Positions 1 through 64,000 of a stretch of DNA of 64,000 bases are shown piece after piece. This DNA comes from Longimicrobiales bacterium (GTDB taxonomy: Bacteria > Gemmatimonadota > Gemmatimonadetes > Longimicrobiales > Gaopeijiaceae), in the NCBI GenBank assembly GCA_965249725.1, contig CBDFMQ010000002.1:224001-288000 (forward strand), given 5' to 3'. Position numbers and translations under genes: made by a program. Position 1 is the stretch's first letter. Each line of letters opens with the position of its first letter. The notes beneath the pieces were generated by a model. The model ran no database searches, had not been told where the DNA came from, and worked only from the letters and a program-made list of their open reading frames with translations.

Positions 1-2
1 GT

Positions 3-686
3 CTGACCGACGGGTTTGGTCGGCGGCGATCATCGGATGACGAAGACGATGAGGACGAGGCGGGCAACACGGACCCCGGGAACGACGACGGTGACGCCGA
101 CCTCGAGGACGAAGAGGGTCGCCACACGGCCGGCATCATCGCCGTGGACGAGGCGGGCAACATGGCCGTAGTGCTTCACTCCATCAACAGCTCGATCTAC
201 GGAGAAACGGGACTCTTCGTCGGCGGAATCACGATCCCCGATGCCGCGGCCTTCCAGCAGGATCTCGTTATGCGCGTCGGGCCTGGACAACGGGTTCCGG
301 AGTGGGATACACCGACCATCGTGCTGAAGGATGGCCGGCCCTATCTAGGCAGTACGACCATCGGGGGAGGGTACCACGAGGTGAACATCCAGAACCTCAT
401 GAACGTGCTCGCCTTCGACATGGAGCCCGCCGAGGCGGCCGTCCAGCCCCGCATTCGAAAGAAGTGGCCCACGTTCGATCCGCTGCGTCAGCCCTACGGC
501 GCCCCGGGAGAGTACTCGCTGGAGATTCTGGAGGCCGTGCGTGATATGGGCATGGATATCGTGCCCACACCGGCCGGTAACCCGGCCTCATTCGGCGGCG
601 CGTGGGTGGGTGTGCGGATCGATCCGGAGACCGGTGTTCTGCAGGGAGCGCGGACGGGCGGCACGGGTGCTATCGTAGGGAACTAG
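3..686 (+). CDS. ggt: Gamma-glutamyltransferase (Ntn-hydrolase) family protein, 5'-truncated by window edge
   Basis: Frame is open from position 3 and reads ...DEEGRH-TAGIIAVDEAGN, the small-subunit N-terminal Thr region. It continues with PTIVLKDGRP..GGG and a C-terminal IDPETGVLQGA typical of GGT. Confidence 0.8.
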   Translation: MTDGFGRRRSSDDEDDEDEAGNTDPGNDDGDADLEDEEGRHTAGIIAVDEAGNMAVVLHSINSSIYGETGLFVGGITIPDAAAFQQDLVMRVGPGQRVPEWDTPTIVLKDGRPYLGSTTIGGGYHEVNIQNLMNVLAFDMEPAEAAVQPRIRKKWPTFDPLRQPYGAPGEYSLEILEAVRDMGMDIVPTPAGNPASFGGAWVGVRIDPETGVLQGARTGGTGAIVGN

Positions 687-728
687 CCGGCGCGCTGGAT
701 CCGCGAACTCGCGTGACCCAGTTCAGTC

Positions 729-1379
729 CTAGTCGCCGAGCAGTGCTAACAGCGAGGCACGGGCTTCGGGCACGTCGAAGTCATACGGGCCTTGGCCCCC
801 CCGGTAGTGGATTCGACCCTCGTGTAGGATGTACATCCTCTCGGGCCACGCCGAAAACGCCTCGCACGCCGCATCGTCCATGCCGTCTACCAGGGTCGGG
901 ATGGTCAGGTCGAGCCGTTCGGCGCATAGCTGGGCGGTCTCCCATCGCTCCCGGAACGCCTTGTGCTGTTCGATCCGGATTCCTGCCGCCTCGTTCGAGT
1001 CCGTCTGCCAACCGTCTACGGCGTGAGCCTCTGCGATGTAGACGATGAAGCAGCGCGCGCGATCACTCAGCACCTCATAGAGGCTCTGCAAGGCGCCAGC
1101 CTGGCGCCGGAACGGTGGTCACGTGTAGCTCCCGAAGATGAGCATCACTGGCCGGTCGTATTCGGCAGCGATGTCCACGGTGTCAGAGCCGGCGGAGTCC
1201 TGATCCGTCAGGACGGTCAGCTCGAGCTCCGGCACGGGGTCACCGACCTCGAGGCGATCGGGCCGACGGTACGCCACCAACGTGCACCGGATGGTCTCCC
1301 GCCTCGCCCCGTCGGCCGCCTCGGTGAGGGACGACTCGTCCCTTTGGTCCACGAGTTCTCGGTCTGCCGGTTCGTTCAT
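729..1379 (-). CDS. Iodothyronine deiodinase-like thioredoxin-fold selenoprotein (Sec at UGA 1121-1119)
   Basis: ORFs 1119..1514 and 729..1091 are in the same frame. Read-through gives RPVMLIFGSYT-U-PPFRRQAGALQSL...YIAEAHAVDGW...PERMYIL...GGQGPY, matching deiodinase motifs FGSxTUPPF, YIxEAHxxDGW and PERLY. ATG at 1379 chosen as start. Confidence 0.88.
1092..1118 (-). promoter_or_regulatory. Putative bacterial SECIS element
   Basis: Minus strand: UGA-CCACCGUUCC-GGCGCC-AGGCU-GGCGCC. A GC-rich stem with a G-containing apical loop starts 10 nt after the in-frame UGA. Confidence 0.75.
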
Positions 1380-1477
1380 GCTCTGCACGACGTCTGAAGG
1401 GTGTAGCCGGGTTCGGGGCACGCGCTCGCTGCTTTTCCCGCTCACGATATCGAGTACTATAGGTCCCGGGTCAACTC

Positions 1478-2617
1478 GTGGCACCGGAGAGAGTATTGAG
1501 CGAATCGGCAACAACGGGCCTTCCCGAGGGCCGCCTGGTGTCCTTGGACGTCTTCCGAGGGCTCACGATGTTCGTGCTGATCGCCGAGAGCGCCCTCGTA
1601 TACGAGGCCCTCATGAGCGTGGCAACGCCGGGCTCGTTCCTGGAGGGGATCGTCCTCCAGTTCAATCATCATCCCTGGCACGGACTGCGCTTCTGGGACC
1701 TGGTCCAGCCCTTCTTCATGTTCATCGTGGGCGTCGCCATGGCGTTCTCGGTCAATCGGAGACGACACGCGGGTGACACATGGGGTCACACCTTTCGGCA
1801 CATCGCGGTCCGTTGTGTGATCCTCCTCGGTCTGGGAGTCTCGCTCCATATCGGGTATTCGCGGGCCATGGTTTGGGAGCTCTGGAACGTCCTCAGCCAG
1901 CTCTCGGTCACCATCATGGTGGCCTATCTCTTGTTCAATCTTCCGTTCCGCACGCAGCTAGCGATCTCGTTCGGCCTCATTCTGCTGAGCGAGATTCTGT
2001 ACCGGACCTTCCCGGTATCCGGTTTCGATCAGCCCTTCGTCCAGGGCCAGAACTTCGGTGCCTGGATGGACACTGTTCTCATGGGCAAGATCAACCCGAG
2101 TGGTTGGGTGGCGATCAACGCCCTGCCAACCTCGGCGCACACCATCTGGGGGGTGCTGGCGGGAAAGCTCTTGATGAGCGACCGTGCCGGGTCGGAAAAG
2201 CTGAAGTACCTCGTGATCGGGGGGCTGATCGGGCTGGGGGTCGAATATGGGCTGGACTGGACGGGAATCACTCCGATCATCAAGCGCATCTGCACCAGTT
2301 CGTTCGTGATTGTTTCGGGCGGATGGTGCTTGTTGACCCTGGCCCTCTTCTATTGGCTGCTGGATCTGAAGGGGCGGCGATGGGGGACGAAGCTGTTCGT
2401 CATCGTCGGAATGAATCCGATCTTCATCTACATGTTTGCAGAGACGCTGGGGGAGCAGTGGTTCAACGATTTCGTCGCGGTCTTCACGCACGGAATTCTG
2501 ACCTGGGTGGGTGCAGGAGTCGGCACCATGGAGGTGGTCACCGCCTTCGTCGTGCTCGGGCTCATGAGCTATCTGTGCCACTGGTTATACCAGCGACACA
2601 TCTTCATCAGGATCTGA
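1478..2617 (+). CDS. HGSNAT/DUF5009-like membrane acyltransferase
   Basis: RLVSLDVFRG, DLVQPFFMFIVG, PIIKRICTSSF and GMNPIFIY motifs; multiple TM helices. Confidence 0.85.
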   Translation: MAPERVLSESATTGLPEGRLVSLDVFRGLTMFVLIAESALVYEALMSVATPGSFLEGIVLQFNHHPWHGLRFWDLVQPFFMFIVGVAMAFSVNRRRHAGDTWGHTFRHIAVRCVILLGLGVSLHIGYSRAMVWELWNVLSQLSVTIMVAYLLFNLPFRTQLAISFGLILLSEILYRTFPVSGFDQPFVQGQNFGAWMDTVLMGKINPSGWVAINALPTSAHTIWGVLAGKLLMSDRAGSEKLKYLVIGGLIGLGVEYGLDWTGITPIIKRICTSSFVIVSGGWCLLTLALFYWLLDLKGRRWGTKLFVIVGMNPIFIYMFAETLGEQWFNDFVAVFTHGILTWVGAGVGTMEVVTAFVVLGLMSYLCHWLYQRHIFIRI

Positions 2618-2624
2618 CCCACCC

Positions 2625-4034
2625 TTGAGCGAACGGAAAACCAAGACCTTCGATCGGTCCCTCGTTGAAGGGCCGATCCGCGGTGCGGTGTGGAAGCTGG
2701 CTTGGCCCACGATGCTCCAGAACATCATCGGGGGCATGCAGGGCATCGTGGATCACGCCATGGTCGGCAACTACGTCGGCTATACCGGGAATGCCGCCAT
2801 CGGCGTCTCGTGGCAGATCTTCATCGTCGTCATGGTGTTCATCAGCTCACTCTTCACCGGGATGGGTGTGCTGGTGGCCCGCTTCACCGGGGCGAACGAG
2901 CCCGACAAGGTGGACCGGACCGTCTACCAGGCGTTTCTGACCTCGGTCTTCCTGGTCGTAGGGATCCTGGCTCCGATCGGCTACGTCGCTGCGCCGTCGC
3001 TTCTGGGGATGGTGAACGCCGCGCCGGAGGTGCAGATCGAAGCACTGCCGTACCTGCGGATCCTCTTCGTCTTCTCCTTCGGCATGCTGATGTTCTTCAT
3101 GCTGGGCGGGGCGCTCCGATCGGCGGGCGACGCGCAGACGCCTCTTCGTCTTGGCGTCGCGATGACCGTCCTGAACATCGTCCTCAACGTGATCCTGATC
3201 CGCGGCCTGGGCCCCATTCCGGCGTTCGGAACGAAGGGCGCCGCGATGGGCACGGTCATCGCCGGCGGCGTGGTCAGCGTCTACGCGTTGATCCAACTCT
3301 TCTCGGGCAAGTGGGTGGTGCACTTCCACAAAGGCATGAGCCTCAAGCCCGATTGGGTGATCATCCGTCAGCTCTTCCGCTTCGGACTGCCCACCGGAAT
3401 CCAGGGCATCGCCATGAACGTGGGCGGGGTCATTCTCCTCGGGTTTGTCGGATCGCTGGCGATGAGTGCGCAGGCTCAGGCGGCGTACGTGGTGAGCTAC
3501 ACTCAGCTCTTCTCGTTCATCACCTGGACATCGGTCGGCATCATGGGTGCCGCCGCCGCCGTCGCGGGCCAGAACCTGGGTGCGGGCCGACCCGACCGCA
3601 CGAGCAAAGCAGTTCACGTGGCGGCAGGCTTCGGTCTCATGCTCGCGGCGGGGATCGGCTCGACGTTCCTCGTGATTCCGACCCAGCTCCTGGGGATCTT
3701 CGGGATGGACGACCCCGTGGTCCAGGCGTTGGGCGTCCAGCTCCTGCGCTACCTCGCCGTCTCCGGGCTCTTCATCACCGTCGCCCTCGCGTTCACGGGA
3801 GGGCTACAAGGCACCGGTGATACCAAGAGTCCACTCTACATCTCGATCGTCTCCCAGATCGTGGTGCCTCTGGGAATATGCTTCACGATTCAGACCCTCT
3901 CGACGCTGGAGCCGGGTGACATCTGGCTCGCGATCGTGCTCGGGCACCTGACGCGGGCGACGTTGAGCGCCGTCGTGTTCAAGCGTGAAAAGTGGAAGCA
4001 AATCGAGGTAGAGATCGGGCCGGCGCAGGCCTAG
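2625..4034 (+). CDS. MATE family efflux transporter
   Basis: LAWP N-terminus, LRSAGDAQTP, LNVILI, GAAMGT, GQNLGAG and LQGTGDTKSP motifs; about 12 TM. Confidence 0.92.
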   Translation: MSERKTKTFDRSLVEGPIRGAVWKLAWPTMLQNIIGGMQGIVDHAMVGNYVGYTGNAAIGVSWQIFIVVMVFISSLFTGMGVLVARFTGANEPDKVDRTVYQAFLTSVFLVVGILAPIGYVAAPSLLGMVNAAPEVQIEALPYLRILFVFSFGMLMFFMLGGALRSAGDAQTPLRLGVAMTVLNIVLNVILIRGLGPIPAFGTKGAAMGTVIAGGVVSVYALIQLFSGKWVVHFHKGMSLKPDWVIIRQLFRFGLPTGIQGIAMNVGGVILLGFVGSLAMSAQAQAAYVVSYTQLFSFITWTSVGIMGAAAAVAGQNLGAGRPDRTSKAVHVAAGFGLMLAAGIGSTFLVIPTQLLGIFGMDDPVVQALGVQLLRYLAVSGLFITVALAFTGGLQGTGDTKSPLYISIVSQIVVPLGICFTIQTLSTLEPGDIWLAIVLGHLTRATLSAVVFKREKWKQIEVEIGPAQA

Positions 4035-4177
4035 AGGTCGGCTACCGGGACCACGCGAGCACCAAGCGGAAACCCCACCCACTGCATCTACGTAGGGCGG
4101 GACGAATTCGTCACTCGACGCCTACCCGGATCATCCCGGGGCCGAGGGATGTTCGTTACCCGAGTACAGGGACCGCC

Positions 4178-6610
4178 ATGGACTCGCTCCTGAAGGATTT
4201 CCGCTTCGCCGCCCGGATGCTCGTCAAGCAGCCGGGGCTCGCGTTCATCGCGATCGTCACGTTCTCGCTCGGCATCGGCCTCACCACGACGGTGTTCAGC
4301 ATCGTCAACGGGGCGCTCTACAAAGGACTTCCGTTCGAGGAGTCGGAGCGTATCGCTTGGGTGCACCGTAACAAGCCGTCCGAGAACATCGATAATATGG
4401 GCGTCACGGTTCCGGACTTCTTCGACTGGCAGGCTCGGCAGACCGCGTTCGAGAGCATGGCGGCCTTCAGCGGTGACGCGGTCAACCTGGCGGAGGGAGA
4501 GGGGCGCCCCGAGCGGTACCTCGGTGCACGGTTCACATCAGACATGCTCGACGTCCTGCAAGTTCAGCCCGTCGTGGGACGCGGCTTCCGTGCGGGCGAG
4601 GATCGCCCCGGCGCGGAGCCGGTCATTATTCTCGGTTACGACCTGTGGCAGGACCGTTTCGGGGGATCACCTGACATCCTTGGAGAGACGGTGCGCGCCA
4701 ACGGGATCGCGCGGACCGTGATCGGGGTCATGCCCGAGAAGTTCGGATTCCCCGAGAATCAGCAGGTGTGGCTGCCGCTGGAGCTCGACCCGACCCTGAC
4801 GGATCGGTCGGAGAACGCCGTCCGCTACACGGTGGTGGGAAGGCTCAATCCAAGTACGTCCATCGATGACGCGAAAGTCCAGATGGCGTCCATCGCGGCT
4901 CGCCTGGAGCAGGAGTACCCGGAGAGCAACGAGGGCATCGGAGTGGAGGTCAAGGCGTTCACGGAGCGCTTCCTAGGGCCTGAAATCTACGGACTGCTCT
5001 ATACCATGCTTGGTGCGGCGCTAGGAGTGCTGATCATCGCCTGCGTGAACGTGACCAATCTGCTCATGGCGCGTGCGTCGGTCCGGAGCCGAGAGGTGAC
5101 CGTGCGGGCCGCCCTGGGCGCGAGCCGCCGTCGCCTGATTCAGCAGCTGCTCAGCGAGGTGATGCTGCTCGCGTTGATCGGCGGTTCGATCGGCATCGGG
5201 ATGGCCTACCTCGGTGTGGGGTGGTTCACGAGATCGCTGGCATCGAATCCTCCGCCCTTCTGGATGTCGTTCGAGCTCGACCTCCCCGTCCTGCTCTTCG
5301 TGGTCTCGGTGACCACGCTGTCCGCTCTCGTTTCCGGCTTGGCTCCGGCGCTGCAGGCGTCCAAGGCGGACATCGCGGAAACGCTGAAGGACGAAGGACG
5401 CGGGTCTTCGAGTCTGAGTTCCGGCCGCTTCACGGGTAGCTTGGTCGTCGCCGAGGTCGCGGTTTCGTGTGGTCTGTTGATCGCCGCCGGGTTCATGATC
5501 AGCAGTGTGGCGAAGTTGAAGACCGTGGATATGCCGTTCGCCACGGATAACGTCTTCACGGCACGCATCAACCTGCCGGTGGTAGAGTACCCCGATACCT
5601 TGAGCCGGCTGCAGTTCTACTCGGAGCTTCTGCCGAAGTTGGCGGCTATCCCCGGGGTTGAAGCGGCAACACTCTCCGATGGGCTGCCCGCCTCGGGGAA
5701 TGGCAGTCGGGTATTCCATGTCGAAGGCGAGTCCTATGCCGCCGATACGGACTATCCGTCCGCCCGCGAGGGGATCGTGACGCCCGGGTACTTCCAGACA
5801 TTCGAAGTGGAGATCCTCCAGGGTCGCGCATTCAGCGTGAACGATCACTCGGAGGCTCAACCGGTGGCGATCGTCAACCGTTCGTTCCTCGAGAGGTTCT
5901 TTCCCGGCGGTGACCCCCTGGGGAGGAGAATCCGGATGGATCGCGAGGATACGGACGCCGAGTGGCTGACCGTGATCGGCGTGGTGCCGGACCTGTACAT
6001 GCAGGGCTTTGGAAACAACGATTCCAGCCCGGCCGGCTTCTACATTCCCATTGCGCAGAGTGGCGTAGCCAATTTCGTGAGCATCGCTGCCTACACTCAG
6101 GGTCCGCCGATGGCCAGCACCGCAGCGGTCCGTAAGGCCGTCATCGCCGTCGACCCCAACCTGCCCATCTTCGACGTGTTGGATATGCCGGGGGTGGTGG
6201 ATCGGTTCACGTGGTTCTACCAGGTGTTCGGCAAGCTCTTCATGGCGTTCGGCGCCGCAGCGCTCTTTTTGGCCTCGGTGGGACTCTACGGGGTGATGTC
6301 GTTCGCCGTGGCTCGCCGCACGCAGGAGATGGGCATCCGCATGGCCATGGGAGCCCAAGGGCGAGAGCTCGTACGGCTCATGATGAAGAAGGGAATCGGG
6401 CAGTTGGCCATCGGCTTGGTTGTCGGGTTGGGTATTGCCGCAGCGGCGGCGGGGCCGATTCAGATCGTGCTGTTCGAGGTCAACGCGCGTGATCCGATCA
6501 TCTTCGGAGCGGTTGTGGCCACTCTGGCGGCGGTCGGAATGCTCGCGAGCTTCATTCCGGCACGGCGCGTGACGACCGTGGATCCGGTTACCGCACTGAC
6601 GCCTCAGTAG
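4178..6610 (+). CDS. Duplicated MacB/FtsX-type ABC permease (ADOP-like), with no adjacent ATPase
   Basis: MDSLLKDFRFAARML..PG start, IACVNVTNLL, RAALGASR, GLYGVMSFAV, EMGIRMAMGA and PARR..VDP..AL end. Start moved to ATG 4178. Confidence 0.9.
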   Translation: MDSLLKDFRFAARMLVKQPGLAFIAIVTFSLGIGLTTTVFSIVNGALYKGLPFEESERIAWVHRNKPSENIDNMGVTVPDFFDWQARQTAFESMAAFSGDAVNLAEGEGRPERYLGARFTSDMLDVLQVQPVVGRGFRAGEDRPGAEPVIILGYDLWQDRFGGSPDILGETVRANGIARTVIGVMPEKFGFPENQQVWLPLELDPTLTDRSENAVRYTVVGRLNPSTSIDDAKVQMASIAARLEQEYPESNEGIGVEVKAFTERFLGPEIYGLLYTMLGAALGVLIIACVNVTNLLMARASVRSREVTVRAALGASRRRLIQQLLSEVMLLALIGGSIGIGMAYLGVGWFTRSLASNPPPFWMSFELDLPVLLFVVSVTTLSALVSGLAPALQASKADIAETLKDEGRGSSSLSSGRFTGSLVVAEVAVSCGLLIAAGFMISSVAKLKTVDMPFATDNVFTARINLPVVEYPDTLSRLQFYSELLPKLAAIPGVEAATLSDGLPASGNGSRVFHVEGESYAADTDYPSAREGIVTPGYFQTFEVEILQGRAFSVNDHSEAQPVAIVNRSFLERFFPGGDPLGRRIRMDREDTDAEWLTVIGVVPDLYMQGFGNNDSSPAGFYIPIAQSGVANFVSIAAYTQGPPMASTAAVRKAVIAVDPNLPIFDVLDMPGVVDRFTWFYQVFGKLFMAFGAAALFLASVGLYGVMSFAVARRTQEMGIRMAMGAQGRELVRLMMKKGIGQLAIGLVVGLGIAAAAAGPIQIVLFEVNARDPIIFGAVVATLAAVGMLASFIPARRVTTVDPVTALTPQ

Positions 6611-6619
6611 AGGAGAGCC

Positions 6620-6869
6620 ATGCGGGCCGATCCCCGAACGGATCGTCCGCTGGGGCCCCTTCACCGCGAACTCGGGTCGGTATGAGGTGAGTGGCGATCA
6701 GGTCACTCGGCGTGCGTACGTCGCGAAAAACCCGGGTGTGATGTCGGGCTTTCCGGAAAACGACATCGTGTACCAGTTCCACATCGCGGACGGCGGGAGT
6801 GTGCTCCATCTGATGTACGGAAACGGGACCACGTTGACCCTCCGACAGGTGGACGGCTCCGACATGTAG
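6620..6869 (+). pseudogene. Probable remnant of a small lipocalin-like beta-barrel protein gene
   Basis: RBS (AGGAGAG) plus ATG at 6620 opens only about 21 codons. A different frame reads WGPFTANSGRYEVSGDQVTRRAYVAKNP...TLTLRQVD*, with an upstream stop at 6597 and no start before the conserved-looking part. Confidence 0.4.
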
Positions 6870-7018
6870 GTCGGCGCCGTGTAGGGTTTCTGGTCATCGA
6901 AGGAGGGGGCGCGGCGCACCGGAATGCCGACTCGTCGCTTGCACGGAGGTCAAATCCTCCGGAGGTTGGGCAATGATCCGTCCCGCGACGGCAGCGTGCC
7001 CTTGATCCGGAGGTAGCT

Positions 7019-8383
7019 ATGCGAGCCAGCTTGTCAGCAGCCACGATGTCACTCTTGGGTGTCCTCACATTCCTCACCCCCGCCGAGACCTCCGCCCAGT
7101 ACGCTCCGGGCGAGCAGGGTAGCGACAATGTTCATATCGTCGCGCACGTGCCCCTGGCGGGCGCCCTACAGGTCGCCGACATCGAGGTCGAGCAGGATCT
7201 CGAGCGACCGTACGCCTACGTCTCCCGACGCACGACTCCGGCCGGCTTCCAGGTCATCGATTTCTCGGAGCCCGACAAGGCGGAGGTCATCTACGAGTGG
7301 TTCATCGAGAACGCCGAGCTCCACCGTGGAGACGGGCTGGACGGGAAGTACTTCAAGCTGAACGACCGCTACTACTACGCGCAGTCCATGATGTTCAGGC
7401 AGGCCGGGCCGGACCGTGATCTCGGCGCGGTCGTGTTCGACGTGACCGGACTGCCGGATCCCTCGGCGGTCCGTGAGGTGGGCCGCATCCGTGTGCCCGA
7501 CACCCCGGGCGGATTCCACAACCTCTTCGCGTACAAACACTCGACCGGACGGGTGCTGCTCTTCGCCACTACCGAGTCGCCCGAGTCGGTCCCTCACGGG
7601 GCCAACGTGTACGACATGGAGTTGTTCCTTCAGGGTGATCCCGACTACGGGTTGGTCTCACGCATTCCGCTCCCCGCGCCGCGTGGGGCGGGGCGCGGGT
7701 ATCATGATGCGTATGTGGCGTACGACGTGGCGACCGGTCAGGACAAATTCTACGGCGGCGGCCCGGAGACCACCTACCTGGGCGGGAACTACGTCTATGA
7801 CGTCACCGACATCGCGAACCCTCAACTCCTCGTCACTCAGCTGGCTGTCCACGGGCAGCAGTCGGGAGGTCACACTTGGGTGGCCACTCCCGATCACCGT
7901 TATGCCATCAGCGAGATGACGTCGCTGGCCCACGCCCCCCTACGGTTCTACGACTTGAAGCCGGCACTCGACGGCGACGTACCGGTCATCCGCGCGCCTA
8001 TCGGAGAGTGGACCCCCGACTGGAGAAAGTCGTCGCACAACATGGAGATCCGTTGGCCTTATGTGTTCGTGTCGGCCTACGAGGACGGGCTGCAGATCAT
8101 CAACATGCGGGACCCGACCAACCCCCGTACGGTGGGCTTCTACGACACCTACGACGAGGTCGTCCCTTATGTCGGGGGCGGCGTCGCGAACGGGGTGTTC
8201 GGGGTCGACGTACGCAACGCCGATGGTCTGATCGTGGTGAGCGACATGCACAGCGGCTTCTGGGCCTTCCGCATGGACGGCTTCAACGGCTGGAACGGAA
8301 ACCACTGGGGGATGCCGAACATCTCCAGCGTGCAGGACTGGGACAATGGGCCGCCGAGAGTGAGAGGCCTGGCGTTCGAGTAG
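7019..8383 (+). CDS. Secreted LVIVD-repeat-like beta-propeller protein (paralog 1)
   Basis: Signal peptide, repeated YVYDVTD / LQIINMRDPTNP units, and His motifs GGFHN, GYHD, GHT, SHN. Homologous to 37765..39090 and 39180..40526. Confidence 0.8.
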   Translation: MRASLSAATMSLLGVLTFLTPAETSAQYAPGEQGSDNVHIVAHVPLAGALQVADIEVEQDLERPYAYVSRRTTPAGFQVIDFSEPDKAEVIYEWFIENAELHRGDGLDGKYFKLNDRYYYAQSMMFRQAGPDRDLGAVVFDVTGLPDPSAVREVGRIRVPDTPGGFHNLFAYKHSTGRVLLFATTESPESVPHGANVYDMELFLQGDPDYGLVSRIPLPAPRGAGRGYHDAYVAYDVATGQDKFYGGGPETTYLGGNYVYDVTDIANPQLLVTQLAVHGQQSGGHTWVATPDHRYAISEMTSLAHAPLRFYDLKPALDGDVPVIRAPIGEWTPDWRKSSHNMEIRWPYVFVSAYEDGLQIINMRDPTNPRTVGFYDTYDEVVPYVGGGVANGVFGVDVRNADGLIVVSDMHSGFWAFRMDGFNGWNGNHWGMPNISSVQDWDNGPPRVRGLAFE

Positions 8384-8437
8384 GGAGGGGCCAGACGCAT
8401 AGGGAGATCCGCTCCCGGCTCCAGGGGCTCCCGGCGA

Positions 8438-9187
8438 CTACGCCGGGGGCCCTTCGCCGTTCGGACCCACCACCAATCGCTTCGCCAACGCACCGCTCTC
8501 CAGCAGTACGGGCCCTTGGGAGCGGAGGGCGCCCCGTAACCGCTGCCGCCACGAAGTCCGCTGGATCAGGACCAGTTGGATGTCAGGCTCGATCCCGTCC
8601 ACGACCACGAAGTGGATGTCGCCCAACTCCGTGGGGCGGGGTACCCGGTAGGTCTGTCCTTCCCACTCGAAGTCGATCGCTTCGAGGCTCTCGAACTCCT
8701 CCGACGTGAACACCCGTTCGACGTACACTTCGTCTTCCACTCGATAGACGCCCTCCGCCACGGGCTCACCCCACTGGAAGTACCAGGGGTCGAAGGGCTC
8801 GTCGCGCTCGCGCTTGAACGACTCGTCCATGGCATAGTCCATGGCTTCGAGCGCGTCCTCGTCGGCGAGTGACTCCAGATGGTGTTGAAGCTCGTGCGTG
8901 AGCGTCTCCCACAGCTCCTCCTCCCAGTCGAAGTCGGGGTCATCCCCGGCCATCTTCAGGAACGAGCCATAGTAGAGCACCACGCGTGAGCGGGTCGTGT
9001 CGGGGCTCTGCCAATCGGAGATGTGCCCCTGGGTGAGGCATTCGCCCAGGGTGACGACGCCCGGTAGCTCGGGGTGGGCCTCCGTCGCTTCCACGGTCGT
9101 CACGCCGTCGACCCCTTCACGGTACACAGGGGGAATACTCTGGAAGGCCTCCTGGGCCAGGCGGGAGAAGTCGTCGAAGGTCATCAC
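8438..9187 (-). CDS. Zincin-like metallopeptidase (minimal zincin domain plus C-terminal extension)
   Basis: F..LAQEAFQSIP start, VVLYYGSF and ETLTHELQHH (HExxH). Confidence 0.75.
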   Translation of the reverse strand: MMTFDDFSRLAQEAFQSIPPVYREGVDGVTTVEATEAHPELPGVVTLGECLTQGHISDWQSPDTTRSRVVLYYGSFLKMAGDDPDFDWEEELWETLTHELQHHLESLADEDALEAMDYAMDESFKRERDEPFDPWYFQWGEPVAEGVYRVEDEVYVERVFTSEEFESLEAIDFEWEGQTYRVPRPTELGDIHFVVVDGIEPDIQLVLIQRTSWRQRLRGALRSQGPVLLESGALAKRLVVGPNGEGPPA

Positions 9188-9233
9188 GTGATCAGGTTGA
9201 CTGAGGGGGGGCGCAGCGTCAATTACTCAGATC

Positions 9234-9962
9234 ATGACCAAGAGCGACACCGGACACACAACAGCCCCCCTCATTGGGCTGACCACTTACCACCGGAACG
9301 GCGATCACAAGTTCGACCTTCCAGCAGAGTACGTGGATGCCGTACGGCGTGCAGGCGGAATCCCCGTATTGCTACCGCCCGGGGAGTCGCGCTGGGAAGA
9401 CGTGCTTCGACGCCTGGATGGAGTGATCCTCACCGGCGGCGGTGACATCTCACCGGAGACCTACGGCGGGAGCGACCATCCCAAGCTCTACATGGTCGAC
9501 GACGAGCGGGACGCCAGCGAACTCACGCTGGCTCGCAGGGCGGTGGACGCGGGGCTTCCGACTCTGGGCATCTGCAGGGGCACCCAGGTGCTCAACGTGG
9601 CACTGGGCGGCACGCTGGTGGAGCATCTTCCCGATGTGATGGGAGACGAGGTGGCCCACCGGACTCCACCTCGAGATCCGATTCACCATCCCGTGGCGGT
9701 CGAACCGGATTCGAAGCTCGCGGACGCGGTCGGAGAGCTGAACTTCGAGTGCGCGTCCTGGCACCATCAGGGCCTGAAGGACGTGGCGGACGGACTGCGG
9801 GTTGTGGCACACGCCCCGGACGGGACCATCGAGGCGGTAGAACTGCCGAGCCATCCCTGGCTCGTGGCAGTGCAGTGGCATCCGGAGCTGACGGCTGCGG
9901 ACGATCCGATTCAGCAGAGGCTGTTTGGGGCGTTGGCGGAGGCTGCGAGGAGGGAAGAATGA
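9234..9962 (+). CDS. Gamma-glutamyl-amide hydrolase (PuuD-like, peptidase C26)
   Basis: LDGVILTGGGDI, LGICRG (nucleophile Cys), HHQ, DGTIEAVE and VQWHPE triad motifs. Confidence 0.9.
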   Translation: MTKSDTGHTTAPLIGLTTYHRNGDHKFDLPAEYVDAVRRAGGIPVLLPPGESRWEDVLRRLDGVILTGGGDISPETYGGSDHPKLYMVDDERDASELTLARRAVDAGLPTLGICRGTQVLNVALGGTLVEHLPDVMGDEVAHRTPPRDPIHHPVAVEPDSKLADAVGELNFECASWHHQGLKDVADGLRVVAHAPDGTIEAVELPSHPWLVAVQWHPELTAADDPIQQRLFGALAEAARREE

Positions 9963-10435
9963 CGACGCGTACCTTGATCACCGTGGCGGTCTCGGCCGTG
10001 CTGGCCTGCGGTCCGCCCAGCCCTGATGCCGGGAGCGCCGGGGCCGGAACCGAGGGGTCCGCACAGAACTCCGTGTTGGCCGAGCTCGTGGTCCAGGCCG
10101 TCGAGTCCGCGATCCGCCAGTTCTATGTCGACGTCAACGCGTTCGATCATGAAGCTATCAGGGCGACGACCACGGCGGATTTCGAGTTCCTCGATGGTGG
10201 GCGACGCATGGACGGTGACGCGTTCGAGGCATTTCTGCGCGGGATCGAGAGTGGTGGCTCGACCCTCGACTTCGAGGTCTCCGAACTCAATACGGAGGTG
10301 GCGGGCGACGTGGCCTACGCGAGCTACCTGGCGTCGACGCCACGATCAGTGCTACTCGAAGCCAGTGTGTTGCGCAGGGCAGGGGAGCGCTGGCTCATCG
10401 ATCGTACCGTCTCGGCGGGCACTGTGCCTCAGTGA
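9959..10435 (+). CDS. NTF2/SnoaL-like lipoprotein
   Basis: ATGA overlap with the upstream gene, lipobox VLAC, and GDVAYASY / LRRAGERWLI NTF2-type strands. Confidence 0.65.
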   Translation: MTTRTLITVAVSAVLACGPPSPDAGSAGAGTEGSAQNSVLAELVVQAVESAIRQFYVDVNAFDHEAIRATTTADFEFLDGGRRMDGDAFEAFLRGIESGGSTLDFEVSELNTEVAGDVAYASYLASTPRSVLLEASVLRRAGERWLIDRTVSAGTVPQ

Positions 10436-10613
10436 CACCCGTGTTCCGGCCGCGGCACGAGCTCCTCCCGATTCTGCCGACGATCGGCTTTCGCTGGGCG
10501 TTCTGAGGGACCTGACGGGCATTCTCCCTTTGCGGGCAGACGTCCTCGTCGCTTGACGGCGGCGGACTCAGGGACAGAAGTTGAGGGGTGCGACCTCGGA
10601 TGGAGGATGCCCA

Positions 10614-11489
10614 ATGAGTCAGAAGCATCGTGCAACTCGGATTTCGCCGGGCCCGGTAACGGTTGGCCTGGTTCTCGGGGTCCTACTTGCTTGGGCACCG
10701 CTCCGTGCCCAAGACCGTCCGGGACCTCTGCTCATCGGCTCCGGGGTCGCGTATCCGCCCTTCTCGAACGAGAACCCGACCGGCGGATACGAGGGCTTCT
10801 CATTCGACCTGGCATCTGAGGTCGCCGAGCGAATGGGACGGCCCGGCACGAAGCTGGTCATCCAAGACTTCGCGGTCATTTTCGATGGGCTCCTCACCCG
10901 TGACTTCGAGATGATCGTGACCCCGACCAACATTACTCCCGATCGGGCGCGCCGGGTGCTCTTCTCGGAAGGCTACATGGACACGGGGTTGGGCTTTCTC
11001 GTCTTCCGAGGTACCGAGGTTCGGGACGTCGCAGACCTGCGCGGCAAGACCCTGGCGGTACAGGTCAGCACCGTTTCGGACTCCTGGGCGAGCATCAACG
11101 AGGCCTGGCTCGGCTTCTCCATCCAGCGTTACGCTGAGAGCGGAGACGCGGTGAGCGCCGTCATCAACCGGGAGGCGTTCGCGAGCCTCTTGGATCTGTC
11201 CGCCGCGACCCACATGGCCCAACTGCTGGGGATCGTGGTGGTCGGCTACACCCTCCCGATCTCCGGCAAGTTCGGACTCGCCTTTCATCCGGACGACATC
11301 GAACTCCGTAAAGCCGCCGAGAATGCGCTCGAGTGCATGAAGCTGGACGGAACGCTGGCGGACCTGCACGAGAAGTGGTTCGGGTTCCGCGCCGGCGAGG
11401 ATACGGCCACCAACACGGTATACAATGGGTATGGCCACCCGGGGGTCGAGGGGTACGATGCCGAGTCGCACGTACCGCCCTGTTCGTGA
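10614..11489 (+). CDS. Polar amino-acid ABC substrate-binding protein (family 3), paralog A
   Basis: Signal peptide; YPPF, ITPDRA..V.FSEGY, DLRGK and DGTLADLHEKWFG. Confidence 0.88.
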   Translation: MSQKHRATRISPGPVTVGLVLGVLLAWAPLRAQDRPGPLLIGSGVAYPPFSNENPTGGYEGFSFDLASEVAERMGRPGTKLVIQDFAVIFDGLLTRDFEMIVTPTNITPDRARRVLFSEGYMDTGLGFLVFRGTEVRDVADLRGKTLAVQVSTVSDSWASINEAWLGFSIQRYAESGDAVSAVINREAFASLLDLSAATHMAQLLGIVVVGYTLPISGKFGLAFHPDDIELRKAAENALECMKLDGTLADLHEKWFGFRAGEDTATNTVYNGYGHPGVEGYDAESHVPPCS

Positions 11490-11545
11490 GGCGGGGTGAG
11501 ATGTTGGGAACCCTCCAGGGACGACCTCAGACGGAGACTCCACTC

Positions 11546-12418
11546 ATGAGCATCAGGAATCGTGTAGGTCTGCACTGGTACGGTGTGGTGGCGGGCCTGC
11601 TCGTGGGGGCGCTGCTGCCGGGGGCTCCCCTCGGCGGGCAAGACCGCTCGGGGCCCTTGCTCATCGGGACGGGCACCGGGTACGCACCTTTCGTGATCGA
11701 GCTGCCTACGGGTGAATACGAGGGTCTCTCTTTCGATATGGCATCGGAGATCGCTGAACGAATCGGACGGCCGGGCGTCCGGCGGGTCTCACACAACCGC
11801 GTCGACATCTTCGACGCGCTGCTCGCCAGAGACTTCGAGATGACGGTCTCACCCACGAACATCACGCCCGACCGTGCTCGCCGCGTACTCTTCTCCGAAG
11901 GGTACATGGACACCGGACTGGGCTTTCTCGTCTTCCAGGGCACCGAGATTCGGGACATCACGGATCTACGCGGCAAGACGTTGGCGGTGGGGGCCGGAAG
12001 CGTATCCGACACCTGGGCCACCCTCAACGAGGCGTGGCTCGGATTCTCCGTTCAGCGGTACGATGAGACCGGCGAGGCGGTGAGTGCCGTGATCAACCGG
12101 GGGGTGTTTGCGAGCCTGTCCGATCTCCCCAGGGCCACGCATGCGGCCAAAGAGTTGGGGCTCATCAGCGTCGCGTTTAGCCTTCCGATCGCCGGCGCCT
12201 TCGGGCTCGCCTTCCATCCTGACGACGTCGGCCTCCGCAAGGAAGTCGAGAATGCGCTCGAGTGCATGAAGCTGGACGGGACGCTTGCCGACCTCCACGA
12301 GAAGTGGTTTGGGTTTCGTGCGGGAGAAGACAGCGCCATCCACACGGTCAAGGCGGGCTACGGTGACCCGGGGGTCAACGGGTACGATCCTCAGTCGCAC
12401 GTGCCGCGCTGCCCCTGA
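11546..12418 (+). CDS. Polar amino-acid ABC substrate-binding protein (family 3), paralog B
   Basis: Tandem duplicate of 10614..11489 with long identical peptide blocks. Confidence 0.88.
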   Translation: MSIRNRVGLHWYGVVAGLLVGALLPGAPLGGQDRSGPLLIGTGTGYAPFVIELPTGEYEGLSFDMASEIAERIGRPGVRRVSHNRVDIFDALLARDFEMTVSPTNITPDRARRVLFSEGYMDTGLGFLVFQGTEIRDITDLRGKTLAVGAGSVSDTWATLNEAWLGFSVQRYDETGEAVSAVINRGVFASLSDLPRATHAAKELGLISVAFSLPIAGAFGLAFHPDDVGLRKEVENALECMKLDGTLADLHEKWFGFRAGEDSAIHTVKAGYGDPGVNGYDPQSHVPRCP

Positions 12419-12432
12419 GGGAAATTGAGCCG

Positions 12433-13611
12433 CTAGCCCAGGTCTCCCGCAATAGCTGATATGAACAGCTCTCGCAGTTCTGTCTCTCCGAGCGGGAGCG
12501 GATTCCCGCCGACGGACGGGTCCAGGACCGCCATCGGAGCGAGCACATCGACGTGGTGCTCTTCCACGCCGAGCTCCGCGAGAGTATGGGGAATGCCGAT
12601 CTCCTCTCGTAGCTCCAAGACCCAGCCCAGCACGGCCTCGAAGGAGGGATCGGGCAGATCCAGGTAGCTCGCCAACCGCACCATCCTCTCTTCGATGGCG
12701 GGGCGATTGAAGGCCAGCACGTACGGCATGACCACCCCGTTCGTGAGGCCGTGGTGCGTATCGAGCACGGCCCCGATCGGGTGACTCAGCGCATGGATCG
12801 CTCCAAGGCCTTTCTGGAACGCCGCCGCTCCCATGCTGGAGGCGGCGAGCATATGGGCCCGGGCAGTGAGGTCGGACCCGTCTCGGACGGCTAGCGGAAG
12901 CCAACGGTGGATGAGCCTGAGACCCTCCACGGCGAGGCCGTCGGCCATCGGGTGGTAACCTGCGGCACACAGCGCTTCGAGGTTGTGTGCCAACGCGTCC
13001 ATTCCCGTCGCGGCGGTAAGGTGTCGGGGCAGGGTCAGGGTCAGTTCCGGGTCGGAGATCACACATCCCGGCAGCATGTTGGCGTGGAAGATGATCTTCT
13101 TGGTCCGAGTCCTGATGTCGGTGATCACCGAGGCTCGGCCGACCTCCGATCCCGTCCCGGCGGTGGTGGGCACGGCGACGACGGGAGCCATGCCCTCCAC
13201 GTCCACTCGTTCGTACCAGTCCTCCCGATCCTCGAAATCCCAGATGGGCCGGTTCTGTCCCACCATCAGTGCGATCGCCTTGCCGGCGTCCAGCGCGCTT
13301 CCACCACCGAAGGCGATCACTCCATTGCATCCGGTTTCCCGATAGGCGGTGACGCCATCCTCGACGTTCCGGCCGATGGGGTTGTGCCTCACCTCGGAGA
13401 ACACGGGCGTGGGCAAGCCGGCGCGTCCATTCGCGGCGACGGCCTCGTCGACCATCTCCAGATCACGCAGCCCTGGGTCCGTCACCAAGAGGGGGTGCGT
13501 GATGCCGAGCTCTTGGCACGCCTCGGCGAGCTCGGAGATACGGCCGGGTCCGAAGCGGACCTCCGTGGGATAGTGCCAGTTGCCCGTGAGTGTCAGAGGA
13601 TCGACGTGCAT
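12433..13611 (-). CDS. Iron-containing alcohol dehydrogenase
   Basis: GGGSALD, PTTAGTGSE, GMDALAH, HALSH and HHG metal ligands. Confidence 0.93.
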   Translation of the reverse strand: MHVDPLTLTGNWHYPTEVRFGPGRISELAEACQELGITHPLLVTDPGLRDLEMVDEAVAANGRAGLPTPVFSEVRHNPIGRNVEDGVTAYRETGCNGVIAFGGGSALDAGKAIALMVGQNRPIWDFEDREDWYERVDVEGMAPVVAVPTTAGTGSEVGRASVITDIRTRTKKIIFHANMLPGCVISDPELTLTLPRHLTAATGMDALAHNLEALCAAGYHPMADGLAVEGLRLIHRWLPLAVRDGSDLTARAHMLAASSMGAAAFQKGLGAIHALSHPIGAVLDTHHGLTNGVVMPYVLAFNRPAIEERMVRLASYLDLPDPSFEAVLGWVLELREEIGIPHTLAELGVEEHHVDVLAPMAVLDPSVGGNPLPLGETELRELFISAIAGDLG

Positions 13612-15000
13612 CTATGAGTCCCGGGTTGTCGTTCTCAGATGGAAGGACTTCGGGCGGGTGAGTTGTTCATAGCCGAGCGCGGACAGTGTGCAGCCACGCC
13701 CCGAGTCCTTGACGCCGACCCAGGCCAGAGCAGGGTCCAGGTAGTCGCACCGGTTCATGAACCAGGTGCCGGTGTCGATACGGTCTCCGATCCGGATCGC
13801 CTCATCCTCATCGGCCGTGCAGACACAGGCGGTCAGCCCGTATCGACTGTCGTTCATCAGCTCGATGGCCTCATCGTCCGAGCCGACCTTCATGATTCCG
13901 ATGGCCGGGCCGAACGTCTCCTCGTTCATGAGCTCCATGGAGTGGTCGACCTCCACAAGGACCTCCGGGGCGAGGTACGGCGTGCCGTCCCGTGCGACGG
14001 GGAAGCGCGCGCCGTCGATCAGGGTCCGAGCGCCCCTAGCCTTGGCGCCGGCTATCTGGGCTCGCACCGTATCGGCCGCGCTGGTCCGTACCATCGGACC
14101 CAGGGTGGTCTCGGCATCGAGCGGGTTCCCTAGTCGGAGCCGGTAGGTCTCCTCCACGAACCCCGCGATGAAGTCGTCGTAGACGTGTTGGTGCACGTAG
14201 ATGCGCTCGATACCGCAGCACGACTGACCGGCATTGAAGAAGGCCCCGTCTGCCAAGAGGGCGACGGCGTGCTCGAGGTCGGCGTCGGAGCGCACATAGG
14301 CCGGGTCCTTGCCACCCAATTCCAGGCCCGTGCCGATGAAGCGCTCCCGGGCCGCCCGCTGTACCGCCCGTCCCCCGGGTACGGACCCGGTGAAGGACAC
14401 GAAGTCGACTCGAGCGTCGCCCACCACCCCGGCGACGTCGTCATGGCTCAGGTGCAGGTACTGGAACACGCCGTCGGGTAGATCGGCCGATCCAAACGCT
14501 TCGGCGAACCGCTCCGAGCAGATCGGCGTCTGTGCCGAGTGTTTGAGCACTACGGTATTCCCGGCCATGAGCGCGGGCATGATGGCGTTCACCGCCGTGA
14601 GGTATGGGTAGTTCCACGGGGCGACCACGAAGACGAGCCCCAACGGCTCACGCCGTATGAACCGCCGAAATCCCTCCTTGGGACCCGCGTCCACATCCCC
14701 GAGAGCGTCGTAGGCCGCGGAGATCATATAACGCGATCTCTCTTCGAAACCCCCGACTTCTCCCGGGGATTGGGATAAGGGGCGTCCCATTTGCCACGTG
14801 ATCTCCGGGGCGATGTCGTCCTTGGCCCCTACGAATGCATCGACGGCCTGGCCGAGGATCCGGGCCCGCTCCTCCAGCGAGGTCGCCTTCCAGTCGGCTT
14901 GAGCAGCCTCCGCCCTCGCGAGGGCCTGTTCGATCTCGGTGGCTGAGGCTAGGTCCCGCTCGACGTAGACGCTGCCGTCGACCGGGGAGATGATCTTCAT
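13612..15000 (-). CDS. Aldehyde dehydrogenase
   Basis: PWNYP, FTGS, LELGGKD, NAGQSCC and EETFGP motifs. Confidence 0.95.
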   Translation of the reverse strand: MKIISPVDGSVYVERDLASATEIEQALARAEAAQADWKATSLEERARILGQAVDAFVGAKDDIAPEITWQMGRPLSQSPGEVGGFEERSRYMISAAYDALGDVDAGPKEGFRRFIRREPLGLVFVVAPWNYPYLTAVNAIMPALMAGNTVVLKHSAQTPICSERFAEAFGSADLPDGVFQYLHLSHDDVAGVVGDARVDFVSFTGSVPGGRAVQRAARERFIGTGLELGGKDPAYVRSDADLEHAVALLADGAFFNAGQSCCGIERIYVHQHVYDDFIAGFVEETYRLRLGNPLDAETTLGPMVRTSAADTVRAQIAGAKARGARTLIDGARFPVARDGTPYLAPEVLVEVDHSMELMNEETFGPAIGIMKVGSDDEAIELMNDSRYGLTACVCTADEDEAIRIGDRIDTGTWFMNRCDYLDPALAWVGVKDSGRGCTLSALGYEQLTRPKSFHLRTTTRDS

Positions 15001-15019
15001 ACCTGCTCCATGGTCGTCT

Positions 15020-16384
15020 TCATGCCTGCTCGAAGTTCCTTCTCACTTCCCAGTCTGTGACCTTGCGATCGTACTCGGACTGCTCCCAACGGCCGGCGTG
15101 CAGGTAGTGATCGATGACCTCGTCGCCAAAGGCAGCGCGCAACACCGTCGAGCCGTCCAGGGCATCGAGTGCCTCACGCAGCGTCTTGGGTACTTCGCGG
15201 ATGCCTTCCGCTGCGTACGCGTCTCCAGTGAAGACGGCCTCGAGCTCCAGTTCCTGCTCGATGCCGTGGAGGCCGGCCGCGAGCGTGGCGGCGAAGGCGA
15301 GGTAGGGGTTCGCGTCGGCCCCGGGGATGCGGCACTCCACCCGGGTCGACGGACCGGGCCCCAAGACGCGAAAGCCCACGGTGCGGTTGTCCTTGCCCCA
15401 GACGGCGTTCGTCGGAGCGAAGGACCCGGACTGGAAGCGCTTGTACGAGTTGATGTACGGGGCGAAGAAGTAGGTCATCTCGCGGGCCAACTCGAGCTGG
15501 CCTGCCAGGTAGTGCCTGAAGAGCTTGGACATGCCTGCTTCGTCCGCCGCGTCGTCGAAGACCGCTGCACCCGATTCGGCGTCCCACAGCGACGAGTGTA
15601 CGTGGCAGCTGTTGCCCGCCAGGTCGTGGTTCCACTTGGCCATGAAGGTGATGGCGCGCTCGTGCAGGTGGGCGATCTCCTTCGCACCGTTCTTATAGAC
15701 GGCATGGCGATCGGCGGATTCGAGCGCGTCACCGTACCGAAAGTTGATCTCCTGTTGTCCCGGCCCCCACTCACCCTTGGAGAACTCCACGGGAATTCCG
15801 GCCCCATCCATGCCCAAGCGGATCGCTCGGATCAGGGGCTCGTTCTTCGTGGTCTGCAGGATGTGGTAGTCCTCGATGTAGCGGCCTGAGGTCTTGAGAC
15901 GCCCGTAGTCCTTCTCGGCTGCGGACTCGTAGGTCTCGTCGAACAGGTAGAACTCCAGTTCCGAGGCCATCTTGGCCACGAATCCGGCATCCTGGGCCCG
16001 TTGCACCTGCTTCTTCAGGATCTGCCTCGGGGAATGGGGCAGGGGATCCCCGTGGTGATCCACGCAATCCCCCAACACCAACGCGGTCCCGGGAAGCCAG
16101 GGGATGCGGCGCAGGGTGTCCAGATCGGGGCGCACGCCGAAGTCGCCGTATCCCAACCCCCACGACGCGGCCTCGTACCCGGGAACGGGTGTCATCTCCA
16201 TGTCTACCGTGAGTAGGTAGTCACAGACGTGCATCCCCTGGGCCACTTGGTCCATGAAGAAGTGGCCGGTGACCCGCTTCCCGACCAAACGACCCTGCAT
16301 GTCCGGAAAGCAGACTAGGATCGTGTCGATTTCGTTCGACTCCACGAGTTCACGGAGCCACTCTCTATCGAGGTTGCCACTCAT
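15020..16384 (-). CDS. Glutamine-synthetase-like gamma-glutamyl-amine ligase (PuuA/GlnA4-type)
   Basis: DMQGRLVGKR, ELEFYLF, EWGPGQQEIN, GNSCHVHSS, NSYKR, DNRT and ECRIPGADANPY. Start at ATG 16384 with RBS. Confidence 0.9.
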   Translation of the reverse strand: MSGNLDREWLRELVESNEIDTILVCFPDMQGRLVGKRVTGHFFMDQVAQGMHVCDYLLTVDMEMTPVPGYEAASWGLGYGDFGVRPDLDTLRRIPWLPGTALVLGDCVDHHGDPLPHSPRQILKKQVQRAQDAGFVAKMASELEFYLFDETYESAAEKDYGRLKTSGRYIEDYHILQTTKNEPLIRAIRLGMDGAGIPVEFSKGEWGPGQQEINFRYGDALESADRHAVYKNGAKEIAHLHERAITFMAKWNHDLAGNSCHVHSSLWDAESGAAVFDDAADEAGMSKLFRHYLAGQLELAREMTYFFAPYINSYKRFQSGSFAPTNAVWGKDNRTVGFRVLGPGPSTRVECRIPGADANPYLAFAATLAAGLHGIEQELELEAVFTGDAYAAEGIREVPKTLREALDALDGSTVLRAAFGDEVIDHYLHAGRWEQSEYDRKVTDWEVRRNFEQA

Positions 16385-16397
16385 GTTCGTCCACCCT

Positions 16398-17888
16398 CTA
16401 TGTGCGTTCACTTTCGCCTGCGGTTGATGCCACGTCGCCTCGGGCGCGCTCCCTCACGGCGAATTCTTCCTCGGGGGAATAGACCAGCGTCTTCCGGCCG
16501 TAGAGGCCGAAATAGGCGACCCCCACCAGGAACCAGATAGCGCATCCGTACACACCCATGCGGTAGTCGGCGTTGATGAACAGGAAGATCAGCGTGATCC
16601 CCGCGATGACCGCCGCCACGATGGCGCCGGCGTTCCCAGATCGGCTCACGTAGGGTCGTTCGATGTGGGGCAGCCTGCGGCGCAGGAGCACGAAGGCCAA
16701 CATCTGCATGATGTAGGCGATCACGGCGCCGAACACCGCCATGTTCAGCAACACTGCTCCGACGGGGCTGCCCTGCGGCACGAAATGGATGACCAGGGCG
16801 ACGATATAGCCGATGATCGCCCCCACGACGAGCGCGATGTGAGGTGTGTGGGAGCGGCGGGTCGTAACGGAGAGCCAGTGCGGAAAATACCCGGCCCGGG
16901 ACAGCGAATAGATGTTGCGTCCGTAGGCGTAGATGATCGTGTGGAAGCTCGCGATCAAGCCGGCGACGGCGAGTAGAGCCAGGACCTTGGTCCCGATGCC
17001 GTCCCCGAAGATGGTCCTGAAGCCGAGCAGTAGGGGTTCGTCGGACAGCCCTACTTCAGCCGCCCCAGGGGCGATCCCGGCGTTCAAGAACAGCGTGAGG
17101 AACGCGCAGACGATCAGGGTGAGGAGTCCGAGCAGAATGCCGCGGGGCATGTCCCGCTTGGGGTCGTGGGACTCTTCGGCTGCAAGCGGCAGCTCTTCGA
17201 TGGCCAAGTAGAACCAGATGGCGAACGGCAGCGCCGCCGCTACGCCGCCCCATCCCCTCGGCAGCCATCGGGTGGCCCCGGCCACCGGTTCGATGTCGAG
17301 GGCGTTGTCCCAGGAGAAGTGTGGGACGGCACCGATGTAGAAGATCAGCAGGATGCTCAGCGCCACCACCGTGATAAAGACCGTGAAGCGGAAGCTGGCC
17401 TCGACCCCCCAAACGTTCAGGCCGACGAACAGCGTGTAGGCGAGTGCCCACCATACCGGAGCGAAGGCGTCGGGCGTGCCGAAGATCGCGCCCAGATAAC
17501 CTCCGATGCCCACCACGATCACGGCGGGCGTCAGCACGTACTCCATGTTCTCGGCGAGCCCCGTGATGAACCCGCCCCACGGGCCCATGGCGGAACGTCC
17601 GAACGAATAGGCGCCCCCGGTGTGTGGGAGGGCCGGGGACATTTCGGCTATGGCGTCGCACATGCCCACGTACATCACCGTGATGATGACCGTAGCGATG
17701 AAGAGCCCGCCGAACCCCCCGGCGTCGAGACCGAAGTTCCAGCCGAAGAAATCGCCCGAGATCACGGCGCCGACGCCGAGCGCCCACAGCGACCAGACTC
17801 GCGCGTGGCGTTTGAGCCCACGCTTCTCGAAGTACTCGGCGTCCACCTCGTGGTATTGGACGCCGCCGACGGTTTCCTTTTCGGACAA
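16398..17888 (-). CDS. APC amino-acid/ethanolamine permease (Eat-like)
   Basis: LWALGVGAVISGDFFGWNFGL and PFAIWFYLAIE..PLAAEE..DPKRD.PRG. TTG start at 17888 preceded by GGAGG. Confidence 0.85.
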   Translation of the reverse strand: MSEKETVGGVQYHEVDAEYFEKRGLKRHARVWSLWALGVGAVISGDFFGWNFGLDAGGFGGLFIATVIITVMYVGMCDAIAEMSPALPHTGGAYSFGRSAMGPWGGFITGLAENMEYVLTPAVIVVGIGGYLGAIFGTPDAFAPVWWALAYTLFVGLNVWGVEASFRFTVFITVVALSILLIFYIGAVPHFSWDNALDIEPVAGATRWLPRGWGGVAAALPFAIWFYLAIEELPLAAEESHDPKRDMPRGILLGLLTLIVCAFLTLFLNAGIAPGAAEVGLSDEPLLLGFRTIFGDGIGTKVLALLAVAGLIASFHTIIYAYGRNIYSLSRAGYFPHWLSVTTRRSHTPHIALVVGAIIGYIVALVIHFVPQGSPVGAVLLNMAVFGAVIAYIMQMLAFVLLRRRLPHIERPYVSRSGNAGAIVAAVIAGITLIFLFINADYRMGVYGCAIWFLVGVAYFGLYGRKTLVYSPEEEFAVRERARGDVASTAGESERT

Positions 17889-18129
17889 GAAGACGCCTCC
17901 GGGTGTGTTTGGGATTGCATGTACCGGCGGCGGAGGCCGGTCCTGCGCCCGGACGGTCCAGGCGGTCTGAAGACAACGAAACATCCGCCGCCCACAACCG
18001 CAAACTACTCGTTAGGACTTACTCGTTACCGGTGGCCCGCTACTTCATCCCCAGGACCCGCTCCGCGAGCGCGCCCCGGCTTCTTCAACCACGTTAGCAT
18101 GGGATCACCGTAACTACGTCACTACAGCT

Positions 18130-18158
18130 TGTCACATTCGGGTCGGCCCGCTCGTTCT
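18130..18158 (+). promoter_or_regulatory. Candidate ECF-type promoter upstream of the sigma gene
   Basis: TGTCACA-N16-CGTTCT, about 100 bp upstream of the sigma start. Confidence 0.35.
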
Positions 18159-18259
18159 ATCTCCGGGCTCTGGCTGCGCGGCCCTTGCCCTGGATAAGGC
18201 GCTCGGGTCAAATCCAAGCTGAAGGCGTGTGAACCGTACCTCCTGGGATCGCGATCCGA

Positions 18260-18763
18260 GTGGACTTCGAGACGACGTTCGACGAGCTGCACCCCGGACT
18301 GTTCCGGTACTGTCATCGATTGACGGGTGACCCGGATCTGGCCGACGACGTAGCACAGGAGGCCTTTGTCCGGTTGTATGACCATCAGGTGGAGGGAGAC
18401 GAGCGTGGAGTTCGCGCCTGGCTGTTCCGCACCGCGACACATTTGGTGCGCGATCGCTACCGCGTGGACGAGAACCGAAGGCGGCTTCTCGAGGTGAATC
18501 CGGTAGAGCCGGCGGCATTCGAGCAGCCGGATCGGGGCGTTCAGCGGGAGGAAGACGTGGTGAGAGTGAGGGCCGCCCTCGAGGGTCTGAACGAACGCGA
18601 CCGAGCGATGTTGTTGGCCCGATACGAAGGGTTCAGCTACCGCGAGATCGCAGACGCCTTCGACGTGGCGGCGGGATCCGTGGGTACCCTGCTTGCACGG
18701 GCCGAGAAGCGATTCGCTGATGCATATCAGCCTGCCAAGGAGAACGATGACGCATCTGGATGA
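18260..18763 (+). CDS. ECF RNA polymerase sigma factor
   Basis: ADDVAQEAF, AWLFRTA (region 2) and EGFSYREIA..GSVGTLLARA (region 4). Confidence 0.93.
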   Translation: MDFETTFDELHPGLFRYCHRLTGDPDLADDVAQEAFVRLYDHQVEGDERGVRAWLFRTATHLVRDRYRVDENRRRLLEVNPVEPAAFEQPDRGVQREEDVVRVRAALEGLNERDRAMLLARYEGFSYREIADAFDVAAGSVGTLLARAEKRFADAYQPAKENDDASG

Positions 18764-19520
18764 GGGACTACTGCGTGCACTGCTCGACGGGGAGACCGCG
18801 GAGGGTGACACGGAGGCGGCTCGAGCGCATCTGGATCAGTGTGATAGCTGCCAGGCGCTCTCGGTTCAGCTCAGGGAGGCGAGTGCACTCGTTGGCGCTG
18901 CCCTCCGGCATCTCGACACGGTCGAGCCGCCGGCGAGTGCGAAGGCGGCCGTCCTCGCCCGAGTCGGCGCGGATGCCCGGACCGCACCGACCGAACGGTT
19001 CGCATTCGCTCGGGCTGCCATCATCGTGCTCTTCTTCGGGGTGGTGGTCGCGACTGCCTTGCCGGCCTCGCCCGTCCGCGGGTGGCTGGTGGGAGGGTGG
19101 ACTCGCACCGTGGCCCTCTTCACCGGGCCGACACCGAGCGACAATGCGGTCGCTTCGGTGGAGAGAGAGCCGACGCCCCAGGCGGCGGAACCGGCGGGCG
19201 TGCGCCTCGAGGTCGGAACCGGGGACCTGGTGGTCCTCCTCCAGGATATCGAGCCGGACACCGAGTTGGAGGTGCGTTTCGTGGAGGGGTTTCAGGCCGG
19301 AGCGTTCGCCGCTCAGCCCGCGCGTTTTCGTACCGCATCAGGGTTGATCGAGGTCATCGGTGGCTCGGGCCGGGTGCGAATCGACATTCCCCGATCCCTG
19401 GAAGTGGCATCAATCCGCGTCAACGGACGTATGTACCTTACGAAAGCAGGGGATGAACTCGATATCGCGGGGCCCATCCTCACGCGTACGTCCGACGAGA
19501 TTCGTCTGCGGATACAGTAG
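18747..19520 (+). CDS. Zinc-finger (HxxxCxxC) transmembrane anti-sigma factor
   Basis: MTHLDEG.L start, AHLDQCDSC, one TM and a beta-rich C-terminal domain; overlaps the sigma gene end. Confidence 0.85.
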   Translation: MTHLDEGLLRALLDGETAEGDTEAARAHLDQCDSCQALSVQLREASALVGAALRHLDTVEPPASAKAAVLARVGADARTAPTERFAFARAAIIVLFFGVVVATALPASPVRGWLVGGWTRTVALFTGPTPSDNAVASVEREPTPQAAEPAGVRLEVGTGDLVVLLQDIEPDTELEVRFVEGFQAGAFAAQPARFRTASGLIEVIGGSGRVRIDIPRSLEVASIRVNGRMYLTKAGDELDIAGPILTRTSDEIRLRIQ

Positions 19521-21790
19521 ATGCCACTTCACCTGACGCTCGCCGCCGTGCTTCTCGCGGTCCAAGTCCCGACCGACGGGACGATCGAGGGCGTCGTACG
19601 TGGATACGAGTCGACGGCGGGGAGGACTCTCGCGTACGCAACGGTCGAGGCGGCGGCGGCCGGGGAGCACCGGAGTGCGGTTGCCGACAGCCTGGGCCGA
19701 TACCGGTTCGAGGCTCTGCCGGCCGGCCTCGTACGCCTACGCATCAGTCACCCGGGTCATCGGTCGGCCCGGGTGGACGTGCAGGTGCCCGCCGGCGGCA
19801 CGGTGGCCCTGGACGTCGACCTGGAGGCACAGCCGATCCTACTCTCACCGATCGAGGTGCTGAGTGGTGGGGTCGTGCGGGGAAGGGCCCCACCGGGGTC
19901 GACGCTCCCATCCCCGAGATGGAGGTGGTCACTCTGGCTTTGAGCCCCGGGCTCGGCGAAGCGGGACTGGGAGAGGCGGCGGCGACGCTGCCCGGAAATG
20001 ACCCCGCCGATCCGTCCGACGTCCTCTTCATGCGGGGATCGACCACAGATCTGAAGCTCGTCCTGTTGGACGGGGCGCTGGTATACACACCGTTCCATCT
20101 GGGCGGACTGATCAGCAGCTTCGACGCCTTCGTTCTCGGAGGGGCGGCGCTTCACGTCGGGGGTGCGCCTGCCCGCTACGACGGGGGGCTCTCGTACATC
20201 TTGGACCTCCGAACCAGGACCCCGAGGCGCGACCGGCTGAGGGCGCGGGGGGGACTCGACCTAATCAGCGGGCAGGTGGCCCTGGAGGGGCCCCTCGGTA
20301 AGAAGGCCGGCTTCGCCATCTCCTCCCGCGCCCTGCACGATCTCGGTGCCGGTGCCCTGGGAGGCTCACACAACCCGTACGGGTATCGTGACGCTCTCGG
20401 TCGAGTGGACGCAGAGATCGCGGACGGCCATCAACTGAGCGCGACCGCCTTCTGGAATCGGGAGTCGGTCCTTCTCGCAGTCGACGGTCAGTCCGCATCG
20501 GCGGCTCCAGGTCCTGAAGATGCTTCGTGGGGCAATCAGGCACTGGTGATGGCCTACCGTGGGGTCCTCGGCGATGTGACGCTCGACGCGGCGGCCTCGG
20601 CCAGTGGGTACCAAGCCGACCTGCCGCTGCGACCGACAGACACCGACTCCACGACAACGTCAGAGGGCCTGCTCGCCAGTGCGGAGACGGCCCGTCTGAG
20701 ACTTACGCTGGACGCCTCAGCTCCGCTGGGTGGAACCCGCATCCGCTTTGGAGGGGCTGTCGACCAGGTGACCACGCGGTATTCGGCTCGAGAGTTCGCG
20801 GACCTCGAGCTCGGGCCCGGGGACAAGACGGAAGCGAAAGGGATCGTGTCCGGGGCCTACCTGGACGGCGTCTTCGGCCTCGCTCCGGGTCTCGACTTGC
20901 GAGCGGGAGCGAGGGTCGACGCTTTCTCCACCGAGTCCCGCCTGCGGGTGGCTCCGCGGGTGGCTTTCCTTTGGAGCCTGAGCGGGGATGCCTTGCTCAC
21001 CGTGGCCGCGGGACGGTACCACCAGTATACGCGTGCGTCCGAGGAGCAGGTCGAGTTGGCGGTATCGGACGGAGCCCGGGCGGACGTGACCGGACCGCTC
21101 CTGTCCGTGGCGGCAGCCGACCACGTGGTGCTGTCGCTCGATCAAAGACTCGGCCGCGGCGTACGCCTCGGCGTCGAGGGCTTCTGGAAGGGCTTCTCCG
21201 GTCTCGCGACGCCCGACGACGACGTCCTACGCAGTTCCGGGGTCGACCTGCGCGTTACCCACACGAATCAGCGGGCGACCGCCTGGCTGGGGTACAACCT
21301 CGCCTGGTTCTGGTCGGGGACGAGTGGCTTGAGCGCGTCCAATTTCGCGGGGCGTCAACTCTTGAGTGCAGGGATCACCGGCATGCTCGCGGGACGCACC
21401 GGGGGCAGTTTGCGGGTCGCCTACTCGGCGGGTCTGCCTTACACCAGCATTCCGTTCGGTCAGCGGACCGAAGACGCGGTCACCTCCGGGGGGGACGGTC
21501 CGGCTGCGCCGCAAACACCCCAGCTGCCGGGCGACGCAGCACAGGAGGACCCGGTGTTCGGTGGAGAGCCCGACGACGGCTTCCTGCGCCTCGATCTGGA
21601 GCTCTTCGCCCGCTTCAATCCCAGCATCGGTGGACGGTCGGTCGAGATCCGTCCCTACGTGCGTCTGATCAACGCCTTGGACCAGCGCGATGCGCTATTC
21701 TACTACTTCGAGCCGTGGCGGGACGAGGAGCTGCGGCCCTTGGCGGAGCGCTCGGTCCTGCCGGTCTTCGGGATGGAGTGGCGGTTCTAG
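19521..21790 (+). pseudogene. TonB-dependent receptor with N-terminal carboxypeptidase-regulatory-like domain; frameshifted near 19869-19884 (error or real)
   Basis: ORF 19521..19943 carries a signal peptide and ADSLGRYRF..LPAG. ORF 19919..21790 carries the plug (MRGS...LLDG...FHLGG...PARYDGGLS), the barrel and C-terminal WRF. One added base joins them. Confidence 0.75.
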
Positions 21791-22518
21791 CGGGGCTCGA
21801 ACACGAAGTTGTTCGCGTAGGGGGCCCGGCCGAACGTCTGGTGCGTGTCGAGGTCGAACTCGCACACGTCGATCAGGTCACCACGCCAGAAGAACCTGCC
21901 CTGATATCCGAGATTCTCCAGATACTGGAAGACCTCCGTGACCGCCCGGTCGGGATCGTGTCTGGCCTCACACTCGAAGAGTAGGAGCGGACGGTCCTGT
22001 GTGAGGACCGCTTCGGCGCCCCGGAACAAGTCCAGCTCATGTCCCTCCACATCGACCTTGATGAGGTCTACCGGTCGGCCGAGCTGTCTCTCGCCGAGGA
22101 AGTCGTCCAGCGTGTCGGTCCGGACCGTATACCGCCGCGCGTCGGGACCCGCCAGCGCTCCGACCAGCGAGGCGTCTTGAGACGGACCGCCCCCCGGGGC
22201 GTGCAGGGTACGATCGCCGCCTGATCCGGAGAGTCCTGCCTCTTCGATGTTCACATTGGACCAGCCGAAGCCCGCTACGGCCCGGCGTAGGAATGTGGCC
22301 AGTTCGGGCTGGGGTTCGAACGAGAAGACATGCCCCGAGGCGCCGACCTCCTCCCTCATCCCGTAGGTGTACCCGCCCTTGTACGCCCCCGCATCGACCA
22401 CTACGCCCCCGGGCCGTAGGACGCCGCGCATCCAGCGGATCTCGTCGGGAGCGAGCTTGGTCCGGTATCGCCAGGCTCGATGCCGACACTCCAGGCGCCA
22501 GTAGAAGCTCGAGATCAT
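21787..22518 (-). CDS. FkbM family methyltransferase
   Basis: VVDAGAYKG, FSFEP, TLDD and LIKVDVEGHE. Confidence 0.9.
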   Translation of the reverse strand: MISSFYWRLECRHRAWRYRTKLAPDEIRWMRGVLRPGGVVVDAGAYKGGYTYGMREEVGASGHVFSFEPQPELATFLRRAVAGFGWSNVNIEEAGLSGSGGDRTLHAPGGGPSQDASLVGALAGPDARRYTVRTDTLDDFLGERQLGRPVDLIKVDVEGHELDLFRGAEAVLTQDRPLLLFECEARHDPDRAVTEVFQYLENLGYQGRFFWRGDLIDVCEFDLDTHQTFGRAPYANNFVFEPR

Positions 22519-22567
22519 GCGATGCGGTCGTCTCAACGTGAAGGGACTCAGGGTCGCCAACCTAGCC

Positions 22568-22596
22568 GGAACCGGCCGTGGTCGCTTTATGCGTCA
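22568..22596 (+). promoter_or_regulatory. Candidate ECF-type promoter
   Basis: GGAACC-N17-GCGTCA, about 90 bp upstream of the RBS/ATG at 22685. Confidence 0.3.
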
Positions 22597-22684
22597 CAAA
22601 GCCCTCGCCTGATTCGTTTCACCTTCAGCACCGGGTCTGGCCTCGTGCCTGCCCCCACACCGTTCCTTCGGTAGGAGAGACGCT

Positions 22685-24189
22685 ATGAGCGCTACGCTAC
22701 AGTATCTATCTCGGCAGTTCCCCCCCTCCTTTTTTCAGCCTGCTTCTGCTGTGCCCTCGTGGCGGCCATGCCGGACCCGGGTGCCTCCCAGCTCATTTCG
22801 CTGAAGACCGTGCCTGTGGCGACGGGCGATCAGTTCCTGACGCTCCCCTCGGAAAAGATCGGCATGGGCGGTGTGTCCATCGCCCTCGACGACGCGCTCC
22901 TCGACCCCTTCGTGAACCCCGCAAAGGGCTCTCTCATCGAGGAGTCGGCACTGCTCGGTTCCCCGACGTTCTATGGGGTCTCCAACGGGAATGGTGGGGG
23001 GCAGACTCTTCCCATCGCGGCTCTGTTCCGCTCGGGCCAGGGTTTCGGCGGACTCTCCTTCGCACTCCAGCAGATCGATGGACGAAATACCGGAGGCAAC
23101 TTCTTCCTTCCGGTGGACGCGATCTGGATCGGACCTCAGCCGCGTCTGAGCGAACTCTCGGCTACTAACGTCTACGTCGACGGCTTCGTCGGCTTCGAGT
23201 TGGGCGAGACCGGTCTCTCGTTGGGTGCCGGAGTCTCGTGGGCAGGCCTCGACGCGTTAGACGGCGTGGAGCACCTCTACTCGCTCGCCGACGGCATTGT
23301 CCAGTCGGGCCATGCGGCCGACTACCGTCTGGGTGTGTTCTCCGACCGGGATGGGCGGCAGTTCGAGGCGGTGTTCGTTCACAACCGGTTCGACATGACT
23401 CATGACGTGTCGTACATCGATTGGACATGGGATGAAACGGACCAGATCCCGATTATCACCACCCGCCTGGAGATCAACGAGGACAAGACCAACACGACCG
23501 GCTTTCACCTCGGGTTCGCCCGACCCATCACCGAGAGTGGATGGCGGGTGGGTGGGACGTGGACGGTGAACCGGAAGTCCCATCCCAAGATTCCCAACTA
23601 CGAGATCATGAACATTCCGCGGGCCCCCGGCGTTTCGTGGGCCTACGACTTCGGCGTCGGCATCGCCAAGTCCAGTGGTCCGGCAACGTTCGGCATCGAC
23701 CTGGTCTTCGAGCCGATCTGGAGTGACACGTGGGTGGAGGCCGAAGCCGACACCACCGCTGCCGACGGAGCTACGATCCGAAAGGGCGATAGGACGGTCG
23801 AGAACCAGTTCTTCTTCACGAACGTCCAGATGCGCCTGGGACTGGCTCACGAGACGGAGCGCCTCGGGTTCCAGTTGGGCGTAGAGGTGCGTTCCTACGA
23901 CTATTCGCTCGAGCAGCGTGACAATCTGGAGAATACGGTCCGAGATCAGGACGAAAGCTGGATGGAGTGGACCCCGAGCCTCGGTGCCAGAGTGAAGTTC
24001 CCGGAGTTCGAGCTCGGATACGTAGGCCGGATGACGACGGGATCGGGGCGGCCGGGAGTGCAGTGGGAGGGTCCACGGGCGACCGCGGCGGCCGACGCCG
24101 ACTTCATTGTCGCGCCGAGTGGCCCGTTGACCCTGCAGGACGCCCGCGTGCTCACGCACCAGGTGATGGTGTCGATCCCGATTCGCTGA
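22685..24189 (+). CDS. Outer-membrane beta-barrel protein (FadL/PorV-like start); frameshift in signal-peptide region
   Basis: GMGGVSIALDD..FVNPA N-terminal motif and alternating beta strands. The RBS (AGGAGAG) plus ATG at 22685 is out of frame with the main ORF (22759..24189) across C/T homopolymers at about 22720-22735. Confidence 0.65.
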
Positions 24190-24193
24190 AGAT

Positions 24194-24272
24194 GGGGGGC
24201 GGCCCAGCGGTTCCGTTCGAGCGCTGCCATCCAGCGCTTCCATCCAACGGATCCTTACCGTGGGGCCGCCCC
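24194..24272. terminator. Long imperfect stem-loop between convergent genes
   Basis: Nested pairings GGGGCGGCCC/GGGCCGCCCC, TCCGTT/AACGGA and AGCGCTG/CAGCGCT with a CCATC loop. No U-tract. Confidence 0.5.
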
Positions 24273-25148
24273 TCAGTCCCCGGTACGCAGGCCTTCCTTG
24301 ATGTAGGCGAGCTCCGAGCGCGCCCACTCCGCGTGCTCTCCGTCGGGCCGTCGCTCGAGGTATCGAGCGAGATCGGGAGCCGCTCGGGCGGGGTCTCCGA
24401 GGTGCTTCGAGGAGATTTCATGGATCTGGCGTACGAACCGCGCCTCTTCGTGTCTCTCGAAGTGCACTACCTCTAGTGCTGTCCGCAGAATCTCGATGGC
24501 CTCCTCGGGAAGGTCCATGCGGATCGTGAGATGGGCCAGGCGCGAGTAGGGGAGGGGGCTGCGACGGTCCGTCCGGATAGCCTTTCTGTAGAGCGCGGCT
24601 GCACCCTCGAGGTCTCCTCGCTTCGCCAACGCGTCGGGGTGGGAGTAGTCCGACTTCCGCGGTTGGGCCCACCCACGTCCGAGGCCCAACAAGTTGGCCG
24701 CGTGGTCGGCGCCGGAGCCGAGGACGAGGTACTCCATGGATATCGTGTAGAGGGCCCCCACACCGATCGCCGTGGCGACGGCCGGCACCACCGGAGCGCC
24801 CAACACGCTTGTGAAGAGAAAGATCAGGCCTCCGACCACACCGATTTCCCAGGCCAAGACCGCTAGTCCCCCCATCCCGACCCGATCGGCCGCGGATGCA
24901 ATCACGGGGATCAACCGCTGCCCTAGGTAGAAGAAGAGCCCGAAGCCGCCAGCCCCCAGAGCGCTCCACAACAGCGTGGAGCCCTCGCCGATCGCGGGGG
25001 CGGAGAAGAAGCCCCACGTGAGCCCCGCGAGCAGGATGAAGGGCATCGTGAGGAGGAGTTGAATTCTGCGGCGAGCCTTGTGGGCGGCGGTTTCCGTCCA
25101 GAGGGATCGGAGCGCGAGGCTCTTGAGACGGACCACGACGCCTGCCAT
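24273..25148 (-). CDS. Membrane protein with C-terminal TPR-like domain
   Basis: About 4 TM helices followed by RGDLEGAAALYRKAI..PYSRLA..EEAIEILR. ATG at 25148. Confidence 0.65.
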   Translation of the reverse strand: MAGVVVRLKSLALRSLWTETAAHKARRRIQLLLTMPFILLAGLTWGFFSAPAIGEGSTLLWSALGAGGFGLFFYLGQRLIPVIASAADRVGMGGLAVLAWEIGVVGGLIFLFTSVLGAPVVPAVATAIGVGALYTISMEYLVLGSGADHAANLLGLGRGWAQPRKSDYSHPDALAKRGDLEGAAALYRKAIRTDRRSPLPYSRLAHLTIRMDLPEEAIEILRTALEVVHFERHEEARFVRQIHEISSKHLGDPARAAPDLARYLERRPDGEHAEWARSELAYIKEGLRTGD

Positions 25149-25150
25149 TC

Positions 25151-25519
25151 CTATCCGCTCGGCTCCAGCCAGGTGGTTTCCCCCCCGAGATTGATGGCGA
25201 GGTGCTCCCCCTCGCTTCCCGGGGCGGCCCCGTGCCAGTGCTCCTCCCCGGGATCCACAACGACTAGGTCCCCCGGATGGAGCAGGGTTTCGGTGCCGTC
25301 GCGATTCACGACTATGCACGTTCCAGCGAGGCCGTAGAGCAACTGGATATCGTCGTGGCGGTGCCAATTCATGCGCAATCCCCCGCCGAACGCTACTCGG
25401 TAGATCCGTAACGGTAGGTCCTGGTCCCGCCCGAGCAGCGTCTGGACGAAGGCGGGAAGAACGAAGGTGTTCTCGTCCGCACTGTTTCGAGGGAGGCGTG
25501 CGCCGTCGATGGACTTCAT
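25151..25519 (-). CDS. Cupin domain protein
   Basis: WHRH...Q and PGDLVVVDPGEEHWHGA. Confidence 0.85.
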   Translation of the reverse strand: MKSIDGARLPRNSADENTFVLPAFVQTLLGRDQDLPLRIYRVAFGGGLRMNWHRHDDIQLLYGLAGTCIVVNRDGTETLLHPGDLVVVDPGEEHWHGAAPGSEGEHLAINLGGETTWLEPSG

Positions 25520-25567
25520 GGCTCGGTCGTCTCGGGTTCGGGGTTGAGAACTACCTCGGGTTGAGCA

Positions 25568-25918
25568 CTACCTCTGAATGATGTCGAAGACCAGCCCAAA
25601 CGGGTCTTTGAAGTACACGCCCCCGGAAGCGAGCTGCACCGTGTCACAGCCGGCGGAAGCGAGATGGTCCTTGGCAGCCGCCAGGTCTGGGACGTCGAAC
25701 GAAGGGATGAAGGAAATCAGGTTGTCTTCGTCTCGGTTGACGTAGATGCGCAATGCGCCGCTGTCCACCTCGAGGTAGTCGGCTGACATGGTCACCAGCC
25801 TGAATCCCAGGACATCGACGTAGAAGGCTCTCGCTGCGTCGAGATCCGGGACGTGGATTGCGACCTCAGCGTTCGACTTGAACGTCACATCGGGTGTGCT
25901 CGCTTCATCTTGGTCCAT
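25568..25918 (-). CDS. VOC/glyoxalase family protein
   Basis: AIHVPDLDAARAFYVDVLGF and YFKDPFG. Confidence 0.88.
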   Translation of the reverse strand: MDQDEASTPDVTFKSNAEVAIHVPDLDAARAFYVDVLGFRLVTMSADYLEVDSGALRIYVNRDEDNLISFIPSFDVPDLAAAKDHLASAGCDTVQLASGGVYFKDPFGLVFDIIQR

Positions 25919-25964
25919 GGTGCCTCGGGAGAATCGTCTGAGAGAAAGGTGGCTTCGCTGAGAT

Positions 25965-27317
25965 CTATCTACCGCTGCTCGTCATGACGGCCTCGATTTC
26001 CTCGGCCGTGTAGGGAAGTCCCGCGCTCAGCACCTCGTGTCCATCCTCGGTCACCAGGATCATGTCCTCCAGGTAGAACGCATCCGGCCCGACCGCGAAC
26101 ATGGGCTCGAAGGCGAGGACCGAGCCGGCCTCCAACGTGGGTAGGGCCTCCTCACCGCTCTCCACCCCCACGCCGTGTACACTCCAGATGCCCCGACCGG
26201 CCTCTGAGAGCAGGAAGTCACCCGCTCCGCGTCCCTGGGACGTGCGGAGGTCGGGCGCTAGCTCCTCGATCCTCGCCACCGCGGCGGCTCCCACCTCGGT
26301 TCTGGTGACACCGGCGCGCATAACGCTCATGCCCGCCTTGTAGCCCTCGATCAGGAGGTTCCACGCCTCACGCTGACCGGCGCCGAAAAAGCCGGATACC
26401 GGTATCGTGCGGCCCACGTCGCCCCCGTAGTGACCGTCGGCGCAGCCCACGTCCATCCGGACCAACTCGCCCGCCTGCATGGTGCGGTCGAGGGCCTCGT
26501 AGTCGTAGAAGGCCCGCACCAGCTGTCCGACGTGGGCGTTCGGCCCCGACATGGTCCAGGGCCAGAACGAAGGCCCCTCCGCACCGGCGGCGAGGCATCC
26601 GTTCACCACCGCGGCCTCCGAGTCGCGCTGGGCGATTCCGGGTCTCACGGCCCTCATTCCGGCAAGGAGGGCCGCCGCAGTCATGCGAGCGTTCCTCCGC
26701 AGAATGTCCGATTCGGCGTCAGACTTCACCCAGCGCATCGCAGAGATGGCCGGTCGAGCGGATTCGATCCGGGCCGAGGGAAAGGCCTCCGTCACGGCTG
26801 CCTGCCAAAGGGTGGACGCGCCCGCGACGGGACGGAAGCCCGGTGGGTTGCCCGTCGACTCCGGACGTCGCGAAGCGTCCACATACAGGGTCGTCACGCC
26901 GTCACCCATCCGGCCCTCGATGTAGCCTGCGAGTCCGTCCCACGATCTGACGCTGGTGAACCCATGCTTCTGGGCGGCCTCGGGTGTGGTGGGCAGTACG
27001 AGGCTCTCCACCGGCCGTCCGAAGGAGAGCGGTGCAGAAGACACGAAGAGATGTGCTTCTCTTCTGGGGCCGTCCAAGGCCAACACCGCATCAGGATGAT
27101 TGGCGAGGCCCGTGAAGTAGTAGAACGTCGCGTCCTGGCGGAAGGTGGGCTGATCCTCGTCCTTGGCTCCGGACCGCGCGTGCAGCAGCACGATGCCGTC
27201 CGAGACCGTGTCCATGAGCCGGGCTCGGCGGTCGCGATGCTCGGCCTGAGGAATGCCCTGCGCGCCCAGGGGTCCGGCCAACAACGTGATGCCGAGGAAA
27301 ACGAGACAGACCCTCAC
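25965..27317 (-). CDS. Exported aminopeptidase P-like M24 metallopeptidase
   Basis: Signal peptide; FRQDATFYYFTG, RWVKS..E, MDVG, GDVGRT, HGVG, FEP and LED ligands. Confidence 0.88.
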   Translation of the reverse strand: MRVCLVFLGITLLAGPLGAQGIPQAEHRDRRARLMDTVSDGIVLLHARSGAKDEDQPTFRQDATFYYFTGLANHPDAVLALDGPRREAHLFVSSAPLSFGRPVESLVLPTTPEAAQKHGFTSVRSWDGLAGYIEGRMGDGVTTLYVDASRRPESTGNPPGFRPVAGASTLWQAAVTEAFPSARIESARPAISAMRWVKSDAESDILRRNARMTAAALLAGMRAVRPGIAQRDSEAAVVNGCLAAGAEGPSFWPWTMSGPNAHVGQLVRAFYDYEALDRTMQAGELVRMDVGCADGHYGGDVGRTIPVSGFFGAGQREAWNLLIEGYKAGMSVMRAGVTRTEVGAAAVARIEELAPDLRTSQGRGAGDFLLSEAGRGIWSVHGVGVESGEEALPTLEAGSVLAFEPMFAVGPDAFYLEDMILVTEDGHEVLSAGLPYTAEEIEAVMTSSGR

Positions 27318-27522
27318 TCCGACCTCCAGCGTTGGACTCGATCAGGCCGGGACGTGTATGGGGGTCCCGGTGCGCTATGCGTTCCGGGCGGACGAGCAAG
27401 ATGCCGGGAGGCGCGTGAAGACAACCTTTGCCGGAGGCCCGATAGCCGCAAGCGAGGTGTGCGCGCGCTGGGTACAGCTGCCGATCCGGGGTCGGGGCTG
27501 CTGGGACGACGAGATTAGGGCG

Positions 27523-29031
27523 TCAGCGAATCCGAATGCGCGCGAAACCGGTCTCGTCCGAACGGAAGCGGTATGTCTGCACTGAGACGATGTCCCCGCG
27601 AGCGGCATCGGCGAGAACATTCTCGATATCCTGCTCGGAACGGACGCGCACGTCATTCACGTGGGTGATGATGTCATAGTCGGCGAAGATCTTGCCGTAC
27701 GACGGCCCGGCAGGGTAGACCCCAATGACTTCGGGTCCGACGTTCTCGGGGGCGACGTCACCACGAGGTCCGGGCCCACCATCGAACCCCATCAGACAGA
27801 TCCCCAAGGGATGGTTCGAACACGGCAGCTCAACCTCATCCTCATGCCATCCTTCTGCCGAAGTAACGTCGTCGTCGATCTCCTCAGCACCCAGGTGCAC
27901 TGTCAGGTTCTCCACGACGCCCGCTTCCCGATGTACCGTCAGGACCACACTGTCACCCGGTGCCTTGAACCAGACACTCTGTTGGAGTTGGGCGACGGAC
28001 ATCACGCGGTAGCCGTCCACGTCGACGATCACGTCTCCCGGCCGGAGACCAGCTCGGCGCGCCGGACCGTCCTCGTCCCCTATGTCCTGCACGACGACTC
28101 CGCAGATCGTCTCGAGGCCCACGGCGTATGCGTCCTCAGAGGTTGCCCGTGACGTGGCGGCGCCGAGGACACCTCGGGTCACGTGTCCCTGCTGCATGAG
28201 TTGCGACACTACCGGGAGGATCAGCTTGGCCGGAATAGCCAGGGTGTACCCCTGGTAGTATCCGGACCGGCTTGCGATGGCCGAGTTCATTCCGACGATT
28301 TGCCCGTAGAGGTCCACCAGAGGTCCCCCCGAGTTTCCACTGTTCGCTACAGCGTCGGTCTGGATGTACTCCTGCACAGAGCCTCTCGACTTGGGCATGA
28401 GCATGGAGCGGTCGGTCGCGCTCACAATACCTGCGGTGACGCTGAACATCAGCGTGTTGCCCATCGGGTTGCCGATGGCCAGGACCCACTCACCCACTCG
28501 GAGCTGGCCGGAGTCCCCAAGGAACGCGGTCGGCAGGTTCGACTCGTGTATTCGCAGGACAGCGATATCGCTCAGGACGTCTTCACCGACGATCTGTGCT
28601 TCGTACTCGCGGCCGTCGAAGAGGCGCACGAACACGCGTCGTGCGCCATTGATCACATGCTGATTGGTGACGATGTAGCCGTTGGGTAGGATGATGAACC
28701 CTGTGCCCGTGCTTGTGGAGACCCGCGGGCGGGCCCCGGCAAAGGCGCCCCGGAGGCTCAAGGGCATGTTCGATGGCGTGCGGAGGCCTGCGGTCACAGT
28801 CTCGACCCTGATGAAGACGACCGCGGGCCGAACTGCATGTGCCACCGAGGCGAAGGCGTTCCCGAGTTGTAGCGCCGAGGCGGTACCCTCGATCTCGACT
28901 TGCCGCTCATCGCCGCCGGACGACGGTCCGGTCGAGGCCGCCGATACACCGTTGAGAGGGAGGATGGACGCGGCACTCAGCACGAGGGCGAAGCGTCGCC
29001 CGCTGCCTCTCGTAATCTTTGCTCGTCTCAT
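27523..29031 (-). CDS. HtrA/DegP-family serine protease with PDZ domains
   Basis: GTGFII, TNQHV, SDIAVL and QTDA..NSGNSGGPL, followed by PDZ-like regions. ATG 29031 with RBS. Confidence 0.92.
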   Translation of the reverse strand: MRRAKITRGSGRRFALVLSAASILPLNGVSAASTGPSSGGDERQVEIEGTASALQLGNAFASVAHAVRPAVVFIRVETVTAGLRTPSNMPLSLRGAFAGARPRVSTSTGTGFIILPNGYIVTNQHVINGARRVFVRLFDGREYEAQIVGEDVLSDIAVLRIHESNLPTAFLGDSGQLRVGEWVLAIGNPMGNTLMFSVTAGIVSATDRSMLMPKSRGSVQEYIQTDAVANSGNSGGPLVDLYGQIVGMNSAIASRSGYYQGYTLAIPAKLILPVVSQLMQQGHVTRGVLGAATSRATSEDAYAVGLETICGVVVQDIGDEDGPARRAGLRPGDVIVDVDGYRVMSVAQLQQSVWFKAPGDSVVLTVHREAGVVENLTVHLGAEEIDDDVTSAEGWHEDEVELPCSNHPLGICLMGFDGGPGPRGDVAPENVGPEVIGVYPAGPSYGKIFADYDIITHVNDVRVRSEQDIENVLADAARGDIVSVQTYRFRSDETGFARIRIR

Positions 29032-29089
29032 CTCGACCTCCTTGACTGGCCCTGCACTCAGCAAACGGACCTTTCCGTATCAGATTGAA

Positions 29090-29105
29090 TGCAACGGCCG
29101 TGCCA
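29090..29105 (-). promoter_or_regulatory. Sigma-54 (-24/-12) promoter of the HtrA gene
   Basis: Minus strand TGGCAC-GGCCG-TTGCA is an exact match to TGGCAC-N5-TTGCW, about 60 bp upstream of the start codon. Confidence 0.8.
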
Positions 29106-29159
29106 GAGCGTGAATCGAGTAGCCGAAAGGAAAGCGGTGGTGGGATAACCGGCATCCGT

Positions 29160-29194
29160 CGGAAGTGTTTTCCGAAGGCCGGAATTGTTTTCCG
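29160..29194. promoter_or_regulatory. Twin palindromic sites, candidate enhancer-binding-protein UAS
   Basis: CGGAAGTGTTTTCCG (29160-29174) and CGGAATTGTTTTCCG (29180-29194); each is CGGAA-N5-TTCCG, with a 20-bp period. Confidence 0.6.
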
Positions 29195-29215
29195 TGACCC
29201 GGAGGAGGGTCACGG
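29192..29215. terminator. Hairpin just downstream of the cysteine synthase gene
   Basis: CCGTGACCC-GGAGGA-GGGTCACGG perfect 9-bp stem; no U-tract on the minus strand. Confidence 0.45.
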
Positions 29216-29220
29216 CAAGG

Positions 29221-30147
29221 TCAGTCCGAGTCGAAGAGCCCGGCGACGCTCAAGTATCGCTCGCCGCTGTCGCAAAGCATGCAGACGATGTTTTTGTCCC
29301 GGTATTCCGCATTGTGCGAGAGCCGTAGCGCCGCAGACACACTGGCACCGGAGGAGATCCCGACCAGGATCCCCTCCTGGCGGGCCAGCTCACGGCATGT
29401 CTCGAAGGCTTCGTCCTCGGAAACCAACAGGATCTCGTCGATGAGTTCTCGATCGAGGATTCCAGGCATGAATCCCGGTGCAGTGCCCATCATCCGATGC
29501 GGAGCGAATTTGCCCTCGGAAACGAAGGGTGCCTCTTTGGGTTCAACGCCAACGATCTGGAGCTCTGGCTTGAGTGGTTTGAGCGCCTCCGACACCCCGC
29601 AAAGCGTGCCGCCAGTTCCCATCGGCGCCACGAACACATCGACCAGCCCCTCCGTGTCCTCCCAGATCTCCTTGCCTGTGGTTTCGACGTGGGCCTTACG
29701 ATTGTCGGGATTGTCGTGCTGCCCCACGTAGAACGAATCAGGCGTCGCCTCGTGCACCTCCAGGGCCCGGGCCTTGGCTCCCTTCGTGCCGAGCTCCTTC
29801 GGCGTCAGGATCAACTCCGCCCCGAGCGCTTGGAGAACACTACGCCGCTCGACGCTCTGGATCTCGGACATGCACAGGACCACACGGTAGCCTCTCATGC
29901 GCCCGATATAGGCCAGCGCCATACCAGTGTTGCCCGAGGTGGCTTCGACCAGGGTCGTACCGGGGCCGATGTCTCCCCGGGCCTCGGCCTCGCGGATCAT
30001 CCAGAGCACAGGCCGGTCCTTCACCGCGATAGGGTTGAAGAACTCGCATTTTCCGAAGAGGCGTGCGTGGCCGTCCGAATTGATGCGATCGAGAGCGAGT
30101 AGAGGGGTGTCGCCGATCAGGTCGACGACGGAGGATGCGTACTTCAT
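29221..30147 (-). CDS. cysK: Cysteine synthase family PLP enzyme
   Basis: IGDTPL, NP..VKDR (PLP Lys), EATSGNTG, GTGGT, GISSGA and DSGERYLS. Confidence 0.82.
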   Translation of the reverse strand: MKYASSVVDLIGDTPLLALDRINSDGHARLFGKCEFFNPIAVKDRPVLWMIREAEARGDIGPGTTLVEATSGNTGMALAYIGRMRGYRVVLCMSEIQSVERRSVLQALGAELILTPKELGTKGAKARALEVHEATPDSFYVGQHDNPDNRKAHVETTGKEIWEDTEGLVDVFVAPMGTGGTLCGVSEALKPLKPELQIVGVEPKEAPFVSEGKFAPHRMMGTAPGFMPGILDRELIDEILLVSEDEAFETCRELARQEGILVGISSGASVSAALRLSHNAEYRDKNIVCMLCDSGERYLSVAGLFDSD

Positions 30148-30184
30148 GGGCGTCGCCCCTTGATGAGCGGGCTATGCACCGTGC

Positions 30185-30904
30185 TCAGCGGCCGAGGGCC
30201 TCATCGATCCAGTCCATGACTCTCACCATGTTCAAGGAGAGGACGTGCCCTTGTGCCTCAACGACTTCGAGGGTGGCGTCGGCCCCGCTGGCCTCGAGGA
30301 ACTCGAGAGTGTTCTGCGACTCTTCGACCCAAGACTCGTTCAGTTCGCCGACCAGGAGAAGGACCGGCTTTCCGGCAAAGCCCTCCAAGTCCGTTCCATC
30401 TCCTTCGTAGCGACCGGGCATCCCGACGAGGGCGCTGAAGCGATCGGGGTGCTCCACGGCGCTGTAGAAGACGCCTCGCCCGCCGTTGGATGTGCCGACG
30501 AGAGCCACCTGGTCCGGGTCGTAGGTGATCTTCCCGTCCATCCAATCGAAGATCGCAGGGATGAGATCGAAGGCCGTCTCTTGTAGCGTGGAGCCGCGTA
30601 CCTGAGGGGCGACGACGTAGTATCCGCGAGTGGGCGGCTCGTCGAGCCAGTACGTGAACACCATGTCCATGACTTCGGTGACGCTTCCGCTCCCCCACGT
30701 GAGCGCGAAGATGACGGGGTGTGGGCCCGGCCCAGCCGATGCGTCGGGACGGACCAGTGCCACATCGATGGATCCACCCCGCCACGGTGCCGGCCACCAC
30801 TCCACCTGGCGCTGGCCTTCGAGGACGCTGGCGAGGTCGGTCGTGTCACCGCCGCACGAGGCGAGCACGAGCGATATGCCACATATGCCGGTAAGAATGC
30901 GCAC
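30185..30904 (-). CDS. Alpha/beta-hydrolase-fold lipoprotein
   Basis: Lipobox LASC, GTSNG nucleophile elbow and C-terminal GH. Confidence 0.7.
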   Translation of the reverse strand: MRILTGICGISLVLASCGGDTTDLASVLEGQRQVEWWPAPWRGGSIDVALVRPDASAGPGPHPVIFALTWGSGSVTEVMDMVFTYWLDEPPTRGYYVVAPQVRGSTLQETAFDLIPAIFDWMDGKITYDPDQVALVGTSNGGRGVFYSAVEHPDRFSALVGMPGRYEGDGTDLEGFAGKPVLLLVGELNESWVEESQNTLEFLEASGADATLEVVEAQGHVLSLNMVRVMDWIDEALGR

Positions 30905-31064
30905 TTCTATGGTCCTATAGCATCGAGAGTTGGAACGCGCCGCCCTGTGGGGCGGAGAATTATGGTAACAAAAGCCCGTGGATCATACGAGTCTACTCGG
31001 TTCAATTACTTCGCGAGCAGTGTGGTTCCCTCTGCGAGCGGGTCGGTTCTCTCGTACTCCAGGT

Positions 31065-32126
31065 CTAGGACTCGTTGGCCGTACGTGCCGCCCCGATGGA
31101 AGACAGGCGGACAAGCTCGCGTTTCCCTCGCAGCTCCACCTCACCCACGGACTCGGCGACGAGCCCTGAAGGCAGGGTCAGGAGGTCGAGAATCTCCTCC
31201 GAGACCAGCAGCCGGGCACCCCGGTCTTTACAGAGCGACACGATGCGCGCCGTGGCGTTCAAGGCGTCACCATGAAAAGCGAGTTCCTTCTTCGCCTCGC
31301 CCACCCATGTCGTGACTACAGCCCCACCGTGCACCGCACCGCGAAGTTCGGGCGTGCAGTCGTAGCGCTCCCGATAGGAGCTGCCACGCTCTTCCAGAGA
31401 CGCGATCATCTCCATGAAACAGCTCACGCACGCAGCATTTCGCACTCCGGGCCCCACGCGCCAACTGATGATGACCTCGTCTCCGGCGTATTGGTACACC
31501 TCCCCATGCCAGGCGAGTATGGCCTCTGACACGTCGGTGAAGAGATCACGGAGCAGCATGCTGTACTTCAGGGCCCCCAACCGCTCCGCGTGGGTAGTCG
31601 ATCCGGCGAGATCAGCGAAGAGGAACACCCGTGATTCTTCCTGCGGGTAGTAGTACTGCCCCGTGAGGAGGCGCGTGATCTCCCCCCGGTTGTGGAGGTG
31701 CCTGATCTGGAGGACCGAGCTCAGGGAGGTGGCCGCCAGGATCGCTACGATCAGGTCACGGGTCGAGTTTCCGCCGTTGACGTAGATGGACGCCGCACTC
31801 GCCAAACCGATGTCCCGGGACAGCGAGAGACTCAGAGCGTTCACGAGAATCAACGAGAGGAGGATGACGGCGGCGTACCCGATGACCCGCGTCAGGTTGA
31901 GCATCAGGAAATTCAGCTTCCGACTCAGCCGGGGGACGAGGAACTCCTCGCCGACACCAAACGAGAAGCCGATCAGGAGTCCGACGCTAGCTCCTCTGAA
32001 GCCACTCCATAGAGCGGCCGTGTCGTCGAACGCGCTGGCAGCGAGCCCGATCAAGAATCCCACCCCGACACCGAGGACTGTGAAGGTCGCCGTGGACCTG
32101 ATCCGTCTCCGGAGAATGGCGCTCAT
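31065..32126 (-). CDS. Membrane-anchored class III adenylate/guanylate cyclase domain protein
   Basis: About 4 TM, then FADLAGST, YAGDE, HGDALNATAR and LRGK. Confidence 0.88.
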   Translation of the reverse strand: MSAILRRRIRSTATFTVLGVGVGFLIGLAASAFDDTAALWSGFRGASVGLLIGFSFGVGEEFLVPRLSRKLNFLMLNLTRVIGYAAVILLSLILVNALSLSLSRDIGLASAASIYVNGGNSTRDLIVAILAATSLSSVLQIRHLHNRGEITRLLTGQYYYPQEESRVFLFADLAGSTTHAERLGALKYSMLLRDLFTDVSEAILAWHGEVYQYAGDEVIISWRVGPGVRNAACVSCFMEMIASLEERGSSYRERYDCTPELRGAVHGGAVVTTWVGEAKKELAFHGDALNATARIVSLCKDRGARLLVSEEILDLLTLPSGLVAESVGEVELRGKRELVRLSSIGAARTANES

Positions 32127-32201
32127 CGGGTTGGCACTAGGGTCGTGGGTCTGGGTTGTGAAGTCGGGGTCGCGGTCGCCGAGGACCGCGACCCCGTGCC
32201 A

Positions 32202-34631
32202 TCACATGATCGGCTGTCTCTTCTTGAGGATGAAGAGCCCCTCGAAGCGGCTGCTGACGATGACGTTGCCGCTCGGGAAGTACGGGTAGTTACTCCACGA
32301 GCCGCCGGTGCCCGATCCGTTGTCGCCGTGAGGCACGGTGTCGAAGAAACCCACCTCTACCGGGTTCTCGGGATCACTGATGTCGAGCACGCGCATACCT
32401 GCACGGTTGTTCGACTGGTACAGCAGGTTGCCGAGGACGTACATGTTGTGGTCCGTGGACTCGTGGGTGCCGAAGAACTCCTTGGCGAGTTGAGGATCGT
32501 CCAGGTCGGAGATGTCCCAGATCAGTGTGCGGGTTTTGCGCCCGTCCCCTTCGTCAAGCTCGTCCCCCTGGAAGAAGTACTGGTGATCCTCGGAGAGCCA
32601 TCCTTGGTGCGTGTACGCCACATCAGGGTAGGTCGCCAAGCCCAGGGCTTCCGTGTTGGCGGGGTCCGTCACATCGGCAATGCTGAACGCCGTCTCATTG
32701 GATCCGAAGCAGATCTGCTTGCCTTCGTGGTCTTCGTCGGGTCCGTGATAGGTCACGCACTGGGCGTCGTGGGTGTAGCCGGTGCCGTTGCGGCCCGTTC
32801 CAGGCTGTGAGAAACACCCCACGAACTCCGGACTCGCGGGCTCCTTGAGGTCGATGATGTGGATCCCGCCGCCGCACGTCTCCCCCCCGGAGCTGTTGCC
32901 GACGCTGTATCCGAAGCCGGTCTCCTCGTTGATGGCGATGTTGTGCACGCTGGCCACGCCGTCGTAGTGCGCGGTCTCTTCGAACGTGACGGGATCGGTC
33001 ACCCTGCGGAGCTGCGTGAGGTCGAAGATCTGGATGCCGTGGAGGCCGGAGCCGTCGGCCACGATGTATGCGTGGTTCTTGTAGACCTTGATGTCTCTCC
33101 ACGAGGCGAGAGGTGATCCCTCCGTCCTCCAGAGCTGTCCCAGATAGCGGGGCTGCAGCGGATCGGTGACGTCCACGAAGGAGGTACCGTCACGCCGACC
33201 TACTAAAGCGTATTCCCGACCCGTATCGGGGTCGACCCATCCCCAGAGGTCGTTGACGTTGACTCCTCTCGGAACGCCCATATCGCCCACGGGGAGGAAG
33301 GACACCAGGTCGTAGTCGGAGCACGCGAAGGCCGTCGCGGCACCCTCGGAGCAGTCCACTTGGCCTCCGAGGACCGCGTCGTACTGCTCCATCTCCGACA
33401 CGACGCTCTCGGCCGTCTGCCAACCTTGGTCGCCCCGCTCGAAGATGGTGGCGGTTCCTGCACCGAGGTCGGCGCCGACCACCCCGACCACGGCCACGTC
33501 ACCCCACACTGCGACGGCCGTCGCGAAGCCGTCGCCCGTCTTGGCATCGTCGCTGGAGACCTTCGCTGCTCCGGCCCAACCGTCGGGACCGCCGGAGAAG
33601 ACGTAGGCCGCGCCCTGCCGGCCGTCGGCTCTGGGCGAGCCGACCCAGACGTTGTCGCCATCCAGTGCGACCGCCGAACCGAAGCCGTCCTGCTGAAACC
33701 CGTCGAAAGCGAGTAGCTGACCAGCCGGAGCCCACTCATCCCCTGCCTCCATCTGGAAGGCGAAGACGACCCCCTGACCCTGGTTGCGGCCGGGAGCCGA
33801 CACCAAGGCCAGGTCTCCGTCCATGCCCAGCGACGCGCCGAAGGCGTCGCCGGTCGTCAGCCCCTGCGATGCCAGGGTACCCTGCGGCTGCCACCCGCCA
33901 CCGTCCTGGCGGAAGGCGTAGACCGTCCCGCCGCCTGCGGCGAGCGGCGCTCCTACCAGGAGTCGACTCGACTGCACGGACAAGCTTGCGCCGAACGCAC
34001 TCTCGCCGTCGTCGACGGTGAGTCGGCCCTGGCGGGTCCAAGTGTCGCCGGAACCGGCGAACACGTAGACGGCTCCTTCGCCGGTCGATCGTGCGGCCTG
34101 GTTGCCCCGCCCGCCACCGGCAGCCATCGACGGTGCCCCGACCAAGGCCATGTTGTCCCCCAACGCGAGGGAGCTGCCGTACCCGGCCCCGGCCGATACA
34201 TCGATGGCGGGAAGGCGACCGACTTCGCTCCAGTTGCCCGGCGCCGAGCGCTCGAACACGTACACCTGGGCTGAGCCGCCCACCTGTTCGTGCGGACGGG
34301 TGCTCACGAGCATGGTCCCGCCGTTCACGGCGATCGCGGCGCCAAAGCCGTCACCGCCCGATCCGTCCGAGGCCTCGAGGCGATCCACCTCCGCCCAACC
34401 ACCAGCGCCGTTCCGGTACACGTAGACGGCTCCGGGACCGATCAGGTTGCCAGCCTCGCCCACGAAGACGTCGCCGTCGCTCACGGCCACGGCGCCACCG
34501 TAGCCGGGCGCCTCTCCGTTCGATTGAATCGCACCCGCCATCGACTGTGACGACGCCGGGGACGCTGCCCACACCAGAGCGATGATCATCGCCGACAATC
34601 CGAAGCCAGTCCTTCTCATGAGATCCCTCAC
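32202..34631 (-). CDS. Secreted FG-GAP-repeat protein with a C-terminal choice-of-anchor-B domain
   Basis: About seven FGxxVAxxG..LVGAP..G.VYVF repeats, then NDLWGW, WRDIK, VHN, THDAQC, THQGW, DELDE, DHN and WSNYPYFPSG. Confidence 0.85.
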   Translation of the reverse strand: MRDLMRRTGFGLSAMIIALVWAASPASSQSMAGAIQSNGEAPGYGGAVAVSDGDVFVGEAGNLIGPGAVYVYRNGAGGWAEVDRLEASDGSGGDGFGAAIAVNGGTMLVSTRPHEQVGGSAQVYVFERSAPGNWSEVGRLPAIDVSAGAGYGSSLALGDNMALVGAPSMAAGGGRGNQAARSTGEGAVYVFAGSGDTWTRQGRLTVDDGESAFGASLSVQSSRLLVGAPLAAGGGTVYAFRQDGGGWQPQGTLASQGLTTGDAFGASLGMDGDLALVSAPGRNQGQGVVFAFQMEAGDEWAPAGQLLAFDGFQQDGFGSAVALDGDNVWVGSPRADGRQGAAYVFSGGPDGWAGAAKVSSDDAKTGDGFATAVAVWGDVAVVGVVGADLGAGTATIFERGDQGWQTAESVVSEMEQYDAVLGGQVDCSEGAATAFACSDYDLVSFLPVGDMGVPRGVNVNDLWGWVDPDTGREYALVGRRDGTSFVDVTDPLQPRYLGQLWRTEGSPLASWRDIKVYKNHAYIVADGSGLHGIQIFDLTQLRRVTDPVTFEETAHYDGVASVHNIAINEETGFGYSVGNSSGGETCGGGIHIIDLKEPASPEFVGCFSQPGTGRNGTGYTHDAQCVTYHGPDEDHEGKQICFGSNETAFSIADVTDPANTEALGLATYPDVAYTHQGWLSEDHQYFFQGDELDEGDGRKTRTLIWDISDLDDPQLAKEFFGTHESTDHNMYVLGNLLYQSNNRAGMRVLDISDPENPVEVGFFDTVPHGDNGSGTGGSWSNYPYFPSGNVIVSSRFEGLFILKKRQPIM

Positions 34632-34778
34632 ATCAGGAAGTGTCTTTTACGTTTTGGATTCTACTCCCGTCGCAGCCGGGAGCAAGCAAGACGCATACGG
34701 TGGAACGGTGAAGTAGCCCTCACCCCGCGGCCCTCCTAGCTTCGTCCGAGCGTCTTCCCGAACCGGAGAGATATACGG

Positions 34779-36185
34779 ATGACTCGTCCCATGTTGTCGT
34801 TCCTCAGCCTGGCGATGGCGATGGCTGTGTGGCCGGCCGGCGCGATTGCTCAGGGTAGGCCCCCGACCGCCGGCCTGGACATTCCGGGAGCCAAGGAGAG
34901 GCAGGCGATTCGAGGCGACCTCATTGCCAAGCGTCTCGACACCGTTCTGCTGGACGCCATGCGGAAGAACGACATCGACGCGTGGCTGACCTTCAGTAGG
35001 GAGGCCAACCTCGATCCGATGCTCTCCGAGATCGGTGGCGGGTGGGGAGGAGTCCGAAACGCGTACATCTTCTTCGATCGTGGCGGCGACAAGCCCGAGA
35101 AGATCTTCATCGGTTCGCATCAGCTGAGGGATCGGGTCATTCCCGACACCTATGACGAGCACATCTACTACGGGTATACGCCGGGGGGAATCAGACCTCA
35201 TCTCCGGAGCGTCATGCAGGAGAGGGACCCCCAGCGCATCGGAATCAACGTGTCTCCCACACTTCCGATGGCCGACGGTCTGACCTGGACGCTTCGCAAC
35301 TTCCTGGAGGAGAGCCTCGGGCCGGAGTTGTCGAGCCGTCTGGTCTCCGCCGAGCTCCTGGTCCGCGATTTCCGAACGAATCACATCCCCGACGAATGGC
35401 CTGTCTTCAGCGCTCTATGCGAGTGGACGGTGGCCTGGGAGTCCGAGGCGTTCTCTGATCACGTCATCACCGTGGGCGAGACCACCATGGAGGACATCCA
35501 TTGGTGGATGCGCCAGCGCACGCTGGAGCTCGGACTTACGAACGAGTTCCTGCCGGGGGTCCGGGTGAACCGCAAGGGAGTGAACCTGCCCACGAACTCC
35601 CCTGACCATACGATCGAGCCGGGAGACGTCCTGTCGGTCGACGCAGGCCTCGCCTACCTCGACTTCCGAACGGACATCAAGCGCACGGCGTACGTGCTGC
35701 AGCCCGGCGAGACGGAGCCGCCCGAGAGCATCCGGGGTGCATTCGAGGACGCCAAGCGGGTGACGGACCGGCTGACCTCGAGGTGGACCCCCGGTGCTGT
35801 TGCGTATCAGGTATTCGAGGAGACCATGGCGGAGATGGCCGAGGCCGGATACGGCACCGGAATCGCGACCGGTGGGGCGCAACGCGCCACGCAGATGTCT
35901 CCCGAGGTCGGTATCTACTCCCACTCGGTCGGGAACTCGACGCACGATATCGGGGCCCGCGTAGCCGTGAACGCCCCTTTTGCCTACGGGGATCGGGTCG
36001 CCTACCCGCTGGCACAGAACGCATGGTACTCGGTGGAGCTCCACGTGAGCACGCCGATTCCCGAGTGGGACGGCTTGGCTCTTCAGGTCATGGTCGAGGA
36101 GAACGCTGAGCTCACGGCGAACGGTATACGGTACTGCGCACCGCGCCAGGAAGAGCTCCTGATCGTGCGGGGGGCCACTCGGTGA
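34779..36185 (+). CDS. Exported M24 family metallopeptidase
   Basis: Signal peptide; VDAG, TDIKR, YSH, VELH and EE ligands. Paralogous to 41941 and 43544. Confidence 0.8.
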   Translation: MTRPMLSFLSLAMAMAVWPAGAIAQGRPPTAGLDIPGAKERQAIRGDLIAKRLDTVLLDAMRKNDIDAWLTFSREANLDPMLSEIGGGWGGVRNAYIFFDRGGDKPEKIFIGSHQLRDRVIPDTYDEHIYYGYTPGGIRPHLRSVMQERDPQRIGINVSPTLPMADGLTWTLRNFLEESLGPELSSRLVSAELLVRDFRTNHIPDEWPVFSALCEWTVAWESEAFSDHVITVGETTMEDIHWWMRQRTLELGLTNEFLPGVRVNRKGVNLPTNSPDHTIEPGDVLSVDAGLAYLDFRTDIKRTAYVLQPGETEPPESIRGAFEDAKRVTDRLTSRWTPGAVAYQVFEETMAEMAEAGYGTGIATGGAQRATQMSPEVGIYSHSVGNSTHDIGARVAVNAPFAYGDRVAYPLAQNAWYSVELHVSTPIPEWDGLALQVMVEENAELTANGIRYCAPRQEELLIVRGATR

Positions 36186-37522
36186 GTTCAGAGTCTACGG
36201 GTGCTGGGTCCACCCAATCCCTGACCCGCGTCCTCCGCATCCGTGACGGGTTGGCCGTCACGGTCGGGATCGTCATCGGAGCCGGAATTCTCCGCACCCC
36301 CGGGCTCATCGCAGAGTACCTCGGAGATCCCTGGTTCATTCTGGGGGTGTGGGTCCTGGGTGGCATCGTTGCGGCGCTCAGCACCCTCCTTCTCGCCGAG
36401 ATGTCGGCGTCGCTCCCGGAGGCCGGTGGCAAGTTCGTGTATGCCCGCGAAGCCTGGGGTCCGGTCATGGGCTTCGTGGCCGGATGGTCCGAGCTCTTGG
36501 TCAGCCGAGGGTTTTCGGGCGCGGCCAAAGCCGTGGTGATCGCCGAGTATCTCCGGATTCTGGTGGGGCGGGGAAACGTCAACATCTTGGCTGGCGGGGT
36601 GGCCCTCGCATTCTTCTTTCTGCACACGAGAGGCCTCAAGACCAGCACGATCTTCCAGAACGTGACCACCGCGATCAAGGTGGTGGTGGTTCTGCTCATT
36701 GCCGCTGCCGGCATCTGGGCCGGCGACATGGCGGGCTTCACCTCGGGGTCGCTCATCGTCGAGGGATCCGGACTGTTGGGGTTCGCCCTCGCCTACCAAG
36801 CGGTGGCGTTCGCGTACTACGGCTGGGAGGACGCGGCCAAGATGGCGGAAGAGGTCCAGGACCCCGGCCGGTCCCTGCCAAAGATCCTGTTCGGGGGGGC
36901 CGTCGCCGTGGCTTGCCTGTATCTGCTCATGAACGTGGCGTATCTGGCGGCACTCACCCCGGCCGAGATGGCCGGCTCCGAGCTCGTGGCCCAGGACGCC
37001 ATCGCCGGCGTATTCGGTAGCGCCGCAGGTACCGTGGTGCTGTTGGCGAGTCTCCTGATTCTGATCAGTAGCATCAACGTGAATTTCCTCGGATTGCCGC
37101 GGGTCGCCTATGGACTGGCGAAGCACGGGCTGGCGTTCAAGGCGTTCAGGGAGGTAGACGAACGGGGCACGCCGCGGAAGGCCCTGTATTTCATCTCCGC
37201 CTGGATAGGGATGCTGGCACTCACCGGTGCGTTCGAGCTCCTCATCCAGTTCATGATGATGGTGGCCATCACGGTCGATACCATGGTGCTCCTCGGCTAC
37301 TTCCGACTGCGCAGCAAGCTTCCCGACCTCGAGCGCCCGTTCCGAGTGCCGGGACATCCCTGGATTCCGGGGCTCACGGTGGTGCTCTACGTAGCGATTT
37401 TGGCCATCTTGATAAGCACGCAACCGGCGTTGACCGTAGGCGCCGGGGCGATGCTGAGTGCGCTCGTGGTGGCGGGTTGGTTCACCTCACGGAGGAACGG
37501 GACGACCGAGGAACCGGTCTAG
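36182..37522 (+). CDS. APC family amino-acid permease
   Basis: GIVIGAGI, AEM...PEAGG, FAYYGW, EEVQDP.R.LP and RPFRVPGHP. GTGA overlap with the upstream peptidase. Confidence 0.9.
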   Translation: MSSESTGAGSTQSLTRVLRIRDGLAVTVGIVIGAGILRTPGLIAEYLGDPWFILGVWVLGGIVAALSTLLLAEMSASLPEAGGKFVYAREAWGPVMGFVAGWSELLVSRGFSGAAKAVVIAEYLRILVGRGNVNILAGGVALAFFFLHTRGLKTSTIFQNVTTAIKVVVVLLIAAAGIWAGDMAGFTSGSLIVEGSGLLGFALAYQAVAFAYYGWEDAAKMAEEVQDPGRSLPKILFGGAVAVACLYLLMNVAYLAALTPAEMAGSELVAQDAIAGVFGSAAGTVVLLASLLILISSINVNFLGLPRVAYGLAKHGLAFKAFREVDERGTPRKALYFISAWIGMLALTGAFELLIQFMMMVAITVDTMVLLGYFRLRSKLPDLERPFRVPGHPWIPGLTVVLYVAILAILISTQPALTVGAGAMLSALVVAGWFTSRRNGTTEEPV

Positions 37523-37580
37523 ACCGTCGTGAGAGCGGACATCAGGACGGACCAGCGTATCCGTCGGCTCACGCCGCCAA

Positions 37581-37772
37581 ATCGAAATCGCCCACCAATG
37601 GTTCGGAAACGCCGTCACCGAGAGCGACTGGGACGACGCCTGGCTGAGCGAAGGCTTCGCCACGTACTTCACGCATCTGACCCGGGAGCACTACCAGGGA
37701 AGGGATGTCTTCGTGGCAGGCCTGGTCCGCGACAAGGACCGCATCGCTCAGATGGAGGAGCGGCTCAGCTGA
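37581..37772 (+). pseudogene. Remnant of an M1 (gluzincin) aminopeptidase gene
   Basis: A start-less frame reads [30 protein letters not shown]...*, i.e. the HExxH-x18-E region with the first His lost. In-frame stop upstream at 37530. Confidence 0.8.
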
Positions 37773-39090
37773 TGGGCCGGGACCCCTGCGGCCCGTTATC
37801 CCAATCCTGAACGCTCGAAATGTTCGGCATCCCCCAGTCCTCGCCGTTCCACCCCGAAAAGCCGTTCATCTTGAAGGCCCAGAGCCCACTGAATCCACTG
37901 GTGACGATCAGGCCGTCGGCGTTGCGCACGTCCACGCCGAACGTCCCGCCCATGCCGCCGGCACCCGGGATGTCGGGCATCTCGTAGGTGTCGTAGTAGG
38001 CCACGGTATACGGGTTGGTCGGGTCCATCATGTTGAAGACCTGCAGACCGTCCCGGTAGCCGGATACGAAGACGTAGGGCCAACGCACCTCGTGGTTGTG
38101 CACCAGGTTCTGCCACTTCGCCGTCCACGCTCCGATCGCGCGGTTGATCGTCGGAACGTCCCCGTCCAGCCCCGGCTTGAGATCGAAGATCAAGAGCGGG
38201 GCGGTCACGTACTCCATCTCACCGACGGCGTACCGGCCATCGGGGGAGGGGGTGAACGTGTGAGCGATGTCGACGCCGGGGAAGTTGGTGACCGAGGTCA
38301 GTAGCTCGGGGGTGTCGATGTCGGTGACGTCGAATACGTAGTAGCCGTTGAGGCCGGAACCGTAAAACTTGTCCTGCCCCGTTCCCGGATCGTAGGCGAC
38401 GTAGTAGTCGTGATAGCCTCTCCAGCGGTACTCCTCGGGAGTGGGACGCGGAACCTCCGCTATGCGTGCCGTTTCCCAGCTTTCTCCGGCCACGACCATG
38501 TCCAGGTCGTACACGAATGCCGCAGTAGCGCTGAGGAGCGCTCCATAGAGCAGGTTCTGCCCGTTGGAGTGCTTGTACGCGAAGATGTTGTGGAACCCGC
38601 CGGGAACGAGCGGCTCCGTGATTCGCGCGACCTCGCGGACCTGCGAAGGATCGGGCAGGCCCGTCACGTCGAAGACGATGGCGCCCAGGTCATAGTCCGG
38701 CCCCGACTGCCGGAATTGAAACGACTGCACGTAGTAGTAGCGTCCTTTGGACTTGAAATACTTCCCGTCCAAGGCGCTGCCCTGATGCAGTGACGGGTTC
38801 TCGATTTGCCAGGTGTAAATCTTCTCGGGGTTGTCCGGGTCCTCGAAGCTGTAGATGTCGAAGCTCGCCTCCCCACCCCTGCTCAGGTAGACATAGGGCC
38901 GGTCCATGTCCTGCTCCATCTCGATGTCCGTGGCTCGCCCGGGGACGTGCGCCATGATCTCGATGTTGGAACTGCCCTGCTCGCCTGGAGCCGGCGCATA
39001 CTGCTGTGCCTGGACGGACAGCGGGGTCACCGTTGCCAACAAACCCCCAAAAAGGACCGCGGTCTCCCAGAGTCTCCACCCTTTGCTCAT
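37765..39090 (-). CDS. Secreted LVIVD-repeat-like beta-propeller protein (paralog 2)
   Basis: Signal peptide, PGEQGS, GGFHN, GYHD, AHT, HNHE and [19 protein letters not shown] 39090. Confidence 0.8.
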
Positions 39091-39179
39091 CTCTGCCTCC
39101 GATAGTCGCTGAAGAGGGCGACCCTGCGTCTCCCCCCGTGATGCACCAGGAATCCTCACTCGATCGATCGATCCACGGC

Positions 39180-40526
39180 TCAACTGATGGGTCTCCGGGC
39201 CCCTTCAGGCCCGTTGTCCCAGTCCTGTACGCTGGAGACGTTGGGCATCCCCCAGTCGTTTCCGTTCCACCCGTCGAAACCGCTCATCTTGAATGCCCAG
39301 AAGCCGCTCTCGCCGCTGGTGACGATCAGTCCGTCGGCGTTGCGCACGTCCACCCCGAAGGTCCCCTTCATGGAGACGCTGCGATCGGACGTGTGCATAT
39401 CGGGCATCTCGTACGTGTCGTAATACGCCACCGTGTAGGGATTCGTCGGGTCCATCATGTTGAAGACCTGAAGGCCGTCCCGATAGCCCGAGACGAACAC
39501 ATAAGGCCAGCGCACCTCGTGGTTGTGCACGAAGTTCTTCCACTTGACGGTCCAGGCACCGATGGCCCGGCGGATCGTGGGCACGTCGCCGTCGAGCCCG
39601 GGCTTGAGGTCGAAGATCAGGAGGGGCGCATGGCTGTACTCCATCTCACCCACCGCATAGCGACCGTCCGGCGTGGGCGTGAACGTGTGGGCGATGTCCA
39701 CTCCCGCGAACCCGGTGACCGAGGTCAGCAGTTCGGGTGAATCCAGATCGGTGACGTCGAAGACGTAGTACCCGTTGAGCCCGGACCCGTAGAACTTGTC
39801 CTGCCCCGTTCCTGGATCGTAGCCCACGTAGTAGTCGTGGTAGCCGGTCCAGCGGTAATCCACGTCCTCGGGGCGGGGGATGTTACCCACGAGCGGCTCT
39901 TCACCGGCGATGAGCTTCCCCATGTCGTAGACGTAGGCCGAAGTGGCCGAGAGCAGTGCCCCGAAGAGGAGCACGCGCCCGTCGGAGTGCTTATACGCGA
40001 AGATATTGTGGAACCCCCCGGGCACGTCGGCGGCGCGGATGCGGCCCACTTCCCGCACGCTGGCCGGATCGGGCAAATCAGTCACGTCGAAGACGATGGC
40101 GCCCAGATCGTAGTTCGGTCCCCCCTGCTGAAACTGGAACGACTGGATGTAGTAGTAGCGACCGTCCAGCTTGAAGTACTTCCCGTCGAGCGCGCTGCCG
40201 CGGTGGAGCTCCTCGTTCTCGATCCGCCAGCTGTAGATCTTCTCGGGGTTCTCCGGATCCTCCACGCTGATGATGTCGAAGCCGGTCGACCGCCACCGGC
40301 TCATGTAGACGTAGGGCCGGTCCAGGTCCTGCTCGAGCTCGATGTCCGCCGCGGCTCCCGGTATGTGCGTCAGGATCTCGACGTTGGAGCTGCCCTGTTC
40401 GCCCGGGGCGGGGTAGCCCTGGGCCTCGGTCGTGGATGGACGCAGGACGAGTAGGGTGGCTCCCACCGCCGTCGTGATCCATGGCCTCGAGAGTAGACGA
40501 TGCCCGCGCGTGTGTCCTGTGCTCAC
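39180..40526 (-). CDS. Secreted LVIVD-repeat-like beta-propeller protein (paralog 3)
   Basis: Tandem duplicate of paralog 2. GTG start at 40526 with GGAGG RBS; the ORF-track 5' extension overlaps the opposite-strand gene. Confidence 0.8.
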   Translation of the reverse strand: MSTGHTRGHRLLSRPWITTAVGATLLVLRPSTTEAQGYPAPGEQGSSNVEILTHIPGAAADIELEQDLDRPYVYMSRWRSTGFDIISVEDPENPEKIYSWRIENEELHRGSALDGKYFKLDGRYYYIQSFQFQQGGPNYDLGAIVFDVTDLPDPASVREVGRIRAADVPGGFHNIFAYKHSDGRVLLFGALLSATSAYVYDMGKLIAGEEPLVGNIPRPEDVDYRWTGYHDYYVGYDPGTGQDKFYGSGLNGYYVFDVTDLDSPELLTSVTGFAGVDIAHTFTPTPDGRYAVGEMEYSHAPLLIFDLKPGLDGDVPTIRRAIGAWTVKWKNFVHNHEVRWPYVFVSGYRDGLQVFNMMDPTNPYTVAYYDTYEMPDMHTSDRSVSMKGTFGVDVRNADGLIVTSGESGFWAFKMSGFDGWNGNDWGMPNVSSVQDWDNGPEGARRPIS

Positions 40527-40769
40527 TGATGCCTCCCGGTTCTCGCCGATCGGGGCCGTTCTGTCCGGGCTTTCGGGGAGGAATCTCCGATGCGGCCCGG
40601 ATGACAGGTCAAGAAAGTAGGGGCTGGTGGCCCCACGGGATAGCGGAGCGGTCTTGGACTGCCGAGGCCGGATGGCGGAACGGTTCTGGACTGCCGACGC
40701 GGGATAGGATATGTGTTCTGCGAGCACGTTTCGTCTCCACCGGACCATCATTTCGGAGTGACCTTCCTG

Positions 40770-41954
40770 ATGCACACGCCTCTTAGGCGGCCGGGGCTGC
40801 AACTCGCCACCGCCCTCATTGCCACGTTCTCCCTGCATGTGGGCGACGTGTACGCCCAGGACGATACCTTCCTCATTCGTGGGGTGACCCTCATCGACGG
40901 TGTTTCGGACCGGCCGATGGAGAACGCGTCGGTTTCGGTCGCAGGCGGGCTGATCGTGGCGGTCGGCAGCGACCAGGACGTCTTCGCTCCAGCCGGTACG
41001 CGTGTGGTGGACGGCACCGGGAAGTTCCTCATTCCCGGCCTGTGGGACACGCATGCGCACCTCTCCTACTGGGGCGCCGACGCTCTGGAGATGTTGGTCA
41101 ACGCCGGGGTCACAAGCATTCGTGAGCTCGGCGGCGATCCCGACGAAATCGAAGGATGGAAGCGCGAAATCGAATCCGGAGCGCGCGTGGGACCCGCGAT
41201 GGTGTGGTGCGGTCCTTTCCTCGAAGGGCCGGAGGCGGAGGACGAGTACCGGCTGAAGGTCGCCACCCAGGCGGAGGGTCGCGCCGCGGTCCACACGCTC
41301 CACGCGCGCGGAGTCGATTTCCTCAAGATTCAGCCGCGCATCGATCGGGACATCGTCGAAGCCGTCATCGACGAGGCGAGGTCCGTGGGGCTCACGGTGG
41401 TCGGCCACCTGCCGCAGGGCGTGAACGCGATCGATGGCTCGAACATGGGGCTTCGGAGCATCGAGCACATGAGCCCCTACATGCGGCTCGACGATGCGGA
41501 GATGGGGCAGGTCATCAAGACCTACCTGGCCAACGGGACCTGGCTGTCACCGGCGCTCTTCAGCATGGTGGCGCCCATCGAGGCTCGGGGTGACGACCCG
41601 GGTCAGGACGAGCGTGTGCAGCGGGCCAACGCCATAGTGCGGCGCGCCCACGAAGCCGGTGTGCCGATCCTGGTCGGGGCGAATTTCGCCTACCGCGACT
41701 GGCCGCAGAAGCCCGGATCAGGCCTGCACGGAGAGATGAGGGCACTGGTCGAAGCAGGCCTGCCGGCAATGGACGTACTCAAGCTCTCCACCGTCAGGGC
41801 TGCAGAGTTCTCGGGGGTGACCGACCGAGGGTCCATACGGGCGGGGCTCGCCGCTGACATGGTACTACTCGAGGCCGACCCCCTCGCCGATATCAGCAAC
41901 ACCGAGCGGATCTCGGCCGTCATTCAGAACGGTCGATTCATCACGGGGCGCTGA
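40770..41954 (+). CDS. Exported metal-dependent amidohydrolase
   Basis: Signal peptide; PGLWDTHAH, FLKI, VGH, IEH and G.I.AG.AADMVLL..DPL. Confidence 0.85.
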   Translation: MHTPLRRPGLQLATALIATFSLHVGDVYAQDDTFLIRGVTLIDGVSDRPMENASVSVAGGLIVAVGSDQDVFAPAGTRVVDGTGKFLIPGLWDTHAHLSYWGADALEMLVNAGVTSIRELGGDPDEIEGWKREIESGARVGPAMVWCGPFLEGPEAEDEYRLKVATQAEGRAAVHTLHARGVDFLKIQPRIDRDIVEAVIDEARSVGLTVVGHLPQGVNAIDGSNMGLRSIEHMSPYMRLDDAEMGQVIKTYLANGTWLSPALFSMVAPIEARGDDPGQDERVQRANAIVRRAHEAGVPILVGANFAYRDWPQKPGSGLHGEMRALVEAGLPAMDVLKLSTVRAAEFSGVTDRGSIRAGLAADMVLLEADPLADISNTERISAVIQNGRFITGR

Positions 41955-43320
41955 TCAGGACCAGATCCTCCTGAGGCTCGCACATGTACTCGCCTCCGTT
42001 TTCCGTCACGAGCCCCATCTCCTCGATCGTGATGGACTTGGTCCCCTCCACCCCGTCGTCTTCCGCCGGCCAGACCGCGTTGCCGTCGTAGCCGAACATC
42101 ATGCCGGGCTCGAGCTCACGCAGCTGGTTGCCCCGGGGCGGGGTGCCCGTGTCGTAACCTCCGATGCTGGGACCGACGTCGTGAGCCCAGTATCCCACGG
42201 GGTGGCCCGTGCTCGCCCAGTGGCGGAGTGAGCCGCGCTCTCTCTGCCAGTCGATCTGGACCTTTTCGACTTCCCAGCCCATTGCGCCGGGGCGCATGGC
42301 TTCCAGCATCTTCCGGCTGCTTAGCTTGGCCGTCTCCCAGGAATGTGTGATCTCCTCGGGCGGCTCGGTCTCGCCGGGGCGCAGGACGTACGCGAACCGT
42401 TGGAGGTCGGTATGCCAGATGTCGAACACGGTGACACCGGCGTCGATGTTGATCAGATCACCCGGCTTGATGAGCCGCGCCAGATCGCTCCCACGGCCCC
42501 GATCCAGGCCGGTCGTGATACCGGGATTGCCCCGCCACGAGTGGCCCAGTCCGAGCCCCTCGATGCGATCGCGAATGGTCTGATGCAGCTCGCCGTTGGT
42601 CGTTTGGCCGGGCACCACGGTCAAGAAGGCCTCGCGTTCGATCAGATCGGTGATTTCGGCTGCGGTTCGCAGGATGGCGATCTCGGCGGGGATCTTCACG
42701 CCCAGCCAACGGATGACGAGCTCCTGGGAGGAGGTCAGTCGACCCGACAGCGTGGACCCGAGTGCGGCTCTGAGCGATGCGTCCTGAGTGGAGGTGAGGC
42801 CGTCTGCTGCGGCGAGGTCGCTCCGGTTGACGGCGATGCCTCGAGAGTCCGCCCGCCGGAGTTCCTCGGCCACCGCGGCGAATACGCTTTGGCCGCCTTG
42901 GCGGGCCTCGACCCTGGAGTTCGGATTGCGCTCACGAATCGTGATGACCTCGTTGGGGGACGCGAGGATGACCCGGTCGACACCCTCGGCGGTGCGAAAG
43001 AAGAGGTAGGCGGCGTCGCTGCCGGCGCCCTCTCCCCCGACGTGGATGGCCAGTGGATCGTTGTTGTTTTCCCGGCAGAACACGACCCATGCGTCGACCC
43101 CGGCGGCGTCCATGGCCCCGGGAAGGAGCGTTCGAATTCGTTCCTCTCGGATTTCCGGCCAGGGGTCACCCTCCCTGAGCTCGGCCGCGAGCTGCTCGAT
43201 ACGTCCTTCTGCAGGCTGGTCGACGGGCTCCGCACACGCGAGGAACACCGCCATGGGGACCAGCATCATCACCAGGCGGGCTGAAGCGCGAAGGGGCTGG
43301 GCCGAGGACAGCGCGTTCAT
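41941..43320 (-). CDS. M24 family metallopeptidase lipoprotein
   Basis: Lipobox FLAC; IDAG, TDLQR, GHPVG..AHD and IEE. ATG 43320 with RBS. Confidence 0.8.
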   Translation of the reverse strand: MNALSSAQPLRASARLVMMLVPMAVFLACAEPVDQPAEGRIEQLAAELREGDPWPEIREERIRTLLPGAMDAAGVDAWVVFCRENNNDPLAIHVGGEGAGSDAAYLFFRTAEGVDRVILASPNEVITIRERNPNSRVEARQGGQSVFAAVAEELRRADSRGIAVNRSDLAAADGLTSTQDASLRAALGSTLSGRLTSSQELVIRWLGVKIPAEIAILRTAAEITDLIEREAFLTVVPGQTTNGELHQTIRDRIEGLGLGHSWRGNPGITTGLDRGRGSDLARLIKPGDLINIDAGVTVFDIWHTDLQRFAYVLRPGETEPPEEITHSWETAKLSSRKMLEAMRPGAMGWEVEKVQIDWQRERGSLRHWASTGHPVGYWAHDVGPSIGGYDTGTPPRGNQLRELEPGMMFGYDGNAVWPAEDDGVEGTKSITIEEMGLVTENGGEYMCEPQEDLVLISAP

Positions 43321-43543
43321 ACCGATCTCCTTCCTGCGAGCGACTGCGGGGGGGAGGCTAGCATGCGCCAGGGAGAGGCCGTGCGCCAGTCGCTCGATGC
43401 GTCGCGGTTGGCTGGGCGAGCACCCGGCTCGGCCGAGTCTGCGGCACGCCGGTGGCCACGCGGCGTGGAGCGCGGTACTTATGGTCGGTAACGGACGCTG
43501 GTCCGCCCGCAATCTCATCACCATCGGCACAGGATTTCGAGCC

Positions 43544-44875
43544 ATGAGAGCAGTCTATACCACTCTCGCGCTTTCCCTGCTTCTCCCCACCCTCGCCGTG
43601 GCGCAGAGTCTCCCGACGCCCGAGCGCACCCAGCCGGAGAACCGGGTGCTCACGCACCGGGAACAGGCGCCCATCGTCCGCGCCCGAATCGTAAAGCGCT
43701 TCGAGACGGTGCTCCCGGAGTTGATGCGTCGGGAAAGGATCGACATGTGGGTCATGGTCACCCGGGAGTACAACAACGACCCGGTGTTCCAGTCCATGGC
43801 ACCCCTCACCACATACTCCTCGCGTCGGCGGACGATTCTCGTGTTCCACGATCGAGGGGAGGGTCTGGGGGTGGAGCGACTATCGATCGGACGTTCGGAC
43901 TACGATGGGCTGTTCGATGTGGTGCGCACACACAACGACGCCCAGTACGAGGGACTCCGCCAGGTTGTCGAGGACCGGAATCCTGAGACGATCGGGATCA
44001 ACGTCTCGCAGTATTGGAATCACGCCGATGGGCTCACGGCCAACGAACGCGACAACGTGATCGAGGCGCTCGGCCCCGAGTTTTCCTCGCGCCTGACGAC
44101 TGCCGAGATGCTGGCCGTCGGATGGCTGGAGGTGAAGCTCCCCGAAGAGACCGATCAGTACCGCTTCGTCATGCGGATCGCGCATCAGGTGATCGCGGAG
44201 GCGTTCTCTAACCGGGTCATCGTTCCCGGCATCACGACCAGCGAGGACGTCCGTTGGTGGATGCGCCAACGTGTGGCTGAGATGGGCTTGGGACAGTGGT
44301 TCCACCCCTCGGTGAACGTACAGCGGCGTGGTGCCGTGGAAGCCGGGCCCAACGGAGTCGTTATCCAGCGCGGTGACATGCTCCACACGGACTTCGGCAT
44401 CATCCACCTCGGTTACTCCACAGACACGCAGCACAACGCCTATGTGCTGCGGTACGGTGAGACCGATGCGCCCGAGGGTCTCAAGGCCGGCCTGGCCGCG
44501 GCCAATCGCCTACAGGATCTCAACATGGAGTACGCGGAGCTCGGCAGGACGGGGAACGAGGCGTTGGCGGGTGCTCTGGCGCAGGCCGAGCGCGAGGGCC
44601 TGAACGCTACGATCTACTCACACCCGATCGGATACCACGGCCATGGCGCCGGGCCCCCGATCGGCATGACCGACTATCAGGATGGTGTTCCGGTGCGCGG
44701 CGATGCCATGCTGCACCCGAACACGTGGCGGTCCATTGAGCTCAACGTCCGGCACGCTGTGCCCGAATGGGACGGTCAGGAAGTGCGCTTCGCACTTGAG
44801 GAAGACGCCGTGCTCACCGAGAACGGGTGGGAGTGGATCGGCGGGCAGCAGAAAGAGTTCTATCTAATCCGGTAG
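43544..44875 (+). CDS. Exported M24 family metallopeptidase
   Basis: Signal peptide; TDFG, TDTQ, SHPIG.HGH, IELN and EED. Confidence 0.82.
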   Translation: MRAVYTTLALSLLLPTLAVAQSLPTPERTQPENRVLTHREQAPIVRARIVKRFETVLPELMRRERIDMWVMVTREYNNDPVFQSMAPLTTYSSRRRTILVFHDRGEGLGVERLSIGRSDYDGLFDVVRTHNDAQYEGLRQVVEDRNPETIGINVSQYWNHADGLTANERDNVIEALGPEFSSRLTTAEMLAVGWLEVKLPEETDQYRFVMRIAHQVIAEAFSNRVIVPGITTSEDVRWWMRQRVAEMGLGQWFHPSVNVQRRGAVEAGPNGVVIQRGDMLHTDFGIIHLGYSTDTQHNAYVLRYGETDAPEGLKAGLAAANRLQDLNMEYAELGRTGNEALAGALAQAEREGLNATIYSHPIGYHGHGAGPPIGMTDYQDGVPVRGDAMLHPNTWRSIELNVRHAVPEWDGQEVRFALEEDAVLTENGWEWIGGQQKEFYLIR

Positions 44876-45004
44876 CCGGTCGCACTGTCGTGTAGTGCCG
44901 GTGGCGCTCCTTCCGTGGAGCAGATCGTCGAGGCGTTGGCGCCCCAGTAAGAGTCCCCGGTGCGGCCGCTGTACCCCCTTAGGACTCCAGACCGAAGAAG
45001 GTCT

Positions 45005-46228
45005 CTACTGGAGGCGCATCCGCGTTCGAGTACGACGATCGGGTCGGGGGCGACCATCCCCCTGCGCCGAGGACCGCATGGCCTCGAAGAGTTCGATGTG
45101 GTCATCCACCACGCGACGTATCGCCTCTTGATTCGGCTCGAGCGACCAGTCGCCGCGCTCGGACGTGCCACCCAGGATGATGCCGTCGCTGCGAGGCTGC
45201 ATGTGGATGCCGAACCCGCCTGGTTCCCGGGCCCTGCCCGGCACGCCCCCGAAGGTGGCGTAGTCGACCGCGGGCTGGGGCACCAACACGGTGAGTTGCC
45301 CCTTCACGGGCGCAAGCTCTTGGTCGTCGAACAGCGCCTTGGCCCCGAGGCCCGTGCAATTCACGACGACCGTTTCGTCCAGCGCCGCCATGTCCCGGGG
45401 CGAATCGAACTTACGAATCACGACCTGACCTCCACGGAGCAGGAAGTCGTCCATGAGAGCGTCGAGGTAGATGGACGGTTCTATCCGCATGGTCGGTCGG
45501 GCGCTGGCATAGCGCGACGGGAACGGATGCTCGCCTCGTTCCAGGATCACCCGTCCGGGCCGATAGGCTGGAGGGAGGAGTCGCCCGGTGCCCTGCGTCT
45601 GTCCCGCTGCGGGCATCTCGTTCATCATCGAATAGCTGGTGATCCACGAGATGCCGTATTTGGGACCGACCAATAGCTGCAGCTGTTGGTAGGCGACGTC
45701 CACCGCGCTCCTGAACTGGGCGTCCCAATCCAGGGTCCGCCCCCCCACGCTCACGAGCCCCGAGGTCGGGGTGAAGCTGGCCAGAGACATGTTGGAGGTC
45801 GTGTTGGGTGGCACCGCCATGGCGTAGATGGTGACGTCGAAGCCCCTCCGCTGGAGCTGCCTTCCGGTCGTCAGACCGGCGACACCGCTCCCGATCACCG
45901 CCGCCCGGCGGGACTCGTGTTCGACCGCCAGTTCGGCGGCCAGATGTCCGGTGCCCCATGAGAGAGACATTCCGGCTCCACCGTGCCCGTAGTTATGGAC
46001 GAGCGTCTTTTCGTCGAGCTTGTCGGCTTTGACTACGAACCCGGAGCGCCGATGAGGGCGGAGGCCCACCGTGGTGCGGATGACCCGCTCCCACGACGCT
46101 TCGACCTGGGCGAGTGACAGTGGGGCCCGCGCCGATGTAGGTGTAGGTCCCGACCCGGTAGCGCACCCGCTGAAACCCAATCCCAAGACTCCCAGTCCAC
46201 CGGTCTTGAGCATCGTCCGCCTATCCAT
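45005..46228 (-). CDS. Tat-exported, circularly permuted D-amino-acid oxidase-like flavoprotein
   Basis: MDRRTMLK twin-Arg signal and FSGC lipobox. GLRP and VHNYGHGGAG.S.SWG precede VIGSGVAG, followed by VVNCTGLGA, PVKGQ and LGGT. Confidence 0.85.
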   Translation of the reverse strand: MDRRTMLKTGGLGVLGLGFSGCATGSGPTPTSARAPLSLAQVEASWERVIRTTVGLRPHRRSGFVVKADKLDEKTLVHNYGHGGAGMSLSWGTGHLAAELAVEHESRRAAVIGSGVAGLTTGRQLQRRGFDVTIYAMAVPPNTTSNMSLASFTPTSGLVSVGGRTLDWDAQFRSAVDVAYQQLQLLVGPKYGISWITSYSMMNEMPAAGQTQGTGRLLPPAYRPGRVILERGEHPFPSRYASARPTMRIEPSIYLDALMDDFLLRGGQVVIRKFDSPRDMAALDETVVVNCTGLGAKALFDDQELAPVKGQLTVLVPQPAVDYATFGGVPGRAREPGGFGIHMQPRSDGIILGGTSERGDWSLEPNQEAIRRVVDDHIELFEAMRSSAQGDGRPRPDRRTRTRMRLQ

Positions 46229-46268
46229 CACTCGCCTCTTTCACTTGAAACCTCACCTCAGCGCATCC

Positions 46269-47513
46269 TTAGTCGTTCAAGCGGTTGTATGTCCTGAGTA
46301 TCTCGCGCAGACGGTCGTGTGGGATCGCGTCCGAGCGATTCCCATCTCGGCCGACCATGGTCTCGGCTGCGATCATCGCGTTGATGATGGCCTCCTCGGT
46401 GGCCTCCACGGTGGCCCCGAACAGGGCGCTGATCTGCGAGTTGCTCAGCAGCGCAATCTCTGCGGTGGGGCGGGCGGAAGCCGCGCCGGCGTTGGCCGTC
46501 GAGAACGCCACGAAGATGTCGCCTGAGCCGTTCCCCGAGATGCCTCCGGTCCGCGCCACTCCAAGGGAAGCCCTGCGGGCGATTCTCTTGAGTTGGTGCG
46601 GAAGCAGGGGCGCGTCTGTGGCCACGACGATGATGATGGAGCCCCGGCCCTCCCGCTCGAGATTGATCTCGAACCCGGCAAGGGCGGTGGTCTCGGCCTC
46701 TGCTGCCGTGTCGATGCCGGCTCCACGCTCCTGCTCGCGCGCGAACTCCATTCCGACCGGGACGCCGGCTATGGTCAGCCCCCGCCCGCCGCCGAAGTTC
46801 GCCTGTACGAGCACTCCTACCGTGTAGTCACCTGCGCCAAGGCCCGCTCGGGACGACGTGCCGATGCCGCACTTGAAGCCGAGGCAACGCATGCCGGTGC
46901 CGCCGCCCACGTTACCCTCTTGCACCGGCCCCGAAGTGGCGTTGTCGATCGCACTCCGCAGGTGCTCGCCCTTCACGTGAAAGCCGTTGATGTCGTTGAG
47001 CGAGCCGTCGTAGGTCTCGGCCACTACCGGCAGCGACCAGGGTTGGAAGGCGGTACCGTTCTCCCTCTGCCAGCCGATGATGGCGTCCCTCACGACTCCC
47101 ACGCTGTGGGTGTTGGTGATGGCGATGGGGCCCTCCAGGAAGCCGGACTCCTCGATCCACGTCGTGCCTGTCATTTCACCGTTCCCGTTCAGGGCGAACC
47201 AGCCGCCGAAGACGGGGTCTGCGGGCGCGTCCGCGCGGGGCAGGATGGCAGTGACCCCGGTACGGACCGGCCCCTCACCCACACGCAGCTCCCCATCACC
47301 GCTGATGAGCGTGGTGTGACCCACGTGGATGCCCGCCACATCGGTGATCGCATTGTTCGGACCCGGCGTGCCGGGGAAGGGCACACCGAGGTCGCGGGCG
47401 CGCGGCTTAGCCTGAGCCGAGCCGGCAGCAACCAGGGCGGTGGATCCCAAGACGAACCAAGCCAAGAACGCAGGGCCTAAACGGCCGCACGACAGGGACA
47501 CTTTATGCGTCAT
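46269..47513 (-). CDS. DmpA-like (peptidase S58/P1) aminopeptidase, exported
   Basis: RARDLG, NAITDV.G..VGH, NGNGEMTG, GGGTGM, G|SIIIVVATDAP autoprocessing site and SGD. ATG 47513. Confidence 0.92.
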   Translation of the reverse strand: MTHKVSLSCGRLGPAFLAWFVLGSTALVAAGSAQAKPRARDLGVPFPGTPGPNNAITDVAGIHVGHTTLISGDGELRVGEGPVRTGVTAILPRADAPADPVFGGWFALNGNGEMTGTTWIEESGFLEGPIAITNTHSVGVVRDAIIGWQRENGTAFQPWSLPVVAETYDGSLNDINGFHVKGEHLRSAIDNATSGPVQEGNVGGGTGMRCLGFKCGIGTSSRAGLGAGDYTVGVLVQANFGGGRGLTIAGVPVGMEFAREQERGAGIDTAAEAETTALAGFEINLEREGRGSIIIVVATDAPLLPHQLKRIARRASLGVARTGGISGNGSGDIFVAFSTANAGAASARPTAEIALLSNSQISALFGATVEATEEAIINAMIAAETMVGRDGNRSDAIPHDRLREILRTYNRLND

Positions 47514-47539
47514 GACGCCCTCCAAACGGAGTAAGTAGG

Positions 47540-48370
47540 TCAAGAAGAACTCGGCAGCACGGCGAAGATCCTCACCTGGCCCCCCGAACCGCCTTCGATC
47601 TTGATCGGGGCTACGATGAGATAGGCGCCCACGGCGGGGACCTGTCCGAGGTTGGCCACGTTTTCGAGATGGAACTTGCCCGATCCGTTCACGATGCCGT
47701 GAACCGGGAAGCCGGGGCCGACACCCGGGTCGATGGAGAGGTTGTCGATGCCGATCCCTTTGATGTCCCGTTCGTTCACCAGGAGCTCCCCGACCTCTGG
47801 GGAGAACCCCGGGAAATGAAGCGTTCCCTCCGAGTCCAGGTTCGGGTACGCCGCGGGGTCCGTGTACTTCTCGGCCCAACCGGTATACAGGAGCACGATG
47901 GCGCCGGGCGGGATGCGACCATGCTCCACTTCCCAGGCCTCCACGTCCGCCACGGTAACGCTGTAGTCGGGATCGGCTGCGGATTGGGTGGCAATGTCGA
48001 TGACCGCCGCCGGCCCGAAGAGATCGTCGGGTGTGAGCTGGTCGACCGACGGCTGCCCTTCCGCCGAATGAACCGGAGCGTCGATATGCGTACCGTGATG
48101 TTCGGGGGTCGAGTACGCCGCCATGGACGGCGATCCGTCCGCGTGGGCTCGAATCGTGTCGTGGGTGAAGGGGTTGCCCGCAGCGCTGGGCCAATACGGG
48201 GTCGTGCTGCTGAGGGCATGGGTGAGGTCGACCACCTGCAGCTCACCGGAGAAGAGCTGTGCGAGCGTATCCGCGGGTGCATCCGCAGAACGGTCACATC
48301 CCGTCAGCGACAACAAGAGCAGTGTCGCGGAGAGCGCTCTGCGCTCGCGCCGAGTCGGCGTATCTGACAT
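47540..48370 (-). CDS. Cyclase/kynurenine-formamidase (KynB-like) family lipoprotein
   Basis: Lipobox LTGC; EHHGTHIDAP, FPG, GID, HLEN and GGSGG..R. Confidence 0.88.
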   Translation of the reverse strand: MSDTPTRRERRALSATLLLLSLTGCDRSADAPADTLAQLFSGELQVVDLTHALSSTTPYWPSAAGNPFTHDTIRAHADGSPSMAAYSTPEHHGTHIDAPVHSAEGQPSVDQLTPDDLFGPAAVIDIATQSAADPDYSVTVADVEAWEVEHGRIPPGAIVLLYTGWAEKYTDPAAYPNLDSEGTLHFPGFSPEVGELLVNERDIKGIGIDNLSIDPGVGPGFPVHGIVNGSGKFHLENVANLGQVPAVGAYLIVAPIKIEGGSGGQVRIFAVLPSSS

Positions 48371-48535
48371 GTCGGCCTCGAGAAGAGGGATGGCTCACCG
48401 AATTCCCGTGAACGTGCCGGGCCTCTGGGAGGGCCGCAAGCGGCCGGGCGATGGCCCGTTCGCCCGGAGCCAGTGTCCCGTCTAGATTGTGGAGGACTCC
48501 ACCTCAGGTCCCATGACCCAACGGAGCGGGTACAC

Positions 48536-49738
48536 ATGACCGTTTCTCGTCGCACCTTCGTAGCCGGAGCAGCCACCGCCGCCCTCGCTCGGCCGCTTTC
48601 GCTTCCTGCCCTGACCAGCCAGGTGCCCGATCCTCGGGAGCGCTTCGACCCGTGGTTGGAGATCGATCCCGCGGCGCTCCGATACAATGTCGGCGTCGTC
48701 TCTCGGCTGTCGGGTGGCCGTCCGATCATGGCTGTCATCAAGAACAACGCCTACGGGTTGGGCCTGTCGACGGTAGCGGCCGTGCTCGAGGATCTACCGG
48801 AGATCATGGGATTCGCAGTCGTGAAGACCGATGCCGCGATCGCGCTCCGCGACGCCGGGATTCGTAAACCGGTACTCCTCATGGGCCTGTTCTCGGAGGC
48901 CGATGGGCCGGAGCTTCTGGCTCGGGACATCGACGTGATCTTGGGGACCGACGATGCGGGTGACAGAGTGGTCGCGGCCGCGCGGCGGGCCGGAAAGCCG
49001 GCTCGCGTCCATGCCTACCTCGACACCGGGATGAGCCGCATGGGGATCCCCTACCATAGGGCCCTGCCGTGGTTCGAGAGGATGGGGTCCCTCGGACTCG
49101 AGATGCAGAGCACGTTCATGGCGTTCGCCGAGGAAGCCGAATTCGATCGTGAACAGCTCCGCCGATTCAACGAGGTGACGGGTGCCGCAAAGGCCGCCGG
49201 GGTCGAGCTGGGCGCGCTACACGCGGCCTCGTCCAACGGGGTTTATCACCTTCCCGACGCCCATCTCGATCTGGTCCGTCCTGGATGCGCCCTCTACGGA
49301 GCGTATCCGAGCGACGCGGAGGCTGAGCACGCCATGGCAGAGTTGCATCCTGCCGTGCGGCTCCGGGCACGGGTCGTGAGGGTCGAGCGGCTCCGGGCCG
49401 GTGACAGTGTGAGCTACGGCCGCGGGTACGTGGCCGAGCGGGCGACGTGGGTCGCCACGCTGCCCGTGGGGCACACCGACGGCTATCCGCGGCAGGCCGT
49501 CGAGGGAGCTCAGGTCCTGATCAACGGCGCTTTGTATCCGGCGATCGGGGCGGTGAGCGCGAGCCACACGATCATCGAGCTCGGAGAAGAGCCTTCCGTG
49601 TCCATCGGCGACGTGGTGACGCTCCTGGGGCCTGACGATCCGGCCATCCGACCCAACGCGTTGGCTGCGGCCACGGGTCGATCCGTCTACGACATCTTGA
49701 TGCATCTGAACCCAGCGCTGCCCAAGGTGATCGTTTAG
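48536..49738 (+). CDS. Tat-exported alanine-racemase-family PLP enzyme (divergent)
   Basis: SRRTFVAG twin-Arg signal; AVIKNNAYGLG (PLP Lys), DTGMSRMG, VRPG..LYG and VSYG (catalytic Tyr). Confidence 0.85.
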   Translation: MTVSRRTFVAGAATAALARPLSLPALTSQVPDPRERFDPWLEIDPAALRYNVGVVSRLSGGRPIMAVIKNNAYGLGLSTVAAVLEDLPEIMGFAVVKTDAAIALRDAGIRKPVLLMGLFSEADGPELLARDIDVILGTDDAGDRVVAAARRAGKPARVHAYLDTGMSRMGIPYHRALPWFERMGSLGLEMQSTFMAFAEEAEFDREQLRRFNEVTGAAKAAGVELGALHAASSNGVYHLPDAHLDLVRPGCALYGAYPSDAEAEHAMAELHPAVRLRARVVRVERLRAGDSVSYGRGYVAERATWVATLPVGHTDGYPRQAVEGAQVLINGALYPAIGAVSASHTIIELGEEPSVSIGDVVTLLGPDDPAIRPNALAAATGRSVYDILMHLNPALPKVIV

Positions 49739-49831
49739 GAGCGGCTACGGCCGCGGCTCCGACCAGGCCCCGCGACCGATGCACGTACGCCATCATCACC
49801 ATGTGACCGACGAGGTCGTACTTCCTTCAGG

Positions 49832-50227
49832 TTAGCGACCGGCGTCCCACGGAACGTCCCGTGCCGGGTCCCTGTGCCACTTCATGTCCCTCTGGTTAGG
49901 GAAGAAGATCGTGCCACCGGCCTCAGGCGTCAGGTAGAAGCGGAACGAGAATATATCGTTCTCGTCGCCCCGGTACTCGATCGAGTAGAGCGGGGGGGCC
50001 TCCTCCCGGTCTATCAGGACTTCCTCGATGGGGTGGACCGCGAACGTGTCGCCACCCTGGTGAAGGTAGAGCAACTCTGAGGTGATCTCGAACGCCCGGT
50101 CAGCGTACGTCTCGGTCTCGGTCGTCCACCGGCCCGTGACGTCGGGGGGCGGCGTCTCGATGGACTCAGGGCCGCACGCGGCAACAGCGGCCACCACGCA
50201 AGCCACCGCAACTATCGCTCGCATCAT
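49832..50227 (-). CDS. Hypothetical lipoprotein
   Basis: Lipobox VAAC and beta-rich body; ATGA overlap with the HD-GYP gene. Confidence 0.65.
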   Translation of the reverse strand: MMRAIVAVACVVAAVAACGPESIETPPPDVTGRWTTETETYADRAFEITSELLYLHQGGDTFAVHPIEEVLIDREEAPPLYSIEYRGDENDIFSFRFYLTPEAGGTIFFPNQRDMKWHRDPARDVPWDAGR

Positions 50228-51951
50228 AGGTCCCCCAATCCGACCAACGTCTTGAATGGCCCCACCACCGGCATGGCGAGTAGGGTGGCGTCGCCCGACT
50301 TCATGACCTCCACGAAGGCCTCGACGGCATGCGGGTCGAACTGCGTCCCGGAGTTCCCGACGATCTCCTTGACGCTGTCATCGATGCTGCCGGCCTCTCG
50401 ATACGGTCGGTCGGAGCGTAGCGCGTCGAAGGTGTCGGCCACGGCCAGGATGCGCGCCAGATATGGAATGTCGGTGCCGCCAAGCGCCTCCGGGTATCCA
50501 AACCCGTCGAAGCGCTCATGGTGATGGAGCACGATCGGGAGCACGTCGGCCAGGGGCTTGAGAGGCTCGAGGATGCGTGCGCCGATCGTTACGTGACTCC
50601 GCATGATCTCCATCTCTTCCGCCGTCAGCGCTCCTTCCTTGTCGAGAACGCTCATCGGGATCCCGATCTTGCCGATGTCGTGGAGTAGGCCGCCCCGGTG
50701 CAGACGCTCCTGCTCCTCCTCGGCCAGGCCCATTGTCTGCGCCATCAGCATGGACATCTGGGACACTCGCTCCGAGTGACCTGCCGTCCAATGCGATTTG
50801 GCGTCGATCGTGCGGGCCAAGGTGGTGATGGTGGACCAGTTGAGGTCATCGAGCTCACTGAAGAGGTCCCCCACCTGCTGCGCCATTTCATTGAAGGAGC
50901 CGGCGAGTTCTTCGAATTCGTCTCCGCTCGACACATGGACCCGAGTATCGAAATCCTTGGAGGCGATCCGGCGTGTGCCCTCTCGCAACTTGGCGAGAGG
51001 CTCCATGTTCTGACGGATGATGCCGGCTGCCAGGAGGAGGACGATGGCCAACGTCACCACCAAGAAGCCGATCAGACGCCGCCGGAAGTCGCCCAAACTG
51101 GCAGCGTTCGCCTCTCCGTCATCACCCACCACAACGGTCCAGACCCCTGAGTTGAAGTCTCTGAGGTAGACTCTCCGGTAGTGACCGGAGTAACTCCTGC
51201 CGTTGTGTATCCAGGACGCGGCCCCATGGACCGAGTCTTCGTGGATCAAGAGGCCCTCCGGAGGACCGGCGGTCGTCCATGACGCGAGACCTCCGGTGCA
51301 GGTGAGGGGCTGCATCCTGGCGTCCAGGACGCAGAAGCCCTTCTCGTCCTGGTCGGCGACCTCGTCGGCGGCGACACCCGTCCCATACACTTGGGCCGTG
51401 GACCAGATGCTGTCAGCGATGACCCTCGCCCACAGGATTCCATCTTCGATAGCGGTCGTGTTCCACGCTCTCGCCATGAGGATCTGGCGTTCACCGACTT
51501 CACCCTCCGGCACCACGGTGAGCACGGTTTCACCCCTGGTCAGACCTAAGTACTCTTCCTCGCTCAGCTCCGGGACTCCAACGAGCGACCCTGCCAAGGG
51601 GATGGGCTCTGCATTGGTCTCCAGGACCAGGCTCACTTCATCCAGCCGGCGCAGATCCCCCCGCAGGACCGGTGAGTTGATGCCAGCTCTGACGGCCGGC
51701 GCAAGCACGAAGGTGGCCGCCGAGAGGAAGCTCATCTCGCTCTCGATGGCCTGTACCCGCTCGTAGACGCCCATCGCGGCGTCCGTCGTGCCCTCGTGGA
51801 GCCGCACGTGTGTCTGGTTCTCGAGTTCCGTCCGGACCCTGGCGTAGGATAGAAGCGCCAATGTGGCCGTGGGGATGACGGCGCTGAGGAAGAAGACGGC
51901 GACGATCTTCTTGCCCAGCTTGGTTCGGAAGTGCTCGAGTTCGAAGCTCAT
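50224..51951 (-). CDS. Membrane sensor HAMP/HD-GYP cyclic-dinucleotide phosphodiesterase
   Basis: 2 TM flanking a periplasmic domain, HAMP (DEFEELAGSFNEM), HDIGK, HHERFDG.GYP and DRPYR. Confidence 0.92.
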   Translation of the reverse strand: MSFELEHFRTKLGKKIVAVFFLSAVIPTATLALLSYARVRTELENQTHVRLHEGTTDAAMGVYERVQAIESEMSFLSAATFVLAPAVRAGINSPVLRGDLRRLDEVSLVLETNAEPIPLAGSLVGVPELSEEEYLGLTRGETVLTVVPEGEVGERQILMARAWNTTAIEDGILWARVIADSIWSTAQVYGTGVAADEVADQDEKGFCVLDARMQPLTCTGGLASWTTAGPPEGLLIHEDSVHGAASWIHNGRSYSGHYRRVYLRDFNSGVWTVVVGDDGEANAASLGDFRRRLIGFLVVTLAIVLLLAAGIIRQNMEPLAKLREGTRRIASKDFDTRVHVSSGDEFEELAGSFNEMAQQVGDLFSELDDLNWSTITTLARTIDAKSHWTAGHSERVSQMSMLMAQTMGLAEEEQERLHRGGLLHDIGKIGIPMSVLDKEGALTAEEMEIMRSHVTIGARILEPLKPLADVLPIVLHHHERFDGFGYPEALGGTDIPYLARILAVADTFDALRSDRPYREAGSIDDSVKEIVGNSGTQFDPHAVEAFVEVMKSGDATLLAMPVVGPFKTLVGLGDL

Positions 51952-51978
51952 GCTGCAGACCGTGGGTCCGTAGTCGGA

Positions 51979-52449
51979 CTAGAAGTCATCGGCGAACCCG
52001 ATGAACGCACCGTCCAATGCGCGAATAACGTCGTCCCTGCTCACCTTCGCCGAGAGGTTGTCCTTGGACGAGCCATCGAGCCCCATGCTGTATAGGTCGT
52101 AGTCCGTGTTGAGCGGCTTCAGGAACTTGTCCTTCCGTGGCTTTCCATGCTCGCCCGTACCGTCGATGATGCGCTGGTACTCGTATGGGTTGCCCCACGG
52201 ATCCACCGCCTCCGCCTGCCCCAGGTCGGCCAGATACTCGGGGAGTTCCTTGTAGGCCCGGTAGTGCATCTCGAGCGCTACTTGTAGGATGCCGATGTCG
52301 GTGATGGCACGCTTGAACCTCCCCTTCTCCCGCACGTCCTGGTACGTGGGTGCAATCAATGTGGCGAGAGTCACGATGATCACGGCGACCATGATCAACT
52401 CGAGCAGGGTGAACCCGGCGTAGGACACTCCCGGCCTGTACCCACGCAT
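51979..52449 (-). CDS. GspG-like pseudopilin (prepilin cleavage/methylation motif)
   Basis: G|FTLLELIMV class III signal, DPWGNPYEY and YDLYSMGLDG. Start could alternatively be 52533. Confidence 0.85.
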   Translation of the reverse strand: MRGYRPGVSYAGFTLLELIMVAVIIVTLATLIAPTYQDVREKGRFKRAITDIGILQVALEMHYRAYKELPEYLADLGQAEAVDPWGNPYEYQRIIDGTGEHGKPRKDKFLKPLNTDYDLYSMGLDGSSKDNLSAKVSRDDVIRALDGAFIGFADDF

Positions 52450-52546
52450 GTGGCTGGGCGATGCCAACTGAGACGCGCTCAGGGTTGAACGACTTTCATC
52501 GGGCTGGGACGAGGCATGCCTTGAATTCACCACCGGGGAAACCGCT

Positions 52547-52562
52547 GTTACAGAAAGTTACA
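52547..52562. promoter_or_regulatory. Direct repeat, candidate winged-helix response regulator site
   Basis: GTTACA-GAAA-GTTACA (10-bp period) upstream of the pseudopilin gene. Confidence 0.35.
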
Positions 52563-52634
52563 CGCCCCTCGGGATCAGATGAAAGGACCTTGGACGGCGG
52601 GACCGCGGCCGTGCGTTCGAAACAACCGGGTCCG

Positions 52635-54071
52635 TCATGAGACCAACAGGACGTAGGCGACGGCTAGAACCAAGTGCAGGAGCGCGAACGGCAGGGCCTT
52701 CTTGACGAAAGCGACGAAGGAGAGAGGCACGTTGTGCTTGTGCATGACAGTGACGGCCACGAGGGTCGAGGCCGACCCAATCGGAGTGATGTTTCCGCCC
52801 AGATTCGAGCCGAAAATGACGGCCCACCACAGGGGGTCGTCGGGGGGCCGTATGCCACCCCCGGCCATCGGGATCCCCTCGATGATCTTCGCCAGCATCG
52901 TGGCCAGCGGGATGTTGTCCGTGACCGAGCTGAATCCGGCAGACGCGAGCAGCACGGCCGACGTCCCCGCCCGCGGGCCCAGGGCGATCAAGCTCTCGAC
53001 GCCGTGTCCGATCAAGGCCAGCACCTGCGCGTGTTCCATGACCGAAATGACCACGAATAGCGCGGCGAAGAAGGCCAACAGGTCCCAGTCGATCGTGCGG
53101 TAGAACTCGTCGACTTCGTGCTTGTATCGGATGAGCATGATCGCGGCGAAGGCGAGTGCGATGTAACCCATCCCGAGGTCGCCCAAGTAGGGTGTGACCG
53201 ATGCCGTGGCGATCGCCACGATGAAGAGCACGAGCATGGCCGCGCCGAACCAGAAGAAACCACGGCTCTCGATCCCGTCCCTCTCATCGAACGAGGCCAC
53301 GAGTTGTGCAGCCTCTTCGATCTCTTCGGGAGTCCCGAGGCCGCGAATCCCGAACAGCCGGGCTCCCAGTAGGAGAGTGGCGACCGTCACGACACCCACG
53401 AAGGGCGCGGCCTTCATGAAGAACGCCATGAAGCTGATGCCGGCCGCCGTCCCCACGATGATGTTGGGTACCGAACTGATGAGCGTGAGCAGCCCTCCGA
53501 TGTTGGTCAGCAGCCCTTCGATCAGCAGGAAGCCCAAGAGTTCGTCCGACCGGCGGAGCTTGGCCAATGACACCGCCGAGAGAGACCCCACGATGATCAT
53601 GGCGGTCACATTGTTGAGAACCGCGGAGAACGCCACGGTCATGAGGCCGTAGTACCACAGGAGCTTGAGGGGGTCGCCCCGAGAGGCCTTCGTGATCTTG
53701 ATGGCGATCCAGGTGAACAGGCCGGAGCGCGACGTCACGTCCACGAACAAGCTGGCCCCCAGAATGATCGTGATGACCCCCCAGTCGATCGCCGGGATGT
53801 AGACCGGCATGTCCACCTCGTGCCCCCCGATCAGGTAAGGCCCGTACGGAAGGGGAAGCAGCATGGCTCCGAGGAGCAGGGTCACGACGGCGAACAAGCC
53901 GACGATCAGCGACTTCTTGGCGTGGAGTTTCTCCTCGAACGCGAGGCTCACGACCATGCCGGTCAGCAGGGTCGCGAAGAGGAGCGTAACCGGGAGGGTC
54001 ACGTCGGGAGCCGGCCCGTGGGCCGCCTCCTGAAGGAGAGGCACCGGCGGTAGCACCGGCGGGAGCGCCAT
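52635..54071 (-). CDS. ArsB/NhaD/SLC13-type ion transporter
   Basis: IDW, SAVLNNVT, TNIGG..T.ISSVPN, DNIP and NLGGNITPIGSAS. ATG 54071 in TGATG overlap. Confidence 0.85.
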   Translation of the reverse strand: MALPPVLPPVPLLQEAAHGPAPDVTLPVTLLFATLLTGMVVSLAFEEKLHAKKSLIVGLFAVVTLLLGAMLLPLPYGPYLIGGHEVDMPVYIPAIDWGVITIILGASLFVDVTSRSGLFTWIAIKITKASRGDPLKLLWYYGLMTVAFSAVLNNVTAMIIVGSLSAVSLAKLRRSDELLGFLLIEGLLTNIGGLLTLISSVPNIIVGTAAGISFMAFFMKAAPFVGVVTVATLLLGARLFGIRGLGTPEEIEEAAQLVASFDERDGIESRGFFWFGAAMLVLFIVAIATASVTPYLGDLGMGYIALAFAAIMLIRYKHEVDEFYRTIDWDLLAFFAALFVVISVMEHAQVLALIGHGVESLIALGPRAGTSAVLLASAGFSSVTDNIPLATMLAKIIEGIPMAGGGIRPPDDPLWWAVIFGSNLGGNITPIGSASTLVAVTVMHKHNVPLSFVAFVKKALPFALLHLVLAVAYVLLVS

Positions 54072-54931
54072 CAGAGCATCAGGAGCGGGATGGTTCTCAG
54101 CTCGATGGCGAGCGGATACGCCAGGCCGTGCATGGCGAGCTGGTCTTCGTCCTTGGTGTTCATCACCAGGAGATCCACCTGATGCTCGTCGATGAGGCGG
54201 CGGTACTCCTGAATGTGACGTCCTGAAGTGACCACCGACTCGACCGTGAGCGAGGGGGCGCTCTTCGACAACCCGCTTCGGCACGATTCGATGTAGTCCG
54301 CGGGGTCCTTGATGAGCCGCTTTTCGATTTCGGTGCGTGCCGCGTCCGTATCTATGGAGGAGATCTTCGAGATGGCCTCCATGTAGCGCTCGAAGACCGC
54401 GTCATCCTCTACGTGGCTGAGGTATAGCGTGCCGCCTTCCTCGGTGTAGCGCGCGGCATGGTTCACGAGCCGATTGTCGCCCGTGAGGTGGTCGGTCATC
54501 GCCATGACCTGATTGGTGCGGCGCGAGGCTACCTCCTGCCACTCGCCACGTTCCGGATGCGGCATGACGACGACAGGCGTCGTGGTGGCCTGTGTCAGGA
54601 CGTCCACGTACTCACCCAGGGTGTAGGGCCAGCGCCAACTCTCGGAGTGGAGGTGGCGGTAGGTGCAGATCAAGCCCGGGTGTTCACCCTCTACGATCTC
54701 CAGGAGATCGGGCACGGTCTCGAACTCGCCGCCGTGGACCGCGCGCCACCGGATGTTCTCCGCCTGGTCCAGGGCGTCGAGGAACGCGCGCGCCTGAGCC
54801 GCAAAGTCGTCGGCCTCGCTCGCGTCGCGATCGGAGACGACCAGGACCGAGCCGATCTCGACCTCTTCTGGCGTGAACACCGTCCGAGCCGCAGCCCGGA
54901 AGACGCTCTCGAACTGGTCGACCTTGGTCAT
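54071..54931 (-). CDS. Tandem universal-stress-protein-like protein
   Basis: Two alpha/beta halves, C-terminal VDLLVM...IPLLML; translationally coupled on both sides. Confidence 0.6.
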   Translation of the reverse strand: MTKVDQFESVFRAAARTVFTPEEVEIGSVLVVSDRDASEADDFAAQARAFLDALDQAENIRWRAVHGGEFETVPDLLEIVEGEHPGLICTYRHLHSESWRWPYTLGEYVDVLTQATTTPVVVMPHPERGEWQEVASRRTNQVMAMTDHLTGDNRLVNHAARYTEEGGTLYLSHVEDDAVFERYMEAISKISSIDTDAARTEIEKRLIKDPADYIESCRSGLSKSAPSLTVESVVTSGRHIQEYRRLIDEHQVDLLVMNTKDEDQLAMHGLAYPLAIELRTIPLLML

Positions 54932-55512
54932 CGCGGAGTCGGCCGGGCAGGTTGTGCCCCCGGGGCCGCGGGCTTATTGGCCTTTGCGATCGAGGCCTGG
55001 AAGATCGTTACGCCCGTCTCGCCGCTCAGGCGGGTCCGACCGCGGAGTTCGGGCAGCGGCAGGACCTGATCGCGTGCGTGCTCCACTCCGAGGATTCGGG
55101 CGAACGGACGCTCCGCCCAGGCGCGCAAGATCCGGTCCGCCTTCTTCGAGCCGTAGGGGGCATCGACGAACGCGATGTCGTACCGACCTTCTTCCAGCGC
55201 CTCGACGAAGGGGATGGCGTCGCGTTTGAAGATCCGGGACCGCTTCGTCTCTTTGAGCGCGGCCACATTGGCCTTGAGGGCATGAAGGGCCTCACCGCCG
55301 TTCTCGACGAAGTCCGCCGACTTCGCACCGCGGGACAGGGCTTCGAGCCCGAGTGCCCCCGAACCGGCGAAGAGGTCGAGCACACGTGCCCCTTTCAACT
55401 CTCCCTCCAGGCGACCGAGCCAACGATCGCGCACGCTCTCCGAAGTGGGTCGCACGCGCTTGCCGGGGGACGTCAGACGGCGGTCGGCATGCCTTCCGGA
55501 CACGATGCGCAT
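54928..55512 (-). CDS. rsmD: RsmD family 16S rRNA m2G966 methyltransferase
   Basis: MRIVSG, RPT, LDLFAGSGALGLEALSRGA and FVDAPY. Confidence 0.85.
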   Translation of the reverse strand: MRIVSGRHADRRLTSPGKRVRPTSESVRDRWLGRLEGELKGARVLDLFAGSGALGLEALSRGAKSADFVENGGEALHALKANVAALKETKRSRIFKRDAIPFVEALEEGRYDIAFVDAPYGSKKADRILRAWAERPFARILGVEHARDQVLPLPELRGRTRLSGETGVTIFQASIAKANKPAAPGAQPARPTPR

Positions 55513-55541
55513 GTCAGTTGTGGTGGCTCACGCACATCGCA

Positions 55542-56870
55542 CTACCCAGCCCGTCCACTCGCGGCGATGCCCGCCTCTTCGTCGACTCCCATCAGGATCA
55601 GTCCTCCGACGATGAAGAAGACCATGGTGACCGCCACCCCTATTCGTTGATTGCCGAAAACGGTTATGGCGAGGCCATACAGGAGCGGACCCATGAAGGC
55701 GATGGCTTTACCGGAGAACGCGAAGAAGCCGTAGAACTCGGTCTCCTTCTCCTGCGGTACGAAGCGCCCGAGTAAGGAGCGGCTGGCTGCCTGGTTGGGG
55801 CCCACGAATACGCCTACCAGCATGCCTGCAAGGAACATGGAGGTCTTGGCCCCGGCCGGCGCCAAGGTGGCCCAGAGCGTCGCGATGAAAAGGCCGACGA
55901 GGGAGACGAGAATGGTCTTACGGCCCCCGATGCGATCATCCAAGAAGCCCATTGCGAACGCACCAAGGCCGGCCGTGACGTTGAGCGCCAACGCCCAGAT
56001 CATGACCTCGGTCAGAGTAAAGCCGAAGACCTCCGAGGCGTATAGCGGGCCCAGCGCGAATATGGTGACTAACCCGTCGTTATAGATCATCCGAGCGACC
56101 AGTAGGCGTACGATTTGGCCGTACCGCCTGACCTCCCGGAAGGTATTGCCCAATTGCTTGACGGTGCCCCGCAAGAGCTCGCCAAGGGGAGGGGAGTCGA
56201 TCGCCTCGGCCTTCGGTACCCAGAGGAACATCGGGACCGCGAAGACTGCGAACCAAGCCGCGACCACCAGGGTGATCGCCCGCTCGTTCTGGAATAGAGC
56301 CTCGGCCCCTGTGCCCAGTCCGAACCATGGCGTCTCAGTCCGGACGAAACCCACCAACGCGATTACCATTGCGATCAGGCCACCGAGATACCCGAGGGCC
56401 CAGCCGTATCCCGAGATCTTCCCGATGTTGTCACTAGTGGTGAGGTCGGGCAGGTAGGCGTTGTAGAACACGCCCGAGAGTTCGAAGGCGACGTTGGCCA
56501 CCACGAACACCGATAGTGCGAACCACACTTGGCCCGGCACCGGGAAGTACAGAAGTGCGCTTCCGGCAATCGCGATGCATGTGGTGATCAGGAGATATCG
56601 GCGACGGTGCCCCCCTCGGTCGGCCATCGCACCGAGGAACGGTGACGTCAGCGCAACGATGACGGCCGTGAGGGCGATTCCATTCGCCCAGATCGCGGTC
56701 CCCGTGTCACCGTCGGGGGCGATTCTCTGGGCGAAGACGACCCCGTAGATGAACGTCACGATGAGCGTGGTAAAGGCCGAATTACCGAAATCGTACAAGG
56801 CCCAACTCCAGATGGCCCTCTTGTCGGTAGAGTGCCGCCCGCTCGCTCCGGCCACTGCGCCTGCTTCCAT
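55542..56870 (-). CDS. MFS transporter (UMF1/Atg22-like)
   Basis: SWALYDFGNSAF, FYNAYLP, GWALGYLGG, YNDG and SRSL. Confidence 0.9.
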   Translation of the reverse strand: MEAGAVAGASGRHSTDKRAIWSWALYDFGNSAFTTLIVTFIYGVVFAQRIAPDGDTGTAIWANGIALTAVIVALTSPFLGAMADRGGHRRRYLLITTCIAIAGSALLYFPVPGQVWFALSVFVVANVAFELSGVFYNAYLPDLTTSDNIGKISGYGWALGYLGGLIAMVIALVGFVRTETPWFGLGTGAEALFQNERAITLVVAAWFAVFAVPMFLWVPKAEAIDSPPLGELLRGTVKQLGNTFREVRRYGQIVRLLVARMIYNDGLVTIFALGPLYASEVFGFTLTEVMIWALALNVTAGLGAFAMGFLDDRIGGRKTILVSLVGLFIATLWATLAPAGAKTSMFLAGMLVGVFVGPNQAASRSLLGRFVPQEKETEFYGFFAFSGKAIAFMGPLLYGLAITVFGNQRIGVAVTMVFFIVGGLILMGVDEEAGIAASGRAG

Positions 56871-56982
56871 GAGGTCTACCGGTCCGCCTTCTGGACGTCT
56901 TGGTCCGCTACGTCCTCTAGGAAATCCATGTGGTCTTCATGTAAGGCGTGTCGGGCTCCTCTGGCAAACGCGCCCTCGGCGA

Positions 56983-57819
56983 CTAGCTCCCCAGAAGCTC
57001 TCGGAAGAAGTCGACCGTCCGGGGCCACGCACCTTCGGAAGCCGTGAGGTTGGCGCCGTCCATCCCGCCCTGTCCCTTCAGAAAGCCGTGACCGGCTCCA
57101 TCATAGATGTTCACGTCGTAGCGCTTGCCCAGGCGCTCCATCTCCGCCTCCGCGTCCGGAATGGTCGCGTTGACACGATCGTCGGCTCCGCCGTAGTGGC
57201 CCAGGACGGGTGCTTGGATTCGTGCCAGCGTCTCGGTATCCGGAGAACTCCCGTAGTAGACGACGGCCGCGTCGAGCCCGGCGAAGTCCACAGCGAAACT
57301 GAACGAGGTGGAGCCGCCCCAGCAGAAGCCCACCGAGCCGACCTTGTCCGTGGCGGCGGGCAGGGACGTCCCGTAGGCAGCGGCCGCCCTCAGGCGCCGG
57401 TTGACCTCGGCCCGGTCCAGATCCCGCATGGTCCGGCCGACCTGTTCCGGATCCAGGGACTCGGTGCCGCCGCCGCCCGGACCCTTCCCGGAGAGCAGAT
57501 CCGGCGTCACGGCGATGAATCCGTCCGCGGCCAGTTGGTCGGCCACGGCCCGAGCCCAGTCGGACATGGCCCGAATGTCGTGGATCACCACAACGACCGG
57601 GGCAGCGTCGTTCCTCTCCGGGTAGGACACCCACGCCTGCACCTCGTCGCCATCGCCGGCGTCGTAGGTCACCCACTCGCCGTGCCGGGGGGACGCAGCA
57701 AGCCGTGCCGTGGCCGTCTCGCCGTCGGGTGGCAGACTCTGGGCCGCGATCGAAACAGGGCTGGCCAAGACCGCCAGAGCCAATCCAGCCAGGAGATGTC
57801 TTGTTGCTGAAGAGATCAT
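56983..57819 (-). CDS. Exported dienelactone hydrolase family protein
   Basis: Signal peptide; GFCWGG, YG..D and AGHGF triad motifs. Confidence 0.9.
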   Translation of the reverse strand: MISSATRHLLAGLALAVLASPVSIAAQSLPPDGETATARLAASPRHGEWVTYDAGDGDEVQAWVSYPERNDAAPVVVVIHDIRAMSDWARAVADQLAADGFIAVTPDLLSGKGPGGGGTESLDPEQVGRTMRDLDRAEVNRRLRAAAAYGTSLPAATDKVGSVGFCWGGSTSFSFAVDFAGLDAAVVYYGSSPDTETLARIQAPVLGHYGGADDRVNATIPDAEAEMERLGKRYDVNIYDGAGHGFLKGQGGMDGANLTASEGAWPRTVDFFRELLGS

Positions 57820-57866
57820 GTCGAGACTCCGAATCGAGAAATGGTGGACTGTGTGATTCCGGACCA

Positions 57867-57896
57867 CGTCACTCCGGGCCGCGTCACTCCGGGCCG
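57867..57896. repeat. 15-bp direct duplication spanning a stop codon
   Basis: CGTCACTCCGGGCCG repeated twice. Confidence 0.75.
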
Positions 57897-58804
57897 ATCC
57901 GGAAGATGAGTTCGAGGCCCCAGTAGCGCTCGTCCGTCAGGAAGAACTGGCCCATTGGCGAGGGCCCATCGTGAAAGACACCGCGCAGGTGGGCCGAGCG
58001 GTCGCCGTTCTGTGCCTTAAGGCCGAAGACCGCCGATAGCTGGCTGTTCCAGTCGGTCCGATCGGCGCTCTGCCAATCCAGCCCCCCGTCCAGGCCCACG
58101 TCGCCGCCCGACCATGGCAGCCACTCGAAGTCGGCGCCCAGCCGCACGAGTGCGTTATCCGAGAAATCCGGCCCCAGCTGAGCTTCGTTCTCCAGGCTGG
58201 AGCGCGTGACGAGGGCCCCGCCGCCATAAAGGCGCACGTGGCCGGTCCGATACGCGACCAATGCGTCCAGGGTCTCCGAAGTGAAATCCACGCGTTCGGC
58301 CCCGGCCTTCTCGATCATCTCGTCGCCGAGATGAGCGCTCCAGTGCGTGAGCCGCACGCGTGCCGACCAGAGCCCCCAACCGGCCTCGACCGGCACGGCA
58401 ACTACCCAATCGGAGGCGACCAGGTCACTGCTCGACACTTCCAGCCTGAAGCGGCCGAAGACGCCCGCTTGGACCCCGACGGTCAGCCCTCCGTCTTGCC
58501 ACTGGGCCGGACTCCAGAGACGGAACGCTCCACCCAGTGCGGCTTCGCCCTGAACTTCGGTGTCGAGGCCGCTCTCGCCGGGGAAGTCGAACGGGGCGCG
58601 CTCGGCCGGATTCGCGCGGCCCCGAAACACGGGAGTCCACAGCGCTCGTAGTGCGAACACGGGTTCCCGGAGCGATGCACGGGGCACGGCGAAGTATCCC
58701 CGATCGGGAAGCCAGGTGTCGACCGCATCAGCTTGAGCCGCGATTCCGGACGCATAGAGTCCCAGGGCGGGGAGGACTAGGGCTAGTTGGTGAAGGACTC
58801 GCAC
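57884..58804 (-). CDS. Outer-membrane protein, DUF1207-like
   Basis: Signal peptide; DL..SDW, H.SAHLGDE and G.S.MGQFF. Confidence 0.7.
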   Translation of the reverse strand: MRVLHQLALVLPALGLYASGIAAQADAVDTWLPDRGYFAVPRASLREPVFALRALWTPVFRGRANPAERAPFDFPGESGLDTEVQGEAALGGAFRLWSPAQWQDGGLTVGVQAGVFGRFRLEVSSSDLVASDWVVAVPVEAGWGLWSARVRLTHWSAHLGDEMIEKAGAERVDFTSETLDALVAYRTGHVRLYGGGALVTRSSLENEAQLGPDFSDNALVRLGADFEWLPWSGGDVGLDGGLDWQSADRTDWNSQLSAVFGLKAQNGDRSAHLRGVFHDGPSPMGQFFLTDERYWGLELIFRIGPE

Positions 58805-58965
58805 ACGCGCTCCGGCCTGGGAATAGGGACTCGAGGACCCACTGTATTTCTTGAGCCGCCTTTAGGGCCGCTCATTCTACCGAAGCGGGGCACCGCTCGA
58901 AAAGGGACCCGGAGGACCAAGGTGGTGGTACGACAGACTTCGCAATCGGGAAGAGACCGACAAGG

Positions 58966-59868
58966 ATGGATATGGATCGCGTAGAGATTCCCAATCAGGC
59001 GACTTACTCGCCGCTGGCCCTGACGGACGTGTTCATGCTCGCGCCGTTGGCCTCACGTGTGCTCTTGGGGGCGACGGTGCCTGGCCGCATTGTACAGGCG
59101 CTGGCGCTGGGAGCCTACGCGGGCAGTGCCCTGAGCGACTGGGTCTCCAGGCAGGACGCCCGACCCATCGACTTCGAAAAGACGTTCGGTGAGGATCTCT
59201 CGGCTCTAGAGCCGATGACGGACGAGGCGCGGCAGGCTGAAGTGGCCGCCTTGGTCGAGCAGCTCAACGACAACTACGAGCCCGTGACTCTTTCTCGCGA
59301 GAAGCTGGCCGTTCTGTGTGATCAAAGGCTGACCGATTACATCGCCTCGATCACCGGGCAACGCGTAGAAACCAGCGCAGAGGTGCGTAGCTTCGCGATC
59401 TCGAAGCTCATCTTTCCCTTTGCCCTCGGCGCTTGCGACATCCTTTCCGGCGACGTGACTATTTTTCGGGAGTGCGGAGTCTTCGAGGCTCACATCATTA
59501 CCCACGAGTTCTGCCATCGGAAGGGATACTACAAAGAGCTCCAGGCACAGGCCTTGGCCTATCTGGCTCTCAGCACGTCCGACGAGAACATTCTGGTTCA
59601 GTCGGCCCAGTGCGAGCGTGTTCATCGGAACATGCGCGTCCTCGCCGACGGAGACCTGGACCGCTATCACGAGATGGTAGACGAGTCCGGTCTTCGCGAA
59701 GAACTCGCCAAGGACTTCCACGAGATCCGCCCGAAGCCTAGTGCGTACGAGCAGGGCGTGTGGACCTTCATGAAGCCTCTCATGGAGGAACGGATGAAGA
59801 TGACCGGACAGAACGGTCTGGCCGACTACGACGCAGGCTTCACGGACTTCATCCACACCCAGGGCTGA
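58966..59868 (+). CDS. Putative zincin metalloprotein (DUF3810-like)
   Basis: THEFCHRKG...E..A motif. Confidence 0.55.
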   Translation: MDMDRVEIPNQATYSPLALTDVFMLAPLASRVLLGATVPGRIVQALALGAYAGSALSDWVSRQDARPIDFEKTFGEDLSALEPMTDEARQAEVAALVEQLNDNYEPVTLSREKLAVLCDQRLTDYIASITGQRVETSAEVRSFAISKLIFPFALGACDILSGDVTIFRECGVFEAHIITHEFCHRKGYYKELQAQALAYLALSTSDENILVQSAQCERVHRNMRVLADGDLDRYHEMVDESGLREELAKDFHEIRPKPSAYEQGVWTFMKPLMEERMKMTGQNGLADYDAGFTDFIHTQG

Positions 59869-59952
59869 CGGGCGGCCTCTTCCCACTTACATTGGCGGCC
59901 GTCCACTAGCAGGATGTCGTGCTCCGCATCCACCTGAAATCCCGATCGCACT

Positions 59953-61632
59953 ATGAGCGCAATTGTCCCCGCAGTCATTGGCCTCGTCCTCTTGGGTCTC
60001 GGATACCGGTTCTACTCGTCCTTCATTGCCGAGAAGATCTACCAGCTCGATCCGGACTTCGAGATGCCGTCCCACGCGATGCGGGACGACGTGGATTACC
60101 TACCCACCAACAAGGTCGTCCTCTGGGGGCATCACTTCACTTCGGTCGCGGGCGCAGCACCGATCATCGGGCCGGCCATCGCGGTCATCTGGGGATGGCT
60201 GCCGGCGTTCATCTGGGTGGTCGCCGGTACCATGTTCTTCGCGGGAGTGCACGACTTCGGAGCGATTTGGGCAAGCGTCCGTAATCGGGGGACGTCCCTC
60301 GGGGCGTTGACGGGCGAGGTGGTCGGACCGCGTGCGCGAACGCTGTTCATGATCGTGATCTTCCTTCTGTTGCTGATGGTCAACGCCGTGTTCGCCGTGG
60401 CCATTTCCAACGCCTTCGTGGCGACACCCAGCAGCGTCATTCCGGTGTGGAGCGCGATTGCGGTCGCCGTCGTGATCGGGATGCTGATCTATAGGCTCAA
60501 GAAGCCCATCCTGTGGCCCACGATCATCGGTACCGTGGTTCTCTATTCGGTCATCTGGGTCGGAGATGCGTTCCCGATCTCGTTGCCGGACACGCTCTTC
60601 GGGCTGGCCGCCGGTCCTCAGTGGATCGTGATTCTGTTCGTCTATGCGACCATCGCGTCGCTGCTTCCCGTTTGGCTCCTACTCCAGCCGCGCGACTACA
60701 TCAATGGCATCCAACTCTTCGTCGGGCTGGGTCTGTTGTTTGCGGCCGTGTTCATCGCCAACCCCACCATCGTGGCTCCGGCGTTCAATCAGAACGTACC
60801 GGACGGGACACCGCCCTTGGTCCCGCTCCTGTTCGTGACCATCGCCTGTGGCGCCATTTCGGGCTTCCACGGACTCGTGGCGTCGGGGACGACGTCCAAA
60901 CAGCTCGACAAGGAGCCCGACGCGCGCTTCGTCGGTTACGGTGGTTCGTTGGGAGAGGGTCTCCTCGCGCTCTGCGCGATTATCGCGGTCAGTGCCGGCT
61001 TTGCCACACGAGGTGAGTGGGAGGCGGCCTTCTCCGGCTTCGGCACGACGGGTATCGATACGTTCGTGGCCGGCGGCTCGGTCATCGTCACGGCCGGCAC
61101 GGGGCTGCCGATCGGCTTCACCGCCACACTCCTAGCCGTGATGGCGATACTCTTCGCCGGGACGACCATGGACACGGGGGTCCGGCTACAGCGTTATATC
61201 GTTCAGGAGTGGGGGACGATCTATAACCTTCCGCTCCTTCAGAATGGCTACGTCGCCACCTTCATCGCCGTTGCTTCGTGTCTCGCGTTGGCGTTCGGGG
61301 CCGGCGGTGCGGACGGCCAGGGAGGTATGCTCATCTGGCCGTTGTTCGGGACGACCAACCAGCTCTTGGCCGGTCTCACCCTGCTCGTGATCAGCGTAAT
61401 GCTCGTCAAGCGGGGTCGGCGCTACTCCTTCACGCTCGTCCCTATGGTCTTCGTCACCACGATGGCGTTCCTGGCGGCGCTGTATCAGCTCTGGAACCTG
61501 TTTACGACCGGTCAGTATTTCCTCGCTGCACTGGACATTCTGATCGTCGTCGCGGCGGTCATGGTCATTCTGGAGTCGACCTCGGCGTTCCTGAGGGAAC
61601 GGAGGCAGGCTGCCAGGGCCGCTGCGGTCTAA
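59953..61632 (+). CDS. cstA: Carbon starvation CstA family transporter
   Basis: GHHFTSVAGAAPIIGP, GVHD, LLQPRDY, TIACGAISGFH, TTMDT..RL and WPLFG..NQLLA. Confidence 0.95.
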   Translation: MSAIVPAVIGLVLLGLGYRFYSSFIAEKIYQLDPDFEMPSHAMRDDVDYLPTNKVVLWGHHFTSVAGAAPIIGPAIAVIWGWLPAFIWVVAGTMFFAGVHDFGAIWASVRNRGTSLGALTGEVVGPRARTLFMIVIFLLLLMVNAVFAVAISNAFVATPSSVIPVWSAIAVAVVIGMLIYRLKKPILWPTIIGTVVLYSVIWVGDAFPISLPDTLFGLAAGPQWIVILFVYATIASLLPVWLLLQPRDYINGIQLFVGLGLLFAAVFIANPTIVAPAFNQNVPDGTPPLVPLLFVTIACGAISGFHGLVASGTTSKQLDKEPDARFVGYGGSLGEGLLALCAIIAVSAGFATRGEWEAAFSGFGTTGIDTFVAGGSVIVTAGTGLPIGFTATLLAVMAILFAGTTMDTGVRLQRYIVQEWGTIYNLPLLQNGYVATFIAVASCLALAFGAGGADGQGGMLIWPLFGTTNQLLAGLTLLVISVMLVKRGRRYSFTLVPMVFVTTMAFLAALYQLWNLFTTGQYFLAALDILIVVAAVMVILESTSAFLRERRQAARAAAV

Positions 61633-61642
61633 GGCCCGCGCG

Positions 61643-61722
61643 CCGGGCCCACGCTCCGGGCCCACGTTCCGGGCCCACGTTCCGGGTCCACGTTCCGGGC
61701 CCACGTTCCGGGCCCACGTTCC
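61643..61722. repeat. Intergenic tandem repeat, 6 x 13 bp
   Basis: Unit CCGGGCCCACGTT; copies 1 and 4 each carry one substitution. Confidence 0.95.
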
Positions 61723-61733
61723 CAAGGGGACCC

Positions 61734-62006
61734 ATGAAGCTGGCCGACATCAAAGAGAAGTTCGAGCGCATCAAGTACCTCGCCTCGGAGTTCTACAATG
61801 CGCCCTATCGAGGTACGATCGCCCGGGCCAAGCGGGACGAAGACGACCTCTTCATGCTGTTGGTGTTTTCCGAATTGATGGGCGTCCCCAATCCCGCGAG
61901 CTACTACACGCTCGAGCTTCAGCCCATCATGCTCGAGAGGTTCCACGAGTGGCACGTCCGTATGGGCATGGAGCACTCCCCCCTCGACGACTTCCGTTGC
62001 TGTTGA
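61734..62006 (+). CDS. Small CstA-associated protein ending in Cys-Cys (cory-CC-star-like)
   Basis: 90 aa, EDDLFMLLVFSE.MG.PNP..YYTLEL...WH.RMG...RCC*; RBS plus ATG at 61734. Confidence 0.8.
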   Translation: MKLADIKEKFERIKYLASEFYNAPYRGTIARAKRDEDDLFMLLVFSELMGVPNPASYYTLELQPIMLERFHEWHVRMGMEHSPLDDFRCC

Positions 62007-62031
62007 CCACTCTCCCGAGCCCGGCCCTGCC

Positions 62032-63072
62032 GTGAGGGAGTTCCTCGATCGACGCATCCTCTTCGTGGGTGGAAAGGGGGGTGTCGGAAAGACCACGACC
62101 GCAAGCGCCCTCGCGCTCATGGCGGCCGAATCCGGTCGCCATGTCCTGATCGTCTCGATGGATCCCGCCCACTCCCTCGGCGACATCTTCGGAGTCGACA
62201 TCGGCAACCGTGAGGTCCCGCTGGCCGAGGGTTTGTGGGGTCTCGAGATCGACCCGGACGCCGAGGCGGAGCATCACATTCGGACGGTGAAGGCGAGCAT
62301 GAAGAGCCTCGTCGCTCCCAAGATGTACCGCGAAGTCGACCGACAGCTCGACCTGGCCCAGGATGCCCCCGGCACCGTCGAAGCCGCGGTCCTGGAGCGA
62401 ATGTCTGAGCTCATGTCGGATGCCATGGGCCGCTTCGACCTGGTCGTCTTCGATACCGCGCCGACCGGCCACACCATCCGGCTTCTGTCGTTACCCGAGG
62501 TGATGGCCGCTTGGAGCGACGGGATGCTGAAGCATCAGGATCGATCTCAGAAGCTCGGCCAGGTCCTCAAGGTCTTCAGCCGACACCAAACGAAAGAGGA
62601 CGAGTTCGGCATGATCGGCGGCGGGGAGAAGGACGATGAAGATCCGCGGACGACCCGGATCAACGCGATCCTCCTCGCACGACGGCGGAAGTTTCACCGT
62701 GCCCGCGAACTTCTGACCGATGAGGACACGACGGCGTTCGTGCTCGTCATCAATCCCGAGCGGCTGCCGATTCTCGAGAGCAAGAAGGCCTTGAAGGTGC
62801 TGAACAAGTTCAACGTCCCGGTGGCGGCCATGGTCGTCAACAGGCTCCTGCCGGATGACGCGGACAGTGAATTCTTGCGTGAACGACGGCTCCAGGAGCA
62901 GGAGTACCGGGACGAGATCGACCGGGAGTTCGCAGGTCTCCGTCGTGTGGATGTGCCCCTGTTGGCGCATGATGTGTACGGCATCGAGACGTTGCGCGAG
63001 ATAGGGCGTATCCTGGTGCCCGAGGCCGGTGACGCAGGCGACCCGGGCGGACAAGGCCCGACGTCACCATGA
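62032..63072 (+). CDS. ArsA/Get3-family single-domain ATPase
   Basis: GKGGVGKTT, DPAHSL, DTAPTGH, PE and VVNR. No cysteines. Confidence 0.9.
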   Translation: MREFLDRRILFVGGKGGVGKTTTASALALMAAESGRHVLIVSMDPAHSLGDIFGVDIGNREVPLAEGLWGLEIDPDAEAEHHIRTVKASMKSLVAPKMYREVDRQLDLAQDAPGTVEAAVLERMSELMSDAMGRFDLVVFDTAPTGHTIRLLSLPEVMAAWSDGMLKHQDRSQKLGQVLKVFSRHQTKEDEFGMIGGGEKDDEDPRTTRINAILLARRRKFHRARELLTDEDTTAFVLVINPERLPILESKKALKVLNKFNVPVAAMVVNRLLPDDADSEFLRERRLQEQEYRDEIDREFAGLRRVDVPLLAHDVYGIETLREIGRILVPEAGDAGDPGGQGPTSP

Positions 63073-63677
63073 GATTCCTCCGGCGCGCCGCCGCGATGGT
63101 CGATCGGCTCAACGATCGCATCGGCGCCGCCATCCAGTGGCTCGCCCTTCTCATGGTGCTGGTTGGCGCGTTCAACGCGTTGGCGCGGTATACGACCCGA
63201 TATACGGGCCTGGCGCTCAGCTCGAACGCCTACCTCGATCTGCAGTGGTACTTCTTCACCCTGATCTTCCTGCTCGGCGCCGGATACGGACTGAACCACG
63301 ACTATCACGTCCGAGTCGACGTGGTCTACGAGAAGTTGGGCAAGAAGGCCAAGGCCTGGGTGAACCTCATCGGGACCGTGCTGTTCCTCATCCCTTTTTC
63401 GGGGGTCATGCTCTGGGTTTCCTGGCGCCCGGTCTGGAACAGCTGGGCTATTCGTGAGGCCTCACCAGACCCCGGAGGACTGCCGCGCTACCCCATCAAG
63501 GCCGTCATTCTCGTGGCCTTCCTACTCTTGCTACTCCAGGGCTTCAGTCATGTCCTGAAGCAGGTCGACATTCTCCGGGGATCGGGTCCGGGCGGAGCAC
63601 CCGACGAGCCGACCGGTGCGACCGACAAAGCGGACGAGACCGGCGGGCCCGATGAGTCGTCCGGAGGTGGCGCGTAG
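63069..63677 (+). CDS. TRAP transporter small permease (DctQ)
   Basis: 4 TM; LQWY, HVRVD and S.DPGGLP. Confidence 0.9.
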   Translation: MRFLRRAAAMVDRLNDRIGAAIQWLALLMVLVGAFNALARYTTRYTGLALSSNAYLDLQWYFFTLIFLLGAGYGLNHDYHVRVDVVYEKLGKKAKAWVNLIGTVLFLIPFSGVMLWVSWRPVWNSWAIREASPDPGGLPRYPIKAVILVAFLLLLLQGFSHVLKQVDILRGSGPGGAPDEPTGATDKADETGGPDESSGGGA

Positions 63678-64000
63678 TGGGAGACCTCTGGGGTCCGATC
63701 ATGTTTCTCGGGGTGTTGGTCCTCATCTTCACGGGGTATCCCGTTGCCTTCGCCCTGGCCGGTACGGCACTGCTCTTTTCAGTGCTCGAGGCGGTGGTTG
63801 GGGACTTCGACCTGATCCTCTTCCGGGCTCTTCCGGACCGGACCTTCGGGGTGATGTCGAACTACACGCTGCTCGCCATCCCCTTCTTCATCTTCATGGG
63901 GACCGTGCTGGAGAAATCACGCCTCGTCGAGGATCTGCTCGAGACGATCGGCATCCTGTTCGGTCGTTTCCGAGGAGGCTTGGCGCTGGGTGTGATCGGG
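63677..64000 (+). CDS. TRAP transporter large permease (DctM), 3'-truncated by window edge
   Basis: GTG 63677 reads MGDLWGPIMF...GYPVAFALAG...LLAIPFFIFMG.VLEKS; not shown in the ORF track. Confidence 0.88.
   Translation, partial: MGDLWGPIMFLGVLVLIFTGYPVAFALAGTALLFSVLEAVVGDFDLILFRALPDRTFGVMSNYTLLAIPFFIFMGTVLEKSRLVEDLLETIGILFGRFRGGLALGVIG

Follow-up and report, generated by a model that had tools for sequence, protein, structure and literature searches.

The window analysed here, a stretch of 64,000 nucleotides from a Longimicrobiales bacterium, contains on its minus strand a frame of 216 codons followed by TAG (1379..729), the sole internal TGA of which is codon 87, in the context FGSYT-U-PPF. 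The initial annotation had described two same-frame ORFs parted by the TGA at 1121-1119 in FGSYT-TGA-PPF, and these form a single 216-codon frame. It had also expected gene callers to split the gene, which is what happens: with translation table 11 the N-terminal half ends at 1119 and the C-terminal half, of 120 amino acids, corresponds to 1091..729, and the database entry for the gene (P0002) consists of the C-terminal half alone. The read-through protein matches Pfam PF00837 across the TGA, over residues 39-210, with 121 bits against a cut-off of 27. The position of the ATG is identical in both congeners of the host. A longer N-terminal half starting at TTG 1514 was ruled out, because the frame is closed upstream, three codons before the ATG, in the locus L025. 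The deiodinase-like gene is isolated, flanked upstream by a divergent NagX-like gene and downstream by a convergent gene of the gamma-glutamyltranspeptidase (GGT) family, an arrangement shared by both congeners. The features at the locus are as follows.

3..686, plus strand: 3' part of a GGT-family gene, the convergent downstream neighbour (profile match, context only)
729..1379, minus strand: coding sequence of a deiodinase-like selenoprotein of 216 amino acids, with ATG at 1379 and stop TAG (PF00837 match, reading frame)
837..845, minus strand: Pro179-Glu180-Arg181, corresponding to Dio1 Pro213-Glu214-Arg215, the predicted amino-acid-binding floor (alignment)
924..926, minus strand: Cys152, conserved in bacterial homologs (mouse Dio2 and Dio3 have Leu here) and a candidate for the resolving Cys (alignment, inferred)
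963..965, minus strand: His139, corresponding to Dio3 His219 of the proton relay and typical of the subfamily (alignment)
1008..1040, minus strand: motif YIAEAHAVDGW (Dio3 Tyr197, Glu200 and His202), where the deiodinase insertion loop also starts (alignment)
1092..1108, minus strand: bacterial SECIS hairpin with a stem of 6-7 bp at +11..+27 after the TGA and a small loop with G at +18 (folding, comparison across loci)
1119..1121, minus strand: in-frame TGA, codon 87, predicted selenocysteine at the position of Dio3 Sec170 (frame, alignment, homologs, contigs)
1122..1130, minus strand: Ser84-Tyr85-Thr86, corresponding to Dio3 Ser167-Cys168-Thr169, with Tyr for the proximal Cys (alignment)
1446..1484, minus strand: stretch upstream of the gene, conserved among three congeners and weakly resembling a sigma70-type promoter (consensus match only)
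1478..2617, plus strand: NagX-like membrane acyltransferase, the divergent upstream neighbour, below the NF046061 cut-off (context only)

Judged by its sequence, the gene belongs to the bacterial deiodinase-like selenoproteins, which were described in 2005 together with their Cys homologs and a bacterial SECIS (Zhang, Fomenko and Gladyshev; PMC1088965). It shares with the family of that description PF00837, the in-frame UGA at the catalytic column, a SECIS whose small loop contains a G, and the Cys homologs. The 2005 paper considers it probable that their function differs from thyroid-hormone deiodination and is perhaps a redox one, and a review from 2026 still places the deiodinase-like proteins among the computationally found families (PMC13188914). 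The family motif is given as UxxC in a table of that review, whereas here and in 34 Sec loci the corresponding residues are S-Y-T-U-P-P-F. An EF-hand fusion and a homolog in Dictyostelium are also on record (PMC9402790, PMC2375036). Unlike several homologs of the family, the protein has neither a signal peptide nor an EF-hand or TPR fusion. The NCBIfam model NF038285, “deiodinase family protein”, matches with an E-value of 1e-46 in its C-terminal half, reaching 159.7 of the 250 bits required and leaving the first 177 of its 347 positions uncovered. As these groups are delimited, the gene falls outside Dio1-3, NF038285 and the peroxiredoxins. The family comprises 2850 clusters at 50% identity and is undercounted, because 74 of the 80 database matches beyond the gene's own fragment contain the C-terminal half only; five span the catalytic column (four with Cys, one with Trp) and one is an N-terminal half. 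Animal deiodinases are absent from the 120 matches listed out of 517. We found no literature report of the family in Gemmatimonadota, for which members may be listed in the supplementary tables of selenoproteome surveys, and no assay of a bacterial member in the literature outside subscription journals and supplements.

The TGA at codon 87 very likely encodes selenocysteine, the insertion itself being predicted. Sec machinery in the host was implied by the initial annotation, and selA, selB, selD and the gene for tRNA-Sec (selC) were all found above their cut-offs in the host genome, which is 95.8% complete. It had further reasoned that homologs should carry Cys or UGA at this column, and that TGC or TGT in the reads would speak against recoding. 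The homologs do carry TGA or Cys: an in-frame TGA is present at the catalytic column in 34 of 35 related loci from a species-level genome collection, a set that is biased towards the query and consists of 29 Chloroflexota, 3 Planctomycetota, 2 Longimicrobiales and 1 Entotheonellaceae, and Cys is present in 125 of 141 representative homolog domains. The selA gene was found in all five genomes tested among those with related TGA loci. Contigs also keep the TGA; in four runs from four studies, a comparison that left out the possible source run, one contig each spans the gene with zero or two differing letters, none of them at the TGA. Both halves of the gene are, judging from codon substitutions, under purifying selection, with dN/dS values of 0.17 before and 0.12 after the TGA relative to the nearest intact congener.

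That the TGA is instead a true stop, making the locus a nonsense pseudogene or two small genes, is very improbable. It would fit the 35th related locus, that of the congener G001 (L028:5259-5270), where the TGA is kept and one base is missing immediately 3' of it, as well as a hairpin that is not unusually stable by itself. Against a true stop stand the presence of the same TGA in four phyla besides the relatives of the host, the selection on both halves, the covariation in the stem and the presence of the Sec genes. The one-base loss in G001 is plausibly an assembly indel, because the reductive dehalogenase gene of G001 is also split. In the database protein P0004 the start is shifted as in G001, and the conserved Glu of the EAH motif is missing. 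A Trp is found at the Sec column in P0003, P0109 and P0145, which are probably gene calls that read the TGA as Trp.

The strains in three of the four runs differ from the window at 1067 and 1072 (codons 103 and 105), outside the stem. All four runs also contain extra contigs that match only the TGA/SECIS stretch at window 1092-1147 and then diverge, which suggests related selenoprotein genes in other community members. Other in-frame TGA genes in the host genome are selD and two peroxiredoxin-like frames (together L021, L065 and L068). An in-frame TGA gene with a similar hairpin on host contig C2, near 162,199, presumably encodes a formate dehydrogenase subunit, judging from its motif. A genome-wide filter for TGA plus hairpin was rejected as a list of the selenoproteome, since its 92 candidates are mostly spurious.

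The hairpin, GGCGCC-AGGCT-GGCGCC (1108-1092), begins ten nucleotides 3' of the TGA, where it had been claimed to lie. The G at +18 in the loop is present in 30 of 31 distinct sequences, and the six stem positions in the 35 sequences are paired in 91.4% of cases, compared to 75.8% in shuffles. The stem contains 29 two-sided changes and has a covariation of 0.406 versus 0.126 in shuffles (0 of 500 shuffles), values that are inflated by the relatedness of the 35 sequences; in slid registers the covariation is at most 0.097. Two of the five SECIS measures, the number of pairs with a two-sided change (191/500) and the number of pair types (133/500), are not above the shuffles. The folding z-scores range from -1.4 to +1.0, so that stability is not significant alone, and an equally scoring stem follows 1.6% of 6000 random TGA triplets in the host genome (64% GC). 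The exact same geometry occurs after 108 of 107,573 TGA triplets. Stability was dropped as proof of a SECIS in this GC-rich genome, and the hairpin carries weight because it is conserved across loci, not because it is stable.

An AlphaFold2 model of the read-through protein (pLDDT 93) predicts the deiodinase fold, that is, a thioredoxin fold with the deiodinase insertion and the catalytic Sec position. The best match in a structure search is Dio3 (4TR4; Z 21.0, rmsd 2.4, 168 residues aligned), followed, at Z 15.9 and below, by thioredoxin-like proteins and peroxiredoxins, including AhpE (15.5) and Bcp1 (15.2). The model matches Dio2 with an E-value of 8e-16, and the sequence matches mouse Dio2 and Dio3 with E-values of 1e-22 and 3e-21. 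The animal deiodinases Dio1-3 (4TR3 and 4TR4 for Dio3, 9H48 for Dio2) are the closest fold match and have the Sec position, the proton-relay residues, the insertion loop and the Glu-Arg pair in common with the protein. However, the identity is about 30%, the transmembrane anchor is missing, the SECIS lies in the coding region, Tyr replaces the proximal Cys, Ile replaces the distal Cys239, and there is an extra Cys152. The initial annotation had called the protein soluble, had placed a Tyr two residues before Sec where animal enzymes usually have Cys, and had listed the motifs YIxEAHxxDGW and PERLY. The protein is predicted to be soluble from its hydropathy, as neither an anchor nor a signal peptide was detected (highest value over 19 residues 0.87, and -0.03 near the N-terminus), and the alignment places Tyr85 at the position of Dio3 Cys168. 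While the first motif is present, the second was misread, and the sequence is PERMY. The proximal and distal recycling cysteines of the animal enzymes (Dio3 Cys168 and Cys239) are absent at both columns in all 34 Sec loci; Dio2 likewise lacks the proximal one.

In an alignment numbered from Sec170 of Dio3, the residues Ser167, Thr169, Tyr197, Glu200, His202, His219, Glu259 and Arg260 have identical counterparts in the protein. The first six are assigned to the proton relay, the hydrogen-bond network and phenol binding in Dio3, and Glu259 to the amino group of the substrate (PMC12025243). In Dio1, the Phe258 position is described as occupied by Pro and the Arg275 position by Ala, Ser or Pro (PMC11592359). 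The corresponding residues here are Pro179 and Gln196, which is non-basic, and the predicted substrate site, with Pro-Glu-Arg and no Arg275, therefore appears Dio1-like. Pro179 alone is no marker, being also present in 123 of 125 Cys representatives. By comparison, 33 of 34 Sec loci and 54 of 74 C-terminal fragments have both His139 and Glu180, but only one of the 125 Cys representatives does. The pair marks a subfamily rather than Sec as such, because the Sec loci were sampled with a bias towards the query and either His139 or Glu180 is missing from other homologs of the Sec type within the phylum. Tyr114, Glu117 and His119 are retained by nearly all Cys homologs too, and are therefore no mark of a halogenated substrate.

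Cys152 is present in all 34 Sec loci. Among 141 representative homolog domains, two of which have Trp and were set aside, it occurs in 106 of the 125 with a catalytic Cys and in 3 of the 14 without one (Fisher p 2e-6), which makes it the first of 47 columns in this co-loss test; His119 ranks second. A tree-aware test of the co-loss of Cys87 and Cys152, with 12 state changes and three supported pairs among those listed, has no power. The helix that contains Cys152 aligns with α3 of E. coli BCP (hhalign probability 95%). This helix is one known site of resolving cysteines and is used by more than 95% of Tpx enzymes (PMC4749874), and the two cysteines of E. coli Tpx are reported to stay more than 12 Å apart until the protein unfolds locally (bioRxiv 10.1101/2019.12.26.888669). 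Cys152 was not set opposite Cys95 of E. coli Tpx by MAFFT, by hhalign or in an ungapped register scan; a count by eye back from the following strand does give that offset, but carries no weight as a test. On balance, Cys152 is somewhat more likely than not to be the resolving Cys.

The atypical 2-Cys peroxiredoxins with a resolving Cys in α3 (Tpx and some PrxQ/BCP) belong to the same fold family; they too have Ser or Thr at -3, and their equivalent helix contains a second Cys. Unlike in these enzymes, there is no Pro at -7, a deiodinase insertion of 25 residues is present and the Tpx Cys95 register is not recovered. The main alternative to a dehalogenase, and quite a possible one, is that the Sec protein is a peroxiredoxin-like peroxide or thiol/disulfide reductase, in which Sec87 would be the peroxidatic residue and Cys152 the α3-type resolving one. 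The fold, with the matches to AhpE and Bcp1, the location of Cys152 in the helix that aligns with α3 and the redox role suggested in 2005 (PMC1088965) are all consistent with this, as are Ser84 (-3) and Arg181, which recall the peroxiredoxin site and are found in 34 of 34 Sec loci. Moreover, a homolog in an Entotheonellaceae locus (L043) is located amid other redox selenoprotein genes. However, the Pro of the Pxxx(T/S)xxC motif, described as absolutely conserved in peroxiredoxins (PMC4749874), is missing from all 34 Sec loci and all 125 Cys representatives, the deiodinase insertion and His139/Glu180 are retained, and the genome already contains the two peroxiredoxin-like frames with in-frame TGA. 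A peroxidase, if that is what the protein is, would be an ordinary redox selenoprotein.

No operon clue to the function holds across phyla. The neighbours are not conserved among them, apart from non-orthologous GGTs, and neither a halogenase nor a dehalogenase was detected among the 76 neighbour frames scanned. The GGT-family gene is convergent and downstream in the host genus, and in five SAR202-type loci a gene of this kind lies downstream at a distance of up to about 5 kb. This link is a weak lead only, because the GGTs of the host genus and of the SAR202-type loci are 23% identical and each genome contains 4 to 7 paralogs. The NagX-like gene (1478-2617) is as patchy as the selenoprotein gene, occurring in 4 of 41 genomes searched, three of them in this genus. 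A dienelactone hydrolase-family gene adjoins the deiodinase-like gene in seven Chloroflexota loci only (L030, L031, L034, L035, L045, L051 and L052). In the Entotheonellaceae locus (L043:197-6045), merR, a gene for a DF-family (seleno)protein and a merC-like gene precede the deiodinase-like gene, and a split gene for an OsmC-related selenoprotein and an AhpC/TSA gene are also nearby.

The mer-type genes would fit a protein that detoxifies another electrophile through its Sec-Cys pair, such as a metal, a metalloid or a reactive halogen (hypoiodous or hypobromous acid, haloamines), and the 2026 review ties several bacterial selenoprotein families to metal resistance (PMC13188914). Such a role is unlikely: the mer-type context is found in one of the 16 gene maps listed, the protein contains no metal-type Cys cluster, and its residue pattern fits a site for an aromatic substrate.

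Elsewhere in the host genome, at L087:2615-3871 (about 2,768,600-2,769,900 on contig C3), there is a gene for a reductive dehalogenase, which scores 199.9 bits with TIGR02486 and so exceeds the cut-off of 160.35. Close homologs of it were found in 9 of 61 genomes, namely all three congeners and six genomes of the family without a deiodinase-like gene. This suggests that the lineage meets organohalides; the two genes are not thereby linked.

With a probability of roughly 45%, the product is a soluble Sec-dependent reductive dehalogenase of iodinated and brominated aromatics that is recycled through Cys152; there is some circumstantial support for dehalogenation as its physiological job, which we infer with the same caution. 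In the proposed mechanism, SelB would direct the insertion of Sec at codon 87, and Sec87 would attack the halogen of a halophenolic substrate, from which iodine or bromine would be removed. The substrate would probably be a halogenated tyrosine or a thyronine-like amino acid, gripped by Glu180 and Arg181, and the proton would be supplied through His139-Glu117-Ser84. Following local unfolding of the kind found in Tpx-type peroxiredoxins, Cys152 would then capture the oxidised Sec, which thioredoxin or a small thiol would re-reduce. According to halogen-bond calculations, iodine ranks above bromine and bromine above chlorine, and dechlorination is unlikely for deiodinases (PMC7144113).

A more specific idea, which is rather doubtful, is that the subfamily is a genuine deiodinase of prokaryotes: soluble, Sec-dependent, with a pocket of the Dio1 type, and removing iodine or bromine from halogenated tyrosines, hydroxylated bromodiphenyl ethers or thyronine-like compounds, with Cys152 serving its recycling in the manner of peroxiredoxins. 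If true, Gemmatimonadota, SAR202 and Planctomycetota would possess a dehalogenation route that tolerates oxygen and needs no cobalamin, and the subfamily would be a living link between the peroxiredoxins and the deiodinases of animals. Turnover of aryl iodides or bromides, if true, would give the microbial halogen cycle a further route and would also have implications for how thyroid-hormone metabolism arose. This member is small, soluble and single-domain, and no other homolog examined has a pocket as close to that of the animal enzymes, which makes it a convenient test case. Together with Cys152, the signature of the subfamily brings a question of function that is 20 years old closer to a direct test.

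Within the host's family, the gene is present in both congeners and in none of 34 other genomes, while selA is present in 24 of 36. In a sample of the phylum, 8 of 301 genomes have a PF00837 match, seven of them with a TGA, and several of these fall into other subfamilies, which carry signal peptides. A quick, unrooted tree was built from 77 rows (the query, 16 of the 34 Sec loci and 60 of the 135 full-length rows). In it, the gene and that of its congener form a well-supported group with two proteins from Planctomycetota, one from Chloroflexota and one further protein. This grouping appears compatible with lateral transfer; no donor is claimed. Among the distant Sec-type deiodinase-like genes in the phylum (L076-L079, L081 and L062), four have N-termini that resemble signal peptides and several have the same hairpin geometry, and many Cys-type deiodinase-like domains (P0280-P0343) are fused to TPR repeats. 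Elsewhere in the host genome, ARAGORN reported a second, permuted tmRNA at C1:219172-219609, which may be spurious, besides the standard one on contig C3.
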